Shown here one piece after another: positions 1 to 64,000 of a DNA stretch of 64,000 nt. The stretch spans positions 16,447 through 80,446 of the IMG/VR virus record IMGVR_UViG_3300032235_000437. One strand, 5' to 3'. Below the pieces are notes generated by a model. That model was not told the origin of the DNA. It worked only from the letters and a program-made list of their open reading frames with translations, and ran no database searches. Made by a program: the position numbers and the translations under genes. Position 1 is the first letter of the stretch, and each line of letters begins with the position of its first letter. This DNA comes from a virus.

Positions 1-528
1 TTTATCATCCTGAATGGTGATAAACCTTTTGTTATTGGTAGTGACGGTTCTTATGAATTTGAGTATCCATCAGATTCTAGCTTTGTTTTAGGCACTAGAA
101 ATAAACGCTGGAGAAAACTGTTTATAGATCATTTTAAGCAGCATTATCCACTAAGCTCTACATACTTTCCCACCTTTTGCGCAAACGACGCTCACATATC
201 TAAAATGTCTATATTAGGTATAGGTAATGTGTTTTGCTCTTTTAGCATGACTAATGCTAATGCAGAAGTAGGTGACTTTAATTGTTTTAATGTGTACTCT
301 ACAGTTAGTCATGACTGTGTAGTACAAGATAATAATATAATCAATCCTTATGCCGGTATTATGGGCAGTTGTACCGTAGGAAGCCATAACTTTTTAGGCA
401 CACATTCTACTATAACTCCTAAACTAACTATAGGAAACGATAATACTATAAGCGCAGGCGAGTGCTTATTTGACAACCTAACTGATAGACAGTTTTTTCA
501 ATCCGGCGTAGTATATAATAAACCATGA
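1..528 (+). CDS. NeuD/PglD-like sugar O/N-acetyltransferase (hexapeptide repeat), 5'-truncated by window edge
   Basis: Frame of ORF 205..528 is open from base 1 (FIILNGDKPF...SFVLGTRNKRWRK...). Left-handed beta-helix hexapeptide repeats with the VSHDC motif typical of NeuD/PglD. Confidence 0.8.
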   Translation, partial: FIILNGDKPFVIGSDGSYEFEYPSDSSFVLGTRNKRWRKLFIDHFKQHYPLSSTYFPTFCANDAHISKMSILGIGNVFCSFSMTNANAEVGDFNCFNVYSTVSHDCVVQDNNIINPYAGIMGSCTVGSHNFLGTHSTITPKLTIGNDNTISAGECLFDNLTDRQFFQSGVVYNKP

Positions 529-1232
529 TCATTTATTTCAGAGTTTGCGAAAAGCAACAAACTATATCTAATGTTACAAGATTTCAGCATATAAAGAAAA
601 CAGAGATGATCCGTCGCTGTTGGAAATCTCTTCAAACTAGCGTAACAAAAGAAGATATTATATTCATTATTCACGACGCTGTTAGTGAAGACACTTTAGA
701 GTGGTTAAAAAGCACGGCTAATACAGACAACGTAAACCTAGTAGCTGTAGAGCCACATGAGTGGAGCTACCATCTGCACACAGTAACGCTAATTAATACT
801 TTAGAAGAGCAGTGTGCCAAATATCCAAATGAACTACACTACATACTAGAGGATGATTACCTTCACGTACCAAATGCTTTATCTGTGATTAAAAATACTC
901 TAGGAAACTGGAATCATTTTGCTGTAAGTTACGATTATCCAGATAGGTATACGCTAAACCCAGAACCGTGCATGGTTATACTTGGATATGACAGGCATTG
1001 GCGCACAGTTAATAGTTCGACTATGACTATATTAGCTAAAGGCTCTACTTGGTTAAAATGGGTGCCTGAGTTAAAACAAGCTGCCCCTACTAGTAACGAT
1101 CAAGTCTTTGTAAATATATTTACAAAAGAACCATGCGTAAGCCCGCTACCAGGACTATCTAGTCATATGACAGATTACCACCTAACACCTTTAGTATCCT
1201 GGGATGATATATGGAATAATCAAGATGACTAA
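525..1232 (+). CDS. Putative glycosyltransferase (GT-A/GT2-like)
   Basis: IIHD..S beta-strand and YILEDDYLH DXD-type motif; sits inside a sugar-enzyme cluster. Confidence 0.7.
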   Translation: MIIYFRVCEKQQTISNVTRFQHIKKTEMIRRCWKSLQTSVTKEDIIFIIHDAVSEDTLEWLKSTANTDNVNLVAVEPHEWSYHLHTVTLINTLEEQCAKYPNELHYILEDDYLHVPNALSVIKNTLGNWNHFAVSYDYPDRYTLNPEPCMVILGYDRHWRTVNSSTMTILAKGSTWLKWVPELKQAAPTSNDQVFVNIFTKEPCVSPLPGLSSHMTDYHLTPLVSWDDIWNNQDD

Positions 1233-2262
1233 TACTGTATTAATTACTGGTAGTGCCGGTCTTATAGGCAGCCACCTAGCTCATAGATTTATTTACATGG
1301 GCTATAAGGTCGTAGGCATTGATAATCTAATAGGCGGATACGAAAGTAATATGCCTAAAGCCAATCCTAACTTCTATTACTTTAAGGTCGATATACTTGA
1401 TAATAAAGCAGTTAAGGAAGTATTTGATCACTATAATCCTGATATAGTAATACACTGTGCTGCCCTTGCTCACGAAGGTTTAAGCGTTTTCTCTCCTAAA
1501 ACTATAGTAGAGAATATATATGCAGGTACTGTTTCTGTAGCAAGCGCTGCTATCGCTACAGGTACTAAGTTATTTATAAATACTAGCTCAATGGCTAGAT
1601 ATGGTAATGCTCCTGCACCTTTCAAAGAAGATACTATACCTAATCCTATCGATCCTTATGGTATGGCTAAATTACATGCAGAGCAACAGCTGAACCTACT
1701 TAGTGAAATTCATGGTATGAAGGTCTTTCATGTCGTACCGCATAATGTTTGTGGCCCGCACCAGTGTTATTCAGACCCTTTTAGAAATGTAATGAGTATA
1801 TTTGCTAACAGAATACTGCATGAAAAACCTGTTTATATTTATGGTGACGGTGAACAACAACGTAGCTTTTCTCACGTAGACGATTGTGTAAGAGCTTATG
1901 TAACCTTAGTAGAAAATCACGATAGTGTAGATAATACGAGCGTATTTAATATAGGACCGGACGACGGCTCGGAAATATCTATAAAAGAACTAGCACAGGT
2001 AGTATCTAAGTATTTTAATGCACAAGCAGACATAATAAACATACCTAGCAGACCTCGCGAAGTACAAAACGCTTGGGTTAGTACTGAAAAAGCTAGACAA
2101 CAACTAAACTATGTTACTTATAATACTACAGAAGACACTGTAAGAGATACTGTACTATGGATTAAGAATAGTGCTCGTAGAGATTTTAACTATCATCTAG
2201 ATTTAGAAATTATAAATGAGTCTACTCCTAAGACGTGGACAGATAAACTATTTAATAAGTAA
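1225..2262 (+). CDS. NAD-dependent nucleotide-sugar epimerase/dehydratase (extended SDR)
   Basis: TGSAGLIG Rossmann motif, HCAA, TSS, YGMAK (YxxxK), IYGDGEQQRSF. Start moved to ATG 1225 (MTNTVLITG). Confidence 0.92.
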   Translation: MTNTVLITGSAGLIGSHLAHRFIYMGYKVVGIDNLIGGYESNMPKANPNFYYFKVDILDNKAVKEVFDHYNPDIVIHCAALAHEGLSVFSPKTIVENIYAGTVSVASAAIATGTKLFINTSSMARYGNAPAPFKEDTIPNPIDPYGMAKLHAEQQLNLLSEIHGMKVFHVVPHNVCGPHQCYSDPFRNVMSIFANRILHEKPVYIYGDGEQQRSFSHVDDCVRAYVTLVENHDSVDNTSVFNIGPDDGSEISIKELAQVVSKYFNAQADIINIPSRPREVQNAWVSTEKARQQLNYVTYNTTEDTVRDTVLWIKNSARRDFNYHLDLEIINESTPKTWTDKLFNK

Positions 2263-2267
2263 GTGCA

Positions 2268-3008
2268 ATGGTAAAAATAATTACTCCATATGTAAATGAA
2301 TCAGAAATCCAAAAACATAAGCAAATGTTCTGGGAGTATGATATATACTATGAACGCGATGAGGCTGGTATCGGCTCAGACCTAATGTTTGAACGTATGT
2401 GGAATAAGTTTCCTGATGAGGATATTTTTATTCTACACGCAGACATGACTGAGTACAGCGATGGCTGGCTAGAAGAAGTTTTAGCTTATGTAAATAAGTA
2501 TCCAGAAGCAGGTATGTTTGGTTGCCTATTACTATACCCTGCAAAAGACAGCTCAGATAAATACTATGTTCAGTCTGCGGGTGGTAGATTTGTAAATGAG
2601 CAGCCAGATCACTATGGTAGTGGTTTAATACTAGAAAACGGTTCTAAGTTTAAACAAGAACTTGAAACTGATGTTGGACAGTACAATAACGTAAGAGAAG
2701 TAGCTTGGACTACTTTTGGTGGTTGTTATCTAAGAAGAAGCTTTATTAATGCTGTTGGTGGTTTTTCACCAGACTATGAGTGGACTTATAATAGAGACGT
2801 AGATTTTTGCTTAAAAGCAAGAGAACAAGGTGAAAAAATCTATCAAATACCTGTTAGACTATTTCACCACGAATCTAGAGATAATAAATTAATAAAAGCC
2901 TACAACCCTAGCAAACTTCAGATGGAACTAAGAAATTTGCTTAGACTTAAAACCAAGTGGGCAAATACTGACTTCTATAAAACTCTGGACAAAATAATTG
3001 ACAACTAG
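2268..3008 (+). CDS. Glycosyltransferase family 2-like
   Basis: ILHAD, WL, GCLLLYP, VGGF, RDVDFCLKA, HHES motifs characteristic of GT2 rhamnosyl/hexosyl transferases. Confidence 0.85.
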   Translation: MVKIITPYVNESEIQKHKQMFWEYDIYYERDEAGIGSDLMFERMWNKFPDEDIFILHADMTEYSDGWLEEVLAYVNKYPEAGMFGCLLLYPAKDSSDKYYVQSAGGRFVNEQPDHYGSGLILENGSKFKQELETDVGQYNNVREVAWTTFGGCYLRRSFINAVGGFSPDYEWTYNRDVDFCLKAREQGEKIYQIPVRLFHHESRDNKLIKAYNPSKLQMELRNLLRLKTKWANTDFYKTLDKIIDN

Positions 3009-3243
3009 TAAAATATATATTACTAAACAACGATTAGAACAATTGATAGCTCAAACAATGACAGAGCATGATCAGTATCCTAAACCGATATTCTCAATTC
3101 TAGTAGCATTACTTACTATTATAATATTAGCTACTGCAGCAGTGCTAGTAGTACTAGTATTAATAGCAGCATTACTATATTTACTTGTTAGTTGGATTGA
3201 TGTTATAATCGGTAAACATATAATTAAAAGGATTTTTAAATGA
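2998..3243 (+). CDS. Small membrane protein
   Basis: About 40-residue hydrophobic stretch and basic C-terminus; overlaps both neighbours. Confidence 0.6.
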   Translation: MTTSKIYITKQRLEQLIAQTMTEHDQYPKPIFSILVALLTIIILATAAVLVVLVLIAALLYLLVSWIDVIIGKHIIKRIFK

Positions 3244-3962
3244 CCACAAAACTAACAGAAGCATTTATATCTGCAGCTCTAGAGCTAGCAGATAATGGCT
3301 TATCTAAAATCAGTGAAAGAGAGCGTGAGCTATTTGGATTAAGCTCTACAAGACTTCGTTCACTACTTAACAACTTATGTTCTAAAGAAAATACAAATTA
3401 TCTAGAGCTTGGTGTATATAAAGGCGCTACTATAATCAGCGCATTATATGGTAATCCTACGCTAAAAGCCGTTGGAGTAGACAACTATAAGTATGATGAG
3501 CGCGAGCCTAAGAAATGGGCAGCTGAAGGAACAATCTGGGAAAATATTAAAAGCCAGCTACACTCTAACATATCTCGATATCAAGACCCAGATATGGAAG
3601 TAAACGTAAATAATCTAACAATTATTGAGAATAACTTTCAAGACGTAGACTGGACTAAGCAAAGCAAGTTCGATTTATGTTTCTTTGACATTTCACCTGC
3701 TAAAGAAGCCGACTACGAAGCGTTTTTCACTAAAGTAATACCAGCTATGAAAACAGAGTCAGTATTAGTTTTTAGTAACTATTCTAATGATCAAAATGCT
3801 AATGATCTACAAAAAGCATTAGAAAAGTATAAGTCGCTATTTGAAGTTCAATGGAAAAAGCAAAGAATTTCTAGCGGACTAAGCGATGCTACTCAGTATT
3901 TCTCAGGTATTCTAATTGTAGGAATTAAGCGTAATCTATCAAAAACAACAGAGAGTAAGTAA
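3240..3962 (+). CDS. Class I SAM-dependent methyltransferase (Methyltransf_24-like)
   Basis: YLELGVYKGAT motif I, VGVD, FDLCFFD. Confidence 0.75.
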   Translation: MTTKLTEAFISAALELADNGLSKISERERELFGLSSTRLRSLLNNLCSKENTNYLELGVYKGATIISALYGNPTLKAVGVDNYKYDEREPKKWAAEGTIWENIKSQLHSNISRYQDPDMEVNVNNLTIIENNFQDVDWTKQSKFDLCFFDISPAKEADYEAFFTKVIPAMKTESVLVFSNYSNDQNANDLQKALEKYKSLFEVQWKKQRISSGLSDATQYFSGILIVGIKRNLSKTTESK

Positions 3963-3964
3963 TA

Positions 3965-4795
3965 ATGATTAAAAAAAGCGTAATTAGCTTAATTAGTTAT
4001 GACGCAGCTTATCTGCCTAAAAGTATAGAAAAATACTATGATTATGTAGACGAAATCGTACTAGGTTTAGATAAAGACAGACTTTCGTGGAGTGGTAATA
4101 AGTTCTCTTTTGATGAAGGTAAACTTTGGGCTGACCTTGGAAAGATTGATGGCGATAATAAGATTTCTATTATCGAAGAAGATTTTCACAAGTCATCTGT
4201 AGCGATAGAAAACGATAACTACGAAAGAAACTTTCTAAAAAATCATTGTACTAATGAATGGATTGTTAGTATTGATGCAGACGAAATGTTTTTGAATGCT
4301 AAACAATTCTTTTATGACTATTGTCCTATTGTAGAAGCCTATCGTAAAACCAGAGATATTTGTTTTAACTGGGCACTACCATATAAACTAATTGATGATA
4401 CTCTATTGGTTATAGTTAACGAAGATAATTCTCCTTTCTTATCTGAAAATCAAGGCTTCATGACGCATGTGAATAATACTTTTACTTATGCAAGATGGAG
4501 TAATATCAGTGCTCACGGACCTAACAGGCTAATGTCTCCAGCAATCATGTTGCATTGGAGTATTTGTAGAAACAAAGACGATCTATATAAGAAAATTACT
4601 AATATCGGACACTCTGATATAGTAAAAACAGATCCTTTCTATAATATCTGGAATCAAGTAACTCTAGATAATTATCACACAATGAGAAACTTTAAAACAT
4701 CAGGGCTAGGAGCAATTCAGTGGCCTAAGCTACATGCTATTAAACTAGCAGATGTAGAAAACTTTTATCTACAAGGACTAGGACAAGTATACTAA
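3965..4795 (+). CDS. Putative glycosyltransferase (GT2-like)
   Basis: VDEIV, ERNFL..C..EWIVSIDADE (DXD) signature. Confidence 0.8.
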   Translation: MIKKSVISLISYDAAYLPKSIEKYYDYVDEIVLGLDKDRLSWSGNKFSFDEGKLWADLGKIDGDNKISIIEEDFHKSSVAIENDNYERNFLKNHCTNEWIVSIDADEMFLNAKQFFYDYCPIVEAYRKTRDICFNWALPYKLIDDTLLVIVNEDNSPFLSENQGFMTHVNNTFTYARWSNISAHGPNRLMSPAIMLHWSICRNKDDLYKKITNIGHSDIVKTDPFYNIWNQVTLDNYHTMRNFKTSGLGAIQWPKLHAIKLADVENFYLQGLGQVY

Positions 4796-5961
4796 TGAAA
4801 TTAGAATTTTTAGGAAAATTTTACGATAACCACTCTTTGAGTATTGTTAATCGTAATATAGTATTAGAGCTTTATAAAAAGAATATTAAGGTAAAAATAA
4901 TTGCTTTAGATTCTTATGATCCTGCTAATAATGTAGATAAGTCTCAAGTAAAGATACTTAAAGAGTTAGAAGCTATAGAACAGGCTGAAGCAGATATTCA
5001 GGTTAGACATAGCTACCCACCTGTATGGAAATGGCCAGTAAGCGCAGATACTAAGGTAGTGTATATTCAACCGTGGGAGTTTTCAAAAGCGCCTTTTGAG
5101 TGGCAGTATAAGTTTGAACAGTTTGCAGATGCGTTAATAGTACCTAGTAACTTTTGTAAACAAGTATTTGAGATGGGCGGTCTTAATCCAGATAACTTAT
5201 TTGTAGTTCCTAATGGGTATAATGAGTCTACTTTTAATACTGAAGAAGCAGAAGTTGATGTTGCTAAGTTTGGTATTGATAAAACAAAATTCAACTTTGT
5301 TTATGTAGGCAATGCTCAATGGAGAAAAGGTCTAGACTTACTACTTAATGCTTGGTCAAACATATTTGCTAAAGCAGATAACGCGCGATTGATCATTAAA
5401 GATAGTCCTGCTATCTACGGCGATACTAACATATTGAATGAAATCGTTAAGATGCAGTACAAAACACAATGTGCAGATGTAGTATATCTTGATCAGAATT
5501 TAAGTGAAAAAGATATGGCTGCTATCTATAAAGCTAGTAAGGTAATTGTACATCCTTATAGAGCCGAAGGTTTTGGTATGCACGTACAAGAAGCAATTGC
5601 TTGCGGTTGTTTCCCTATTGTATCTGGCAACGGACCTACAGACGATTTTATTCCTGACAATACAGGTATAAAACTACAAGTACATAAAAAACCAATTAAT
5701 ATACAAGATCCTTCTATATTTGCTCTTAAGCCAGGTGATGCTGCTACTCTTATGAGTACTCATACTTTTGCTAACGAGCCTTCTATAGAACATCTTAAAA
5801 AAGCAATGAGTGTCGTATATCATTCACATGATAAAGAAGCTATTCTTAGTAAAACAAAAAACAATAATAATCTAAATACTTGGGAGTCTGTCGCTACTTA
5901 CTATGTTAACGCCCTAACTAAAGTAGCAAGCAGACAAGCTAGACCACAAAGATACTTATAA
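4795..5961 (+). CDS. GT-B glycosyltransferase family 4
   Basis: VPS, VVPNG, RKGLDLLL and EGFGMHVQEAIACG (ExFG..xE) motifs. Confidence 0.92.
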   Translation: MKLEFLGKFYDNHSLSIVNRNIVLELYKKNIKVKIIALDSYDPANNVDKSQVKILKELEAIEQAEADIQVRHSYPPVWKWPVSADTKVVYIQPWEFSKAPFEWQYKFEQFADALIVPSNFCKQVFEMGGLNPDNLFVVPNGYNESTFNTEEAEVDVAKFGIDKTKFNFVYVGNAQWRKGLDLLLNAWSNIFAKADNARLIIKDSPAIYGDTNILNEIVKMQYKTQCADVVYLDQNLSEKDMAAIYKASKVIVHPYRAEGFGMHVQEAIACGCFPIVSGNGPTDDFIPDNTGIKLQVHKKPINIQDPSIFALKPGDAATLMSTHTFANEPSIEHLKKAMSVVYHSHDKEAILSKTKNNNNLNTWESVATYYVNALTKVASRQARPQRYL

Positions 5962-6231
5962 ATGAGTTCTAACTATGACTTTGGTACTGCGTTCCATAAA
6001 AATAATGGAAACGCAGTAAAAGTTACTATAAATGAGTTCAGAGACATACTATACTTACACATAAGAGAGTATGCTATGGATGGAGATACTGGGCAGTGGT
6101 ATCCAACAAAAACGGGATTTTCGTTTCAAGCAGATGAGGTAGGTTCTTTAATACCTCTTCTGATTGAGGCAGAAGCTGTAGTAGCACAAAATTATATATA
6201 TTCTACACAGCTAGAATTAGAACTGGAGTAA
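5962..6231 (+). CDS. PC4-like ssDNA-binding protein / transcription co-activator
   Basis: VTINEFRDILYLHIREY...WYPTKTGF matches the PC4 family pattern; T5 encodes a homologue in its replication region. Confidence 0.85.
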   Translation: MSSNYDFGTAFHKNNGNAVKVTINEFRDILYLHIREYAMDGDTGQWYPTKTGFSFQADEVGSLIPLLIEAEAVVAQNYIYSTQLELELE

Positions 6232-6233
6232 CA

Positions 6234-6554
6234 ATGAGTATTAAAACGTGGAGTAATGACCAAGAAGAAGAATTGATTAGATTATATACTAAGGAAGAAA
6301 TTAAAGACGTACATGAACTAGCTACGCATTTCTCTAAAGGTTATAGAAGTGTAATCAGTAAGTTGGTGCAACTCAAGGTTTACGAAAAACCGCAATTAGA
6401 CGAAGACAATAAGACACAAACTGTAAAAACTATGTTAAGAGACTTAGAAGATATGTTAGACATAGAAATCGACGGAACTAATTTAAATAAGAAAGAAAAC
6501 TTAGTTAAGTTAGTTGACGCATTAAAAATCAAACTAAATAATATAGCAGCATGA
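6234..6554 (+). CDS. T5 D3-like DNA-binding (HTH) protein
   Basis: WS....LI..Y and RSVISKL...KVYEK resemble T5 D3 as recalled; replication-region context. Confidence 0.5.
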   Translation: MSIKTWSNDQEEELIRLYTKEEIKDVHELATHFSKGYRSVISKLVQLKVYEKPQLDEDNKTQTVKTMLRDLEDMLDIEIDGTNLNKKENLVKLVDALKIKLNNIAA

Positions 6555-7117
6555 ATCAACAATCACATCACGACTTTATAACTGAATCATACGCAAAACT
6601 AAGCAAAAAACCTAAACTACTAGTAATAGGTCATGCTAGACACGGCAAGGATACTCTGTGCGAGATTTTAAGAGATAAATACGGTTTCAGCTTCGAGAGC
6701 AGCAGTAAATTCTGCTCCAAGCACTTTATCTTTAATAAGTTAAAAGATAAATACGGATACAGCTCAGAAGAAGAATGCTATGCTGATAGGCACAACCACA
6801 GAGCTGAGTGGTATAATGAAATATGTGCTTATAACGTACCAGACGCAGGAAAATTGGGCTGGGAGATATTTCAAGAACATGATATTTATTGTGGTCTAAG
6901 AAATAGAAAAGAATTTCATGCAATGAGAAATCAACTAATATTTGACTTCGCTATTTGGGTAGATAGATCAGAACATTTACCTTTAGAATCGTCAGATAGC
7001 ATGAGCCTACAAGAATGGATGGCTGATTTTACTGTAGACAATAATGGATCACTTGAAGACTTAGAGTTTAATCTAGCACAGCTTATGAATACTCTAGGAA
7101 AATGCACCGCTTGGTAA
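6551..7117 (+). CDS. Deoxynucleoside monophosphate kinase-like P-loop protein
   Basis: GHARHGKDT Walker A, GLR..E, D..VDNNGSLEDL tail typical of phage dNMP kinases. Confidence 0.75.
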   Translation: MNQQSHHDFITESYAKLSKKPKLLVIGHARHGKDTLCEILRDKYGFSFESSSKFCSKHFIFNKLKDKYGYSSEEECYADRHNHRAEWYNEICAYNVPDAGKLGWEIFQEHDIYCGLRNRKEFHAMRNQLIFDFAIWVDRSEHLPLESSDSMSLQEWMADFTVDNNGSLEDLEFNLAQLMNTLGKCTAW

Positions 7118-7138
7118 GTGTTAAAGCAACTTTTAGCT

Positions 7139-7166
7139 TTGTTATAGCTTATCTCTGTGTTATATT
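7139..7166 (+). promoter_or_regulatory. Sigma70-type promoter upstream of ligase
   Basis: TTGTTA-16-TATATT with extended TGn, in the intergenic gap. Confidence 0.5.
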
Positions 7167-7194
7167 TAATCTAAGCTAATTAGGAACAGCGATA

Positions 7195-8931
7195 ATGAAT
7201 TACGAAGAACTAAAAAATCTAGTGAAACATCACTGTGTATTATACTATGATTACTCTGCGCCTGAAATCTCAGACGCGGAGTTTGATAAGCTATATGACG
7301 ATCTAGAAGCTGTAGAAAAAGCCCAAGGATGGGTAGCATATGATTCTCCTACAGTAAAAGTAGGCGGAGTAGCTGGTAAGGTAGAACATCCTTATAAGCT
7401 ATACTCCCTACGTAAAGTATATGATATTGAAGAAGTAGATGATTTCTTTGATGTAAAAACTCCTAAAATTGACGGTGCCAATCTTACTCTTGTATACAAG
7501 CGTGGAAGGCTAGTTCTTGCTCTCACTAGAGGTAACGGTGAGTATGGTGATAACGTAGCCCATTTGGCTGCCGGTATTACTAACATCACTAAAACTATTA
7601 CTACAGACTATGATCTAGTAGTTATTAACGGTGAGTGTGTAACAGATAATACTGTAGAGAACTTTCGCAACTATGTAAGCGGTGCTCTTGGTCTAAAATC
7701 ACTAGAAGAATTTAAATCTAGAGATATTAAGTTTATTGCTCACGATATGCTTGGTGTTAATATGAATTACACTAATCGTATTGCAGTACTACAAAATATG
7801 GGTTTTACCACAGTACTAGATAAAAATATTGATAGATATCCTACAGACGGCGTAGTATATAGAATCAATGACTATAAACGGTCAATGCAGCTAGGCTATA
7901 CATCAAAATACCCCAAGTTTGCAGTAGCTCTAAAACCTCGCGGGGTAAATACTGTTACTACTACTTTGCAAGCTGTAGAGTGGGCAATCGGTCGTACTGG
8001 TACTGTAAACCCGACTGGTGTAATCACGCCAGTTACTATTGATGATGCTGTAATCTCAAGGGTAACTCTACATAACCTAGGTATTATCGAAGACCATAAT
8101 CTTGGAATTGGTGATACTATTGAAATCGAAAGAGCTGGCGGGGTAATCCCAAAGTTTATTCGAGTTGTAGAACATGCAGCACATGGTATTAAAATTGATA
8201 AGTCACATGCAGAAAAAGCTGTAAATACTCTTACTTACCGTGACGGTCCAAGGCTGCTAGTAAAAGATAAGTCACAAGCAAACAATGTTAAAGCACTAGA
8301 GTATTTTATCAAAACTCTAGAAATTAAAGGTCTAGGGCCAGCTAATATTGAAAAGATGGGTCTAACACACCCAAGTGAGCTATTTGAGGCCAATGATTGG
8401 TCAATCCTAGGAGTTAACGGTTCTAAGATTGAGAGTGAGCTTGAGAGAGCCAAAACTAAGCCGTATGAGCTAGTATTAGCTGCTCTAGGTATTCCAGGAG
8501 TAGGTAAATCAGTAGCTAAACTGATTGTAACAGCCATCCCAAAGTTTGAGCATCTAGAAGAAGTTCAATATAAAGATATTAGAGGAATCGGTCCAGCTAC
8601 TATTACATCTATTGTAGAGTGGTTGGAAGATAACAAAGAGTGGGTAGAACAGCTTCCACTTCAGCTTGAGCAAAATGTTCAAGTAACTGCTGTACTAAAG
8701 CAAAGTAAGAAAGTTTGTGTAACTGGTAAGCTTGATATGACCAGAACACAGATTACTGAGACTTTGGAAAAACACGGATTTACTGTTGCAAGTTCCGTAA
8801 CTAAAGACTGTTATGCCTTAATTTCTGCTGGAGATACTAGCTCGTCTAAGTATGTAAAAGCTAGAGAAATGGGCATATTGATCATAGACTACTGGGCAAG
8901 CAAAAAAGATGTATTGAGCGGTAATTTTTAA
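7195..8931 (+). CDS. ligA: NAD-dependent DNA ligase
   Basis: YY...PEISDAEFD, KIDG adenylation motif, TRGNG, DGVV, GRTG, TLHN, HhH GLG repeats and C-terminal BRCT (VCVTG..TR, SSVTK, SSKY..A). Confidence 0.97.
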   Translation: MNYEELKNLVKHHCVLYYDYSAPEISDAEFDKLYDDLEAVEKAQGWVAYDSPTVKVGGVAGKVEHPYKLYSLRKVYDIEEVDDFFDVKTPKIDGANLTLVYKRGRLVLALTRGNGEYGDNVAHLAAGITNITKTITTDYDLVVINGECVTDNTVENFRNYVSGALGLKSLEEFKSRDIKFIAHDMLGVNMNYTNRIAVLQNMGFTTVLDKNIDRYPTDGVVYRINDYKRSMQLGYTSKYPKFAVALKPRGVNTVTTTLQAVEWAIGRTGTVNPTGVITPVTIDDAVISRVTLHNLGIIEDHNLGIGDTIEIERAGGVIPKFIRVVEHAAHGIKIDKSHAEKAVNTLTYRDGPRLLVKDKSQANNVKALEYFIKTLEIKGLGPANIEKMGLTHPSELFEANDWSILGVNGSKIESELERAKTKPYELVLAALGIPGVGKSVAKLIVTAIPKFEHLEEVQYKDIRGIGPATITSIVEWLEDNKEWVEQLPLQLEQNVQVTAVLKQSKKVCVTGKLDMTRTQITETLEKHGFTVASSVTKDCYALISAGDTSSSKYVKAREMGILIIDYWASKKDVLSGNF

Positions 8932-8975
8932 AAGATTTAAAAGCCACCAACAAACCAAAATACGTCAAATTCTAG

Positions 8976-9034
8976 TTGCCTGTGATTAAAGTTTTATTTA
9001 TATTATAAACATAGACAAGAGAGAGTTCTCTTGT
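8976..9034 (+). promoter_or_regulatory. Sigma70-type promoter for D5 with 5' leader hairpin
   Basis: TTGCCT(8976)-17-TATATT(8999); perfect 8-bp hairpin ACAAGAGA/TCTCTTGT at 9015-9034 near the predicted start site. Confidence 0.7.
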
Positions 9035-9078
9035 AAATCTAAATTAAACAACCCCCTGAGCGAAAGGATCATTAATAC

Positions 9079-9771
9079 ATGTCAAAATTTGAATACACCG
9101 AAGAAATGGTTGCTCGTATGCACGACGTTGCAAAGAGCGAAATCACTGAAGAATCCATTGAAGCACTTATGACTGAGTTCGACTTCCCACGTCGTTCCGT
9201 AACTGCCAAGCTACGTAAGCTAGGCTATGACGTTCCAAAGAAGCCCGGCGCTGCGCCAATCTTCTCTGCTGACGAGACTTCAGCTCTAGGTGAGTACCTA
9301 AACGACAACTCCGGCGAGTTTACTGCCGAAGAGATCGCTGCACATTTCTCTGATGCTTGGGGCCGTGAAGTCACTGCTCGCCAAATCAATGGTAAGGCTC
9401 TATCAATGGAGCTAACTGGAAGCATCAAGCCTGCTGAAAAGAAAGCTGCTCCACGCACTTACTCTGACGCAGAAGAGGGAACCATTGCTGATCTAGTAGA
9501 AGCTGGTAAGTTCCTAGAAGATATTGCAGAGGCTGTTGGCCGTCCTGTAAACTCCATTCGTGGTAAGCTTCTTTCAATGGGCCTAAAGGCTCCTCAGCGT
9601 GACAAGAAGGCTACTAAGTCTGACCCATACGAGGGTATCGAAGACATGCTAGACAAGTCAGTTGAAGAAATTGCAACTGCTTTCGACAAGACAGCTCGCG
9701 GTGTTAAAACTGTGCTAACTCGTCGTGGTCTAAGCTGTGCCGACTACACTCCAAAGGCTGCTGCTGAGTAA
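9079..9771 (+). CDS. D5: T5 D5-like DNA-binding transcriptional regulator (tandem HTH repeats)
   Basis: RSVTAKLRKLGY, QINGKALSMELT.S.KP, IRGKLLS, RGVK..L.RRGL...DY follow T5 D5 along the whole length; strongly biased codons. Confidence 0.9.
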   Translation: MSKFEYTEEMVARMHDVAKSEITEESIEALMTEFDFPRRSVTAKLRKLGYDVPKKPGAAPIFSADETSALGEYLNDNSGEFTAEEIAAHFSDAWGREVTARQINGKALSMELTGSIKPAEKKAAPRTYSDAEEGTIADLVEAGKFLEDIAEAVGRPVNSIRGKLLSMGLKAPQRDKKATKSDPYEGIEDMLDKSVEEIATAFDKTARGVKTVLTRRGLSCADYTPKAAAE

Positions 9772-9796
9772 TTAGCAGTTAGCATAGACTAACTCG

Positions 9797-9824
9797 AAGG
9801 ACGGTGGCAACACCGTCCTTTTTT
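9797..9824 (+). terminator. Rho-independent terminator
   Basis: AAGGACGGTG-GCAA-CACCGTCCTT followed by T run. Confidence 0.92.
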
Positions 9825-9825
9825 A

Positions 9826-10146
9826 TTGGGGATTTTTATGAAAAATTATTTCGTATTACAAGAATTATCAGATGAATCATTAGAAGCTGTATTAAGTCTT
9901 TCACCGGCTCAAAAGGCTGGTTATTTTGAGGCTATGGTTAAAACTTTTTATCCTCGTATACCAGAAAACACGGAAGAATTTGAAGAAATGGTAGCTACTT
10001 ATCTTAGCAGCTTTTGTGTAGAGAAGATTTACAGATCAAATAGGTTTTTTAATGAAAAATTTACTCCAGTGTATACAGGAACAGGAATCATAAGAAATAT
10101 TATCTCAGACTTATACTATTCGGACGACGAGCTGATAACTCATTAA
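9826..10146 (+). CDS. Hypothetical protein
   Basis: ORF only; probable start at ATG 9838. Confidence 0.6.
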   Translation: MGIFMKNYFVLQELSDESLEAVLSLSPAQKAGYFEAMVKTFYPRIPENTEEFEEMVATYLSSFCVEKIYRSNRFFNEKFTPVYTGTGIIRNIISDLYYSDDELITH

Positions 10147-10154
10147 TATTTGAG

Positions 10155-10183
10155 TTGCATGGTTACTGTTTACTTGTTATAAT
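10155..10183 (+). promoter_or_regulatory. Sigma70-type promoter for helicase/primase/polymerase operon
   Basis: TTGCAT-17-TATAAT with extended TG. Confidence 0.85.
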
Positions 10184-10205
10184 AAATAAACACTAGAGGT
10201 AAATT

Positions 10206-10979
10206 ATGGCTAAGGCACCAACAACCGAGATTCCAGAGGCAAAGATCAGAAACGCTATCTGGTATTTAAAAGCAGGAAAAACTAAGAAGTTTGTTTGTGA
10301 GTTCTTAGGTATTGCTTATAATACCAAAAAACTAGATTCGCTAATTGAAGAGTTTCATAAGCGTTTAGAACGAGAAGCTGAACTTAAAAAAGCTGCTAAA
10401 GTAAAAGTATTCACACAAAAAGAAAAAGAAGGTATTGCTAAACAGTACCTAGCCGGTGAAGCACAATCTGTATTAGCTAAGCAGTATTTCATTTCTCCGC
10501 AAAGAATTAAGAATATTCTTATGGAAATGAATACTCCTATTAGAGGTAGGGGTAAAAACTCAGAAGCTAAAGTAGATCACATTGTTCAAGACCTAGAAAT
10601 AAAATTTAAAGCTGGAGATAAAGTATTTCTAGCTAAGTATAACTGCTTTGCTATTGTTCATCAAGTATATGATGAGGAGTATCTTGAATACTTAGAAAAT
10701 GGCAGACAGCGTTATGTTGAGTTATACCCTTTTAAGCCCGATAAACGTGGCATGGCCGGTAGATATAGTGAGCCGCAAGAAGGTGTTCACTATGAAATTT
10801 ATTGGGTACTAGAAGATGGTACTGAGTTTAAACTATCCGCTATGAAATCAGTGCGGAATCGAATTATACAACAAATCGAAGAAACTGGTAGAGAGTACTA
10901 TACGGTATGGAGAGACGATGGCGATAATTGTTTTCTTTATGCAATGAGAGACGAACTTTACCCAGTTAAGGCAGGATAA
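10206..10979 (+). CDS. Hypothetical protein with HTH-like segments
   Basis: GAGG RBS; GKTKKFVCEFLGIAYNT and YLAGE...LAKQYFISPQRIKNIL resemble HTH units. Confidence 0.6.
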   Translation: MAKAPTTEIPEAKIRNAIWYLKAGKTKKFVCEFLGIAYNTKKLDSLIEEFHKRLEREAELKKAAKVKVFTQKEKEGIAKQYLAGEAQSVLAKQYFISPQRIKNILMEMNTPIRGRGKNSEAKVDHIVQDLEIKFKAGDKVFLAKYNCFAIVHQVYDEEYLEYLENGRQRYVELYPFKPDKRGMAGRYSEPQEGVHYEIYWVLEDGTEFKLSAMKSVRNRIIQQIEETGREYYTVWRDDGDNCFLYAMRDELYPVKAG

Positions 10980-12370
10980 TGGCAGTAGACTTACAAAAAC
11001 TAGCTCTGCGTAGATTAATAGATACGCAGAGTAATGATCTATATTCACGACTATTAAACCAATATTTTACAGGAATTAACGCTACTTTATACGACAAGAT
11101 AAAACTGTTCTATAAAGCTAATGTTAGACTTCCTTCTACAGACGAAATTTTAGCGATCCGAAAAGATGCAGCGCTACAAGACTACCTAGAGAATCAAATT
11201 TACGCTGAAGATAACTCTTGTGAAGGTCTTCAAGACGAGTTCTTGATCGCTCAGTTACAAGATTACTATATCCGTGAAGAGACTATCTCATTCATGGATA
11301 AAATGATTGATAACCTAGACAGCTTAGAAAAAGTAGAAATTGTAGATAAACTACAAAACCACTTGCTTCATCTTAATAAAGCCATCCCACATGATGATGA
11401 ACTATACGACGTAGCAGAGCTTGACTTCTTCCCTAACGAAGAAGATTTTAAAATCTATCCATCAGGTCTATCACATGAATTTGATAGTATCAACGGCGGC
11501 TTCGCTACTCAAGAGCTAGTTCTTCTTGGTGGTCGTCGTGGTTCTGGTAAGTCTATTATCTCACTAAACCTAGCATTAAACCGTTTTCTTCAAGGAAATA
11601 CGGTATCATTTTTTACTATTGAAATGCGGTATAAAGAAGTTTATGACCGCGTACAATCGATCATTTCTGGAGTACCTTTCCTAGATATTTTCAGAAATCA
11701 ACTAACTGATATCCAAAAACTTCAGATGGCTAGAGCTAAGTTTGATGTATTCTATGAGAAATCAGATACGGTAACAAATCTATTAGGCGATCTTGAGAGA
11801 GAACGTGACTTTAAAAAGTTTGAGCAGCGTGTAAAAGCTGAAAAGCCTAAGCTGAAAGAGCACAGACTGTTTATGATCGACGATGAAGGCTTAACTCTGA
11901 ATCGTATTGATCACTATAACAACATGTTTGCTAGTAAGTATCCTAACTATAATATGAGTGTAGTAGACTACATCAATATTATTAAGCATGAAGATCAGAA
12001 AGACTGGAAGACACAGATTACTATTGCAGATAGTCTAAAATCCCAATCTAGAAAATATGATCTAACTATGATTTCACCTTATCAGATCGACGCTAGCGGT
12101 GAAGCTCGTTTTGCTAAAGGTATCCTAGATAGTGCTGACAGAAGCTTTAACTTCTTTCCTCCGCCAGAGAATGAAGACAGAAGCTTGAATAATAAAGTCA
12201 CAATTCATACTACTAAGATGCGTAACGGTAAACATATGAGTTTTGACGTACTAATGGATTGGGCTTGTGTAAAAATCAATCCAAACGTATCGGAAGTGAT
12301 TAATGAAAAACCACACGGTGTTGCAAAGTTTGGATCAGACAACGAAGCTCAAGGACCTAGAGATATATAA
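10979..12370 (+). CDS. DnaB-like replicative helicase (T5 D6-like)
   Basis: GRRGSGKS Walker A, FTIEM, VVDY, PYQ, KMRNG. Confidence 0.92.
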   Translation: MAVDLQKLALRRLIDTQSNDLYSRLLNQYFTGINATLYDKIKLFYKANVRLPSTDEILAIRKDAALQDYLENQIYAEDNSCEGLQDEFLIAQLQDYYIREETISFMDKMIDNLDSLEKVEIVDKLQNHLLHLNKAIPHDDELYDVAELDFFPNEEDFKIYPSGLSHEFDSINGGFATQELVLLGGRRGSGKSIISLNLALNRFLQGNTVSFFTIEMRYKEVYDRVQSIISGVPFLDIFRNQLTDIQKLQMARAKFDVFYEKSDTVTNLLGDLERERDFKKFEQRVKAEKPKLKEHRLFMIDDEGLTLNRIDHYNNMFASKYPNYNMSVVDYINIIKHEDQKDWKTQITIADSLKSQSRKYDLTMISPYQIDASGEARFAKGILDSADRSFNFFPPPENEDRSLNNKVTIHTTKMRNGKHMSFDVLMDWACVKINPNVSEVINEKPHGVAKFGSDNEAQGPRDI

Positions 12371-13227
12371 TGGACTTAGTAGAACTATTAGATAAACGAG
12401 GTATACCGTATAAAAAAACTAATAATCCTTATGAGATTTTAGTTACTTGTACGAGTGGGCAGCACCAAGATAACAACGCTAGCTTGTCTTACAATCTAGA
12501 AAAGCATATATTTAACTGCTGGAGTTGTGGATTTAGAGGTGGTGCCACTAAATTCTTACAATCTATAGGCGAAATGGCTGTTATTGATTTTGACAGCAAG
12601 CAGCCTTATAAGATTAAGAAACTAAAAGAAAAACTCAGAGCAAAGATTGAGATTGACGATATTAAGCTGCCAGATGATAGAAAGCTATATCTAGAAGAGT
12701 TTAGAGGTATTGACGCTAATATCTATAGAGAGTTTAAAGCTTTCACTACTAATCAGATGGACTTAACAGATTATCTATGTATTCCAGTATTTCAACACGG
12801 TAAACTAAAGTTTATCGAAGGCAGGCTTTTACGTGATCTAGAAAACCAACCAAAGTACTACAGACGCCCAGCAAAAGCTGTGGTGTCTGATGTGCTATTT
12901 CCTCTAGATAAGATTAAGAATACTAACTATGTAATTCTAGTAGAAGGTATTTTTGATGCTATTAACATGTGGAAAATCGGCTATAATAACACGTTATGTG
13001 TGTTTGGCACCACCAATTTTAGTAAAAAGAAGCTAGACCTATTAGATAATATGGGTATCACTAGAGTAGATATTATGATGGATTCTGATGCTCCTGGTGT
13101 GAAGGCAGCAGAGAAAATAGCTGAAATGTTGGATTCTCGTAATATTTATGCTAGAATTATAACATTACCAAAAGGCGTTGACCCTGGCGAGTTAACTAAA
13201 GAACAAGCAGAGAGGCTATTAAAGTGA
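12370..13227 (+). CDS. DNA primase (zinc finger + TOPRIM)
   Basis: C..H.D / FNCWSC zinc-binding domain; LVEGIFDA, MMDSDAPG, DPG TOPRIM motifs. Confidence 0.93.
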   Translation: MDLVELLDKRGIPYKKTNNPYEILVTCTSGQHQDNNASLSYNLEKHIFNCWSCGFRGGATKFLQSIGEMAVIDFDSKQPYKIKKLKEKLRAKIEIDDIKLPDDRKLYLEEFRGIDANIYREFKAFTTNQMDLTDYLCIPVFQHGKLKFIEGRLLRDLENQPKYYRRPAKAVVSDVLFPLDKIKNTNYVILVEGIFDAINMWKIGYNNTLCVFGTTNFSKKKLDLLDNMGITRVDIMMDSDAPGVKAAEKIAEMLDSRNIYARIITLPKGVDPGELTKEQAERLLK

Positions 13228-15503
13228 CAGAAGTATGTTTTGTGTTCGCAAGTACTGCGGAAAAAGAAGCAAAAAAGACTATTGATAAGTATCTTAAAAA
13301 TGTTGATTATGATGTAAAATACTTATCTTCCCAACCTAAAGATAAAATTCTTAAAAAAGATGTAGACCTAGATTTAGCTGAGCTATCTGGGTATAAAATC
13401 ACATGCCCGATCGGTGCAGACGCACTAAAGTATGTTGCAGGCATGACAGGTATTCAAAAGTATAACGGTGTTTTTGTAGAGAAGAAATATCTTCCTATTA
13501 TGCATCCTAATATTATTTTGATCAAACCTCAGATCGAAGATGACATTAAAAAAGCTTTTAATCAAATCCCAAAGCTACTATCTGGTGAAAATCTAGGAGT
13601 AGAGATTGAAAAAGACTATTGCTTTGTAGAAACAGAGCAACAGTTTCAGAACTATAAGCATCAATTCGAAGAAGCTCCAGTTATTGTAGCCGATATTGAG
13701 ACTACTAGCGTATCGCCTTTTACTGGTATTATTCTAGGTGTTGCGCTATCTACCAGACCACATCAGGGTATTTATGTTTCTGCTGAGATTGTTCAGAAGC
13801 ATAAAAATTGGTTCCATAATCTATTTAAAAGTAAAAAAGTGATCTTCCATAACGCAAAGTTCGATATGGGGTTCATGGCGCATGAGTATGGCTTTGAGTT
13901 CCCAGACTTTGAAGATACTATGTTGCTTCATTATTGCCTAGAAGAATCTGTTGGTACTCACGGTCTAAAACCTCTAGCTATGCGCTTTACTGATCTTGGT
14001 GACTATGAACGTGATCTTGATGAGTATAAGAAGACATGGGCTAGAAAAAACAAAGTTAAGCTTGAAGACTTTAACTACGGGATGTTGCCGAGCGACATTC
14101 TGGCTCCTTACGCATGTAAAGATGCCGACGCCACATTCCAGCTATTCAGCAAGTTTATGCCGCTTGTTGACAAAAGCCCTGAGTTTACTAAGCTGTACCG
14201 TAATATTCTTATTCCAGCTACTTATGCGCTGCGTAAGTTGGAGAAGAATGGCGGTCCTGTGAATAGAGCGCAGGTCGAATGGCTAGCTGAGCAGTACGAA
14301 ATCGATGTGGAAGAGTGTCTTGCTGAGATTGCTAACTCAGAAGCTGTAGCTCGTTTTGAACGTATTCACGGTAAAATCTTTAACCCTAACTCAACTGCGC
14401 AGTTGAGAGAGCTATTCTTTAATATTCTAAATATTAAACCTACTAAGAAGACAGAGACTGGTGCTTGGTCTGTTGACAAAGAAGTTCTCAAAGAAATTAA
14501 CCATCCGCTAGCAGAAGCTATTCTAGACCTTCGTGAGAAGTCTAAGATGGCTGGTACTTATATCTCTAATATTCGTAGAGGTATTGACTATGATGATAGG
14601 CTTCGTAGTGGTTTCAATATTCATGGTACTACTTCTGGGCGCTTGTCGTCTAGTGGTACTCTTAACTATCAGAATATTCCTAGAGATAATAAAGATATTA
14701 AAAAGCTATTCCGCGCTCGTCCTGGCTATAAGATTGTCCAGTGCGACCTTGGTACCGCAGAAGTTTATTATGCTGCTGTACTTAGCGCAGACAAGTTCTT
14801 ACAACAAGCGTTTATTGATAAGCTTGACTTCCACTCCTATGTAGCTAAACAGATGTTTAACCTGCCCTGCGAAGTGCATGAAGTTAAGAAGCTGTACCCT
14901 AACGAGCGTCAGTACGCTAAAGCTATTACTTTCGGTATCATGTATCAAGCTGGTCCCGCTAAAATTGCTGAAACTGTTAATAAAGATGCTAAAGCTGGTG
15001 AAGAGATTAGTGTTACACAAGCTAAGCAATTCATTAATAAGTACTTTAACGAAGCTAAAGCACTAAAACGCTTTATTGACGCTTCTAACACACAGATTGA
15101 AAACTATGCGTATATCTACGCGTTTTTCGGTCGTAAGCGCAGACTACCAGAAGCCAAAGCTCCAAGCCCTGGCGTTGCTAAACATGCCATTCGGTCTGGT
15201 GTTAACTTCCTTGTTCAGTCAGTAGCTTCTGATATTAACGTTCTAGGTCTTATCGACTTAATTACGTGGGTAGAATCTAGCGGTTATGACGACGTTATTA
15301 AGCCGTTCACAGTTGTTCATGACTCTATCGTATCAGAAGTTCGTGAAGATCTTGTCCCTCTATATATTGAAAATGCGCGTAGATGCATTCAAACAGATAG
15401 AGGTCTATCTATCCCTAACTGCCCTATCAAAGTAGACTTCGAGGTTGGAGATAGCTGGGGTGAGCTAGAAGATGAAAAAAAGTATCTCGAAAAAATTTCT
15501 TAA
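13224..15503 (+). CDS. Family A DNA polymerase with 3'-5' exonuclease and N-terminal UDG-like domain
   Basis: DIET, HNAKFD, YACKDAD exonuclease motifs; TTSGRLSS, motif A CDLGTAE, motif B RQYAKAITFGIMY, motif C VHDS. Confidence 0.97.
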   Translation: MTEVCFVFASTAEKEAKKTIDKYLKNVDYDVKYLSSQPKDKILKKDVDLDLAELSGYKITCPIGADALKYVAGMTGIQKYNGVFVEKKYLPIMHPNIILIKPQIEDDIKKAFNQIPKLLSGENLGVEIEKDYCFVETEQQFQNYKHQFEEAPVIVADIETTSVSPFTGIILGVALSTRPHQGIYVSAEIVQKHKNWFHNLFKSKKVIFHNAKFDMGFMAHEYGFEFPDFEDTMLLHYCLEESVGTHGLKPLAMRFTDLGDYERDLDEYKKTWARKNKVKLEDFNYGMLPSDILAPYACKDADATFQLFSKFMPLVDKSPEFTKLYRNILIPATYALRKLEKNGGPVNRAQVEWLAEQYEIDVEECLAEIANSEAVARFERIHGKIFNPNSTAQLRELFFNILNIKPTKKTETGAWSVDKEVLKEINHPLAEAILDLREKSKMAGTYISNIRRGIDYDDRLRSGFNIHGTTSGRLSSSGTLNYQNIPRDNKDIKKLFRARPGYKIVQCDLGTAEVYYAAVLSADKFLQQAFIDKLDFHSYVAKQMFNLPCEVHEVKKLYPNERQYAKAITFGIMYQAGPAKIAETVNKDAKAGEEISVTQAKQFINKYFNEAKALKRFIDASNTQIENYAYIYAFFGRKRRLPEAKAPSPGVAKHAIRSGVNFLVQSVASDINVLGLIDLITWVESSGYDDVIKPFTVVHDSIVSEVREDLVPLYIENARRCIQTDRGLSIPNCPIKVDFEVGDSWGELEDEKKYLEKIS

Positions 15504-15981
15504 TATAGCTTACCCTATATTTACCACTACTACTAAGCCTTATGCTATAGAATACTCTATAGATAAGATTTATTTCTTAAAGTCTCCAGATAGTAATAAA
15601 GAGCTAATTGATGATAAAAACTATCCTGGAGACTATTTTGCTAGGCTATTACAGATAAATAACAGGTTCAAATTCGACCATACTTGTAAAAACCTACAAG
15701 ACTTAATAATGAGTAAAGCTAAATGGGGTATGGACAGTCGAGCCATACCCCATGATTTTTCTAAGTTAGTAGCTGTACCAGCAGAGAAACGTAAAGTAGT
15801 AAAAATTGACAATAGTTTAATTTGGGTAAGAAATATTTCTTACCCATTTGAAATTTCGACTACAGAAAGTTTTAGTAACTCAGACGAAATTTATGCTACA
15901 ATTATTCATGTTAACGGAGAATGGTTTATTAAAGATTTTTCACATGATAATGTTTTGAGTAGACCATACATTTATGTATGA
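15472..15981 (+). CDS. Hypothetical protein between polymerase and helicase
   Basis: ORF coupled to neighbours; T5 has an unknown gene at this position. Confidence 0.6.
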   Translation: MKKSISKKFLNIAYPIFTTTTKPYAIEYSIDKIYFLKSPDSNKELIDDKNYPGDYFARLLQINNRFKFDHTCKNLQDLIMSKAKWGMDSRAIPHDFSKLVAVPAEKRKVVKIDNSLIWVRNISYPFEISTTESFSNSDEIYATIIHVNGEWFIKDFSHDNVLSRPYIYV

Positions 15982-17264
15982 ATAAAGTAAAAGTAAATAA
16001 TATAACAATAGCAGACAAGATATACATTGATAAAGAAGGTTTAGATGGATCATCTGACCTACTAGCTATGTATACTTATAATAACGGTGACGAATTTCTT
16101 TCGACTATAGAAGAGACTGAAGAGCATTTTATAGTGCCTTCTAACTCTTACCATAAATTAGAGTGGAACTCCTTAGTTGATAATAGAAATTTCTCTCACT
16201 TAGATTATAAACTAGAGTTTAAAGGTTTACTACGTAGTGAGCAGCAAGAAGCTGTAAATAAGTTTTTTATAGGCGAAAGAGCTAGAAGCGGATTACTACA
16301 GGCGAAGCCAGGCTGGGGTAAGACATTCGCAGCCTGTAATTTAATTGCTAGAAACAATAGTAAAACGCTTATACTAGTACACACAGTATTACTATTTGAA
16401 CAATGGCTAGACGAGATTGCTCAGCAGCTACCTAATATAACCGTAGGAAAAATAGGTGATGGTTTCTTTTCGATTAGTGATGTTACTGTAGCTATTTATA
16501 AAACCGCTTATAATAACATTAATCAATTAAGAGAAGAGTTTAGTACGCTAATTGTAGACGAAGCTCATAAGTGTCCTGCAGATATGTTCTCAACTGTAGT
16601 TAATAATATTAATGCCAAGGTTAAGATAGCAATTACTGCAACTCCTAGAAGAAAAGATGGTAAACACGTTTATCTAGAAGATTTCTTTTCAACCTTCAAA
16701 GTTGTAGCGGAAGACTTAAGAGACTTAGCAATACCGTCAGTAACAGTAGTACCTACTGACTTTAAATTTGCTATTACAGACCCTAAACGTGATTGGTCGC
16801 GTGCAGTAAATAAACTATGTGCTGATACAGATTACCAAGATTTAATAGCAAATAAAGCTATTAGCTATATAAAACAAGGTAGATGTCCCCTAATAATAGG
16901 AGATAGAGTACAGATGTTAAAAGACCTGCAAAAGAAGATACCTGATAGTATTTGCGTAATTGGTGAATCAGATAAGGCTATACGAGAAGATGCCTTAGAA
17001 AATCTAGGTAAAACTTATAAGGCAATCCTAACAACTAAGCTGTTCGATGAAGGTATTAGTTGTCATAGGCTAGATACCCTATTTTTTACTTGCCCGAGTA
17101 ACAATCCAGTACAATGGGAACAAAGAATAGGTAGAATAGAAAGATTACATCCAGAAAAGCAGTTTCCTCTAGTAGTTGATTTTTGGCTATCTGGAAAAGT
17201 TGTAGCTAGACAACAAAAAGCTAGACTATTATGGTATACAAGTCGTGGCTACCACATTCTTTAA
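15978..17264 (+). CDS. D10: Superfamily 2 helicase (T5 D10/UvsW-like)
   Basis: PGWGKT, DEAH, TATP, QRIGRIER; synteny with T5. Confidence 0.9.
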   Translation: MNKVKVNNITIADKIYIDKEGLDGSSDLLAMYTYNNGDEFLSTIEETEEHFIVPSNSYHKLEWNSLVDNRNFSHLDYKLEFKGLLRSEQQEAVNKFFIGERARSGLLQAKPGWGKTFAACNLIARNNSKTLILVHTVLLFEQWLDEIAQQLPNITVGKIGDGFFSISDVTVAIYKTAYNNINQLREEFSTLIVDEAHKCPADMFSTVVNNINAKVKIAITATPRRKDGKHVYLEDFFSTFKVVAEDLRDLAIPSVTVVPTDFKFAITDPKRDWSRAVNKLCADTDYQDLIANKAISYIKQGRCPLIIGDRVQMLKDLQKKIPDSICVIGESDKAIREDALENLGKTYKAILTTKLFDEGISCHRLDTLFFTCPSNNPVQWEQRIGRIERLHPEKQFPLVVDFWLSGKVVARQQKARLLWYTSRGYHIL

Positions 17265-17676
17265 TTGGTCTGAAATATGGCTATTAAGCAAAAGAGATCT
17301 ATCCTCAATAATTTGTTTGACCTATGCTCAATCAAAAGAATATAATGAGATATCAGCTAGAACAATGATGGCTAGATTAAAACTAGACCATATACCGCCA
17401 GAGTTATTTCATCATAAGATATTCACACAATATAGACATACATTAGTATGTAATTATAAAACTAAAGATCCTCAGAATTACTTTAATAATTCGTCATTTC
17501 TTTATACGCATACAACAGCTAAGCATAAAGCAGTTTATATCAAAGCTTTAGGCTTACGAAAGTTTACTTCTGATAAGAACTATATTCCGTTAAGATATTT
17601 TCCTAATGTGACCTATAATCCTTTTTTAGAGATAAACGATGATAAGATATACTTTCCACTAGAGTCCTCGATCTGA
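17245..17676 (+). CDS. Hypothetical protein
   Basis: GTG-start ORF between D10 and D11 homologues. Confidence 0.6.
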   Translation: MATTFFNWSEIWLLSKRDLSSIICLTYAQSKEYNEISARTMMARLKLDHIPPELFHHKIFTQYRHTLVCNYKTKDPQNYFNNSSFLYTHTTAKHKAVYIKALGLRKFTSDKNYIPLRYFPNVTYNPFLEINDDKIYFPLESSI

Positions 17677-17721
17677 GGAAATACACCACTAAGAACAAAG
17701 TTCATTTAAGGAGAAAACAAC

Positions 17722-18378
17722 ATGGTAGCTTGGGAAAAAGCCAAAGGCAAACAAACCACAGGAAATCAAAACAAAAGAGATATTGAGCGTGTTACGCTAG
17801 GACAAGGTGATACAAAGCTACGTTTAGTAGGCGATGTGATGCCAAGATACTGCTACTGGGTAGTAACAAAAGACGGTAAGAAAATGCCTGTAGAGTGCCT
17901 ACAGTTTGATAGAGAAACTGAAAGCTTTAACTCTAACACAAAAGACCCATTTAAAGAACTTGACGCAGACGTATATGCTGAGAAACCACAGTTTGCTTAT
18001 GTATGTAACGTAATTGATCGTAAAGACAATAAAGTCAAGCTTCTTGATCTACGCTCTACTATTTACGCACAAGTCGTAGACTACGCAACAAACCCTGAGT
18101 ATGGATCGCCTGCTGACGCCGAAAACGGCTATGATCTAACTATTAAAAAAGAAAAAACTGGCCCACTACCACAAAACGTGAAGTACACAGTTATTCCTGC
18201 TCGTAGCAGCAAAGCACTATCAGACGAAGAGCGTTCACTTGAGCTTTACGATCTTTCTAAGATTTTTAAGCGTCAAACTTATGACGAACAAAAGCAGTGG
18301 CTTCTAGACAACACTACTCTATTTGCTGGAGACGCTAGCAATGAGTTTAAACCTGAAGGGGTTGATGACCTAGCATGA
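17722..18378 (+). CDS. D11: T5 D11-like protein (putative ssDNA-binding protein)
   Basis: RLVGDV.PRY.YW, P.ECL.FDR..E.F, GYDL...K.KTGP...NV.Y, acidic tail; strong AAGGAG RBS. Confidence 0.8.
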   Translation: MVAWEKAKGKQTTGNQNKRDIERVTLGQGDTKLRLVGDVMPRYCYWVVTKDGKKMPVECLQFDRETESFNSNTKDPFKELDADVYAEKPQFAYVCNVIDRKDNKVKLLDLRSTIYAQVVDYATNPEYGSPADAENGYDLTIKKEKTGPLPQNVKYTVIPARSSKALSDEERSLELYDLSKIFKRQTYDEQKQWLLDNTTLFAGDASNEFKPEGVDDLA

Positions 18379-19196
18379 AAAAGTCTTTATCTGACCTAGC
18401 CGGTAAACCTGTAGACACTCCGTCTACGGAAGAGGCTCCTAAGACAAAGAGTTTTGGTGCTTTTAAACAGATTAACGGTACTCAAGCTGTAATTGACTTA
18501 GATGTACTTAGAAAATACAATATCTTTTTTGCCACACCTTGCTACGGCGGAATGCTAACTGATCAATTCTTTCTCAGTATGTTCAGAGTATCCCAAGTAC
18601 TTATGCAACACGGTATTAACTTTAGGATTACGACTCTACGTAACGAAAGTCTAATCTCAAGAGCCAGAAACATTCTTACTGCTATGTTTTTGGATAGTGA
18701 CTGCACTCACTTAATGTTTATTGACTCTGATATTGAATTTCAACCAGAAGATATTCTAAGAGCACTAGCTTACGATAAACCAGTTATTGCTGGTGCTTAT
18801 CCTAAAAAAGCACTGCCTATTCAGTATGCAATCAACTTTAAGTTTTCTAATCCTGAAACGCGCCAGATCAGAGTAGAGAACGGCGCTGTAGAAGTACTTG
18901 ATGCGTCTACAGGTTTCTTTATGATTCAAAGGCAAACTATTGAGAAGATGATTGCTGCTCACCCAGAGCTACATTATCGTAATGATTCAAATATTGATCC
19001 AAAACTCAATAAGTACTGCTATGCTCTTTTTGATACTATGATCGACCCAGATGACAATCGTTATCTATCAGAAGACTATACTTTCTGTAGACGTTGGCAA
19101 AAGATGGGCGGAGAAATTTGGCTAGATCCTAATACCAAGCTAAATCACGTCGGTAGTTACACCTTTGAGGGTGACGTCTCTAAGATTATAGGTTAA
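18375..19196 (+). CDS. GT-A fold glycosyltransferase-like phage protein
   Basis: ATPCYGG, ESLISRARN, FIDSD (DXD), TGF, LSEDY.FC, LNHVG. Confidence 0.75.
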   Translation: MKKSLSDLAGKPVDTPSTEEAPKTKSFGAFKQINGTQAVIDLDVLRKYNIFFATPCYGGMLTDQFFLSMFRVSQVLMQHGINFRITTLRNESLISRARNILTAMFLDSDCTHLMFIDSDIEFQPEDILRALAYDKPVIAGAYPKKALPIQYAINFKFSNPETRQIRVENGAVEVLDASTGFFMIQRQTIEKMIAAHPELHYRNDSNIDPKLNKYCYALFDTMIDPDDNRYLSEDYTFCRRWQKMGGEIWLDPNTKLNHVGSYTFEGDVSKIIG

Positions 19197-19200
19197 GACG

Positions 19201-19899
19201 TTGTATAGATTCGCAGAAGAACTAGACCATAAGAATTTTAAAGACAAAAATCGAGTAGACTCTATTGATACCTACTGGGATGATGATTATGACCTAGCTG
19301 ACCCAGGTGGCTGGGAACATAGACATAATCACGAGGCTAATATTATAGCTGAGGTTATAGCGCAGTTAGGTATTAAAAAAGTACTAGAACTAGGCTCAGG
19401 CCCAGGAAACTTAGCTACTAAAATTATTGATAAGACTGGGGTAGATTATACACTAGTTGATGGTGACAGCGCATTGCGTGCTCATGCCAAGAGAAACAAT
19501 AAAGGTAAGTTGTTAGTAATCGATCTATTTGATTCTTTTGACACAACCAATCTTGATAGTGATTATGATCTTGTAGTAGCTAATGATTTCCTAGAACATA
19601 TCAGAAATCCTAGCTTGATACTAGAAAAAGTAAGAAATGATCTGACTACAGATACTTCTTGGTTCTTTCTATCGTCACCTAACTGGAGAATGAAACATCA
19701 GTTTTACTATCCTGGACTATTTGATTATGACAATCTTGTAAAATTCATGATACAAGAAGGCTATAAGCTACATTTTGTATTTGATTCCTGGGCAAACCAC
19801 GTACCAGTACGAGTTCCAAGATTAAATAGTGAATCTTCTTTACCAGAAGGCCATCTATTTGACTGGAACCACTATCTGCTCTTTAAAAAAGAAGTCTAA
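19201..19899 (+). CDS. Class I SAM-dependent methyltransferase
   Basis: VLELGSGPG, YDLVVANDFLEH, SSPN. Confidence 0.85.
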   Translation: MYRFAEELDHKNFKDKNRVDSIDTYWDDDYDLADPGGWEHRHNHEANIIAEVIAQLGIKKVLELGSGPGNLATKIIDKTGVDYTLVDGDSALRAHAKRNNKGKLLVIDLFDSFDTTNLDSDYDLVVANDFLEHIRNPSLILEKVRNDLTTDTSWFFLSSPNWRMKHQFYYPGLFDYDNLVKFMIQEGYKLHFVFDSWANHVPVRVPRLNSESSLPEGHLFDWNHYLLFKKEV

Positions 19900-19901
19900 G
19901 T

Positions 19902-19933
19902 AAAAAATAAGGCGGGGAGCAATCCCCGCCTTT
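19902..19933. terminator. Rho-independent terminator, stronger U-tract on - strand
   Basis: AAGGCGGGGA-GCAA-TCCCCGCCTT; - strand tail TTATTTTTT, + strand tail only TTT. Confidence 0.85.
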
Positions 19934-20111
19934 GAAACTCCGTTTCGGTGGTACAAAATAATAGGCACAAGTATCCCACCAAACGATGTGTAACTCCGTT
20001 ACACTATAAACGTGCTAATAACGCTACGCAAGCTATACGCATCCTGCGTAGCGTTGTTCAATAGCTGTGAAATATTGTGCGAGCTGTATTCGATCACGTA
20101 TTACAACTTGT
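19902..20111 (-). ncRNA. Putative structured non-coding transcript / origin-like element
   Basis: No long ORF; bounded by a - strand promoter and terminator; several hairpins, three with GGA loops. Confidence 0.45.
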
Positions 20112-20117
20112 GAATAT

Positions 20118-20146
20118 ATAATAGCATACTTTTAGAAAAGAGTCCA
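20118..20146 (-). promoter_or_regulatory. Antisense sigma70-type promoter
   Basis: On - strand TGGACT-17-TATTAT with extended TG (TGcTATTAT), pointing into the intergenic element. Confidence 0.55.
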
Positions 20147-20151
20147 AGTCT

Positions 20152-21114
20152 ATGATTAGAATTTTAAGTTCAGCTGACTGGCATGTTAATTTACACCGAA
20201 AAAAGATACCAGCTCATTGGCAGATGAGACGTTTTCAGATGCTTTTTGAGCGACTGCTAGAGTTGGAAGATCGGTGTGATGTACATGTTATTGCAGGCGA
20301 CCTATTCGATAAAGAACCAGATCCAGATGAGATCTGCTTAGTTCTTTCATATTTAAACTCTGTGCAAAAGCCAACACTAGTTATTCCAGGAAACCATGAA
20401 GCTACTTCAAAAGGCCGTACATTCTGGGAACACTTTAAGTTGGAGAATACAATTAAAAATCCACTAGTACACATCTTTACAGAAAATTCTCGATTTGAAG
20501 TGTTAGGACAAGGATTTTGTTTATTTCCATATGGCTCTGTACAGACTAATAATCTTCCGCACTATGTAGAAGATGATATACTTGTAACTCATATTCGTGG
20601 TGAAGTGCCTCCGCATATTACTGCTGAGTATGATTTTGAAAAGCTGCGTCCTTGGAAACTTGTGTTGTTAGGTGATCTACACTTTAGACATAAGTACAAA
20701 GACTATCCAGTTTACTACCCTGGTTCGCCGCTTAACACAACTTTTGATCGCGATGATAAGCGTGAATATGGAGTTGATATTATTACGATGCGCAGCATTG
20801 ACGACTATGCTGTTAACTTTGTTGATTTGAAGCTACCAAAGCTAATTCGTCGCACAGTATCAGTCAATCAGCAGATGGTTCAAGACATCTACCATCACGT
20901 TATCTATGAAGTAACCGGATCAATTGATGAACTAGCACTAGTTAAAAAGACTGATATGCTAGATAAAAAGATGGTAGAAAAGCCTACAACAGATGCTACT
21001 CTTGATTTAAAAGACAAGAGTTTGTATGAAGAACTTGAAATATATCTACAGTATATTAAGGTTTCTGACGCAGAATCAGTGTTAACCGCGTTTAAACAGT
21101 TAGGAATACAATGA
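20152..21114 (+). CDS. D12: SbcD/Mre11-like recombination nuclease (T5 D12)
   Basis: ADWH, GDLFD, GNHE, GDLH, YPGSP metallophosphoesterase motifs. Confidence 0.92.
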   Translation: MIRILSSADWHVNLHRKKIPAHWQMRRFQMLFERLLELEDRCDVHVIAGDLFDKEPDPDEICLVLSYLNSVQKPTLVIPGNHEATSKGRTFWEHFKLENTIKNPLVHIFTENSRFEVLGQGFCLFPYGSVQTNNLPHYVEDDILVTHIRGEVPPHITAEYDFEKLRPWKLVLLGDLHFRHKYKDYPVYYPGSPLNTTFDRDDKREYGVDIITMRSIDDYAVNFVDLKLPKLIRRTVSVNQQMVQDIYHHVIYEVTGSIDELALVKKTDMLDKKMVEKPTTDATLDLKDKSLYEELEIYLQYIKVSDAESVLTAFKQLGIQ

Positions 21115-22940
21115 CAGAAATAGTATTAAAGCAACTTAGCTTTTCAAACATGTTTTCTTATGGAAGCGATAATAGTATTGATCTAAATCGTAACCGCATT
21201 ACACAACTAACTGCTGTTAACGGATCTGGTAAGTCGTCTATTGCACTAATCCTACAAGAACTGCTGTATAGCAAGAATGTTAAAGGCATTAAAAAAGGCG
21301 ACATTATAAATCGCTATATCAAAGACAAAAACTGGAATGGCGCAATAAGCTTTACAGTAGATGATGTAGACTATGATCTATCAGTTAAACGATCTGGAGC
21401 GTCAACAAAGGTAGAACTGCGTCAAAACGGCGTTGATATTTCAGAACACAAAGTAGTTGATACATATAAAAAGATACAAGAAATTCTTGGTCTAGATTTT
21501 GAAATATTTTCACAGATCACGTATCAATCATCTGTTGATTTGCTAGATTTTCTAAAAGCTACAGATACAAACCGTAAAAAGTTCTTAATCAATCTGTTCA
21601 ATTTAGAAAAATACATTACAATTGGTGAGCGCATTAAAGCACGCAGCAGTGAAACTGAAAAAGAACAGATTAAACTGCAAGGCGAGCTAAAGTCCATTGA
21701 AGACTTTTTAAATAATACTAGTATTCCCGAACTTATGCACTTTAAAGCTGAGATTCAAGTAGATACTAGCACAGATGTTCGTGTAGCCGAGATTGATAAC
21801 GAGCTACTAAACATTAATGCTACTTGTAAGCGTATTGACAAGAACAATATGTACATTAGTGAGCGTGATTCTCTTACTTTTGATCTATCAATGCGCTATC
21901 CAGAGCCGTTTGCCTATGCAAATGAGTATCAAGCTCTAAAATTTGATCTTACTAGCCTTAATAACGACATTCAGCGTATGCAAAAAGAGTGTGATGGCGT
22001 AAAGATCAACGATTCTTGCCCTGCTTGCGGACAAACAATCGATAATTCTCATTTAGTACGCATTCAACGAGAACTTCAAGACAAAATACAGACAGCTAAG
22101 CAAGCTTACACCGAAGGACTTGCAAAAGCTAAGCGTTGGAGTGAAGAATTAACCGAAGCTAACACAGCACATAAGGCTTTTAGCATCAATAAAACAGCTA
22201 TTCAGCGTTTTGAAGAGTTAAGTCAGCTAATTGACAACGATTTACCTCGTAAATACCCTGATCATGCAGCTTTAACGCGTGAACGCAGCCAACTACAGCA
22301 GCAAATAGACGAGCGTAACAGGCTTGTTAGAGAAGTAACAGACCATAATAAGCGTGTAAGTGCTCATAATGCTAAAGTAGAGGCACTTAAAGAGCAAAAA
22401 TCAGATTTTATAATTAGACAAGACAGATTAAAAACAGATATACTTAATAAGTCGTCAGAAGCAAATGCGTTAAATGTCTTGAAAAAAGCCTTTAGCACTT
22501 CTGGAATTGTAGCTTTTAAGTTAGAGAGCCTAACTAAAGAGCTAGAAACGACAATTAATTATTATCTATCTGTACTAAGCGATGGTCAATTTCAAGTAGA
22601 GTTCTCACTAGACAAAGAGAAGCTTAATATCAATGTTATTAACAATGGTATAAGCGCTCCTATTGAAACAATGTCTGGTGGCGAATTTAGCAGAATTCAA
22701 ACTTCAATACTATTAGCAATTCGTAGTCTGCTCTCCAAATTAGGCGGAAGCAGTATAAACTTGTTGTTTCTAGATGAAATTACCGGAGTTCTGGATGATG
22801 AAGGAAAAGAAAAGCTTGTGGAGGTTCTTCAGCGTGAAGATAATCTAAATGTGTTTCTAATCTCTCATGATTTCACACACCCACTAATAGACAAAGTATC
22901 TATACAAAAAATTGATAATATTAGCTCTATACAAGGCTGA
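21111..22940 (+). CDS. D13: SbcC/Rad50-like ATPase (T5 D13)
   Basis: NGSGKSS, coiled coil with CPACG zinc hook, MSGGE, LFLDE, ISH. Confidence 0.93.
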   Translation: MTEIVLKQLSFSNMFSYGSDNSIDLNRNRITQLTAVNGSGKSSIALILQELLYSKNVKGIKKGDIINRYIKDKNWNGAISFTVDDVDYDLSVKRSGASTKVELRQNGVDISEHKVVDTYKKIQEILGLDFEIFSQITYQSSVDLLDFLKATDTNRKKFLINLFNLEKYITIGERIKARSSETEKEQIKLQGELKSIEDFLNNTSIPELMHFKAEIQVDTSTDVRVAEIDNELLNINATCKRIDKNNMYISERDSLTFDLSMRYPEPFAYANEYQALKFDLTSLNNDIQRMQKECDGVKINDSCPACGQTIDNSHLVRIQRELQDKIQTAKQAYTEGLAKAKRWSEELTEANTAHKAFSINKTAIQRFEELSQLIDNDLPRKYPDHAALTRERSQLQQQIDERNRLVREVTDHNKRVSAHNAKVEALKEQKSDFIIRQDRLKTDILNKSSEANALNVLKKAFSTSGIVAFKLESLTKELETTINYYLSVLSDGQFQVEFSLDKEKLNINVINNGISAPIETMSGGEFSRIQTSILLAIRSLLSKLGGSSINLLFLDEITGVLDDEGKEKLVEVLQREDNLNVFLISHDFTHPLIDKVSIQKIDNISSIQG

Positions 22941-22979
22941 GGCACTAGGTAGAGATTTTTATGCGTAAGGAGAAACAAA

Positions 22980-25103
22980 ATGCTAACAATTGGTAAACAT
23001 CCAATTCTATTTCAATTCAAAAAAGACTTTAAAGAACGTCTACTAAATACCCCAGTAAATTGGGGATATGGCGGTTTATCCGCTTTCACATATTACCGCA
23101 CTTATTCACGTAAGAAGCCAAACGGTAAACTAGAAACTTGGCAAGAGTGTGTTGTACGAGTTATTGAGGGCATGTTCTCAATTCTTAAAACACATGCTAT
23201 TACATCAGAGCATACTTGGAATGAAAAGCGTGCTCATAAGCTAGCTGAAGAAGCTGCAGAACGTCTACTAGCATTCAAATGGACACCACCAGGTCGCGGA
23301 CTATGGATGATGGGCACACCATTCGTATACGAAAAAGGCGGAGCCTGTCTAAATAACTGCGGTTTCGTATCTACAGAAAACATTGATGCAGAAATGTCAA
23401 AGCCTTTTGCGTTTCTAATGGATATGAGCATGGTTGGTGTTGGTATCGGATTTGATACTAAAGGAGCTGGTAAAGTAGCTGCATACGTGCCAGAAGGTGA
23501 TCCAGAAGTAATCACAGTAGAAGACAGTCGTGAAGGCTGGGTTGAGTTAATTTCTTGTTTAATTGATTCTTATCTAGAAGAAGGTTCTACACCAGTCGAA
23601 CCAGACACAAGCCTAGTACGTGCTTATGGAGAGCCTATTCACGGGTTTGGTGGCGTAGCTTCTGGCCCAGAACCATTAGTACAAGGCTTCTACGGTATTA
23701 AAGATATTCTAGAAAAGCGTGCGCTAAGCGAAAATCCACTACTAACTTCTGTAGACATTACTGATATTATGAATATTATCGGTAAGATTGTAGTTGCTGG
23801 TAACGTTCGCCGTACAGCAGAAATTGCTTTCGGCGAGCCAGAAGACGAAGAATTTGCTAATATGAAGAACTGGGAACAGTTCGGAGTAGAAACAGGTTCG
23901 CTAGCACCACACGAACTAGAGCTAGTTAACACAGATGACTATAATGAGTACAATAACAACTGGGATTCACGAGCCGCTATTGCTCGCAAGTATACTACAG
24001 AAGATTGGGCTTATAAGTTTGGCGGATGGCGCTGGGCTTCTAACAACTCTATATTTGCTCGTGTAGGTATGGATTACACAGAAGTAGCTAAGAAAGTTGC
24101 TTCTAATGGTGAGCCTGGATTTGCTTGGTTAGAAACTATGCAAGCTTATGGTCGTATGAAAGACCCAGCTGATCACAAAGATCACCGCGTTCGTGGTGGA
24201 AATCCTTGCTTAGAGCAATCACTAGAGCCATATGAACTATGCTGCCTAGTTGAATCTTTCCCCGCAAAGCATGACGACTACTGGGATTATCAGCGCACAC
24301 TAAAATTTGCTTATCTATATGCAAAAACTGTTACCCTAGTACCAACTCACTGGAAAGAAACTAATGACGTTATTAAGCGTAACCGTCGTATTGGTACTTC
24401 TCAGAGCGGCATTCAAGAAGCTATGCTTAAGTTTGGTCGTAAAAAGTATCTAGAACAGTTCTGTGATCAAGCATATAACTATGTTAACTACCTAGATAAG
24501 AAGTATAGTGAATGGTTAGGTGTACCACTGTCTATCAAGAAGACAAGCGTTAAGCCTAGCGGTACTGTATCACTAGTAGCAGGTGCGCTTCCGGGTATTC
24601 ACTATGCTAAGGCTGAAAGCTACTATCGTTTAATTCGTGTAGCAAATACTTCTAATCTACTACCTATTCTACGTGCTGCTAACTATCGTATTGAAGACTC
24701 TATTACAGACCCTCTCAAGACTAGTGTAGTTTATTTCCCAGTCACACACGCAGAAGGTACTATTAGTGACAAAGATGTATCTATCTGGGAACAATTTGCT
24801 AATGCTGTAGACCTACAACATTACTGGGCAGATAACCAAGTATCTATCACTATCTCATTCCAACCACATGAGAAAGATCAGATTGCTCGTGCTCTTAGCT
24901 GTTTTGACAATAAGTTAAAAGGTGTAAGCTTGCTTCCTCTATCTGATCATGGCTATGCTCAAGCACCATATACTCAGGCTCCTAGAGAAGAAGTATTAGC
25001 TTATGCAGAGCAGCTACTACCGCTTGACTTTAGTAGCTTAACTCATGAAGGCGAAAATGCAGACGCTAATAAATTCTGTGATGGTGATGCTTGCTTGATC
25101 TAA
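22980..25103 (+). CDS. nrdJ: Class II adenosylcobalamin-dependent ribonucleotide reductase (monomeric RTPR type)
   Basis: PPGRGLW, LNNC, GNVRRTA, NPCLEQ..ELCCLVE, KPSGT, WADNQVS, C-terminal CDGDAC; no small subunit adjacent. Confidence 0.93.
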   Translation: MLTIGKHPILFQFKKDFKERLLNTPVNWGYGGLSAFTYYRTYSRKKPNGKLETWQECVVRVIEGMFSILKTHAITSEHTWNEKRAHKLAEEAAERLLAFKWTPPGRGLWMMGTPFVYEKGGACLNNCGFVSTENIDAEMSKPFAFLMDMSMVGVGIGFDTKGAGKVAAYVPEGDPEVITVEDSREGWVELISCLIDSYLEEGSTPVEPDTSLVRAYGEPIHGFGGVASGPEPLVQGFYGIKDILEKRALSENPLLTSVDITDIMNIIGKIVVAGNVRRTAEIAFGEPEDEEFANMKNWEQFGVETGSLAPHELELVNTDDYNEYNNNWDSRAAIARKYTTEDWAYKFGGWRWASNNSIFARVGMDYTEVAKKVASNGEPGFAWLETMQAYGRMKDPADHKDHRVRGGNPCLEQSLEPYELCCLVESFPAKHDDYWDYQRTLKFAYLYAKTVTLVPTHWKETNDVIKRNRRIGTSQSGIQEAMLKFGRKKYLEQFCDQAYNYVNYLDKKYSEWLGVPLSIKKTSVKPSGTVSLVAGALPGIHYAKAESYYRLIRVANTSNLLPILRAANYRIEDSITDPLKTSVVYFPVTHAEGTISDKDVSIWEQFANAVDLQHYWADNQVSITISFQPHEKDQIARALSCFDNKLKGVSLLPLSDHGYAQAPYTQAPREEVLAYAEQLLPLDFSSLTHEGENADANKFCDGDACLI

Positions 25104-25663
25104 GCAGCCCATGTATTAAACTGTGCAGGCTCCATAATGGAGTCTGCATAGGCTGTAGACGAACTCAAGATGAAATCAGAGAGTGGTACTATGGCGACAG
25201 TAATATTAGACAAAGAATACTAGATAGGATAAATATGAAAGTTAAATTTGTAAAAGATCACGAAAACGCGCAGCTACCAACATATGGTACAGCAGGTGCT
25301 GCTGGAGCAGATATATACAGCGTACATGAGTATGCTATTGCGCCAGGGGGTCACGCATTAGTAGATACAGGATTAAAATGCAATATTCCTGAAGGTTTTG
25401 AACTGCAAGTACGACCACGTTCAGGATTGGCATTAAAGAATAAAATCACAGTACTTAATAGTCCAGGTACTATTGATAGTGATTATACTGGTAAACTAGG
25501 AGTGATTTTAATGAACCACTCAGATACGATTTTTACTGTAAAGCCTGGCGACAGAATTGCACAAATAGTAGTAGCTCCTGTTGTACAAGCTAAGTTTGAA
25601 TGGGCAGAAGAGACAAAAGACACAGAACGAGGTTCTGGCGGTTTCGGTTCTACAGGAGTTTGA
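25091..25663 (+). CDS. dut: dUTPase with in-frame N-terminal DUF1289-like Cys motif; possible internal start at 25235
   Basis: AGADI, RPRSGLA, GTIDSDYTG, RIAQ, RGSGGFGSTG; N-terminal SPCIKLC...CIGCRRT.DEI..W. Confidence 0.93.
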   Translation: MLDLSSPCIKLCRLHNGVCIGCRRTQDEIREWYYGDSNIRQRILDRINMKVKFVKDHENAQLPTYGTAGAAGADIYSVHEYAIAPGGHALVDTGLKCNIPEGFELQVRPRSGLALKNKITVLNSPGTIDSDYTGKLGVILMNHSDTIFTVKPGDRIAQIVVAPVVQAKFEWAEETKDTERGSGGFGSTGV

Positions 25664-25664
25664 T

Positions 25665-25892
25665 ATGAAAGCTATTGTATGGTCAACCGCTACTTGCAGC
25701 TTTTGTAAACAAGCAAAAACACTACTAGATAAACATAATATTCCTTATGAAGAACGCATGATTGGCTCTGAATGGACCAAAGAGCAACTTCTAGAAGAAG
25801 TACCCCACGCACGTACAGTTCCTCAAATTTTTATTGATGAAATTTACGTGGGAGGTTATACTGAATTAGTGAGTCACTTAAGCGGCTCATAA
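25665..25892 (+). CDS. Glutaredoxin
   Basis: CSFC, TVPQIF, GGY; start corrected to ATG 25665 (MKAIVWS). Confidence 0.9.
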   Translation: MKAIVWSTATCSFCKQAKTLLDKHNIPYEERMIGSEWTKEQLLEEVPHARTVPQIFIDEIYVGGYTELVSHLSGS

Positions 25893-25904
25893 AAAGGAAT
25901 ATTA

Positions 25905-26630
25905 ATGACTAGAAATACAGCTAAACAAAAATCACGCGTAGTCACAGAGCAAGGTGCTCGTAAGATAAGAATTGATGACTTAGCTAGCTTAACTCCTCTA
26001 ACAGAGAAGCAGGCTGAGACAGTAGTTGCTTATAATAAAGATAAGAATCTCTTATTACACGGTATTGCTGGAACAGGTAAGACATTCTTGGCTACTAGCT
26101 TAGCACTAGAAGAAGTGTTAGATCCGTCTAATGATTATAAAGCTTTATATTTTGTACGGTCTATCGTACCTACAAGAGATATTGGCTTTTTAAAAGGCGA
26201 CGATAAAGAAAAGATAGCTGTATATGAGGCTCCCTACAAAGCTATTTGTGGGGAGCTTTTTAATAAAACAGATTCCTATGATACTCTAAAGAATCAAGGA
26301 GCAGTTAGTTTTATAAGTACATCTTTTATTAGAGGCTTGACACTTAATGACTGTATTATAATTGTAGACGAATTTGAGAACTTATCTTTTCACGAGTTAG
26401 ATAGTATTATTACAAGAATGGGTAATAACAGTAAGATTATTTTCTGTGGAGATTACACACAAAGTGATTTAACTAAGACTAATGAGAAGAATGGTTGTCT
26501 AGACTTCATGAAAATCTTAAAAAGCATGAATGACTTTACTTTTATTGAGTTTGGTATTGAGGATATTGTCCGAGGAAAGACTGTTAAAAATTATATTATT
26601 AACAAGTATAAGTTAGGACTACACATATAA
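25905..26630 (+). CDS. phoH: PhoH-like ATPase
   Basis: GIAGTGKT, GFLKG, FIRGLT, VDE, TRMG, GDYTQSD, DIVR. Confidence 0.93.
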   Translation: MTRNTAKQKSRVVTEQGARKIRIDDLASLTPLTEKQAETVVAYNKDKNLLLHGIAGTGKTFLATSLALEEVLDPSNDYKALYFVRSIVPTRDIGFLKGDDKEKIAVYEAPYKAICGELFNKTDSYDTLKNQGAVSFISTSFIRGLTLNDCIIIVDEFENLSFHELDSIITRMGNNSKIIFCGDYTQSDLTKTNEKNGCLDFMKILKSMNDFTFIEFGIEDIVRGKTVKNYIINKYKLGLHI

Positions 26631-27085
26631 TGGTAAATAGAAGTAAAATTAAAGGGTCAGCCTATGAAGCAAAGATAAAAGACATACTCAATGCTACTTT
26701 CCCTAATATTCAGTTTGAGCGTGTGCCTCTAAGCGGCGCGATTGAATATTTAAAAGGCGACATATGGACACCTCACGATACGGCAGCTTGGCCGTGGTGT
26801 ATAGAAGCAAAACACTATGCAGAGCTTGAGTGGAACAATCTACTAACATCGAAAACTACTGATATACTAAATTTCTGGAAGCAAACGCTAAGAGAAGCAG
26901 AAGTAATGAAGAAGAAGCCGTTACTTATATTTCGCTGGAACCGCTCAAAAGATTTTGTAGCTTTTAGTGACGATATAGTAATAGAATCTTTTATAGAAGT
27001 AAAATCGTTTGGATATAGCTTTAAGATAGCTTTGCTAGACGATTGGCTAAAAGCCGTGAAAAGTCAAACTAGTCTTGCTAAGTAG
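26630..27085 (+). CDS. D14: T5 D14-like PD-(D/E)XK endonuclease / Holliday junction resolvase
   Basis: SK.KG..YE, RVPLSGA, KGD, IEAKHY, W.Q...EA. Confidence 0.8.
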   Translation: MVNRSKIKGSAYEAKIKDILNATFPNIQFERVPLSGAIEYLKGDIWTPHDTAAWPWCIEAKHYAELEWNNLLTSKTTDILNFWKQTLREAEVMKKKPLLIFRWNRSKDFVAFSDDIVIESFIEVKSFGYSFKIALLDDWLKAVKSQTSLAK

Positions 27086-27103
27086 TTATATTATTGTTAT
27101 TAT
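27075..27103 (+). promoter_or_regulatory. Sigma70-type promoter for D15
   Basis: TTGCTA-17-TATTAT with extended TG. Confidence 0.75.
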
Positions 27104-27129
27104 GAATAATGTAATAAGGAATATAACAA

Positions 27130-27972
27130 ATGACAAAATCATGGAATGATTTAGAAGACGTAAAGTCTTTCGACTATGAAGAATTTAATAATCTACTAAT
27201 CCTAGACGCTAACAACGTATCTTATCGCTTTCTACAGCGTAATAACTACAACTCGTATACAGAAGAGTTTAGGCGTACAGTACAATCACTAGCTAAGTCA
27301 TACAAAGCAAAGCGTACTATTGTGTGTTTTGACTTCGGTAAGTCTTACTATCGTATGAACTTGCTTGGTGATTATAAAGGTACTCGTAAAAAGCCGGAAG
27401 AACCAGAAGAAATCAAACGCTATGAAGAGTTCTTTGATGTGCTTAATAAGCTACCAGAAGAACTAGATGAAGAAGTATTAAAGTTTCGTGGTATTGAAGC
27501 AGACGATTTACTTACTTATCTAACTCAACAAGTATCTCCTCGTTATGAGCATACTTGGATTGTTTCTTCCGACAAAGACTTAATTCAACTACTAGATACT
27601 AACATCTCTATTTTTAATATCTTTTCTCGTAAAGAAGTAACTATTAATACGCTACAAGAAGATACAAGTCTAACTCCTAGCGAGTTTATGATGTCACGTA
27701 TTATTGAAGGCGATAAAAGCGACAATATTATTGGCATTGAAGGTATCGGTCCTAAGCGCGCGCAAGCATTGGCTAAAGAATACAAAACTCTAGACAATTT
27801 GCTAAAAGCGCTACCAATCAAAGGTAAGTCTCAGTATATCTCTAATCTAAATGCTGGACGTGAAAGACTAATTCTAAACGAAAAACTAATTAACCTAAAA
27901 CGTTACTATCAAGATGCTATTTCTGCTGGTAAAGAAGGCGATAACCCGCTCGACATACTTAGCGAACTATAA
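27130..27972 (+). CDS. D15: 5'-3' exonuclease / flap endonuclease (T5 D15)
   Basis: N-terminus MTKSW, LILD, YKGTR, EADD, SSDKD, GDKSDNI.GI.GIGPK. Confidence 0.95.
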   Translation: MTKSWNDLEDVKSFDYEEFNNLLILDANNVSYRFLQRNNYNSYTEEFRRTVQSLAKSYKAKRTIVCFDFGKSYYRMNLLGDYKGTRKKPEEPEEIKRYEEFFDVLNKLPEELDEEVLKFRGIEADDLLTYLTQQVSPRYEHTWIVSSDKDLIQLLDTNISIFNIFSRKEVTINTLQEDTSLTPSEFMMSRIIEGDKSDNIIGIEGIGPKRAQALAKEYKTLDNLLKALPIKGKSQYISNLNAGRERLILNEKLINLKRYYQDAISAGKEGDNPLDILSEL

Positions 27973-27973
27973 G

Positions 27974-28005
27974 AAAAAGGCGTCAGTAGTTCTGACGCCT
28001 TTTTT
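27974..28005. terminator. Bidirectional rho-independent terminator
   Basis: AAAAAGGCGTCAG-TAGTT-CTGACGCCTTTTT. Confidence 0.9.
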
Positions 28006-28164
28006 ATAAAAATAATTTTAAATAGTGTTTCTATGTAGCTTCAACATTCTAAGTTGTAAAACTATATATAAATCAATATCGTCCAGTACTTAAATTATGC
28101 TGTGCTTGGATACGTAAACGCTTTCCAGAATCTATTTTTTGGAAAATTTTTTAAGAAAGAAACT

Positions 28165-28842
28165 ATGACAAAAACATATAACGAAATTATGAACGTACGG
28201 CTTATTGGCTATACTCAGCCTGTAGAAGACCTAGAAGAAGATATTAATGATGTACAAGAATTAATTGCCTTCTGCGCTAAAGTATCTAATCCACAACTAC
28301 AAGATGATTTTTCTCGTTCAGAGCGACTATTAAACTATCTTATTAAGCATAAGCACTGGAGTCCTTTTGAAATGGCAAGTGCTACTATGGAAGTTAGCAC
28401 AACTCGTGATATTGCTCGTCAATTCTTACGTCACCGTAGCTTTAGCTTTCAAGAGTTTTCTCAGCGCTATGCTAACCCAGCAGAAATGGGTGACATGTTT
28501 GTGCTACGTGAAGCACGGCTACAAGATTTAAAAAATCGGCAAAATTCTATTGAAATTCATGATGAAGCTCTACAAGCTGCGTGGAATGCTAAGCAGCTTA
28601 AAGCAATTGAAGCAGCGCGTAAAGCATATAACTGGGCTATCAAAAAAGGTATCGCAAAAGAACAGGCTCGCGTAGTCCTACCAGAAGGTAATACGATATC
28701 TAAACTATATGTACAAGGAACTATTCGTTCTTGGATTCATTACATCGAACTTCGTTCGGCAAATGGAACCCAACGAGAGCATATGGCTCTAGCTGTAGCT
28801 TGTGCAGAAGCGATCACAAAAATATTCCCTATGATTACATAA
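28165..28842 (+). CDS. thyX: Flavin-dependent thymidylate synthase
   Basis: HWSPFE, RHRSFSFQEFSQRY, AKEQAR.VLP, TQ.EH; start probably 28165 or 28189. Confidence 0.96.
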   Translation: MTKTYNEIMNVRLIGYTQPVEDLEEDINDVQELIAFCAKVSNPQLQDDFSRSERLLNYLIKHKHWSPFEMASATMEVSTTRDIARQFLRHRSFSFQEFSQRYANPAEMGDMFVLREARLQDLKNRQNSIEIHDEALQAAWNAKQLKAIEAARKAYNWAIKKGIAKEQARVVLPEGNTISKLYVQGTIRSWIHYIELRSANGTQREHMALAVACAEAITKIFPMIT

Positions 28843-28844
28843 CA

Positions 28845-28919
28845 AAAAAGGGAGCCTAAGCTCCCTTTTTCTTCTTTGGTTTTTTGACAGAAGGCGGTTT
28901 TTTAGCCGCCTTCTTTTTT
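28845..28919. terminator. Tandem terminators at convergence of early and late arms
   Basis: AAAAAGGGAGC-CTAA-GCTCCCTTTTT (28845-28870) and AGAAGGCGGT...GCCGCCTTCT-TTTTT (28889-28919). Confidence 0.9.
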
Positions 28920-28953
28920 ATCTTCATGCTCTGAGTAAAAGGCTCAGCAGCTA

Positions 28954-29151
28954 TCATGGTTTTTCAGTACGAACACGCTGTAAAAGAGGGTTTTTCACTT
29001 CTTTTACGACTAGCTTATCACCTTCACGGTAGTATGTTTTAGTAGCAGCATCGACTTTTGGGTCATATGCTTCACGCATACCGTAACGGTTGTCACCAAT
29101 CTTTATTGTTGTACCGTTGCGGGTATCAGCACCAGAAAGTGACTTTGCCAT
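28954..29151 (-). CDS. Hypothetical protein
   Basis: ORF tightly coupled to upstream gene. Confidence 0.6.
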   Translation of the reverse strand: MAKSLSGADTRNGTTIKIGDNRYGMREAYDPKVDAATKTYYREGDKLVVKEVKNPLLQRVRTEKP

Positions 29152-29152
29152 C

Positions 29153-29488
29153 TTACTTCATGTCCTTAATAACACGTCCGCCCATACCACGAGTTACGTC
29201 TTCGCTTGCAACAGATACTGCTCCGTTTGTAGCACCGCGATTACCCGCTTTAGTAAATGAACGGCTATGACTTACGTCACCCATCATTACTGCCCCTTGG
29301 TTAATATAGCCGTCAGCACCTTTTAGCACTTGATTTGGGCTTGCCTTACCTGCAGGACGAGAATCTTTGGAACCTTCAAAGGATGTACGTTGTGTTCCAC
29401 CCATTGGAGTAGTAGGAGCTGTTTTAGCATTTTTGACAAGTTTAAGATCTTCTGTGATCCCAGTGACTTCTTTTTTAATCATTGCCAT
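29153..29488 (-). CDS. Hypothetical low-complexity protein
   Basis: AAGGAG RBS; G/K/T-rich. Confidence 0.65.
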   Translation of the reverse strand: MAMIKKEVTGITEDLKLVKNAKTAPTTPMGGTQRTSFEGSKDSRPAGKASPNQVLKGADGYINQGAVMMGDVSHSRSFTKAGNRGATNGAVSVASEDVTRGMGGRVIKDMK

Positions 29489-29508
29489 TTTATAAAGTCT
29501 CCTTAAAA

Positions 29509-30144
29509 TTAAGAAATTAGAGCTAGTACAGTCTCTATAGTATTGCCAGTATTTGAACCGGCAGAAGTAGAAGCACGTACAGTTACAACTGGGATACCAG
29601 CTCCACCGCCAGGTGCGAAGTAAGCGTTAGCTCCAGCATTCATAGCACTCCAGTTTACGCCTACGTTAGCATTTGCTACGATAGCTTGGTCAACTGCAGA
29701 TGCGTCACAATAAGTCAGCTCAACCTGACGAGTTGTTGTTGCAAAAGCTAGAGTTGCTTGATGACGAACAGCATGTTCAGCATTAGCAAAAGTACAGTTT
29801 CTAAAATGTAGTGGTGTAGATGCCCCGCCTAGTTTAGTAACGCAGGAAGAATTAGAGATAGTTACAGCGTTAGCACCTCTAAATGTAATATTTTCAAATG
29901 AGAGAGTTCCAGTTGATGTATTAGCAACAGTCATGTCACCGTTAACAACAATCTCTGCGCGATCTCCAACTCCTACTAGGGCTACGTTATTCCACACAAC
30001 GTTTGTTGGTGCTGTATACGTACCAGGAAATAAGAGAATTGTGTTATCACCCTGTGCTAGAACGTCGTTTGAAATTGCTGTTAGAGAAGGAAAGTTTGCT
30101 GAACCATCTGAACCAACTCGGTAAGTATTCTTACTAGTAGTCAT
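29509..30144 (-). CDS. Putative beta-helix (pectin lyase-like) protein
   Basis: F.SL.A.....GDNTILLFPGTY cap, FENITF and FRNCTF rungs; strong AAGGAG RBS. Confidence 0.6.
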   Translation of the reverse strand: MTTSKNTYRVGSDGSANFPSLTAISNDVLAQGDNTILLFPGTYTAPTNVVWNNVALVGVGDRAEIVVNGDMTVANTSTGTLSFENITFRGANAVTISNSSCVTKLGGASTPLHFRNCTFANAEHAVRHQATLAFATTTRQVELTYCDASAVDQAIVANANVGVNWSAMNAGANAYFAPGGGAGIPVVTVRASTSAGSNTGNTIETVLALIS

Positions 30145-30217
30145 TAGTGTCTCCTTTTTTATTAATCAATTAATGATTTAACTTAGTTTGACAAAATTTA
30201 GTACGATTGTCAAAAAA

Positions 30218-30421
30218 TTATTTTTTGGTTTTATTCTTAGGTACGCCAGCCGTACTTAGAGCTATTGCTACTGCTTGACGACGTTGTGCTTCTTTGGCGC
30301 TTATACCTAATTTTTTAGACAGAGTTTTGACACCCTTGCTGCGAGTTTTACCTGGCTTATTCATAAGCTCAGATATATTCGCAGATATAGTTTTCTCAGA
30401 GGAACCGCGCTTAAGAGGCAT
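30218..30421 (-). CDS. Small basic conserved phage protein
   Basis: MPLKRGSS.K.IS.NI.E...QAVAIALS.AG pattern common in phages. Confidence 0.7.
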   Translation of the reverse strand: MPLKRGSSEKTISANISELMNKPGKTRSKGVKTLSKKLGISAKEAQRRQAVAIALSTAGVPKNKTKK

Positions 30422-30746
30422 CTCGCATCATCCTTGCTGATGGCGGTAACATATCATCCTCAACTTCAACTTCTTCAGGAGAAGCGGCGCCATTAGTATC
30501 TACTTCTTCACTATCTTCAGTCTCTGTTTCAGACTCATGCTCTTCGTCTTCTTCAAAACCTTGATAAACAGCGTAGTCACGTAGTGAGTTGATATATGCA
30601 TAGCAAATAGCTAGTTTGTTAGTCCACCAAGTAGGTAGTTCTCTTTCAGTCTCTGGTAAGCTTGTTAGTATAGTTTCTGCATCTTCTACTATAGATCTAC
30701 ATAGTGATAGAGATGAGACAACATCTTTATGTCCTGACTTTTTCAT
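30411..30746 (-). CDS. Hypothetical phage protein with acidic tail
   Basis: GH.DV.S, LP.WW.NKLA...Y....RDY; AAGGAG RBS. Confidence 0.7.
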   Translation of the reverse strand: MKKSGHKDVVSSLSLCRSIVEDAETILTSLPETERELPTWWTNKLAICYAYINSLRDYAVYQGFEEDEEHESETETEDSEEVDTNGAASPEEVEVEDDMLPPSARMMRDAS

Positions 30747-30771
30747 GAAATCTCCTTTATTGTGTATACTC

Positions 30772-30800
30772 AGTATAATAAAAAATATTTATATAGGCAA
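30772..30800 (-). promoter_or_regulatory. Sigma70-type promoter for the small-gene operon
   Basis: On - strand TTGCCT-17-TATACT. Confidence 0.75.
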
Positions 30801-30814
30801 ATACTCTTTTAAAA

Positions 30815-31252
30815 TTAAGTATATTGATAAGCTATAAAAAATCTGCTAGTACCGTTATTTATATTTGTACTTATTACAGGTGCTTTATAGATAGGTAGAT
30901 GACCTAAAAATGTTATAGCAGGATGATCAAATAGGCATCTTAGATATATTATACCGCCAGGCTTAATAACTCTCAGTACTTCACTTACTTGAGTTTTACA
31001 GATGTCTTTATCATCTGAAAAAACACCAAAACATAGTACTTTATCAAAAGTATTATCGTCAAAAGGTAGATTACTTATATCAGAATTAATATCAGCATAG
31101 GTAGATTCTAAATCAACGCCAATTATATCAGAGTTAATAATTTTATATAGGTTCTCACCACAACCAGCGTCTAGTATTTTGCCAGACAACAGTTCAGGAA
31201 TTAGTAGTCTACCAGTTTCAGGGTATCTATTTAATCTTCTAAGTATATCCAT
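30815..31252 (-). CDS. Class I SAM-dependent methyltransferase (Methyltransf_11-like)
   Basis: ILDAGCG, GVD, LPFDDNTFD.V, EV.RVIKPGG. Confidence 0.88.
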   Translation of the reverse strand: MDILRRLNRYPETGRLLIPELLSGKILDAGCGENLYKIINSDIIGVDLESTYADINSDISNLPFDDNTFDKVLCFGVFSDDKDICKTQVSEVLRVIKPGGIIYLRCLFDHPAITFLGHLPIYKAPVISTNINNGTSRFFIAYQYT

Positions 31253-31955
31253 TATTAAACCACTCTAAAACCTTTATGTAATCATCTTGAACATCTACAG
31301 AGATACTGTCTGATATTTCTTGATATGTGCCTATGTTTATACCTGCTACTAAAGCTCGCAGTAGCTCTACACCTTCTACTAACTCTAAGGTAGTAACTGT
31401 ATGCGTATAAAACCGTCTAAGTGCTGACCTAGTAAAGCTAATTATACATAGTTGTTTTTTTAAAGGTATACTACCTCTAAAATTACTGGGACAGCTGCTT
31501 CGTGTTAGATAAAGAAGCCTATTTAGTTCTTCTACTACTTTTACTCTGTTTATATCGTCATACTCAAGTAATTGATACGGCATAACAATATCTGTATTCA
31601 ACAGTTTAGTATTATATATGAGTCTGGTTATTACTGCAGGATCAAGCATAGGCTCATCGCCTTGAATATCTACAATGATGCAGTCTTCTGGTAAGTTTAG
31701 TGATTCAGCAGCTTCTGCTATTCTATCAGTACCGTTTAAATGGCTTCCAGTCTTAACAGTAGATATACCGTAGTTGGTACATACTTCTATTATTCTATCA
31801 GAATCAGTACAAACATATACGGCATCTAACTCTGCACACTTTAAAGCTTGTTGCGCCACTTTTACTATCATAGGTACTTCGCCTATTGGTAGTAGCAACT
31901 TTTCTTTTAGCCTAGTGCTTTCAAGTCTTGCCGGTATTAAGCCATAGATCTGCAT
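31239..31955 (-). CDS. kdsB: CMP-Kdo synthetase (3-deoxy-manno-octulosonate cytidylyltransferase)-like
   Basis: IPARLESTRL..K.L, TD, H.NGTDRIAEA, QGDEP, VKVV, LE..E..E.LRAL, SVD...D: full KdsB motif set. Confidence 0.88.
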   Translation of the reverse strand: MQIYGLIPARLESTRLKEKLLLPIGEVPMIVKVAQQALKCAELDAVYVCTDSDRIIEVCTNYGISTVKTGSHLNGTDRIAEAAESLNLPEDCIIVDIQGDEPMLDPAVITRLIYNTKLLNTDIVMPYQLLEYDDINRVKVVEELNRLLYLTRSSCPSNFRGSIPLKKQLCIISFTRSALRRFYTHTVTTLELVEGVELLRALVAGINIGTYQEISDSISVDVQDDYIKVLEWFNNGYT

Positions 31956-32739
31956 ATTGTTTTCCCATTAGATTACCTTTTACACTACAGTTTTTGCAAG
32001 AGCTATTAACAGCTCTATTGCCGCGAATTAGCTCTATACGAGTATTAGTAAATTCTTCACCTATCCACACATCACTTATATCATTTATAAGTATATTACC
32101 GAATATTTTTGATTTTTTCCAGTCATTACTACATAGCAGTACATCACCAGTAGTATCTATTACAACTCTATATGATGGAAAATAACAAGGATTTGCTACA
32201 CTTTGTTCCCATAACAATCCGCCTCTATTGTTAAAACCATACTGCTCAAAGTTATCTTCTCCGTTATCGTAATGATCACGTACATGAATGTTAGTAGAAG
32301 CTAGTTTTTGAATTTCTGGATTATTATCATAATCATTAACAATTAACCTAGTTAAGCCAGCAGTAAATAGCTGAGAAGTAGTAAATTTTTTAGATAATAT
32401 AGAGTCACCATTAGTAATTAACTCAACATCAAATACTGATAGTATTTTTATGATTTCTAATATCTTAGGGTGTAGTGTAGGCTCACTGAACCCGCTTAAT
32501 ATGATATAACCCTTAAAAGAGTGACTAACTAATTGTGAAACTAATGTTTGTATAGTATCTATGCTAATATGTTTATTTACATTAGGATATAGACTAGCAC
32601 TATGTCTTGGACAAAAACTACAAGTTCTGTTGCATAATTCTGTAAGATTTATATCTACGGCAGCTAATCCTGGAAGCTTATCATTTCTAATATTACCTAA
32701 AGTTTTTGTTCTAAAGGCTAAGTGTTGTTCTAAGTTCAT
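31921..32739 (-). CDS. Radical SAM enzyme with C-terminal SPASM/Twitch-type domain
   Basis: CNRTCSFC (CxxxCxxC), SEPTLHP, TNG, NRGG, PC..P...GDV.LC, GNI, C..C. Confidence 0.9.
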   Translation of the reverse strand: MNLEQHLAFRTKTLGNIRNDKLPGLAAVDINLTELCNRTCSFCPRHSASLYPNVNKHISIDTIQTLVSQLVSHSFKGYIILSGFSEPTLHPKILEIIKILSVFDVELITNGDSILSKKFTTSQLFTAGLTRLIVNDYDNNPEIQKLASTNIHVRDHYDNGEDNFEQYGFNNRGGLLWEQSVANPCYFPSYRVVIDTTGDVLLCSNDWKKSKIFGNILINDISDVWIGEEFTNTRIELIRGNRAVNSSCKNCSVKGNLMGKQYADLWLNTGKT

Positions 32740-33608
32740 AATAACTCTTTATTAATTAACGCCATTCTGTAAGTATTATCTACTTTTCTATAACCAAACT
32801 TATCAGTTAGTTTATTGCTTTGTTTAAAAAGCACAAAGTTACCGACGCTTGGTTCAGTGTTATAGTTAGATTCTAAGTACATCTTAGTCTTAAGCATACG
32901 TCTTACTACTGCTGGAGTATCACCAATAAGCTCGCTAACTAGAGTAGGAGCTAAAGAATTGCATACAAAGTTAGATCTATATTCTTGTAGCTTAGCAGTT
33001 ATAGCTACGGAAGCAAAGCAGAATCCAACGCGTAACCCAGCTAGTCCTAAGCTTTTACTAAGTGTTTTAACAATTATAACGTTATCAGGTATGTTGTGAA
33101 GCATAGAGTGCTGAGGATAAAAATCTGCGTAAGATTCATCAATTATACATAACTTATAGCGTTTACTTATTTCAGTTAATTCTAAGCTATAACCATATAG
33201 ACCGCTAGGATTAGCTATATACAGCACTTCATTCGTATCGTTATGTAAACAATCTACAGAGACTGTCCTATACTTCTTTGAATATAGCGTAGCGTATATC
33301 TCCATCATTTCAAAAGTAGGAGTTACTATGCTGATATGCTTAAAAGATAGCGCCTTAAATATGCGCTCTAGTATCTCTGTGGCACCGTACCCTACAGTAG
33401 TACAGCTAATAGGCTTATTATAGTAGTCGCATATAGCTGTGTATAGCGTAAAAGTGTCTGGATAGCTGCTAATGTTAACTGTACTGGCTAATTGCTTAGC
33501 TTTATCTACTATGTACATATCGTAATGAACATTTTTTGCTAAATCTATAGCAGCATTATTCTGCGGAGCTAAGCCTGGACGTGATACTTGTATTTCTAAG
33601 TTTATCAT
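32736..33608 (-). CDS. PLP-dependent aminotransferase class I/II (HisC/CobD-like)
   Basis: YPD, G.GA.E, ANP, IDESY, KTLSKSLGLAGLRVG, S.GNF. Confidence 0.88.
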   Translation of the reverse strand: MINLEIQVSRPGLAPQNNAAIDLAKNVHYDMYIVDKAKQLASTVNISSYPDTFTLYTAICDYYNKPISCTTVGYGATEILERIFKALSFKHISIVTPTFEMMEIYATLYSKKYRTVSVDCLHNDTNEVLYIANPSGLYGYSLELTEISKRYKLCIIDESYADFYPQHSMLHNIPDNVIIVKTLSKSLGLAGLRVGFCFASVAITAKLQEYRSNFVCNSLAPTLVSELIGDTPAVVRRMLKTKMYLESNYNTEPSVGNFVLFKQSNKLTDKFGYRKVDNTYRMALINKELL

Positions 33609-34215
33609 ATAGTATTATATCTCGTTCGTAATAAGAATTTACAAGCTGTTTAGTGCTAGCCGTATAAAAATAATCTATTAAATCTTTTGTAGCTGCGTTA
33701 GAAGAGCTATTTACACACTCTAAGCTACCAAGTGTCTTGTTGAAGTACTTAATGTATAGAACTTGCAACTCTTCAAACAGTGAATCGTATAAAAGCAACG
33801 TAGTGCTAGGTGCTATAAAATCTGATTGTAACAAATTCTGCCATCTATGGTCGTTAATAGTACCTCCACCTTCATATACTAAGTTACTAAATGTGCTAAC
33901 AGATAACTTATGTAACCCTTGCCTGCATCTATATAAGTATAAACTTAATAACCGCTCAACAGGGTTTCTTATCACACAAAAACTATTACAATATTCAGGC
34001 ACAAACCCTAAATTAACTGCTTCGCTCATAGTTATATGAGCTAAACTAGGGTCTGTGCTGCAATTACGTGTCAAAAAATTGTTTTTATATGTAGTATAGG
34101 TTATAACATCTGAATCTGTAGTTAAATCAGACTCAAGTAAGATTTTAGAGACTGCCGTACTAGCGTTTTTAGGTATTTTTATGAATGCTAGATTATAGCT
34201 ACTTAAGTATATCAT
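33556..34215 (-). CDS. Sulfotransferase family 2-like
   Basis: FIKIPKNAST (5'-PSB) and RNP.ERL.SLY (3'-PB) motifs, YY..D. Confidence 0.8.
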   Translation of the reverse strand: MIYLSSYNLAFIKIPKNASTAVSKILLESDLTTDSDVITYTTYKNNFLTRNCSTDPSLAHITMSEAVNLGFVPEYCNSFCVIRNPVERLLSLYLYRCRQGLHKLSVSTFSNLVYEGGGTINDHRWQNLLQSDFIAPSTTLLLYDSLFEELQVLYIKYFNKTLGSLECVNSSSNAATKDLIDYFYTASTKQLVNSYYERDIILYDKLRNTSITSRLSSAE

Positions 34216-34775
34216 TCTGGTACGTAGTTAGTCCCATTTGGGTGACGAGTTAGCCAATGATTAACTGTAATCCTATAACTTCCAGTACTTTCAAAGCTGT
34301 GCCAAGTGATGCCATCTATAGGAGCAAAGATTACAGTTCTATTTTCGCGCCAATCTGTAGTTTTAACATACGTTTTATCGCAATCGTACAGCAGTGTGCC
34401 TTTTGAACTACTTGGAGCTATGTATGTAACCGCAGATAACACCTTCCAAGGAGCCTCATCATGCAGTTTATACGAAAAATTACCTAAACATATACTAATA
34501 TCGTAAAAGCTATATAACGAACTATACTTTCTATGGTTAGGGAACAGTTTAAGCAAGCGTTCGTCTATGTTTGCAGATTCTGCAAAAGCGGCTGTAGCTG
34601 GAAATCTACTTTTAAAATCAGGTTCTTGACTTCTTATAATAGTATGATGTGTCAAGTTAGAGATATTGGCAGATACATACCTAGTTAGCTCTAGCTTACA
34701 AGCATTATATAGTGTAGCATGAAAATAATCATCTAATTCTAAATGAGGCCAAGGATTAGTTTGTAAAGTATTCAT
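34212..34775 (-). CDS. 2OG-Fe(II) oxygenase-like protein
   Basis: PWPH..D, HDE (HxD/E), Y..P....GT.LY, W..N...IF, TWH, R.T. Confidence 0.72.
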   Translation of the reverse strand: MNTLQTNPWPHLELDDYFHATLYNACKLELTRYVSANISNLTHHTIIRSQEPDFKSRFPATAAFAESANIDERLLKLFPNHRKYSSLYSFYDISICLGNFSYKLHDEAPWKVLSAVTYIAPSSSKGTLLYDCDKTYVKTTDWRENRTVIFAPIDGITWHSFESTGSYRITVNHWLTRHPNGTNYVPE

Positions 34776-35694
34776 CTATTGTACAGTTTCTATTAAAATA
34801 TTTATCAAAACGAGTGTATAAAATATCGTCAAAAGCAGTAGCCACATCTATAATAGCAGTATTATAAAACCAAGATAGATATTGATATATGTCTTGTTGC
34901 GGTAACTTACGGAATATTACAGAATCTAGATCAGTTACGCTATTACAAAGGTTAGCTATTAAACCATAAGAATAGTCTATGTCATTTCTAAAATAGCTAA
35001 CAGGCTTATCTTTAAGCAGCGCGTATAACCCAACGCCAGATTCAATAGATACTAGAGCGCTACAATGGTCTACTAGAGTATTTGTGTTAGCATCAACGCA
35101 CAATTCGCTATACTTAGACTTATTAGGAATCTTATCCCATTCCTCAAACGGATCAGAACAATCTGTGGGAAAAGGGTGTGCTTTAAATATAACTCTATGT
35201 TTATTACGCTCAGCCCAAGTATTCATATAAGCAACTAGATACTGTTCAGTTCTCATCTCATTTAAAACAACTAATACATAAGGCGTTTCAGGAACATAGC
35301 TATTAGCACTAAGTGCATACTTACTCCAGGATACACTATGTAAATAATCAATAGTACTGTAGTTGGTGTTATGAGTTAGCCAGTATGGTTTAATATCAAA
35401 GTGTCGTACCAATCGTTCTTCGGGAACCAGCTTAAAAAAACAAAATACTGGAGTTCCTTCGCCGTAACTTAAATAACGACCAACTCCAGTATTATAGTAA
35501 TATACTAACTGCCCCGTAAAACTAGCAGACATGTTTTGTACGCTAGACATAAAACATTTTATATGTTTAGCATTAATCCACTTTTCACGCTGATTATTAC
35601 GCTGAATACACCAATCATAGTGATTGACTGTGCGAGTTAAATCCAAAGGCAAAGCGATATCCTTCTGACCAAACGGTATGCCATAAAGGCGCAT
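34756..35694 (-). CDS. KpsS/KpsC-like capsule biosynthesis protein (GT107-like, divergent); start uncertain
   Basis: VIFKAHP and LVSIESGVGLYALLKDKPV...Y match the Capsule_synth pattern (K.HP; S.VG.EAL..KPV). Confidence 0.6.
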   Translation of the reverse strand: MRLYGIPFGQKDIALPLDLTRTVNHYDWCIQRNNQREKWINAKHIKCFMSSVQNMSASFTGQLVYYYNTGVGRYLSYGEGTPVFCFFKLVPEERLVRHFDIKPYWLTHNTNYSTIDYLHSVSWSKYALSANSYVPETPYVLVVLNEMRTEQYLVAYMNTWAERNKHRVIFKAHPFPTDCSDPFEEWDKIPNKSKYSELCVDANTNTLVDHCSALVSIESGVGLYALLKDKPVSYFRNDIDYSYGLIANLCNSVTDLDSVIFRKLPQQDIYQYLSWFYNTAIIDVATAFDDILYTRFDKYFNRNCTIDEYFTN

Positions 35695-36127
35695 TTTTAT
35701 CTATTTTAAAAGTTCTAGCTGTCCAACCAATGTCATCTTCGTCGTTATAAACTAGCCCATTTTCTACACTTCTATATCTAAATATGCTACGCTTCTTAGA
35801 GTATATATAGTATGTTCTCATACCTTCTAGATTAGAGTTAGTGTGCCAAGGCATACTAGAATTAGGGGCGTAACAAATAGCATTTGTGCAAGTGTGCGCG
35901 CCTAACAAAGCAGTAGCTTCGGTTAACCGGCTATCATCAAGAGAACATAAATGAACTATGTTAGCAGTAGATTTATGAGGAACGTCTGCTGAAGGTAGTG
36001 CAGTAGCTATAAAATCGTGATATTTAACATTACCAACATGCGGTAATGTACTACCTTGTACGTAATCAGAGATTATAGTCTGTAGTATCTCAGTAACTGA
36101 TAAATTAACTGTTATTTTCATTTTCAA
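35615..36127 (-). CDS. Cupin / 2OG-Fe(II) oxygenase-like phage protein
   Basis: Y.P...M.WHTN, S.FRY, D..GW, LWH.V....R..FGF. Confidence 0.6.
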   Translation of the reverse strand: MKMKITVNLSVTEILQTIISDYVQGSTLPHVGNVKYHDFIATALPSADVPHKSTANIVHLCSLDDSRLTEATALLGAHTCTNAICYAPNSSMPWHTNSNLEGMRTYYIYSKKRSIFRYRSVENGLVYNDEDDIGWTARTFKIDKNAPLWHTVWSEGYRFAFGFNSHSQSL

Positions 36128-36341
36128 TAGCTGCTAATATTGCATCAATTTCTTCTAGTGTTAAAGTTGGAGTAGGTGTAATAGTAGGAGTGTTATCTAT
36201 AAACGCTCCTTTCTCATATTTATCACCCACACTAACTGAACTATCAGCTAGCACGTAAGTGCTGTCAGGCGGAACGAAACTATTTGTGGCTATAATAACG
36301 TTAACTACTACGTTGTTTTTGATAATTGCATATGTTTTCAT
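36105..36341 (-). CDS. Small tail-fibre-associated protein
   Basis: YAII.N.VV.NVI...VG..Y..G.F pattern, usually found after Gly-rich fibre genes. Confidence 0.6.
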   Translation of the reverse strand: MKTYAIIKNNVVVNVIIATNSFVPPDSTYVLADSSVSVGDKYEKGAFIDNTPTITPTPTLTLEEIDAILAAIENENNS

Positions 36342-36342
36342 A

Positions 36343-37164
36343 TTAATAAAATACTACAACTGCTCCAGGTCTACCAGGACCTGCAGGACTACCACCAAAA
36401 GGAGAAGATGTGCCAGGTGTACCACCAGCACCAGCAGATACACTATCCGTTATGTTATATAAAGTCGCACCAGGGTAGCCATTACTAGGACTGTTAGAAA
36501 AAGTAACAGTTTGTAAAACAGGAGTTACTGTATCTAGTACTCCGTACGCATTTGCGTCTACAAAATCTATAACAGATGAGTAAAGAGTTGATTGCCCGTT
36601 TAAAAAATTTCCAGTACTGCTAGTACCTGGATTGCCCGGAGCGCCAGCACCAGCACCCTGAAAAGTAGGAGCGGCAGAGCCATTAGTACCGCCGGTAGCT
36701 ACAATACCAAAAAAAGAGCTAGTACCAGTAACACCGCCAACTACAGCAGGCATACTATTACCAGAAACTAAGGGTATAAAGCTAGAGCCAGCACCTCCAC
36801 GACCTCCAGCACCTCCCGCATTTGAATACGGAGTATCACCACCTATTGAGAATCCAGAGCCTCCTGAACCTCCACCACCTATAACAACAACTAGACCCTT
36901 AGTAACACCTGGAGGCACAGTCCAAGAACTAGTTGCGTTAATAAGCGCAAAATTAGTATATACATTATCGCCTTTTGTCAATCGAAAATTAGGATCTGTT
37001 GAGATGAATATACCGCTATCGCCATCAAAAGTAAGACCGGCTTTTATAGTAAGTAGTGAGCTAGCATCTGTAAGTTGATTAGGTAGTAGCCCTGAAGCTT
37101 GTGAGCGTGACAGGGTGTTACCGTCATTCATTTGTATACCGCTAGGATTTACACTTATAGGCAT
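36343..37164 (-). CDS. Glycine-rich tail fibre / adhesin protein
   Basis: WTVP.GVT...V.VIGGGGSGG, GGAGG and C-terminal GAVVVFY. Confidence 0.75.
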   Translation of the reverse strand: MPISVNPSGIQMNDGNTLSRSQASGLLPNQLTDASSLLTIKAGLTFDGDSGIFISTDPNFRLTKGDNVYTNFALINATSSWTVPPGVTKGLVVVIGGGGSGGSGFSIGGDTPYSNAGGAGGRGGAGSSFIPLVSGNSMPAVVGGVTGTSSFFGIVATGGTNGSAAPTFQGAGAGAPGNPGTSSTGNFLNGQSTLYSSVIDFVDANAYGVLDTVTPVLQTVTFSNSPSNGYPGATLYNITDSVSAGAGGTPGTSSPFGGSPAGPGRPGAVVVFY

Positions 37165-37523
37165 CAGAAATCCTCTGGGTTTAATCCTGCTGGCTTAACC
37201 AGTTTAAGTGCTTCTGGTGTTGCAGCAGCTTCAATACCAGGGTGAGCTGGCGCATCACGTAGTGCTTGCTTTTGTGCAACAATAGTTGCAGTATCTGCAC
37301 CTGTTTCTAGTGCTTTCATAAATTCCGCATCTAGAGCTTGTAGTTGTGGAGTTCGCGCGCGACGAATGCGCTCACGCCATAGGTTTCTAGCAGTTGGCAT
37401 GTGTACTGATATAACACCAGCTTCACTATCTGCAGCCCATGCATCTCTGAATAGTCGTTCTTCTGGTAGTACGTATAGAGAGGAATCATATAGACTACCA
37501 CCAATTTTAATTAATACTGACAT
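37164..37523 (-). CDS. Tail fibre assembly/chaperone-like protein
   Basis: FRDAW, R..R...L..LD..F..ALE, KQALRDAP. Confidence 0.65.
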   Translation of the reverse strand: MSVLIKIGGSLYDSSLYVLPEERLFRDAWAADSEAGVISVHMPTARNLWRERIRRARTPQLQALDAEFMKALETGADTATIVAQKQALRDAPAHPGIEAAATPEALKLVKPAGLNPEDF

Positions 37524-37533
37524 TATTATTCCT

Positions 37534-37911
37534 TTATCTCATTAACAATACGCATACATCTGCAGGATCTGCAGTGCTTTTACCTGTATTTGCATATATA
37601 GTATTTATACGTAAAAATGTGCTAGTTTTCCAGTTGGTTATAAGAACAGCGTTAGGACCTCCTACCCAAGCATGTTGGTTTACGTTGTCATAACCAGCAC
37701 TACCGCTATAAGTATAATTTATATCACCTATAGCTGTGCTAAAAGTAAGTGTTTGATCCCCAATAGCATTATCTGTTACTGAAGAAGTAAATCCACCATT
37801 AGCTCGTATAGTAGGAACTGTTGTTAGCGGTGTATAGTTTATATAAGCACGTAACACATATAATCCTATACCAGCAGTAGTCTGTAAATTATCAACTTTT
37901 AACGTACTCAT
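37534..37911 (-). CDS. Small tail fibre-domain protein (paralogue 1)
   Basis: MSTLKVDNLQ, RAYIN, SSVTDNAIGD..LTF; start corrected to ATG 37911. Confidence 0.65.
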   Translation of the reverse strand: MSTLKVDNLQTTAGIGLYVLRAYINYTPLTTVPTIRANGGFTSSVTDNAIGDQTLTFSTAIGDINYTYSGSAGYDNVNQHAWVGGPNAVLITNWKTSTFLRINTIYANTGKSTADPADVCVLLMR

Positions 37912-38279
37912 GCGCTCATTCTCCAAGCATTTCGCCATTCACGTGTCTCAGGGAATTGCCGTCTTTTACAAATTTTAAACCGTGGTTTATTAGCTGTTTT
38001 ATCGCCCCAAACGTGTTGAGGAATATCTTTTATAATCAAATACATAATAGCTTCTTCTTCTGTGAGCGGAGGCAACTTAGGAGTATTATATATAATATCA
38101 TAACGCTCATCTTCGCTTATCTCTTCTCGCAATTTAAAATGAGCACCTATCGGTAATAATTCACCGCCCTGCATAGCTTGATACATCCATTCTGGCGCAG
38201 GTATTAATACCTTAGCTGGTGCATCTGGTTCTAGAGGGTCTTCAAATAATACTACATACTCTGTTTCAAATCTTTTCAT
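37908..38279 (-). CDS. Conserved tail-region protein
   Basis: TEEEAI.YLI.KDIP..VW, P..R.WRNAW. Confidence 0.6.
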   Translation of the reverse strand: MKRFETEYVVLFEDPLEPDAPAKVLIPAPEWMYQAMQGGELLPIGAHFKLREEISEDERYDIIYNTPKLPPLTEEEAIMYLIIKDIPQHVWGDKTANKPRFKICKRRQFPETREWRNAWRMSA

Positions 38280-38662
38280 CTTAAATACCTATTATACGAT
38301 CCCATAACTCCAACATATAGTGGGTCTACATAAGCTGTTGTGTATGCTGCGAGTGTTACGCCAGATCCCACCCCAACAGCTCCTGGGTAGGCTACGTTAG
38401 CTAGCGAAGCGTTATTATCTCTTGCTATACACGAGCTACAAGCAATTTGCGTATTACTATTACTTAGGGTTTGCAAATCTACTAATACTCTATATCTACC
38501 TACAGAAATATCTATAATACTAGAAGTTGAGTATGAGTTCGCTATTACTGGAGTACCAGTTGATGCGTTAAAAGCACACCAAAGTTTATTTCCTTTGACT
38601 AAACCTTCAGTAAGGAAACTATTACTTTGAAAAATTAGATTAGAAACTAATAGCGTGCTCAT
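38276..38662 (-). CDS. Small tail fibre-domain protein (paralogue 2)
   Basis: MSTLLVSNL, K.W..FN, SSIIDISVGRY; start corrected to ATG 38662. Confidence 0.6.
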   Translation of the reverse strand: MSTLLVSNLIFQSNSFLTEGLVKGNKLWCAFNASTGTPVIANSYSTSSIIDISVGRYRVLVDLQTLSNSNTQIACSSCIARDNNASLANVAYPGAVGVGSGVTLAAYTTAYVDPLYVGVMGSYNRYLR

Positions 38663-38663
38663 A

Positions 38664-39038
38664 TCAATAACCGTTACAAGAAATAATTCCTGCCGCCCAT
38701 CCTGATGTGTAATAACTGGTTCTATACGCTGAGCCAGTATAAAAAGCTCCATTATACCCGAACCCAGTAACTGTATAATCAGTTGACGTAGCGCATAGAA
38801 CAGGCCTACTGTTCAGAGTTGTACTCAGCACTTTATCTGGATAAAACTCAGCTATACCTACTTGTATATCCACAACGCTAGATAAACCAAATGAGTAACG
38901 AACTTGTGCTGGGTATGGAGAAGGGCCATACAGCGTATCATACACAACAACAGTTTTGGCATTACCTGTATAAAGGTCCGCCATAGATCTAGACTGTGTT
39001 GGTGTGCTTAATGTGTCTACACGTAAAGAAGAAGTCAT
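38664..39038 (-). CDS. Small tail fibre-domain protein (paralogue 3)
   Basis: MTSSLRVDTL, GNAK, SSVVDIQVG. Confidence 0.6.
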   Translation of the reverse strand: MTSSLRVDTLSTPTQSRSMADLYTGNAKTVVVYDTLYGPSPYPAQVRYSFGLSSVVDIQVGIAEFYPDKVLSTTLNSRPVLCATSTDYTVTGFGYNGAFYTGSAYRTSYYTSGWAAGIISCNGY

Positions 39039-39403
39039 TAAAATACAAACCCCGACACGTACTGAGGAGTTAACTCCGCAGCTACGCCTATTCTTATAGC
39101 TGGACCAGTACTTTCATATATAGCAGTAGTAAGATTAAAAGAGGTGCCAATAGTATTTTGTACATGGCTTGTTCCAGCAAATCTAGCACCATTAGAGCCT
39201 GGAAGTGTTACTGACAGCAAAGAACGATATAAGCCTGTACCTATATCTTGAGTTGAAGAAATGTTAAAAGTATTATTGTTGCTAGGCACACCACTAATTA
39301 CAGCTATAGTAACCCATGCCTTAGCAGACCCTGTAATTGGGTCTTCCGCTAAACACATTTCTGTATCTGAATAACCAATACGGTCAACGTTAACAGTACT
39401 CAT
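39038..39403 (-). CDS. Small tail fibre-domain protein (paralogue 4)
   Basis: MSTVNVD, GSAKAWV, FNISSTQDIGTGLY; ATGA-coupled start at 39403. Confidence 0.65.
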   Translation of the reverse strand: MSTVNVDRIGYSDTEMCLAEDPITGSAKAWVTIAVISGVPSNNNTFNISSTQDIGTGLYRSLLSVTLPGSNGARFAGTSHVQNTIGTSFNLTTAIYESTGPAIRIGVAAELTPQYVSGFVF

Positions 39404-39627
39404 AGGATTGTCCAAGTCTCCCCAGAACCTATTGTTACTGTAATACCGTTATCTATAGTTATAGGACCTATGCTCATTGCATTATAGCCGTTAGGTACGG
39501 TATAACTTACCTGCACGTTACCCTTATTTAACCAAAAAGGTAGCGTAGAATCTTGCTGAACAAAACCTAAATTGTTTGCGTTCCTAGAGTCATCTATAAG
39601 ACTTGTTCCGTTAAGTAAAAATGCCAT
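39400..39627 (-). CDS. Small tail-associated protein
   Basis: F..N...V...YT.P...NAMS.GPITI..G.TVT...G..WTI pattern common in aquatic phages. Confidence 0.65.
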   Translation of the reverse strand: MAFLLNGTSLIDDSRNANNLGFVQQDSTLPFWLNKGNVQVSYTVPNGYNAMSIGPITIDNGITVTIGSGETWTIL

Positions 39628-39629
39628 AG

Positions 39630-40814
39630 TTACTCCTTATTAAATATCAGTCTAAACTGTTCTTTAAGTTTTGTCAACAAAGATTTATTTTTGTCTTTTT
39701 TAAGCGCCTCAACTTCTGAGTTTAGTTCTTTTAGCGCTTCAATTAATAGTCCTACTATGTTACCGTAGGATACAGTTTTGTACTCACCTTCTGTAACAAC
39801 TTCAGGTAGTATAGACTCAATTTCTTGTGCGATTACGCCAATCGACCTGCTTCCGTGAATATCAAAATAGGTTCCGCGCAGTGCTAACACTTTACTTAGT
39901 GCGTTATCAACAGTATGTACGTTACTTTTTACTCTAATATCTGATAGAGAGTTAAAGTCAGTGGCTGTAACTCTACCGCTTGAGGGGTTAAAGTATAGCT
40001 TAGTAGAAGATATAGCTGAGTTACTTACGTCGCCTGAAGTTACATCTGTGAAAGTAATATAACGTGTAGCGTTAGTAGCAGTATCGTCTGTTATATTAGT
40101 AGTACCTAAGCGAGCCCAAGCAGCACCGGTATAGACCTCTGGGGTAGCATTGGTTGTATTATATCTAAACATACCCGCGGCAGGAGCACTAGGACGTTGA
40201 ACTGTAGTACCTAAAGGTAATCTAATCGCTGCGTTACTAGCAAAAATAGCATTACCAGTTACGTGAAATTCTGCTAACGGGCTAGGAGTGTTGATACCGA
40301 CGTTAGCAGTAGCTAATAGTGTAACGGCAGTTACACTTTGCCCAGAGAATGCAACGTTATTTAATGTACCTACGCTGTAGCCTTGTGGAGCACCTACGTC
40401 AATGAAAGAACCAATAGCGTCAGTATTACTATTTCTAAAGTATAGTCGTCCAGTATCTATAGTTCCTACTAGCTCACCTACTTCATAAGTTGTTCTATTA
40501 GCTGTAAGAGCAGCTAAGTTATTTTCTACACGATTACCAATACCAACTCTAGTAAAGTTACCGCCCACTGGTGAGCTTTTCTTGTTTACAGAGTCTGCAA
40601 TGTATAGTGCTCCTGTTGTAGCACTTCGGAACAGAGTTCCGTTAGGTGTAGCTAAGCCAGCACCAGCTACAGTAAAATTAACTGTAGCGGGCGCTGCTGC
40701 GGAATAAAAACTACTTAAAATAGAACGAAAACTATCATTTTGTTGTAATCTAGCAGTGTTTAAAGAAGTACCTGCTGTTGGTTCTGTATAAGTATTAGAG
40801 TTAGTTAAAGACAT
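39630..40814 (-). CDS. Tail fibre with C-terminal intramolecular chaperone (peptidase S74)
   Basis: SD.R.K.N, GVIAQE.E..LPE.V, LLIEALKEL; VGINT..P and P.GTT.QRP..G..RYN fibre motifs. Confidence 0.88.
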   Translation of the reverse strand: MSLTNSNTYTEPTAGTSLNTARLQQNDSFRSILSSFYSAAAPATVNFTVAGAGLATPNGTLFRSATTGALYIADSVNKKSSPVGGNFTRVGIGNRVENNLAALTANRTTYEVGELVGTIDTGRLYFRNSNTDAIGSFIDVGAPQGYSVGTLNNVAFSGQSVTAVTLLATANVGINTPSPLAEFHVTGNAIFASNAAIRLPLGTTVQRPSAPAAGMFRYNTTNATPEVYTGAAWARLGTTNITDDTATNATRYITFTDVTSGDVSNSAISSTKLYFNPSSGRVTATDFNSLSDIRVKSNVHTVDNALSKVLALRGTYFDIHGSRSIGVIAQEIESILPEVVTEGEYKTVSYGNIVGLLIEALKELNSEVEALKKDKNKSLLTKLKEQFRLIFNKE

Positions 40815-40816
40815 TA

Positions 40817-43800
40817 TTATACCCCGATAGCTGTGATCATTATATTAGCTGTACTATTTGCTTGATATAGCCCAGTACCATCACTAGCGATAAGTTTAAA
40901 AGATATAGATTGATTTGATGCAGCAGTTGTTACAACAACTGATGGGTTAGCCTCAGCATCTATTTGGTTTAGTACAGCATAGCTTATAGCAGGTCTGCTT
41001 AAGAATTTTGCCGAACTTATATCAATAGTTTTAGGAGAAGCATCATATACTACAGTTGATGTAAATACTGTTTGTTCTTTATCTATACTATACCTAAATC
41101 TATCTAAAGTAAAGTCATATTCATCAGGTCTACTGTTGTTTACGATATATTTTATTTGGAAGTATCTAAAGGTTTTAGTTCCAACTTCGTAAGGAATCCA
41201 ACCATCACCTGAAGCACTAAACGCAGACACGTTAACGTTACCGTTAGCGTAGTATGGATTTTCTATAGTTGTTCTAATATAAGTTTGAGCAGTAACTGAT
41301 CCTAGAGTTCCAACATAGGTAGCAGTTCCTGGGTCGTTATACTGTAGTAAATCTACTAGCGTATAAGCGTCATTACCAGAAGTTACGTTTGCAAAAGTGT
41401 TTCCTCCAGTAGGAATACCGTTTGCATGATAGCTAGCTCCAAGCGCAATAGCATTAGCATTTATTAATCCTGCTATTAGCGCATATGAATTAAGATTTGC
41501 TGTATCACCATTGAATTGGCCATGGTTCCATATAGCCCAAACGTTACCGCTAGTGCTACCAGTCATCCAAGTACGATTATTAGCATCATAACGTGGTGAT
41601 ACTACGCTTGCATTTGAAAAACCTAGTACTCGACCTATACCGCCAAAACTAGTGTCAATTAGAACATTTGCAGCACTAGAAACATCTGTAACACCAGGTA
41701 AATAACGTTCATGTTGGTCATTATAGGTGCTCTGTATTTCCTGAGTAGCTTCGGTGTCGATATTTATCTGACCAGTAACAGCTTGACCAAAGTCACGAAT
41801 TTGTGTAATATATTCAGCACTCTCAGTAGCTAATAGGTTAGTAGGAGAACCTGCAACAGTACTCCAACCACTACTAGAACCGTTAGCATTATCTACTCTA
41901 CTGGTATAAGAATAGGCTATACCACTAGTATTAGAGTTTGCTCTAGACGGGAAGTTAAACTCAGTGGAGTTGTTATTAGGCAGTCCGTCAATAAAAATTT
42001 CAGAAGGGTTATCTTCGTTATAAGCAGCCACAGTTGTAGAACGTTGTGCACGAGTTGTAGTAATAACAGCACCAACAACACTGTCACTTAAGTTACCGCT
42101 AGTATCTTTTGTTCTAGCTAGGTAAGTGTAAGTACCATAGTTGTCAATTGGTACAGACTTACGAGCAGACGGTACAGATACGGTAACTAGCGGGCTAGCA
42201 ACTGTGAAGTTTTCTAGCGTAGCTGCCACTTCGCCAGGGAATCTATTGATGATAACTTCTTTTAAGTCTAAGTCTACCAGATCTCCAGAAGATCTAGCAT
42301 AGTTCCAGAAGAAGGTAATAACTTCGTTTTGTTGTCCACCAGTAAAACCTGTAATATTTTGAGGCTTAGCTGTTTTACCTACAATACTTTTCTCTGCTAC
42401 AGCGGTAACACCTCTTATGCTCTTGTTGAGCGGTGTAACTCTAATAGTTATAGCATTATCTTCTGACACCTGACCACGGTTTACGTTGTTGATAGTAAAT
42501 CTAATTTTACCATCAGCATCTACACCAGTAGCAGGAACTTTAACAGTATTGAACGCAGTTAGAGGAATACCGCCGTCATCACTACCTACGCTATCTACAG
42601 TAGATAGTTTGTAAGATATTTCATAATCTGTAACTTCTTGGCCAACGATATGATCAAAAGTACAAGTAATTCTAGTACTTACACCACCTGTTTGCTCACG
42701 ATACAGAGATTCCTGTATTTGCAGATTCTGTACTTTTTGTATAGGTAGCTGCTCAACTAATACACTCTTAGTAACATAAGGACTAAAACGTCCTAGCGTA
42801 TTTTTATTTCTAGCTTTGACAGTGGTTACGCCAAGAGGTAGCTCTGGTAGTTTTAGGTCATCTGTTAAGAAAGCCTTTTCAAAACTAGAGGATAGCTCTA
42901 ATGAATATACACCGCTATTAGCTAGTGAGAATATACCAGGATAAGCCTCGGTAGAATATACTAGCGTAAAAGTATTATCTTCTACATCAGTTACTGTTCC
43001 TACAGGATTTTGAGTTATGTTAATAAACTCAAAACCAGATAGATCTAGCTGAGGAGCGCTATCTAGCGTGATAATAAATATAGAATTACTAGTTAACGCT
43101 ACGTTATACCCAGCTGACGAAGTGTCATAAGTTGAGTTTACTACAGTAAAGGTATTGCCGTAGTTAACTTCAAGTCTATCACCTATTTCAATAGTTGGTA
43201 CAGTATACACATATGATTGTGCTCTAAAAGTAGTCTCACTAGGATTTTTTGTGTATACTACGTTAGAGGCTAGCGCAGAAGTTTTATTTAAGTTAACTGT
43301 GTATAGACCGTTACTCTTTTGAATGCCGTCTACAAAGAATTTAACGTCATTTACAGAGCGAACTTTGTTCGGTAACTCAACAGTAGTGACTGTATCAGAT
43401 AAATTACCTTCTACAACTTGATCTATTTCTGTACCTTTTACATAAACACTATTATTTGCATAGTAGTTTTTAGCTAGTACCTGATTTAAGCTTACGTAGA
43501 ACGGTGGTGTAGGTAGCGCAGAGCTAAGAGTGGTAAGCCCTGCGGCAGTATCTTGTATTACAACTGTATCTGTGGATAGATTATAAGAAGTTATATCTCT
43601 AGTCATAGAGGTAATATCAGACTGATAGCCTACAAAGTTTATTATGCCTTGTACATTTGCTTTTTCTCTAATAGGTATATTTATTTGATCAATACCTTTA
43701 AGATTAGGTACTGTTACACCGTCATTTACTTCTAGAACGTGTTGATTAAAGTTTCTATCTACGCATAGTTTTAATCCCTCAAGAGTTAGAGTTATGGACC

Positions 43801-46471
43801 CAGGCGCAGTTACAACAGTATTACATAGCAGCTGTATATCACCAGCAGGAGTTGTGAATCCATTTTTACCTGATACTATACAGCTTAGAGTGTTATTAGC
43901 TATATTAGTAGTATCTGTTACGCCTAGAGTAAGTGGATTTTGTACGTAAACATTTGCAATAGGCACAATATTGTCTGGTCTAGCAACATAATACTCTGTT
44001 TCAAATTTTTGACCATAGCCTAGAGATTCAGTTCTATTATTTAATATACCGTCATATACCACGCTACCATCTGCGGTAGTTCTAGAAGTTACTGCAAAAG
44101 TAAACACAGGAGAAGGTGGAGAGCTAAACGGGCTTGTGATATCTACATAAGCTGTAGGCTCATAATTAATAAAGGTATCAGAATCTATATAAACATTAGA
44201 TATATACTCAATACCAGATACTATAACGTCAACTTCATTAGAGTCGCGTTTAACTCCAGTAACTTTAAATAGCTTACCAGACTTATTAGTATAGTAGTTG
44301 TTAGGATTTTCAAACTCGCCAATAGTCCACAGATCATTTGTACGAGGTACAATATTTTCAGTGAAACCGCTAGTTAGATTTTCTATACGTCTAGTTAAAG
44401 GATTAAATCTACTAGTTACTTGTACAGTAGCTAAGTCAAAACCAGTAGAAACATCATCACTTGACCCTAAGCTAAACACAGAGTTGCTTAAGATATATAA
44501 ATCCATCTTATCACTATCTATTTTGATAATACGAAGAGCTAGAGGGTATGTATTAGCTGTAAATACAGAGTTAGATAAGCTAGGAACGGTATAGTGCTCT
44601 AAAAATACATTGGTGTTAGTGCTAGAGGTAAGAGCAGAGTTAGCACTAATTCTACCACCATATCCGTATGCAATACCTGTTCCGTTTGTAGCAATAGAAA
44701 TAACATCGCCAGGAGCTAGAGTCAGTGCTTCTGTACTAGTAGTAAAGGTAATATTTCTACGAAGGTATCTAGAGGCGGCAATTTGATATTGCCCAAGTCT
44801 AATAGCTTGGCTTCTTCTAGTCACACCCGTTAAATCTAGAGAAGCAATATTTTCAATTGTTTGTACTTCTCTACCGTCGTTAGCCTCAGCTAAATCTAGT
44901 CTGACAACTTCACGCTTATAATGGTTTGTAGGTTCTACGTAAGTAATATCTACACCTGTATAGATTTCGCTCTCTCTTATACCGGATATTTGAAAAGAAC
45001 CTTGTTTAATATTTGTTTCGTTGAACAACATAACAGGGAATTCTTCTGGCATATCTACAGCTAGGCTTATCTTACCGCCAGAATACACTAACATACTGCG
45101 GAAGGTAGCAGTAATTTTATTTAGAATATCCATAGTTTTTTCTTGATCAGAAATAGTAACATCAGTGATAAAACGACGTTCTACCACTTTACTACCTTTA
45201 GGCAGTCCTATTTGATTTTCTCTAATGGCTGTATACAGAGTTCTTGGTTTATATCTAAAAGATCCATCAGCTACTGCGCTAACACCGATAAATTTACCAG
45301 TTTCAGAATCACAGGCATCACAGTACTGTGCTATCTGGTAAAAACGATATTTATCAATATTTTCTTCAGGAATACCTAACCCGTAGGTTTTATTAGTTAA
45401 TATATCGTATACTATCCATACAGGATTTTGAGTCCAAGAATACACAAAGGTGCCATCCCAGCTACCTGTGTAGATTTCTGGATTAGTTGCGTATAGAATT
45501 GTGCTAGTACCTGGTCTTTGCAGTCTATAACCATAGCTTGTATAGTCTGAGTTAGATACTTCTAGTTCTCTCCAGTCTATTTCTCCTGAAGCTAGAATAG
45601 GTTGATTATAGTTAGAAGGTACTTTAACTAGCAACCCTTTTACTAAACTCGTAAAATTAGGAACACCACCAGTATGCTCATCAGTAGCTTTTAGAGCATA
45701 ACCAATTAAAGCAGTTCTTGGGTATGCTTGTCTAACATACTTTATCTCATCCCAGCCAATTATCTTGATATTATCTCTAAATCTAGGAGTATCATTATCG
45801 TCACTAGTTTTTTCAATAGTAAACTTATAGCCATCTACAGATCTAGATTCAAGAGGTATTTCAGCTTTTTCACTAAACTTATATCCAGTATCTGTTTTTT
45901 CACTAACAGTCTTATCTATAATAGATATTATAGTAGTACCTATTCTGTCATATATAGTTATTCTGTAACTTACAGAGGCTGGGTATACGTTGCCTTTAGT
46001 ATCAGCAGAGTATAGCTCTTCTATCAAAAAGTTAAATCTTATAGCATCCCAGTCACTAGCACTAGTTTCTTGCAAAGTAACTTTAGAGCTAGGAATACCG
46101 TCTAAGTTACCTTTTTTTAAGGCAACCTGAGACGCAAAGATCTGAGGTGTTACAATTTCGTCACCAAAAATAGGTAATGGGTCTTGTGTAGGAGTACCTG
46201 TAGCTGTGATTGTTAAAAACTTATCAGTATTTTCTAGACCGTTAGAATCTAAGTTGATTAAGTCGTCTATAGCACTATCTTGAATTTGAATATCTTGAGG
46301 ACCGTTAGGGTTAATACGGTATATAGGTCCTTCACCTAAAGCATTAGTTAGATATAAAATATCAGTAGAAAATAGAGAATTAGGGCGAATTACTCCGCCT
46401 CCCTTACCGCCGCCTCCAGCCCCTTTAATTACAGGTACTTGCTGACTATTGAATCGTACAAATTTTTTCAT
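40817..46471 (-). CDS. Central tail fibre / host-specificity protein (lambda gpJ/TipJ-like)
   Basis: IKGAGGGG, GEGPI, YP.TA, WDGTF...W..NP.W..YD, YCD, F...N, G.T..SQA.R, PGDVI, FN3-like C-terminal half. Confidence 0.92.
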   Translation of the reverse strand: MKKFVRFNSQQVPVIKGAGGGGKGGGVIRPNSLFSTDILYLTNALGEGPIYRINPNGPQDIQIQDSAIDDLINLDSNGLENTDKFLTITATGTPTQDPLPIFGDEIVTPQIFASQVALKKGNLDGIPSSKVTLQETSASDWDAIRFNFLIEELYSADTKGNVYPASVSYRITIYDRIGTTIISIIDKTVSEKTDTGYKFSEKAEIPLESRSVDGYKFTIEKTSDDNDTPRFRDNIKIIGWDEIKYVRQAYPRTALIGYALKATDEHTGGVPNFTSLVKGLLVKVPSNYNQPILASGEIDWRELEVSNSDYTSYGYRLQRPGTSTILYATNPEIYTGSWDGTFVYSWTQNPVWIVYDILTNKTYGLGIPEENIDKYRFYQIAQYCDACDSETGKFIGVSAVADGSFRYKPRTLYTAIRENQIGLPKGSKVVERRFITDVTISDQEKTMDILNKITATFRSMLVYSGGKISLAVDMPEEFPVMLFNETNIKQGSFQISGIRESEIYTGVDITYVEPTNHYKREVVRLDLAEANDGREVQTIENIASLDLTGVTRRSQAIRLGQYQIAASRYLRRNITFTTSTEALTLAPGDVISIATNGTGIAYGYGGRISANSALTSSTNTNVFLEHYTVPSLSNSVFTANTYPLALRIIKIDSDKMDLYILSNSVFSLGSSDDVSTGFDLATVQVTSRFNPLTRRIENLTSGFTENIVPRTNDLWTIGEFENPNNYYTNKSGKLFKVTGVKRDSNEVDVIVSGIEYISNVYIDSDTFINYEPTAYVDITSPFSSPPSPVFTFAVTSRTTADGSVVYDGILNNRTESLGYGQKFETEYYVARPDNIVPIANVYVQNPLTLGVTDTTNIANNTLSCIVSGKNGFTTPAGDIQLLCNTVVTAPGSITLTLEGLKLCVDRNFNQHVLEVNDGVTVPNLKGIDQINIPIREKANVQGIINFVGYQSDITSMTRDITSYNLSTDTVVIQDTAAGLTTLSSALPTPPFYVSLNQVLAKNYYANNSVYVKGTEIDQVVEGNLSDTVTTVELPNKVRSVNDVKFFVDGIQKSNGLYTVNLNKTSALASNVVYTKNPSETTFRAQSYVYTVPTIEIGDRLEVNYGNTFTVVNSTYDTSSAGYNVALTSNSIFIITLDSAPQLDLSGFEFINITQNPVGTVTDVEDNTFTLVYSTEAYPGIFSLANSGVYSLELSSSFEKAFLTDDLKLPELPLGVTTVKARNKNTLGRFSPYVTKSVLVEQLPIQKVQNLQIQESLYREQTGGVSTRITCTFDHIVGQEVTDYEISYKLSTVDSVGSDDGGIPLTAFNTVKVPATGVDADGKIRFTINNVNRGQVSEDNAITIRVTPLNKSIRGVTAVAEKSIVGKTAKPQNITGFTGGQQNEVITFFWNYARSSGDLVDLDLKEVIINRFPGEVAATLENFTVASPLVTVSVPSARKSVPIDNYGTYTYLARTKDTSGNLSDSVVGAVITTTRAQRSTTVAAYNEDNPSEIFIDGLPNNNSTEFNFPSRANSNTSGIAYSYTSRVDNANGSSSGWSTVAGSPTNLLATESAEYITQIRDFGQAVTGQINIDTEATQEIQSTYNDQHERYLPGVTDVSSAANVLIDTSFGGIGRVLGFSNASVVSPRYDANNRTWMTGSTSGNVWAIWNHGQFNGDTANLNSYALIAGLINANAIALGASYHANGIPTGGNTFANVTSGNDAYTLVDLLQYNDPGTATYVGTLGSVTAQTYIRTTIENPYYANGNVNVSAFSASGDGWIPYEVGTKTFRYFQIKYIVNNSRPDEYDFTLDRFRYSIDKEQTVFTSTVVYDASPKTIDISSAKFLSRPAISYAVLNQIDAEANPSVVVTTAASNQSISFKLIASDGTGLYQANSTANIMITAIGV

Positions 46472-46482
46472 ATTTTCTAACC

Positions 46483-47913
46483 TTAATAAATTACAATAAC
46501 TGCGCCAGTAGTACCCGACAAGCTGCTTGGAGATCCGCCACCGCCTGGTCTATTGACTCCAGTAGCTGTCCATGTAGCTGTGACACGGTTATACTGTTGC
46601 TCACCCATAGTAACGATTTGTTGTCTAAGACTACTATAAGCAGATCCTATAAATTTATGTCGTAGGGCTAAGAGTTTAGTTGACCATTCAGGCGTAGATA
46701 CGTTGCCTGCATATACAACTGAGTTAGGCTGATTGGAAGAACCTGTGCCCGCAGTACCGGCAATACCATTTCTAGCTGGACTGAATCCCCCACCTGAGCT
46801 GGCACTAGTACCGTTAGAGCCTCCTGTAGCTCTGACTGGGAAAGAACCAAGAATTGGTGTACCGAAAGCAGAAGTTCTAGCAGCTAGTAAACCGTTCGTA
46901 CCAACAACAACAGGCATGACCTGGCCAGGAGTTACTGATATTTGTGCTATAACTAAACCACCAGCACCTCCAGCACCGCCAGCATAAGTCTGTCCCGTGC
47001 CTGGATTGGTTGCACTAGCGCCGCTAGCACCACCACCACCAGCAGCAATAACTGTTAGAGACGTTACTCCGGCAGGCACTGTAAAGTTACCAGAAGCACT
47101 GAAAATTTGTAAGCCAGTAGCTGTGTCGCCGTTATAACCAGCCAAGAACAGCGCACGCTCTAGCTCTTGGTCTGCCGCGGCAGTAGCGGCGGTATCAAGT
47201 ACCTCGCCATATACGTTTAAGTTCTGAGTTTTTCCATGACCTACGCTTAGTACATAACCACTTATTAGCTGTCCCGCAATTCGCATCATACCATAGTTAA
47301 GAGGTACAGGAGTGCCAGACGCAGTACTGTTAGTTAGTGAGCCAAACATGTCATTTTGTCTAGTATTTTCTTCACTAGGCTTATTAGCAAAAAGTGACGA
47401 TAATAGAGCAAGACCAATATTGACTACTAAATTCTGTAAAAACCCACCCATACCGCCTAGCGTACTTGCAATAGTACCGCCGAGACCTCCAGCACCAGCA
47501 ACGGTAGCACCGATAGGTGCTGCAGCGCCTGCAGCAGCCGCACCAGCAGCCATAGGAATAAATATAAACATAGCTACTGCTAGTGCAGCTAGAATACCGC
47601 CACGCTTACCACCGCCGCCTACTACTGCAGGGACTATATGTATTACATCACCGTCACGAGCGTGTTTAAACTTTAGATCGTTAGGATTAATAACTTTTAA
47701 GTTTTTGTCTAGAAACACAAAGCTTTCTTCTATCTTCTGTGCTCTTTGAATACGTAAATAGTTAATAAAACGCTTATGCATAGAGTTAAGATAAAATAGT
47801 ATATCATGATAAGTCTTAAAATCAGCTACATATTCTTTTGCTGAAAAGTACTTATTAAATGATGAATGAGGCTTAATGGTTACTAACAAGATGAGATTCC
47901 TCAAATTTTTCAA
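46483..47913 (-). CDS. Tail assembly protein I (ubiquitin-like) fused to Gly-rich domain
   Basis: IHIVPAVVGGG, hydrophobic helices, F.S..N....G.PVPL.YG..R..G..IS, then FTVPAGVT..GGGG domain. Confidence 0.8.
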   Translation of the reverse strand: MKNLRNLILLVTIKPHSSFNKYFSAKEYVADFKTYHDILFYLNSMHKRFINYLRIQRAQKIEESFVFLDKNLKVINPNDLKFKHARDGDVIHIVPAVVGGGGKRGGILAALAVAMFIFIPMAAGAAAAGAAAPIGATVAGAGGLGGTIASTLGGMGGFLQNLVVNIGLALLSSLFANKPSEENTRQNDMFGSLTNSTASGTPVPLNYGMMRIAGQLISGYVLSVGHGKTQNLNVYGEVLDTAATAAADQELERALFLAGYNGDTATGLQIFSASGNFTVPAGVTSLTVIAAGGGGASGASATNPGTGQTYAGGAGGAGGLVIAQISVTPGQVMPVVVGTNGLLAARTSAFGTPILGSFPVRATGGSNGTSASSGGGFSPARNGIAGTAGTGSSNQPNSVVYAGNVSTPEWSTKLLALRHKFIGSAYSSLRQQIVTMGEQQYNRVTATWTATGVNRPGGGGSPSSLSGTTGAVIVIY

Positions 47914-48247
47914 ATTTTAGTGCGTCTACATTACTATCATACCAGTAAATGTAAAACTTATTATTAAATCCTACTAAGAATTTATAATTAGAAAAAGCAG
48001 CACTAGCTTTATCTTCAGAGCTAGGAATTGGATTATCTGATCCAGGGTGTGAATGAAAAATACCCCATATATTACCGTCATGTCTTACTAAATCAGCTGG
48101 ATCTAAAAAGAATGTGACCTTTGGCTTATCACTTATATTCTTACACGGAATATAGTTAAAGTCGTTGGTTATAATTCCTACACACTCTTTAGGGTATTCG
48201 TGTAGAGAATGCTTATTCATATCAGCTAATAATTTTACGTAGTCCAT
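47873..48247 (-). CDS. JAB/MPN metalloprotease (lambda gpK N-terminal-like)
   Basis: YP.E..G, PC.N, HSHP, PS..D JAMM motif. Confidence 0.88.
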   Translation of the reverse strand: MDYVKLLADMNKHSLHEYPKECVGIITNDFNYIPCKNISDKPKVTFFLDPADLVRHDGNIWGIFHSHPGSDNPIPSSEDKASAAFSNYKFLVGFNNKFYIYWYDSNVDALKFEKFEESHLVSNH

Positions 48248-48657
48248 CTATATAATCCGGTAGTATATTGTTTGTAGTAGCTGCCATAAGGGCTAACCCA
48301 GCTAGGTCTATCAATCATAGTGTGTATGACTTTATTATTTTCTAAATACATAGCACAATGATTAGTAATATTGGTAGATCCTATACTCATTAGTATAAAG
48401 TCAAACTTTTTAGGCTCTGATACACGTTTCCAGCTAGAGTCTGCAAGAGCAGATTTTTCAAAGATTGGATCACTTGTTTTATTGTACCAATCGTCATCTA
48501 CTATATTGCAGCGATCAAAAGATAGATAGGGAATTTCTATACCAGTCTCTTCATTATAAATATAGCGGCACAGATTAAAACAATCCATGCCGCTTTTAGG
48601 ATCATTTCCTAAATGTTTATAAGGAATATTTAAATACTTATCATACCATTTTGTCAT
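48235..48657 (-). CDS. NlpC/P60 tail-tip protein
   Basis: IPY...G.DC, NHC..Y, IH. Confidence 0.85.
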   Translation of the reverse strand: MTKWYDKYLNIPYKHLGNDPKSGMDCFNLCRYIYNEETGIEIPYLSFDRCNIVDDDWYNKTSDPIFEKSALADSSWKRVSEPKKFDFILMSIGSTNITNHCAMYLENNKVIHTMIDRPSWVSPYGSYYKQYTTGLYRWTT

Positions 48658-49030
48658 GACGATATATCGCGTGTAAATGTTCCATCCAGTAATCGGATAG
48701 GCTATCTACTCGTGAAGTATTCCCCTCTTCTACGTGCAGCATTTTATTCGGTTTAATATATAATCCGAAGTGAATCAATAAGTTTGATTTCTTTGACTTG
48801 AAACTAATTAAATCATAATTCTTAGCATCCGTCAATGAAACTTTTTTACCATATTTAGATGCCCACTCGTCTAAGAATTCTACAGTATATTTTTTCATCC
48901 ATAATCTGGAATGAGGGTATGCAGGTAAATTGAAACTACAATCTAATTCATTTTCATAAAACTGTTGTACAAGAGTTACACAGTCATAGCTACCATAGCA
49001 ATGTTTAATACCTAGATAAGAAGTTATCAT
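48641..49030 (-). CDS. NlpC/P60 tail-tip protein (second copy)
   Basis: G..DC..LV..FY, H.G.Y....MLH, IYRH. Confidence 0.85.
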   Translation of the reverse strand: MITSYLGIKHCYGSYDCVTLVQQFYENELDCSFNLPAYPHSRLWMKKYTVEFLDEWASKYGKKVSLTDAKNYDLISFKSKKSNLLIHFGLYIKPNKMLHVEEGNTSRVDSLSDYWMEHLHAIYRHDKMV

Positions 49031-51276
49031 GCTCGAGGTACTGTACGCCCTACACCCGGGAATCCTCCGAAGTGTACTTGGTTATTACGAACTGTACAAG
49101 CAGCTAAAGACTTTGCGCAAACGTCAGCACCCGCTTTGTTAGCTAAAGCTACAGGGCTATAATTTATTAGTTCTGAAATAGTTGGTTGGGTGCCTGAGAT
49201 TATATCAACTCTAGGATCATAGAATTGCTGATTAGTAGTAGGGTCAGTAGAGTCAAATAAGTAAGCTCTGTGTTGCGCCTTAGTATTTAGAGCTTGCCAT
49301 ACAAAGTCTATATTATTGCTTACCTTAACGCCTTTAGTATTATATACTGCACTATCTACGTGTGCTGCGCCAGTACCACTACCTACAGGCCATACATGTC
49401 CTACAAATAAGAACCAATCATTAGCAGTATAAGCCCAATTGGCACCATGAAAATATGGATTTGTGTTAACAGCACCAGAGCTTCTAATTAACACACCTAT
49501 ATTTGAACTAGAAGCGTCATAACCTCGAGGTCCTAAGTATGCTGCACCATTACCTATATTTTTACGACGCATCCATACTGAAAATCTATAAGTTTTAGTA
49601 TTGTCTATATCAAATAAAGTTGTATTCCAGCCGCCATCTGCACCAGTAGTTATATCCTGATCACTAACATCCCATACTGTACCTAGATCACCATAAGGTG
49701 TAGAGTCGATTAGCCTAGAGTTGCCGTCACCATTTAGGGTGTAAATAGCAGTTGACCCTGTAGTACCCGGTATCCAGGTAGACATGTTTATAAGTGATGG
49801 TGCTTTTGTGCTAGCAGACAGATTATCAAGACCAATAGGATTAGTATTTGAAGCTAAGTTAGTACCAGGAATGGCTAATCCGCCAGGGCCTGGATACTGG
49901 CATTCTGGTCCTTTGTAAACCCATTGACAAGTATTTTTATAGAATTTACGTTTAGGCACTATAACTTTAAAGTATTGCAACCAAGATACAAGCGCAAAAG
50001 AAGCTACATGATCAGATAAACTTTCGAGTTGATCAATTTTAAAACGATCTTCAATATAGCTTTCACTATCTGCTTCTTCGTTTACAATGTATAGGGGATC
50101 TCCAGGAATTGTACTAGAGTTGATCTCATTAGATACATATATAACGTGATCTTCTGAGATATGCTGGATAGTAGCTTCTTCCGATCCTTTACTAGACTTT
50201 ACGTTATCACCGATTCTATACGGCAGTGAGTTTCTAACTGTTATTACATTACTAGTTATATCTGTAATTAAGCTGTACTCAGGCCAGAAGTCTAGGAAGT
50301 TAGCAAATGTAGTCTTAATATTAACAATTCCACCTAATAGATCCCGCGAATCTTCTTTGTATGCTTCCCAAGTGCCGTTTACTGCTTTTGTTTGTTCATA
50401 AGTAAAGCTAGCATTATTCATACCATATAGGTTAACAATATCACCACTATAAGCTAAACCGTTAGCACGAGCACGAGTTAGCGTATCAAAGCATTCAGCA
50501 CTAATAGCAGCAGCTTGAGGAAGTGTTAAGCTTACTGTGCGAGGGTCAAGACCGTGTACTAGCTCACCATTTACGTGTGCTACTACGGAGTTGGACGTGT
50601 TATTACCAGATAAGAACGGATCTTCTACTAGTCTAGAGATCATGTTATCTACGTTAAACATAGTAAGTGTTAATTCGTTCACTCTACCATCAGAAGCTTG
50701 TTCTACACCACTAATTGATACGGGGTAAGGCGAAAATGTTGTACCGCCATAACTTACATTATAGCTAATATCATCGGCTAGATCACCTACTATCTCCGCA
50801 AAACGAATAGGAAAATATGGCGACCACGCGCGGCCTTCACCGGTTTCACCAGGATTTCCTGCTTCATTAGGTGGATACCAATCACCAGGATAATATACAG
50901 AATATAGTCGAACAATAGGATTTTGTGTAAAAGCATTCTTTTCAGCTATAAAAGTACTAGGCTGAATATTAGTTATGCTAGTTACAGCTGTAACTACATT
51001 ACCGCTCATTACATTTGCTTGGAAAGGTAGATAAGAAGCATCGTTAATAGCACCATTAGCTGTTCCGCTAATAGTAATAACCTTTGAATATATATTTTCT
51101 GCACCAATAAATTCATTAATAGTATTAGACAGCTTAACTTTTAGTAAATTGTTAGATCTATCAACTCCAGCAATTATACCAACTGCAGCAGAAGTATTAC
51201 CTATAACTACGTTACCTGTTTGAAATGGTAGAGCATTAGCTACTGTTAGCACAACATCATATGTACGAGAAGTCAC
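49027..51276 (-). CDS. Minor tail protein L (lambda gpL-like, Fe-S Cys motif) with inserted domains
   Basis: Y...P....G, P.R....TC.W.YKG.EC.Y, DVC.K.L.AC..R...FGGFPG. Confidence 0.85.
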   Translation of the reverse strand: MTSRTYDVVLTVANALPFQTGNVVIGNTSAAVGIIAGVDRSNNLLKVKLSNTINEFIGAENIYSKVITISGTANGAINDASYLPFQANVMSGNVVTAVTSITNIQPSTFIAEKNAFTQNPIVRLYSVYYPGDWYPPNEAGNPGETGEGRAWSPYFPIRFAEIVGDLADDISYNVSYGGTTFSPYPVSISGVEQASDGRVNELTLTMFNVDNMISRLVEDPFLSGNNTSNSVVAHVNGELVHGLDPRTVSLTLPQAAAISAECFDTLTRARANGLAYSGDIVNLYGMNNASFTYEQTKAVNGTWEAYKEDSRDLLGGIVNIKTTFANFLDFWPEYSLITDITSNVITVRNSLPYRIGDNVKSSKGSEEATIQHISEDHVIYVSNEINSSTIPGDPLYIVNEEADSESYIEDRFKIDQLESLSDHVASFALVSWLQYFKVIVPKRKFYKNTCQWVYKGPECQYPGPGGLAIPGTNLASNTNPIGLDNLSASTKAPSLINMSTWIPGTTGSTAIYTLNGDGNSRLIDSTPYGDLGTVWDVSDQDITTGADGGWNTTLFDIDNTKTYRFSVWMRRKNIGNGAAYLGPRGYDASSSNIGVLIRSSGAVNTNPYFHGANWAYTANDWFLFVGHVWPVGSGTGAAHVDSAVYNTKGVKVSNNIDFVWQALNTKAQHRAYLFDSTDPTTNQQFYDPRVDIISGTQPTISELINYSPVALANKAGADVCAKSLAACTVRNNQVHFGGFPGVGRTVPRA

Positions 51277-51289
51277 TTGTTATCCTTTA

Positions 51290-51706
51290 TTAATCAAAAG
51301 ATTCTTTTACGTCAAAAGAAACTGTATAGTAGTTTTGTAGAGCATTAGCTCCGGTAGAAAGTACGTGATCAATTTTAAGCGAACCCTCGAATCGAACACG
51401 CACTGTTCCAGATTCATTTATATGTGCTAGATCAAGATTAAACGATGAAAAGCTACCGCTACGTTCACGATAAAAACGCTCAATAGCTGTTTTTTCTAAG
51501 CCTGTCACGTTAGTATATTTTAAGCTAAACATACGCTTACCGCGTCTAGAGCGAAGCCTACGCTTTTCATAACCGCTCTCACTTTCAAAAATGATCGTAT
51601 TAAACTCTTGGCTAGACGTAAATCCGCTATCAGGCTTTACGTCTGCCATAGAAGTAAAAGTGTCAGTAGTAAAAAGACCTACTGCATCGTTAGGATATAT
51701 AGCCAT
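51290..51706 (-). CDS. Distal tail protein (gpM/Dit-like)
   Basis: F.SGYE.R, I..F...R.G....F, position directly after tape measure. Confidence 0.75.
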   Translation of the reverse strand: MAIYPNDAVGLFTTDTFTSMADVKPDSGFTSSQEFNTIIFESESGYEKRRLRSRRGKRMFSLKYTNVTGLEKTAIERFYRERSGSFSSFNLDLAHINESGTVRVRFEGSLKIDHVLSTGANALQNYYTVSFDVKESFD

Positions 51707-54700
51707 TATAGACCTCCACGACCTCGTAGTGTTCTACGAATAGGCCCGTTATTTGCAATGTCGCGCATAACAATATCAACAACATACTTTTCACCATCAA
51801 AACGTGGAGCACTTGCATCAGCTTGCTTAGGTGATCCTTCATTTGTTACGTTTACGAATACGTTACCATTTCCGCCAGCACCACCAGTTGCATTCATGGC
51901 TTGAAGAGCTGGCATGCCTATCTTTTCTGCAGACTGCTTGCGAATGACAAATTCGCCAGGCTCAAGCATAGCAGGTATTCTATCGCGATTTAGGGACGCA
52001 GAGACTGCGGCACCGCCCTGTGCAAGATGTACTAATCCGCCTTGTGAGAAGCCTATTAAGCTGCTAAAGAAACCGCCGATTCCTTTAAACAGACCAGATA
52101 GTATACCGCCCTCACCCATTAAGCTTTTAAACAGATTAGATACAAAACCGTTCTGCCCAAAGATATTAGTGAATAGTGAAGTGATTTGATCAAAGAATCC
52201 ACCTAGTACGCCTTCAGTACTACTTGTTAGGCTATCAGCAGCTGCTTTACCGCCTTTACTATCTTTAATAGATTCAGGTGTTCCTGGTACGGCATCTGGT
52301 ACTATTCCAAACATATCTGCAGGACCGCTTACAACACTAACGAGTAACGCTCCATTCTTAACCTGTGCGTTCTCAATACCGGTACGCATATTTTCAACAC
52401 CTAACATACTAAATAAGTTGTCAGTCAAAAATCCTGATAGTGGGTCTGCAACAGTAGTTTTAAAGAAGTCTTGTTGAATAGACTTAAATAGGTTGCTCAT
52501 TATATCGCCAATATTACCCTCGCCGTAGAAGATAAGATTATTTAGCCCCATAATAGCGTTTTCAATATTACCTTTAATGGAATTAAATAGTGCTTGTAGT
52601 TTTTCTTCGATATAGTTAAGTTTTTTATCAGCCTCACTACCAGCATCTGCAGCATCTTTCAGACGTTTTTCTGCTTCTTCTTGTGATATACCTTTTTCTT
52701 GTGCTAACAGAGTAGCTCTACGAACTAAATCATCTGCCTTAGCTCTATAGTTTGCATCTAATAACTCTTGTTCTTTAGCACTAGCATCTTCTGCTGCTTT
52801 TAAAGAACTAGCACGTAGAGTCTCAGCAGTAGCATTTGCTTGAGCTAATGCTACGTTAGATTTATTTACAGCTACATCTATAGCATCTATTTCCTCTATA
52901 AGTACTTCTGTACCCATAGGACCTATAGCTACTGCTTTAGTACCAGAAATCTGTTGCTCTTGAAAAGCAAAACGTTGTATATTAGTTCCTATGCCTAATA
53001 AATCAGCTACAGGACCAAAAGCTGACGCAAGTGTTTGTGCTGCTGCGTACGCAGCATCAACTATAGCTCTGCCAGCTCCGTTTCCGCCTTCTATTATAGC
53101 TTTATTCATCTCTCCAGAGATAGCGCTATAAGTCTCTGCAGCGGTTACTAATAACCCATATTCAGCATCTATTTTAGCTTTTGTTTGGTCTGCTTCTAGG
53201 TTTATTTTATCTATAGTAGCTTGCTGTTGTTGTCTAATCAGCTCAGATTCTTTTAAATAACGCTCAGCGCCTGCTACTAGCTCAGCATCTAAAGCTTGCT
53301 TACGTAGACCTAAAATATCTTGTTCTATTTTATTAATTTGCTCTGCACCAGCTACTGGTTCGATTTTTTTATTTTCGACTTGCAGTTCTATTAGCTTAAT
53401 TTGGTTTTCTCTAAAGGCTTGTTCGAACTCAAAAGCAGCTTGTTCACCCTGAGCTTTGATATCCATCATATCAATTTCAAATTTTATTGCATCTAGATTG
53501 CTTTGAGTAGCTAGGTCTGTAATCTGCTGTTGTAAGTCCGCAGTCATATTATTTAAGTTAGTTGTTACAGATTCAGCAGTACTTAACAGTTGATCTGCTA
53601 ACTGTCTAGTAATATTAGTACGTACGTTAAGTAGAGTATTATATTGCTCAGCTAGCGTTAGGTCTTCTTGATTTAGACTAACTACTCCGCCTAGTAAGTT
53701 TTTTATCTCTTGGTTGTACTCAGTCTGTTTAGCAAAGCTTTCTGTAGTCATATTAGAATATAATAAGATTAAAGATTCTGCATCAGCCCTACCCTTAACC
53801 GCATTTTTTACATTAGCCTCTTGTTGCGCTAATTTATTTACGCTAGCCACGCTATTATTTATCATAGCATTTACTTCTCTATACTGAGCAAGTTGTCTAT
53901 TTTTCTCGCCTATAATATAGTTTCCAGCAGCATCTAAATCACCTATTTTAGGGGCAGGCTCATTTACTAAATCACCAAAAGTTTTTTTGATTTTATCTAA
54001 AACTTTTAGCTGTTCTTCATAAGGTCTAGTTACAGCTCTCACTGCCTCTAAGCGCTGACCCTCTAGAGTTATGTTTTCTTGTAGTTTTGTTTGTTGTTGT
54101 GTAAGAGCAGCTATGCTATTATCTATCTCAGTTAAGTCTAGCTCTGGTGCTAATCTCAATAACTCTGCTCTATCAGCTTTTAACTTTGCTAGCTGCGCCT
54201 CTACTGTAGCAGCTTCTGTTACAGAACGCTTATACGCAGATACTACAGCGCCCTCAGTTTGAGCAAGTGTTTCAAGATTTAGCGTATTTGATACCACACC
54301 AGAATATAGTGTAGATAACGCACTCTCAAATTGTAGAGTAGATATTTGAGCTGTATACAAGCTAGAAGCAAAATCAGTAAAGCTATTTTTCAGATTATTT
54401 ATACTGCTCTCAGCTTTTGTAGAAGTTATAATTTCTAGTTCTGCAATAGTAGCCTCTAAAGCATCTTTACGGCTACTGATCTCACTTATTACTGCTTGTT
54501 GAAATGGCTTCGCTCTATTTAGTTTTATGGAATCAAGCTTAGATTCCGCAGCCGCTAGTTCAACGTTTATATCTGCTAATTGAATTCTGCTAGCCGCTAG
54601 CTGGTCAGTTAGCTGTTTCATACTTGGCGGAGGAGGTATTTCAGTAATAGCTCCATAAGTAGAAGACATAGCTTCAGCACTTTGCATAAACGGATCTATT

Positions 54701-57174
54701 TCCATAGTAGGGAACTTTGCCTCACGTACTGATGCTAGCACAGCATCAATAGAGTCTATAACTTTTAATACCTCGGCCTGATCAATAACAGTAAGTGTTA
54801 TAGGTATATCTAATTTTAATGTAGGATCTAGACTAATCGTGGAATCATCTACAGTTATACCAAACTTATCCTTAAGCTGGGCCAAGTCTATTCCCAGTCT
54901 CTCTGCAATTTGTTGAGTTTGTTGAATATTATTTAAATTATTAGTAAGCTCTACAGCTAAAGCTTGCTGTATTTCATAATATTTTCTACCCTCAAAAGAT
55001 AGGTTTTTTGCAGCTCCAGCTTGTTCTTCTATCTTTTGAAGTGCTATTTCTAACTGAGCACCCTGCTCTCCGCCAAAAATACCAGCACCGTACTGTTCTT
55101 GTAGATTTTGTTTAATATCTGGAGTAAGTACAGCATCTGCTTTCAAAAATTTACTTATACCAAAGCCTATAGCAGAACCTACTAATAAACCAACTCCAGC
55201 GCCTACAGGACCTAGGACTGCCCCAGCAGTAGCACCGAATTTTGCGCCTACAGCAGCACCAGCAGCAACACCTACTGCTGCACCTAAACTTTTACCTAGT
55301 AATGCTCCAGTACCAGTACCAACAACATTATCACTAAGTTGTTCGCCAAAGGTTTTACTACCGCTTTGTGCGGCTTCTGTAAGCGCAGCAGTTACTTCTT
55401 TAATTAAATTTTCTTTTGTCTTAACAACATCAATTTCAACACCAAGAAATTTGGTGCTGAATCTAAATTCTTCTATGTTCTTAAGTGCTGGATCTACTGA
55501 TTCTAGTTTTTGCAGAGCCTCACCAGAAATAGATAATAAACCTTTTTCTATACTTTGACTAGCTTTAGAACTAAAAAAGGTTTTAATCAGATTACCAAAT
55601 TTAGCTAATACAGCGTTGTATTCATCTTGCTTACCTATAGCAGAAGCAATAGTAGAGCCTAATAAAGATATTATAGAGATAGCTGATAAAGCACTGCCCG
55701 CAAAACCTACTAAGTTTGCAGCTGAGGTTGCTACGCTTGATCCTAGACTTATAAACCCTGTAACAGCTGTTGATGCTAATTTAGCTAAACCAGAAGTTGC
55801 GCCTGCTGCTGAGGTTTGTAGAGTCTTTAAAGACGTAGTTGTTTGTTTTATTCTAGTATCTGTTGTTTCTAAAGCTTTAGTTTGCTTTACTATGGCATCG
55901 GTGTTTCGAGCAATCTCTATCATAGTAGACTTATACTGAGCGCTTGCAGCGTCAAGACCAGCAGTATTTTGCTTAAGTCTTTGGTTTTCGCTATCTAAGT
56001 CGCGTAAACGCGCTTCCTCAGAAGCTCTAATACTTTTAAGCTTAGCTTCTCGCTCAGATAATAATTTTATGCCTTGTTGTATTTCTGAACCAGTAAGTGT
56101 TCTAGTCTTAGCAGCCTCTTTTAAAGCTTTTAACTGGGCTTGGGATTCGCCACCAACACCTTTTTGTAAATTAATCCCAGCTATGTCTTGTTGAGCAGCT
56201 TCTCTTGCTTTTTTAGCAGCAGCACTATATCTTAAGAAAAAGTTTTCTACTGTAGCGCCTCTACGTACAGCAGTATCAGCAAACTCATCTAGTTTTCCTT
56301 TAAGTACTGTAATACCTTTAGCAGCCACTAGACCTGCCACAGTGCCTACTGCAGCAAATGCACCTGCTAAGTTATTTGTTAGGTATGAGGCTAGCGGAGC
56401 AAGTGTCTGAGCAATGAACCCACCTATCTGTGTAGCTATATCAAGAATTTTAACGCCAAAAGCTTCTATCTGCTCCGCAGTAGTTGGTAACGTAGTGTTA
56501 ATAGAAGCAAACTTGCGTTCTCCTTCAGTAATAACAGCGTTAACAAAAGCTTGTCTGCGCTCAAATTCAGTTAGAGCAAGTCTGCTTTTACCTAGTTGTT
56601 CAGCATACGCAGCAGTTGCTGGTTCAATTTTAGTAAAGATACCAAGTTCGTCTAATAGTTCTGTTTCTAATTTAGAAGAACCACGAACTACACGAGTGAA
56701 AGAATCAGATAAATCACGGCCTAGTGCGCGAGAAGCTTTAAGAGCTACACCAGCAAGACCTTCAATTTGCTCAGTGTTGAATCCGGCGCTAAGAGAGAGG
56801 TTAATTTGCTGAGCTGTTTCAGCAATAGTAAGCTGTCCTTTAGTTATATCTCTAACACTAGTTAGCAGATCACTTGCATTCTGCCCAAAAGTATTAGCTA
56901 AAGCTCCTAAGCCCTCAAGGGTCTGTAGAGCACGAGCACTACGAGCAAGAGCATCAAATGACGCTTGTAAAGCAAATACTGTAGCAGCAGCACCAGCATA
57001 AGCGCCTACTAACCCGCCAAGACCGCTAGCCTGCGCAGCAAACTGCCTTCCACTACCTGCACTACTCTGACCTAGTCTTGTAGTAGCACGAGTAAGGTTA
57101 TCTACCTCTTTAGCAGCTTTATCAGCACCTTCAGTTTTAAAGTTAGTATTTATTATATTGGTTATACTAGCCAC
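51706..57174 (-). CDS. Tail tape measure protein
   Basis: 1822 aa Ala/Gln-rich helical protein; T5 pb2-like N-terminus (E.ELLDELG); Gly-zipper hydrophobic segment; C-terminal D.IPAML.PGEFV; follows chaperones. Confidence 0.93.
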   Translation of the reverse strand: MASITNIINTNFKTEGADKAAKEVDNLTRATTRLGQSSAGSGRQFAAQASGLGGLVGAYAGAAATVFALQASFDALARSARALQTLEGLGALANTFGQNASDLLTSVRDITKGQLTIAETAQQINLSLSAGFNTEQIEGLAGVALKASRALGRDLSDSFTRVVRGSSKLETELLDELGIFTKIEPATAAYAEQLGKSRLALTEFERRQAFVNAVITEGERKFASINTTLPTTAEQIEAFGVKILDIATQIGGFIAQTLAPLASYLTNNLAGAFAAVGTVAGLVAAKGITVLKGKLDEFADTAVRRGATVENFFLRYSAAAKKAREAAQQDIAGINLQKGVGGESQAQLKALKEAAKTRTLTGSEIQQGIKLLSEREAKLKSIRASEEARLRDLDSENQRLKQNTAGLDAASAQYKSTMIEIARNTDAIVKQTKALETTDTRIKQTTTSLKTLQTSAAGATSGLAKLASTAVTGFISLGSSVATSAANLVGFAGSALSAISIISLLGSTIASAIGKQDEYNAVLAKFGNLIKTFFSSKASQSIEKGLLSISGEALQKLESVDPALKNIEEFRFSTKFLGVEIDVVKTKENLIKEVTAALTEAAQSGSKTFGEQLSDNVVGTGTGALLGKSLGAAVGVAAGAAVGAKFGATAGAVLGPVGAGVGLLVGSAIGFGISKFLKADAVLTPDIKQNLQEQYGAGIFGGEQGAQLEIALQKIEEQAGAAKNLSFEGRKYYEIQQALAVELTNNLNNIQQTQQIAERLGIDLAQLKDKFGITVDDSTISLDPTLKLDIPITLTVIDQAEVLKVIDSIDAVLASVREAKFPTMEIDPFMQSAEAMSSTYGAITEIPPPPSMKQLTDQLAASRIQLADINVELAAAESKLDSIKLNRAKPFQQAVISEISSRKDALEATIAELEIITSTKAESSINNLKNSFTDFASSLYTAQISTLQFESALSTLYSGVVSNTLNLETLAQTEGAVVSAYKRSVTEAATVEAQLAKLKADRAELLRLAPELDLTEIDNSIAALTQQQTKLQENITLEGQRLEAVRAVTRPYEEQLKVLDKIKKTFGDLVNEPAPKIGDLDAAGNYIIGEKNRQLAQYREVNAMINNSVASVNKLAQQEANVKNAVKGRADAESLILLYSNMTTESFAKQTEYNQEIKNLLGGVVSLNQEDLTLAEQYNTLLNVRTNITRQLADQLLSTAESVTTNLNNMTADLQQQITDLATQSNLDAIKFEIDMMDIKAQGEQAAFEFEQAFRENQIKLIELQVENKKIEPVAGAEQINKIEQDILGLRKQALDAELVAGAERYLKESELIRQQQQATIDKINLEADQTKAKIDAEYGLLVTAAETYSAISGEMNKAIIEGGNGAGRAIVDAAYAAAQTLASAFGPVADLLGIGTNIQRFAFQEQQISGTKAVAIGPMGTEVLIEEIDAIDVAVNKSNVALAQANATAETLRASSLKAAEDASAKEQELLDANYRAKADDLVRRATLLAQEKGISQEEAEKRLKDAADAGSEADKKLNYIEEKLQALFNSIKGNIENAIMGLNNLIFYGEGNIGDIMSNLFKSIQQDFFKTTVADPLSGFLTDNLFSMLGVENMRTGIENAQVKNGALLVSVVSGPADMFGIVPDAVPGTPESIKDSKGGKAAADSLTSSTEGVLGGFFDQITSLFTNIFGQNGFVSNLFKSLMGEGGILSGLFKGIGGFFSSLIGFSQGGLVHLAQGGAAVSASLNRDRIPAMLEPGEFVIRKQSAEKIGMPALQAMNATGGAGGNGNVFVNVTNEGSPKQADASAPRFDGEKYVVDIVMRDIANNGPIRRTLRGRGGL

Positions 57175-57545
57175 TTATTTTGCTCTCTTTGCTTTAGCTA
57201 AGCCTTCTTGCTCTTTTTGTTTTTGTCTGTAGTATTTGCCTAGTTCATCTTCGGCAACTTTTAATAGTTCGAATACCTCGCGCCTATCATCTATTTCATA
57301 TATATCCATTATAGCAGCTAATCCGCTATAATCTTTTCCCATCCAAGTACCGCTCATACCCTCCCACTTATCGGGTAGCACATTGAGTAGTATTAGAGCA
57401 TACTGAGCACTAGTATCTAGCGACGAAGCATCTATAGGCATCTCTTCTTCTGAAGGTTCCCAGCCCATTTGCTCACACATAGCTAGATATTGCTCGGTAG
57501 TAACACCTCCGCCATTTAATGTTTGGCGGAGGTAGTCTGTTAGTT
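57175..57545 (-). CDS. Tail assembly chaperone frameshift extension (gpGT-like T part)
   Basis: -1 frame from the slippery site reads LTDYLRQTLNGGGVTTEQYLA into MCEQMGWEP... without a stop. Confidence 0.85.
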
Positions 57546-57549
57546 TTTT
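57505..57549 (-). promoter_or_regulatory. Programmed -1 ribosomal frameshift signal
   Basis: A_AAA_AAC (57549-57543) right before TAA, 9-nt spacer, perfect 10-bp hairpin ACCTCCGCCA/TGGCGGAGGT. Confidence 0.88.
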
Positions 57550-57971
57550 ACAGTTTCTTCCTTTTTCTTAAGTGAGAACTGCTCAAAGTCATTTAGCGTA
57601 TCAGTAACAAACTGATCGAAGACTGGTGAATTTTTTAGTAGGTCAATAGCATCTTCTTCGCTAAAGTCTACAGCTTCTTCTGGGTTCATACCAGAAATGT
57701 CAACTGGAAGTAGCGAAGGTAGGTGTTTGATTTTAAGACCTGTCCAACCAGCAATTGCGCGCTCAGCGTAGTTCTCTAAGAACTTAGCGGTATCAACTTC
57801 TTCTTCGCGTTGGCGAGTGCGCTTGTTGAACTTATAGGTTAGACTAGCGTTGCGAATTTTTAATAGGTCTTCGCGTGACACAAAGCGTAGGTTAATTTTA
57901 AACCCAGCAATATCTGGGAATTCTACCCAGGTAGAAGTGTCTTTAACCATCATAGATTTTAGTTTACTCAT
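57540..57971 (-). CDS. Tail assembly chaperone (gpG-like)
   Basis: W.E.P...GF, ....I.GW.GL, between tube gene and tape measure. Confidence 0.85.
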   Translation of the reverse strand: MSKLKSMMVKDTSTWVEFPDIAGFKINLRFVSREDLLKIRNASLTYKFNKRTRQREEEVDTAKFLENYAERAIAGWTGLKIKHLPSLLPVDISGMNPEEAVDFSEEDAIDLLKNSPVFDQFVTDTLNDFEQFSLKKKEETVKN

Positions 57972-57992
57972 TAGATCCCTCTATATAAAAGT

Positions 57993-58103
57993 GAGCGTCC
58001 ATCGGGGAATCTGCTGAGCAAGGTGAGGGGAAACCTTGTTTCGCAAGCCGACAGACGCTCTCTGGTGTTAAATTTAGTTATTTCCCCTCAGAAATACTTA
58101 AAT
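57993..58103 (-). other. Structured intergenic RNA element with two complementary hairpin loops
   Basis: 13-bp stem with G-U pairs on - strand; inner loop complementary over 10 nt to an upstream hairpin loop region. Confidence 0.6.
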
Positions 58104-58106
58104 GTA

Positions 58107-59381
58107 TTACTTATCAGCAACAATTAGAACTTCACCGCCTTGACCTCTTGAAGCATTTGGTTCTTGAGCCATGAAGTTAACGCTTACCGCAAGTACATCT
58201 TCAACAACTACCTGTGGGAATTCAAATTGAACAGCAGGCATTGAGAATTGTACGAATGGAGCAGTTGTTCCACCGATATTTAGGTTTGCGTTAGAAGTTT
58301 GTGCAGAAGAAGTACGAGAATCTTGTGCAATATTTCTTAAGAACTGGCTAGACTGGCTATCGCCAGCACGTAGATACATAGTAGCAGAGCCTGTTACAGC
58401 GCGAGTACCAGTAAAGTTACCAATTGGTGAGTTTAGTGCAGTTAATTCTTCTGGAGTTAGGTAAGTAATGTTATTGTTATAATCAAATGTTAGTGATGTT
58501 ACTGGGAATGTATAAGTATTGCCTGCAACACCAGCCGCAGAAGCATGCTGGAAGCTGATAGAGCTAAGTCTGTTCTTAATGAAAGAGTTAGTTGCTATAG
58601 CGCCTGCTACGTTCATTTGGTTGTATGGGTGATAAGAAGCAGCAGCACTAAGCGCAAAAGCGTTAGAGTTAGCTACTACTGGAGTTCCACCAGCGTTTAG
58701 TACACCACCGAATACTGATACAGCGTTATTACGAGGTACGCCTGTAAGTTCTCTCATAGTAGTACCGTTACCAGTCCATGTTACTGTAGCGATTTCTTCA
58801 ATACCAGCGTCAACTGTAGCTTGGTTTACAGCAGCGTTAGATACTTGGTAAATAACGTTATCAAGCTTGAAGTATAGGTATTGATCTTCTTGAGCTACAG
58901 CAAAGTTAGAACGGCTGCTGTGTGAACCAGTTCCTGCAGCTACGTTTGTAGTTGCAAGTCTTCCGCCGGTTGCCCATACAGACTGTTCTGCGCTACCAGT
59001 AGATGCGCGAGTATTTGATACAAGCGCCTGCCACATGAACCAGTCAGCAAGAGGTTTAACGTTACCGCTTGGGCTAGTTGCTCCGCCAGTACCGCCAGCA
59101 GTAGCTCCTGTTTCTACGCCTGTAGGACGTAGGTAAACTTGGAAGTTCCACTCAACTGGGTTAATAGCTGTGTTAAAACGCTGTTGAGAGCGATCTGGGC
59201 TTAGACCGCTTTCTAAAGACGTAATGTCTTGTGTTGCTGAGGAAGCACTTACTGCAAAACCAGCTAATACTTCAAGTTTCCAAGTATTAGAAGGTGTCAT
59301 CGCTGTTACTGCTGCACCATTTAGCAGGTCAACAGTAGAAAAGAAAACCTCAGAGTTTCTTTGTAGATTAAGAGATGTCAT
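58107..59381 (-). CDS. Major tail tube protein (T5 pb6-like)
   Basis: L.RN...F.ST, DI...E.G..P.R...RFN...N..EW.F..Y..P, I.N.L, NNITYLTP..L, PIG.FTG...V.GS...YL. Confidence 0.92.
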   Translation of the reverse strand: MTSLNLQRNSEVFFSTVDLLNGAAVTAMTPSNTWKLEVLAGFAVSASSATQDITSLESGLSPDRSQQRFNTAINPVEWNFQVYLRPTGVETGATAGGTGGATSPSGNVKPLADWFMWQALVSNTRASTGSAEQSVWATGGRLATTNVAAGTGSHSSRSNFAVAQEDQYLYFKLDNVIYQVSNAAVNQATVDAGIEEIATVTWTGNGTTMRELTGVPRNNAVSVFGGVLNAGGTPVVANSNAFALSAAASYHPYNQMNVAGAIATNSFIKNRLSSISFQHASAAGVAGNTYTFPVTSLTFDYNNNITYLTPEELTALNSPIGNFTGTRAVTGSATMYLRAGDSQSSQFLRNIAQDSRTSSAQTSNANLNIGGTTAPFVQFSMPAVQFEFPQVVVEDVLAVSVNFMAQEPNASRGQGGEVLIVADK

Positions 59382-59393
59382 ATTTTATTCTCC

Positions 59394-59849
59394 TTAATAT
59401 TCTAGTCTATAGACTACTGATAATTCTAACTCTGCTATCCCATAAGGAAATGCCAAACCTTCGTCAGCCGAAATATTTTCTATAGTTATATCTAATATTC
59501 CTTTTTCAGGTTCATCCCCGATGTTATAGATGATATGTTCTATATCATCAACTAGATTGTCTGCTGCAGTTTGAGAATTATCTTCTCCATATACGTATGC
59601 TCTTATGATAACGTTTAATGTAGCTACCGTCAAATTTTCTGATTGAAAATTTCTAATTTCGGTTCCTGCTGATAGGTAAATAGATGGGAAGTCATTTACC
59701 TCATCTAAAAATTTAATTTTGCGATATACGTTATTAAAAACGTTGTGATTATATTGATACGAAGTATCGTAGGTGGAGATACCACCATTGATATTTTTTA
59801 AATTAGTAATTAAGAAATCTATAATCTCTGTACGTCTATTAAAAATCAT
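59394..59849 (-). CDS. Tail terminator protein (T5 p142-like)
   Basis: R..I, NV.R....DE..DFP....GTE, DEG...PYG..E; synteny. Confidence 0.82.
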   Translation of the reverse strand: MIFNRRTEIIDFLITNLKNINGGISTYDTSYQYNHNVFNNVYRKIKFLDEVNDFPSIYLSAGTEIRNFQSENLTVATLNVIIRAYVYGEDNSQTAADNLVDDIEHIIYNIGDEPEKGILDITIENISADEGLAFPYGIAELELSVVYRLEY

Positions 59850-61144
59850 AATGATGTATTACCTCTTACTATATTAAATTTTTGAGCATATAGTGATTGT
59901 GCTACTTCTCTAATAGCCGTCTCTACTTGTAGGTCTGGTCTATAACCATAGTCCTTTAGTGATGCATATAACGGATTATATAAGTACTGAAGAGTTCTAG
60001 TACGATAATTTGCAAATACTCTAACGCTACCTCTAAAACGACCACTGCGCTCTTTTAGCTCTGGAGGTTCTGGTTCGCCTATTCGTAGCATAGTTTGACC
60101 TAGACGCCTTTGCGTAAGTACAGTCCATTGAACACCTGAGATAAAAGCTTGTTTAGAAGATTGTTTTTCCGTGCTAGTAAGGTTAGTAGCTTTTACTATA
60201 AATGTATCAGACGGTCTAACTTTAATACTTTTAGTAATTTCCGCTCCAAAAACTTGACTACCTTTTAATACAGGAAGCATATCTATAGTAAGTGCTCTTG
60301 TTTTTGACGCTATTTTTACTTTTACAACCTCAGAAGTCGTAGTTTCTAAAAATTTTAAATAATCCTTGTCTAAAGCATTAAATATCTGTTTTTGAAATGA
60401 ATCATTTATGGAAATTATTATAGCGTTATCTTCTATAGTGGCTTTAAAATTACCAGCATTAAACTGGCTTAACGGAAATTGTAAACCAATAAGCCTAGTA
60501 CCGCTAGTTTTAGCACCGTTTGCATCTAGAGAATAAACATTGTTAAGTATCATAGTACTAGCTTTAGAATAAAATAGTTGTCTCAAGCGCGGTTCCTTAG
60601 ACATATAATAGTTAAAAACCCTATTAGTAACTGCTTTAGTACTTCTATTTTTAGCTTGTCCGTTTCTTTGGTCTGTAAAAAAAGGATCCAAGTCTACTAT
60701 GTAACCAGTTTTATTAACTCCTAACAATTTTTGTGGTAACTCAGCACCTAGTATATCTTCTTGACCTTCTACTTTGTATATACTTTCTCTCTTAGCAGTA
60801 CCCGTACCTAAAGTAATTTGGCCAATCTTAGTACCTTTATATGCGCCTGCTAAGGCTTTAAATTCTACAGACCGAATATCAGAAGATTCAGTAACTTCTT
60901 GCTTAAATAGCTCTAAAACTGGAGAAGAAGGGCTTAGTATAAAGTCAGTTACCTGACTCTGTCCTAGCTTACCTTGCACTAAGTTCGCTTTTAATAGTCT
61001 AGATGTTTTCTGCTCTAAATATCGCTGTATTCTATCAGCAGCTACTTTATTTTTATTAGCTAGCGCATTAATATAAGATCTGCTCAGCGAGTTAAACTCA
61101 GGTATACCTGTTATGTCTATAGACACTAATCTTATATTAACCAT
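59846..61144 (-). CDS. Tail completion / neck protein (T5 p143-like), enlarged
   Basis: C-terminal L..RSGRF..SV and Y.Y...Y....P...E.AIRE.A; synteny. Confidence 0.65.
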   Translation of the reverse strand: MVNIRLVSIDITGIPEFNSLSRSYINALANKNKVAADRIQRYLEQKTSRLLKANLVQGKLGQSQVTDFILSPSSPVLELFKQEVTESSDIRSVEFKALAGAYKGTKIGQITLGTGTAKRESIYKVEGQEDILGAELPQKLLGVNKTGYIVDLDPFFTDQRNGQAKNRSTKAVTNRVFNYYMSKEPRLRQLFYSKASTMILNNVYSLDANGAKTSGTRLIGLQFPLSQFNAGNFKATIEDNAIIISINDSFQKQIFNALDKDYLKFLETTTSEVVKVKIASKTRALTIDMLPVLKGSQVFGAEITKSIKVRPSDTFIVKATNLTSTEKQSSKQAFISGVQWTVLTQRRLGQTMLRIGEPEPPELKERSGRFRGSVRVFANYRTRTLQYLYNPLYASLKDYGYRPDLQVETAIREVAQSLYAQKFNIVRGNTSL

Positions 61145-62478
61145 TAATCAATAATCCTATAAAGGTCTAGTATACGACGAATATGTGGAGGGAAGTTTCC
61201 TGCTAGCGGAAACTGATCGCCACGCTCGCCCTCAAAGCTGAATCCTTTTTTCTCTTGATCCTGCTTATAAAGTAACTTAACATAATCTATAGTAGCTACT
61301 TGTAAGTCTAGAGGTACTGATCCAGCCTCATAACCAGCGCGGTAAGTTACTTCTACAGCGCTAGGGAAAGGTTGAAAAGCCTGAGGACCAGATAGAGTTA
61401 GAGCTGGATATGATTTTCTAATAGAAGTAAAATTACCAGTAACGCCTAAGCTGCCAGTATCTTTAGTAATCTCGCCTGTATCCCTTGCAAAGTTATATTC
61501 TGCAGCCTTAGAGTGTACATCTTTAAACTGAGTAGAGTTATGTTTTTCATCAAAATGTACAAGCATAGCTGTATCAGTATCTGTGCGGAATCTAAAATTA
61601 GAAGGAGTAAAGCTATTAGTATAACGCTGAACAGTAGATACTCTAATTTCATCCATATAACCTTTAAAGGTGCTGCCTATAGTTATATTATTAGAGAAAG
61701 ATAGAGAATCAACGGTGTAAGCACTATTTGCTATCTGAGTACCGTTATAGAATAAGTATAGTCTTTCTGTCTCGTAGTTTCTAGTAACAGCTACATGTGC
61801 CCAACGTTTCTTATTAAACTGTTGAGCTTCTATGCTAGTGTTTGCTCCGGTAACGGTTGTAGTACTACCTGCGACATTTGTTGTAAAAGCTAATCCATAT
61901 TGATTAGCTAGGCTAAATCTCATGTAGTTAGAGTTGTTAGTAGAGATCTCAAATAATACATTATTTCGTAAAATTGGCTCATCTACTTTTACATACATTT
62001 CTATAGTAAAATCTGACTTATCTAACTGTAGTTGTTCTGGTACAGTTGATGAGTATATATAGCTAGTTTCATCTAGCTCAAGCGCTGATTTACCAAAACG
62101 CTTGACTTTTGTAGTATTTTTAGCATTGCCGCTAGCTGTGAAAGATACGCTCTGGCTGCTAGTATGTACGGGAGCACCTGTCACTGCGGGGTCAGCTAAT
62201 AGAATATTTTCTGTGCCATTAAATTCTGATACTTGGTATACGCTAGATAGCGGTAGTCTGCTTACAAATACAGAAGACACGCCTCCGTCAAAAATCTCAA
62301 CATAGTCATTAGCTAGTACCTCTTGACCTATGTAGTGCTCGATAACGCCGCTAGCATAAGAGATAATATTAGACAGCCTAGCGTCTTGAGTATTACTAGA
62401 AATGCTCAAATAATCTTTAACTTGAGCAAGAGTTATATATGTGTTCTTTCCTAAGTTTTCTTCAAAACTATCTGTCAT
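61144..62478 (-). CDS. Head completion / head-tail connector with inserted LamG-like domain
   Basis: ITL..VK.YL.I....D..L..II..AS..IE.Y and V.VTY.AGY...P.DL..A...P.HI.RILD.YR flank a ConA/LamG-type insert. Confidence 0.82.
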   Translation of the reverse strand: MTDSFEENLGKNTYITLAQVKDYLSISSNTQDARLSNIISYASGVIEHYIGQEVLANDYVEIFDGGVSSVFVSRLPLSSVYQVSEFNGTENILLADPAVTGAPVHTSSQSVSFTASGNAKNTTKVKRFGKSALELDETSYIYSSTVPEQLQLDKSDFTIEMYVKVDEPILRNNVLFEISTNNSNYMRFSLANQYGLAFTTNVAGSTTTVTGANTSIEAQQFNKKRWAHVAVTRNYETERLYLFYNGTQIANSAYTVDSLSFSNNITIGSTFKGYMDEIRVSTVQRYTNSFTPSNFRFRTDTDTAMLVHFDEKHNSTQFKDVHSKAAEYNFARDTGEITKDTGSLGVTGNFTSIRKSYPALTLSGPQAFQPFPSAVEVTYRAGYEAGSVPLDLQVATIDYVKLLYKQDQEKKGFSFEGERGDQFPLAGNFPPHIRRILDLYRIID

Positions 62479-62496
62479 AATTATCTACTTTCTATT

Positions 62497-62526
62497 GAAT
62501 AAGGGGAGGCGTGTGACCGCCTCCCC
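62497..62526 (-). terminator. Terminator after major capsid gene (weak U-tract)
   Basis: GGGGAGGCG-GTCACA-CGCCTCCCC-TTATTC on - strand. Confidence 0.75.
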
Positions 62527-62555
62527 CGTAGTTAGTTCTAAATTTTCAGTAGCTA

Positions 62556-63926
62556 TTAGCCTGCTGTAACTGTTACAGCGTATGCGTACTTAGAAGAATC
62601 TAGAGCAGCGCTGGAGTTTGTAGTTAGAGCCTTGAAGTCGAAACGAGTGCTCATGTACATAGCAGTTACTTGTTGGCGTGGTTCGTACTCAGATTCGATC
62701 TCAATACCACGACGCTCGGCAATTAGGAAGCCTGGCTTGTAAAGTAGTACACCTAGGTGGTTACCAGTAGAACCTACGTTATCTAGGAATTCAGAGATAG
62801 CGATAGGAATACCGTATACTGCGCCTACGGAACCAGTTAGATAAGTAGCGTTTGGACCAAACTTATCAACTGTACGGAAGTCAGCAGTTGTTACTAGGTT
62901 GTTATATCCTTCGATAGAAGTGATATATACTAGGTCGTTACCTAGCTGTAGACCATACTTACCCATAGCAGTACGTGCTGCTGCGATATCAGATGGGTCT
63001 ACTTTGTCTGTGGAAGAACCAGTTGGTACAGTTAGAGAAGCATCAGCAGTTAGATTAGTGATACCTTCAATAACAGACGCATAACCAGTACCTGCAGTGA
63101 TTGCGTTAGTTGGGGAAGCAGTGAAGCCTGTTAGAGCACCAGTTCCGCGTAGGATTGACTTATCGATAGCGCGAGCTAGACGACGAGTCGCTGCCGCACG
63201 TAGGAAGTCTAGTAGAGGAAGAACTGTATCTTCTTCTTCGTCCTTAGCTAGGTGAGTTGTTGCCATGAACTTGTGTGGAGTAAATTCTACGGCACCAATG
63301 GAGTTTTGGTTGGAAGTTGGGACGTTTGTAGTGTCGCCAATACCAGTTGCATAGCTACCGGAACGGAACATTGCAACATCGCCATCTTTGTCTTCATCAG
63401 CTACTGGAACGCGGAATGTCTTAGCGTCTACTGGTAGACGAGTAAACATTGGAGCAATTACTAGTTGCTGTTCCATTTCAGTGTAGATGTTCTGAGAGAA
63501 GTTTGATAGGAACTGATCGACTGTAGTAACAGCCTTCATACGATTACCAAACTTAGTATCAAATACATCGCGCTTGTTTAGCATTTTTGCTAGAAGGACA
63601 GCGTTAGCCATTTCCTTCTCAGAGAATTGGTGAGAAGTGCGGGAGTTCTCTGCGTATAGCATTTTGCTATTTTGTAGAGCCTTAATCTCATCCTTGTACT
63701 TAGAAATCTGAGATTTTAGCTCAGATACTTCTTCAGTTTGTACAGGAGTATACTCACCGTACTTGTCTTTTGCATCAGCTTCTTTGATTAGAGCTTCACC
63801 AGTTTTTTCAACTAGATCAGCAACTCTAGGCGCTGAGACAGTAGCTGTGGCTACGTCTTTTTTAGCCTCGACCTGCCCAGCTTTTACTGCGCTAATGTCG
63901 ATTGATTCTACGACTTGTTCAGCCAT
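62556..63926 (-). CDS. Major capsid protein (HK97 fold, T5 pb8-like, N-terminal scaffold region)
   Basis: FS..I...M...LV....F, EED..L.LL..LR, R..MGKYG, VDK.G..A..LTG.VG..YGIP, IE.E......Y.S.R.D; AAGGAG RBS. Confidence 0.93.
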   Translation of the reverse strand: MAEQVVESIDISAVKAGQVEAKKDVATATVSAPRVADLVEKTGEALIKEADAKDKYGEYTPVQTEEVSELKSQISKYKDEIKALQNSKMLYAENSRTSHQFSEKEMANAVLLAKMLNKRDVFDTKFGNRMKAVTTVDQFLSNFSQNIYTEMEQQLVIAPMFTRLPVDAKTFRVPVADEDKDGDVAMFRSGSYATGIGDTTNVPTSNQNSIGAVEFTPHKFMATTHLAKDEEEDTVLPLLDFLRAAATRRLARAIDKSILRGTGALTGFTASPTNAITAGTGYASVIEGITNLTADASLTVPTGSSTDKVDPSDIAAARTAMGKYGLQLGNDLVYITSIEGYNNLVTTADFRTVDKFGPNATYLTGSVGAVYGIPIAISEFLDNVGSTGNHLGVLLYKPGFLIAERRGIEIESEYEPRQQVTAMYMSTRFDFKALTTNSSAALDSSKYAYAVTVTAG

Positions 63927-64000
63927 TTTGTCGTTCTCCTTTGTTGAATCTTCGTGAAGCTTTTCTGTAAGATTTGTTTCTGAAATCTTGTCTTCACTTA

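Follow-up and report, generated by a model that had tools for sequence, protein, structure and literature searches.

The intergenic gap at positions 19900-20151 of the viral DNA studied here contains a unit that is well supported, from the comparison of related sequences, as a selected feature. We favour, with middling confidence, the reading that it is a new non-coding RNA (ncRNA) gene of ~210 nt, independently transcribed from the - strand, whose product would serve as a multivalent ligand or regulator of a protein other than CsrA. The window, meaning the whole stretch of DNA analysed, comprises 64,000 nt of the record IMGVR_UViG_3300032235_000437, and coordinates are positions in this window unless another locus is named; the related loci compared with it are numbered L0xx, L1xx and L2xx. 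In the initial annotation, the gap was read as an antisense unit of ~210 nt with repeated GGA-loop hairpins, acting either as a CsrA/RsmA sponge or as a replication origin. The comparative evidence bears out the antisense unit, with its own promoter and terminator and its triloop hairpins, but not the CsrA/RsmA sponge.

The gap (252 bp) separates a SAM-methyltransferase gene (19201-19899, + strand) from a gene encoding an SbcD/Mre11-like nuclease (20152-21114, + strand). It is the only gap of at least 150 bp in the early arm that lacks an ORF of at least 75 aa, in keeping with its earlier description as the largest gap there. All neighbouring early genes lie on the other strand from the unit, whose coding overlap does not extend beyond a stop codon. 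The source viral record (80.4 kb, 71% complete) has a T5-like layout, with ligase, D5-like regulator, helicases, primase, PolA, gp32-like SSB, SbcD, SbcC and ribonucleotide reductase, after which the late arm follows on the opposite strand. PolA and SbcD of the window phage share ~40% identity with their counterparts in T5-like phages that infect Proteus, Vibrio and Salmonella. The element is housed in the replication/recombination module, between the gp32-like SSB and SbcCD, with the helicase, primase and PolA genes farther upstream.

Relatives were gathered through SbcD searches of viral and metagenome contigs and through DNA patterns, giving ~45 related loci, and a profile and then a covariance model (R1) were built from 13 close sequences. 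The element was detected in 30 of the ~45 loci, corresponding to ~25 distinct sequences from uncultured T5-like phages. The covariance model matches every family member on the strand opposite sbcD, and the position is constant, 3' of the SSB and glycosyltransferase-like genes and 5' of sbcD; in the window's own record the element is single-copy. Among the same 11 phages, 28% of the columns of the element are invariant, compared with 10% of four-fold degenerate sites in sbcD, and SbcD is only 59-75% identical across phages that keep the element's conserved blocks and hairpin tips.

The element is absent at this site from a sister clade (L012-L017, L195-L202 and L209), whose SbcD proteins show 57-62% identity and whose sbcD is overlapped by the gene upstream, and from the sbcD site of Vibrio phage Thalassa. 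It was not found in two partial sister-clade records that are 33-42% complete. In cultured T5-like phages (Vibrio phage Thalassa, T5), the corresponding position shows neither a comparable gap nor an annotated feature, and no match was obtained when the locus was compared by blastn with 50,697 phage records. Rfam yielded no match at the gathering score across the whole window, and nothing relevant at E<=10 in 19850-20200. Pattern scans of viral contigs with AACTNCGTT-N-AACTNCGTT and with GTAGCG..AGCTGT returned mostly chance loci, and complementarity to possible trans targets within the phage (11- and 12-mers) occurred at chance level only. Phage T5 has an unannotated gap of ~470 bp (NC_005859 59074-59544, equivalent to L225 15075-15545) directly 5' of T5.108, a gene annotated as 'replication origin binding'.

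The two edges of the element coincide exactly with changes in gene content. A methyltransferase gene lies upstream of it in the window, L001 and L005 only, a 562-aa gene takes the place of the glycosyltransferase-like gene in L009, L054, L039 and L190, and extra ORFs of 113-238 aa stand between the element and sbcD in L054, L039, L206, L010 and L191; L009 and L054 carry identical elements followed by different genes. These changes favour a reading in which the unit is a cassette-boundary or insulator module without a dedicated RNA function, comparable to the promoter/stem-loop boundary cassettes of T4-type phages. Its terminator and convergent promoter would stop or dampen read-through between swappable early-gene cassettes, and its hairpins would be recombination seams. 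However, a seam leaves unexplained the ~50 nt of near-invariant sequence, the second conserved box and the strict conservation of the hairpin tips described below, and the element occurs once instead of being scattered among cassettes. We regard this reading as improbable.

The predicted promoter lies at the sbcD-proximal edge. The promoter scan calls a -35 box TTGGACT at 20141-20147 (- strand), which can be aligned as TGGACT 17 bp or as TTGGAC 18 bp from the -10 hexamer, and an extended -10 box TGCTATTAT at 20118-20126 (- strand), with the hexamer at 20123-20118 and a TG ahead of it. The scan thus places at 20146-20118 the TGGACT-17-TATTAT promoter with extended -10 that had been proposed for the - strand, and the 5' end of the RNA would fall at ~20111. 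Both hexamers, GAGTCCAA (-35) and ATAATAGCA (-10) as read on the + strand, are unchanged in all 10 sequences of alignment A1, and the spacer between them is variable. Synonymous sites of sbcD 30-60 bp from the promoter vary among sequences whose hexamers stay invariant, and L039 and L054 retain the hexamers though their downstream gene is not sbcD. In L006 the scan returns the same -10 call as in the window. In the diverged members, as read from the sequences, the TTG is kept at the same spacing (TTGCCT, TTGGTC, TTGGCC, TTGCTA), giving the pattern TTGnnn-17/18-TGnTAnnnT, and some of these members have weak -10 boxes.

A second, stronger-looking promoter-like site on the - strand, TTAACA-17-TAAAAT (10/12), lies at 20189-20161 within sbcD codons 4-13, and L006 and L188 have it too. 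In other relatives, synonymous changes alter its hexamers, and it therefore looks like a coding by-product, in this case of the conserved peptide ILSSADWHVN; it was set aside as a promoter.

At the distal end, the terminator scan places an intrinsic terminator at 19899-19932 (- strand), consisting of a 10-bp GC-rich stem (19932-19909) followed by a U tract (19908-19899). The scan scores the - strand only (19932-19909, tail ATTTTTT), in agreement with the earlier observation that the better U-tract is on this strand. The terminators of relatives have different stems, with position and U-tract side unchanged, as found by scans of L188 and L011 and by folds or sequences of the L006 type, L189 and L208. 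A distal-end hairpin with a - strand U tract is present in ~19 of 23 family members, in which the + strand tail is poor; the diverged L010, L206, L191 and L193 have no recognisable terminator. Both promoter and terminator are predictions from consensus matches. A predicted promoter and terminator of its own on one strand, conserved in relatives, and the lack of an ORF are features of an independent bacterial-type sRNA gene.

Other strand signals come from the hairpins themselves. The loop motif is asymmetric, being G-N-A when read on the - strand but U-N-C on the + strand. Within the modelled pairs, 11 G.U and 3 A.C wobble cells were counted, favouring the - strand, a count that is suggestive only since the alignment was fitted to the - strand model; the unfitted count adjacent to perfect stems is balanced (11 vs 9).

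Three hairpins are present in the window as originally located, at 19934-19946, 19988-20004 and 20036-20050, with - strand loops GGA, GGA and AGGAU. On the + strand they read GAAAC-TCC-GTTTC, GTGTAAC-TCC-GTTACAC and TACGC-ATCCT-GCGTA, respectively. Hairpin 1 (19934-19946, - strand GAAAC-GGA-GUUUC) has a tip, ACGGAGU, that is invariant in the 13 core sequences, and its stem shows compensatory changes (CAAAC/GUUUG in L002, GGCAC/GUGCC in L005) with 97% of cells paired. In hairpin 2 (19988-20004, - strand GUGUAAC-GGA-GUUACAC), UA is replaced by CG at columns 96/106 (7 vs 6 sequences), and the loop among close relatives is GGA, GUA, GAA or AGA. Hairpin 3 (20036-20050, - strand) is UACGC-AGGAU-GCGUA in the window; this pentaloop corresponds to a GGA, GAA, GUA or GUU triloop in relatives, and double-sided changes occur at 3 of its 6 pairs in the 13 core sequences and at all 6 family-wide. 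Further compensatory variants include GUAAC/GUUAC to GCAAC/GUUGC, as well as GACAC/GUGUC and GCCAC/GUGGC.

Comparison with related phages, proposed earlier as a check, thus shows compensatory changes in the hairpin stems. Across the 13 core sequences, double-sided changes affect 8 of the 22 pairs and the proportion of paired cells is 90.9%, a level reached in 0 of 500 shuffles. Family-wide, the values are 17 of 22 pairs and 90.2%, in an alignment that was fitted to the model. The number of hairpins per unit is three in the window and ranges from one to seven in relatives, and their spacing is unphased.

The loops tell a different story from the one first proposed. In a census of 88 triloop hairpins, AC/GT closure was found in 55, and the loops comprised GGA (33), GAA (13), GUA (11), GCA (4), AGA (3) and AUA (3); R-N-A loops account for 67 of the 88, with 61 GNA and 6 ANA. 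On the sequences compared, the conserved feature of the hairpins is the tip AC-GNA-GU, and not GGA.

Several side observations concern the copy number and spread of such hairpins. L010 carries three 32-bp tandem repeats (2311-2420), each containing CTAAAC-GAA-GTTTAG, the unit of box D plus hairpin is duplicated in L188 (2230-2360), and L191 contains a partial second copy of the element (542-833). Three more AC-RNA-GT tips, in CGAAC-GAA/AAA-GTTCG hairpins, occur on the - strand of the window phage, at 28746-28758 and 43359-43371 of the window and at 11217-11229 of the record; at least both window copies lie inside coding regions. Genome-wide, hairpins with AC-RNA-GT tips number 8, vs 1.5 expected from shuffles.

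The loop data bear directly on the sponge reading, in which GGA loops would titrate host CsrA. The loops in the window (ACGGAG, ACGGAG and CAGGAUG) do fit the ANGGA and CAGGAUG motifs, and the unit is self-contained like CsrB-type genes. However, homologous loops swap GGA for GAA, GUA, GCA, AGA or AUA, close relatives included, and L010, L188 and L191 have no GGA loop at all. The known sponges CsrB, RsmY and RsmZ carry many GGA motifs, whereas three GGA loops occur in the window and relatives have between none and three. Nor does any CsrB/Rsm-type Rfam model match 19850-20200 at E<=10. Since relatives do not keep the GGA loops and no Rfam match was found, the CsrA-sponge reading is not supported, and we consider it very improbable.

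The probable host also bears on the CsrA question. The phage encodes a permuted (two-piece) tmRNA, located ~1.6-2.0 kb before the window start (record C1:14445-14870) and also found at L211:129-523. It scores 105.7 bits with alpha_tmRNA (cut-off 50) and 112.5 bits with tmRNA_permuted, and its tag reads ...ANDNFAPVSLALAA. The tag-coding pattern derived from the ANDNFAPV tag occurs elsewhere almost only in genomes of Alphaproteobacteria (12/13). The alpha-type tmRNA together with the distribution of the tag codons makes an alphaproteobacterial host likely. BLAST with the tmRNA matched only the 33-nt acceptor arm and therefore gave no host resolution. CsrA-family proteins (PF02599) are encoded in 60 of 301 sampled genomes of this class, so an alphaproteobacterial host does not by itself exclude CsrA; csrA is absent from all three genomes with phage-like tmRNA tag codons. 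The class genome samples used for the csrA count and the tmRNA BLAST include one unpublished genome (G041), on which none of the present conclusions depends.

Outside the hairpins, conservation is concentrated in two blocks. The most conserved part is the 5' block A of ~50 nt at ~20096-20048 on the - strand (part of 20048-20111, which includes the predicted 5' end), with the sequence CGAAyAC..CGCACA..CACAGCU..AACGCUAC; most invariant columns of alignments A3 and A4 lie there, and it is recognisable even in the most diverged members. A small - strand ORF (…SHNISQLWNNATK… / …THSRAQLFDNATT…) recurs through this block. It was rejected as a gene because its start lies within the -10 box and it has no ribosome-binding site, and because a 1-nt indel between subclades breaks the frame within conserved sequence, in which wobble positions are invariant. 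Block A is accordingly conserved as nucleotides. Block D (19962-19980) reads TAGGCAmAA-N4/5-CCCACy on the + strand and GUGGG..UUGUGCCUA on the - strand, on which it is followed by an AU-rich linker of variable length. A small GGC/GCC stem in block D is weakly supported, with 80-82% of cells paired and no double-sided changes. As read from the sequences, the boxes at 19962-19980 and 20055-20085 share GCAmAr-N4-sCAC in inverted orientation. The 5' box of the L006 group contains GCACAG-N4-GCACAG, a direct repeat with a 10-bp period that looks like a protein-binding site.

The region folds markedly better than dinucleotide-shuffled sequences on either strand (z of -5.2 for the - strand and -6.0 for the + strand; 0 of 200 shuffles as good). 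The recurrent structure is nevertheless local: neither RNAalifold nor single-sequence folds gave a conserved global RNA fold, minimum-energy structures differ among homologues, and only the local hairpins recur and covary, with no covarying long-range helices. The longer competing stems noted earlier (20017-20030/20045-20058, with one T.G, and 19941-19954/19971-19985) exist in the window and appear in minimum-energy folds, but the bistable stem is not conserved. This stem (20017-20030/20045-20058), which overlaps hairpin 3, was rejected because the L006-L009 subclade carries a deletion of the 5' arm. A long-range helix joining boxes A and D, 14 bp long in the window, was likewise discarded, as changes in box D are uncompensated in L001, L003, L004 and the L006 group and the helix is not maintained.

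The main rival to an ncRNA gene is a replication-linked DNA element, either a transcription-activated origin or a single-strand initiation site. Transcription from the - strand promoter would open the duplex, and the displaced - strand DNA would fold into SSB-resistant C-GNA-G mini-hairpins marking the places where the phage primase and helicase enter or prime, with the conserved boxes as initiator-binding sites. C-GNA-G triloops are best known as very stable DNA mini-hairpins, and occur at the G4 complementary-strand origin, in RSF1010 ssiA and in N4 early promoters (PMC13037366; PMC3201870). The tips here follow the rule for such DNA hairpins, in which a C-G pair closes a loop with G at position 1, A at position 3 and any base between them, as the counts of closure (55/88) and GNA loops (61/88) reflect, and the hairpins may fold as DNA or as RNA. 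On this analogy, the C-GNA-G triloops would fit a DNA-level role equally well. The location inside the replication/recombination module favours an origin too, as do the shared inverted motif of the two boxes with its 10-bp internal period, the iteron-like tandem amplification of hairpin units (3 x 32 bp in L010, and the L188 duplication) and the lack of a conserved global RNA fold.

Several points weigh against an origin. An R-loop primer needs no conserved terminator on its own strand, which releases the RNA. The element is missing at the same site in the sister clade (SbcD 57-62% identical) and is thus not present in all phages sharing the replication module. No conserved DnaA box was seen by eye, no homologue of the T5.108-type origin-binding helicase was found by local tblastn in the 80 kb of the window phage's record, and the hairpin spacing is not phased. 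The terminator and the sister-clade absence weaken this rival, and we judge it unlikely, though worth keeping in view. Among established origins, T4 oriF/oriG and the T7 primary origin combine a promoter amid the replication genes with downstream DNA that is structured or AT-rich, and they have no dedicated terminator. The element resembles them in having its promoter within the replication gene region, and differs in having a terminator and in being absent from the sister clade.

The DNA sites with d(C-GNA-G) hairpins (G4, RSF1010 ssiA, N4) share with the element the loop rule, the closing pair, stems of 5-7 bp and the strand asymmetry. At those sites the hairpins work as single-stranded DNA, and the primase or virion polymerase that uses them is known, whereas the hairpins here sit within a promoter-to-terminator unit of a T5-like phage. 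N4 suggests a further reading, in which the - strand hairpins would be template-strand promoters from which a phage RNA polymerase transcribes sbcD and sbcC rightwards. In the N4 promoter geometry, - strand hairpins would indeed drive + strand transcription. T5-like phages, however, use the host polymerase. The match to N4 early promoters lies in the 5-7 bp stems, the 3-nt GGA or GAA loop and the C-G closing pair (PMC13037366). Against it, no T7/N4-like RNA polymerase (PF00940) was found in 80 kb of a record that is 71% complete, a weak argument since the control was silent; the two giant ORFs are tail fibre and tape measure, and the hairpins sit together at one site instead of preceding each operon. 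N4-type promoters are in our view highly unlikely here.

For the ncRNA gene that we favour, the following sequence of events is proposed. A host sigma-70-type RNA polymerase would start from TTGGAC-18-TGCTATTAT at ~20111, and transcription would stop at the intrinsic terminator at ~19902, producing an ncRNA of ~210 nt. From its 5' end, the RNA would comprise the conserved 5' block, three short hairpins separated by the second conserved box and the AU-rich linker, and the terminator hairpin with its U tail. The hairpin stems would be free to vary, while the tips would be fixed as A-U and C-G pairs closing a G-N-A triloop. The repeated identical tips, together with the 5' block, would be bound by a phage or host protein that is not CsrA. 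We infer here that the promoter and terminator are used, that the RNA has these ends, that the hairpins form in RNA rather than DNA and that a binding partner exists. A more specific and tentative proposal, which we think rather unlikely in this exact form, is that the unit encodes a phage decoy or scaffold RNA. Its array of AC-GNA-GU tips would capture a non-CsrA nucleic-acid-binding protein early in infection of an alphaproteobacterium, working like the CsrB-type sponges with a different recognition code.

The unit may be compared with two kinds of known RNA. The OOP RNA of phage lambda is short, has a sigma-70 promoter and an intrinsic terminator of its own, and runs against the flow of the neighbouring early and replication genes; it adjoins the replication module, and a role as replication primer was at one time suggested for it. 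OOP, and also sar of P22, resemble the unit as short antisense-type units with their own promoter and terminator (predicted ones in the present case) beside the replication module. However, OOP is 77 nt long and acts through its overlap with the 3' end of cII, whereas the unit here is ~210 nt and carries repeated triloop hairpins. CsrB, RsmY and RsmZ are similar in being self-contained sRNA genes with a series of local hairpins that share a loop motif and vary in number. They differ in that the motif here is AC-GNA-GU instead of A(N)GGA, with GGA dispensable, 1-7 copies and no Rfam match. By analogy, the unit may be sponge-like in action while standing outside the CsrB/Rsm family.

To our knowledge, T5-like phages have few described ncRNA genes, and alphaproteobacterial phages have none. 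The unit is a testable candidate: its ends are predicted, ~25 natural variants and a covariance model are available, and its sharply defined AC-GNA-GU motif can be mutated. On either reading, RNA or DNA, the CsrA label is corrected before it spreads. If the RNA reading is true, the unit would give access to an RNA-protein interaction of early infection; if instead the DNA reading is true, this phage group would gain its first origin-like element defined at the sequence level.

Follow-up and report, generated by a model that had tools for sequence, protein, structure and literature searches.

The 135-nt gap between the tail tube gene and the tail assembly chaperone gene of an uncultured freshwater phage contains a structured RNA element that belongs to a new, undescribed family of cis-acting RNAs, absent from Rfam. 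The element is built of two hairpins, A and B, whose loops are complementary to each other. We consider it possible, at a little less than an even chance, that it acts in cis as a leaky intrinsic terminator and 3'-end stabiliser, which is tuned and compacted by a loop–loop kiss. In this way it would probably set the amount of tube protein relative to the later tail genes.

The element was studied in a 64,000-nt stretch of phage DNA (the window), taken from an IMG/VR virus record of 80 kb that is 71% complete. The tail operon of the window lies on the minus strand, and all parts of the element are described below in the mRNA sense. The operon includes, in this order, the tail terminator protein (59394–59849, −), the tail tube (major tail) gene of 424 aa (58107–59381, −; phrog_3575 major tail protein, E = 3.6e-46), the gap with the RNA element (58106–57972, −), the tail assembly chaperone gene of 143 aa (57540–57971, −; phrog_313, E = 1.5e-15), a second chaperone ORF of 101 aa (57175–57480, −; phrog_3914, from the ORF list and a profile match) and, downstream of the chaperone ORFs, a tape measure protein of 1822 aa. 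The tube gene has a canonical ribosome binding site (RBS), UAAGGAG, and ends with a TAA codon at 58109–58107; its product is about 27% identical to the tube proteins of Demerecviridae. As the first-pass annotation had suggested, the gap occupies the position of the T5 p140 gene: the T5-like phages Vibrio phi 3 and Pectobacterium My1 carry a p140-like 'base plate tail tube' gene and have no spacer.

Among the public sequencing runs, the phage was detected in DNA metagenomes from freshwater, rivers and other aquatic sources, and short contigs of its relatives were also found in a few possible RNA runs. No DNA match to the window was revealed among cultured phages. Similarly, no relative of the chaperone was found in bacterial genomes, which therefore gave no clue to a host or prophage.

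It should be mentioned that the two chaperone ORFs (143 aa, phrog_313, and 101 aa, phrog_3914; together 57175–57971, −) are separated by about 60 nt and do not overlap. The chaperone gene starts with AUGAGUAAA (57963–57971, −) in nearly all relatives, which places UGA and UAA stop codons in the other two frames, right where the gene begins; the window has, in addition, a UAA that shares bases with the chaperone AUG (UAAUG). Any ribosome that translated its way through the element would thus stop at the chaperone start, and these off-frame stops may be a simple consequence of the conserved Met-Ser-Lys.

Hairpin A begins 10 nt past the tube stop codon and is composed of the 5' arm UAUUUC (58096–58091), the loop UGAGGG (58090–58085) and the 3' arm GAAAUA (58084–58079). 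It has a local folding energy of −3.7 kcal/mol, or −5.8 kcal/mol in an extended form (58103–58072), and it is drawn in the local fold but not in the global minimum free energy (MFE) structure of the single window sequence. The loop and part of the 3' arm contain a Shine–Dalgarno (SD)-like motif, UGAGGGGAAA (58090–58081), the 5' partner of the loop–loop, or pseudoknot, helix. Hairpin A is followed by an A/U-rich single-stranded linker, ACUAAAUUUAACACCAGA (58078–58061), defined from the alignments, in which the motif CCAGA is conserved in the main clades.

Hairpin B is 68 nt long (58060–57993), folds at −31.1 kcal/mol and consists of three tiers split by internal loops. Its lower stem of 13 bp, GAGCGUCUGUCGG/CCGAUGGACGCUC (58060–58048/58005–57993), contains a single U-G pair and a single G-U pair, with GAGCG/CGCUC at its base. 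The middle stem is UUGC/GCAG (58046–58043/58014–58011), and the upper stem CAAGG/CCUUG (58038–58034/58023–58019) closes the C-rich apical loop UUUCCCCUCA (58033–58024). This anti-SD-like loop is the 3' partner of the loop–loop helix, and UGAGGGGAAA is its exact 10-nt complement. Past hairpin B there is a U-rich tract, AC UUUU AUAU (57992–57983), which is weak in the window, and then the chaperone RBS GAGGG (57981–57977), an atypical G-run SD, designated SD2, that resembles the motif of hairpin A. Both hairpins, with the stems, the loop and the positions proposed in the first-pass annotation, are thus present in the sequence, as is the exact complement of the B loop; the distance from the end of hairpin B to the chaperone ATG (57971), previously given as about 20 nt, measures 21 nt.

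A 156-nt region that includes the element folds at −44.2 kcal/mol (z = −3.1 against shuffled sequences), and the 10-bp A:B duplex has an energy of −15.7 kcal/mol when calculated for free strands. When the 135-nt gap was dinucleotide-shuffled 2000 times, 0.45% of the shuffles contained a perfect 10-nt inverted repeat, and the element is unlikely to have arisen by chance. An alternative pairing of UUUCUG, in the 5' arm of hairpin A, with the conserved CAGARA of the linker appears in the MFE structure of the window; it is kept in the relative L122 and is absent from the deep clade defined below.

To find relatives, we searched IMG/VR and metagenome contigs with the chaperone and tube proteins and obtained well over 150 loci, and parsing of each sequence gave 116 distinct versions of the element. 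They fall into three deep groups: the window clade, in which the loop motifs have four G and four C, a large clade designated '5G', and a deep clade that was reached through the relative L138 and whose tube proteins are about 57–60% identical to that of the window. Wherever the context was checked, the element was preceded by a tube gene (phrog_3575) and followed by a chaperone gene (phrog_313). In the relatives, hairpin A is located 4–14 nt past the tube stop codon, the end of the GAGGGG core lies 18–25 nt before the start of the hairpin B stem in most of the 116 versions, and the distance from the stem to the ATG is 17–36 nt. The chaperones of the relatives share 67–96% amino acid identity. 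In the first seven relatives the element was nearly invariant, while the flanking codons carried many synonymous changes. It is a single-copy element in each genome, including the 80-kb virus record, and no other copies were found in the genome. A loose pattern scan of IMG/VR gave mostly chance matches; both motifs were located in hairpin loops only in members of the family and at one further locus, L147, discussed below.

The secondary structure was examined with a covariance model built from the window clade, which was used to align first 44 and then 68 distinct sequences. In a raw MAFFT alignment the outer-stem arms of different clades were out of register, and RNAalifold therefore recovered the long-range A:B helix alone; this approach was replaced by the covariance-model alignment together with per-sequence parsing. 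An alignment of all three clades (A8) was too gappy and was left out of the pair counts.

In the 68-sequence alignment, 96% of the cells were occupied by standard pairs, as compared with 81% after shuffling of columns and 39–49% when the partners were slid by one to three columns. Compensatory changes were detected at all 13 pairs of the lower stem among these 68 sequences; among the 44 relatives they were found at 12 of the 13 pairs of the lower stem, four of the six pairs of hairpin A and four of the five pairs of the upper stem. The lower stem contained dozens of G-U or U-G cells and almost no A-C cells in the 68 sequences, which argues for a structure on the mRNA-sense strand and against an inverted repeat acting at the DNA level. 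The 68-sequence alignment was itself fitted to the model, and the per-sequence parsing served as an independent check: the lower stem had 13 bp in 86 of the 116 versions and 12–14 bp in 109 of them. In addition, a local hairpin A was predicted in nearly all of 72 distinct versions. Thus, the two hairpins are well supported, by covariation and folding, as structured RNA on the mRNA strand.

It should be mentioned that the nucleotides of the internal loops of hairpin B (58039–58047 and 58006–58018, −; C, GAAA/CUCA, AUUCC) are near-invariant in the two main clades, as is the linker motif CCAGA, and that the deep clade has other conserved motifs, UUAACAA/GUUGAAA, in their place.

The contact between the two loops is found throughout the family. 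Contiguous complementarity between A and B, of 6–14 bp with a mode of 11, was present in all 116 distinct versions, and the cores GAGGGG and CCCCUC were invariant in all three clades. For this reason the six or seven core pairs give no covariation, and the evidence for pairing comes from their flanks. The first pair on the 3' side of the G-run was G-C in 77, A-U in 22 and G-U in seven of 117 parsed sequences, and it was unpaired in 11; the column pair 19–89 of the 68-sequence alignment was G-C in 43, A-U in 19 and G-U in three sequences. A chaperone-gene tree shows at least three separate origins of the A-U state within G-C clades (in the window clade, in L051/L154 and in L113), and G-U intermediates were present in three further lineages. 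The second flanking pair also varies (A-U, G-C, C-G and G-U). In L295, a member of the deep clade, CUGAGGGGGCAA and UUGCCCCCUCAG form 12 perfect pairs. The G-run and the C-run vary in length in step with each other (4/4, 5/5 and 6/6), apart from exceptions that are compatible with wobble pairing. Finally, cognate flanks pair at 4.09 of eight positions, as compared with 3.70 ± 0.12 when flanks were shuffled among 43 haplotypes (z about 3). There is thus good support from sequence comparison for a real, conserved and partly covarying loop–loop pseudoknot contact. The extension of this helix uses the 3' arm of hairpin A, and hence two states are likely: a short kiss with hairpin A closed and a duplex of 10–12 bp with hairpin A open.

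Beyond the stem, the anatomy of hairpin B resembles that of an intrinsic terminator in most members of the family. At least four U were present in the first 8 nt past the stem in 106 of the 116 versions, and at least six U in 46 of them. The versions of the deep clade have GGGUG...CACCC followed by U5–7 directly abutting the stem, that is, textbook intrinsic terminator anatomy. In the window, the stem is followed by AC and then by UUUUAUAU, so that there is only UUUU, set 2 nt past the stem. A stable G/C-containing stem (13 bp; hairpin B, −31.1 kcal/mol) lies upstream of the putative release site. At the same time, intrinsic terminators usually have a compact hairpin with a short loop, and hairpin B departs from this pattern: it is 68 nt long and three-tiered, with two internal loops and an apical loop of 10 nt. 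A simple consensus terminator scan did not call hairpin B in the window, because its loop exceeds the limit of the tool. The U-tract has been lost in about 10 of the 116 versions (e.g., L289, L163, L105 and L172), in which the two hairpins and their loops are nevertheless retained; some function besides termination must therefore be conserved.

These comparisons also bear on what the first-pass annotation had made of the window. Its proposal of a cis-acting RNA on the mRNA strand agrees with the strong covariation, G-U pairs included, and the comparison of homologous intergenic regions that it recommended showed heavily covarying stems and conserved loop complementarity, the complement of the B loop being kept in all 116 versions with covarying flanking pairs. 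It had called the element undescribed, and indeed no match was found in Rfam at E ≤ 10 for the window or at E ≤ 1 for six relatives representing all clades, and no description of a similar element was found in the literature. The statement that a strong U-tract is lacking applies to the window and fails for those relatives that have U5–U7 directly past the stem. Among the roles it had listed, attenuation gains weight, since most relatives have a U-tract straight past the 13-bp stem.

From the structure, the strand and the gene context, we infer the following course of events. Hairpin B, with its 13-bp lower stem and U-tract, would act as a leaky terminator, and most transcripts would end just past the tube gene, whose product is needed in abundance; the terminated tube transcripts would keep a stable 3' hairpin. 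A fraction of the transcripts would continue into the chaperone, tape measure and distal tail genes. Such read-through would be needed for the chaperone and the genes downstream of it, as the 17–36 nt between the stem and the ATG are too short for a promoter. The CCCCUC of the B loop would pair with the GAGGGG displayed by hairpin A just past the tube stop codon. The pairing may begin as a loop–loop kiss and extend to 10–12 bp by opening the weak hairpin A, which would give a compact pseudoknotted fold where the linker of about 20 nt tethers the apex of hairpin B to the base of the same hairpin. On our physical argument, this tether would tune the speed and completeness with which the terminator zips up and in this way set the leak. 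The fold may also shield the A/U-rich linker, and in read-through transcripts it may keep the anti-SD-like loop off the GAGGG(G) RBS of the chaperone gene.

Besides the weak or missing U-tracts and the atypical hairpin B, one more feature of the family counts against this reading. The 6-nt loop cores stayed the same in all three deep clades, in contrast to the stems, each of which has turned over, and this suggests a sequence-specific constraint, which could come from the ribosome, from a protein or from the chaperone RBS; the invariance points to something more than a pure 'structural clamp'. A translational switch for the chaperone gene would supply such a constraint, and on the sequence evidence we regard it as rather unlikely, although it is the main rival and may also be a second layer of control. 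According to this explanation, the B loop would be a cis-acting anti-SD that masks the GAGGG(G) RBS and hairpin A a stronger decoy; ribosomes terminating on the tube gene would open or occlude hairpin A and thereby tie chaperone initiation to tube translation, by coupling or anti-coupling, with the terminator-like stem being secondary. That neither 6-nt core varies is consistent with SD/anti-SD mimicry, and the presence of a third copy of the motif, which the first-pass annotation did not mention, suggests that the C-rich loop may be contested and translation thereby controlled as well. SD2 was GAGGGG or AGGGGG in 84, GAGGG in 24 and of another type in eight of the 116 versions, whereas the tube gene had a UAAGGAG-type RBS in all 26 correctly anchored cases and GGGG in none, and AAGGAG predominates at the other genes of the window. 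Elsewhere on the mRNA strand of the 64 kb, GAGGGG and CCCCUC occur once each (at 48727 and 39987, respectively), neither of them beside a start codon. The decoy would also be the stronger partner: SD2:B pairing covers 5–7 positions and amounts to −10.0 kcal/mol in the window, as against −15.7 kcal/mol for A:B, and A:B spans 8–12 bp in most versions versus 6–7 bp for SD2:B. Moreover, hairpin A is always within reach of a terminating ribosome, and the members without a U-tract retain all three motifs. However, at least five contiguous base pairs between the loop and SD2, although possible in 112 of the 116 versions, show no covariation; the G-run of SD2 is usually one G shorter than the C-run, and the pairing never extends. 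The eight versions with another type of SD2, among them the divergent L138, L122 and L088, have an AAGGA-type RBS with little complementarity to the loop. GAGGGG itself pairs with the canonical 16S tail over 6–7 positions if wobble is allowed, and it may therefore be merely an SD variant. The geometry is demanding as well, since the loop stands at the tip of an arm of about 25 bp and SD2 lies 7–13 nt from the base of this arm in the main clade, which needs sharp bends. Both layers could be combined in a ribosome-sensing kissing-loop switch, with an SD-mimic hairpin in the footprint of the ribosome terminating on the tube gene, an anti-SD mimic at the tip of the terminator and the third GAGGGG as the chaperone RBS, where the rate of tube translation would set both read-through and chaperone initiation; we hold this more elaborate version to be unlikely.

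Two other explanations appear less probable again. Hairpin B could be a T7-type processing site at which RNase III or RNase E cuts and leaves a hairpin that stabilises the 3' end; alternatively, the 3' end produced by termination (hairpin A, the A/U linker and the terminator) could be released as a 3'-UTR-derived sRNA whose C-rich loop targets G-rich RBSs. The irregular three-tier hairpin of about 23 bp, with internal loops conserved within each clade, would suit a processing site; from clade to clade, however, the internal loops change and the apical loops stay constant, which argues against a conserved cleavage epitope. A hairpin, an A/U-rich stretch and a U-tailed terminator match the layout of Hfq-type sRNAs, and C-rich loops that pair with SD regions occur in sRNAs of the RsaE/RoxS type, but the window contains no other GAGGGG-type RBS as a target, and the C-rich loop would be masked by its complement in the same molecule. 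On balance, we judge a processing signal or trans-acting RNA quite improbable. The lowest probability, close to this one, goes to an operator at which a phage or host RNA-binding protein would recognise the GAGG loop of hairpin A, the C-rich loop of hairpin B or both (e.g., in autoregulation by a tail protein), the loop complementarity being secondary. It would account for the strict invariance of the loop cores in a family where all stems have changed and for unpaired nucleotides that are conserved within each clade. Nevertheless, a protein site does not predict the base-pair covariation seen next to the cores, a single protein is not expected to bind two complementary sequences, and no candidate protein was identified.

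Other identities were rejected. ARAGORN revealed no tRNA or tmRNA in the region 57800–58300. A conserved small ORF or leader-peptide attenuator disagrees with the finding that a frame is open across hairpin B in only 76 of the 116 versions; these open frames differ, more than half have no NTG start in a suitable position, and indels in the loop shift the frame. In two close relatives, L075 and L012, an ATG located 9 nt past the GAGGGG of hairpin A opens a 36-aa ORF that crosses hairpin B and ends in the chaperone start region; neither the window nor most relatives have this 36-codon ORF.

The leaky terminator with a kissing loop can be compared with several known systems. Rho-independent terminators and attenuators follow major structural genes of phages, for example T7 T-phi after gene 10 and the f1 terminator after gene VIII. 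The element shares with them a G/C-based stem followed, in most versions, by a U-tract directly past the most needed structural gene, and it would likewise make downstream expression depend on read-through and leave a protective 3' hairpin; it differs in its 68-nt three-tier hairpin, in the conserved upstream partner of the apical loop and in the U-tract, which is missing from about 10% of the versions and weak in the window. Control by loop pseudoknots is known from the repA/repZ pseudoknot of IncB and ColIb-P9 and from the kissing hairpins of the guanidine-II (mini-ykkC) riboswitch. As in repA/repZ, a hairpin loop pairs with a distant stretch near an RBS, and the termination site of an upstream ORF (repY in repY/repZ) adjoins one of the partners; as in mini-ykkC, two hairpins on a short linker kiss. 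Unlike these systems, the element has no evident antisense RNA or ligand pocket, its loops are fully complementary over 6–12 nt, the partner hairpin would be a terminator, and there is no similarity in sequence or in Rfam.

SD-sequestering expression platforms and the C-rich anti-SD loops carried by RsaE/RoxS-type sRNAs offer a further likeness, in that a CCCC loop is complementary to a G-rich RBS and a second G-rich copy can compete for it. In our case, by contrast, everything lies in cis on one mRNA, and pairing with the true RBS is short (5–7 bp) and lost in some members. T7-type RNase III processing hairpins also lie between phage genes and are similarly long, irregular and intercistronic, with internal loops, and here too the message upstream could be left with a 3' stem that stabilises it. 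The internal loops of the element, however, are not conserved between clades, and a U-tract and a kissing partner are foreign to the T7 sites.

A similar layout was revealed outside the family, in IMG/VR locus L147 (2900–2999, −; identical to L443 and related to L444), which has 66% G+C. On one side of it lies a 159-aa ORF and on the other a small ORF that precedes a DNA polymerase gene. A UGAGGGG hairpin lies 6 nt past the stop codon and is followed by a long hairpin with the apical loop UUUCCCCUCU, a U-tract and a GAGGG RBS; L444 keeps this layout with a compensatory change from C-G to U-A in the upper stem. The likeness, seen in two sequences only, could be due to homology, convergence or chance, and its occurrence between unrelated genes of a phage with 66% G+C hints that the device may be portable.

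A different conserved motif of about 60 nt, CUGAGGGGAGAGCUGUGCAAAGGAUUUUCCUAGCUUGCAGACGAGCAGUUUUCCCCUCACC, was found just upstream of an SD and a start codon in L102 (8970–9031, +) and also in L110, L117, L184 and L193, all from IMG/VR. In this motif, GAGGGGA and UCCCCUC close a long-range helix. No match was found in Rfam when L102 was searched, and the motif may be another uncatalogued leader RNA.

The late operons of tailed phages require hundreds of tube subunits and few copies of the chaperone and tape measure proteins, and the control of these ratios is known in detail for few model phages. The element described here constitutes a large RNA family, with more than 100 distinct sequences, that comes from widespread freshwater and marine phages and is positioned at the step between tube and chaperone expression. 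It replaces a gene, standing where T5-like phages carry a p140-like one. As such, it would provide a new entry for catalogues of RNA families and, if our reading is right, a compact natural terminator in which a kissing loop holds back the apex. Should the ribosome-sensing switch prove true, it would be a stoichiometry controller made of RNA and the ribosome only, operating with no protein or ligand. A real competition between GAGGGG, CCCCUC and the second GAGGGG would represent a protein-free link from the translation of one gene to the transcription and translation of the next, and it could be used as a part in synthetic biology.
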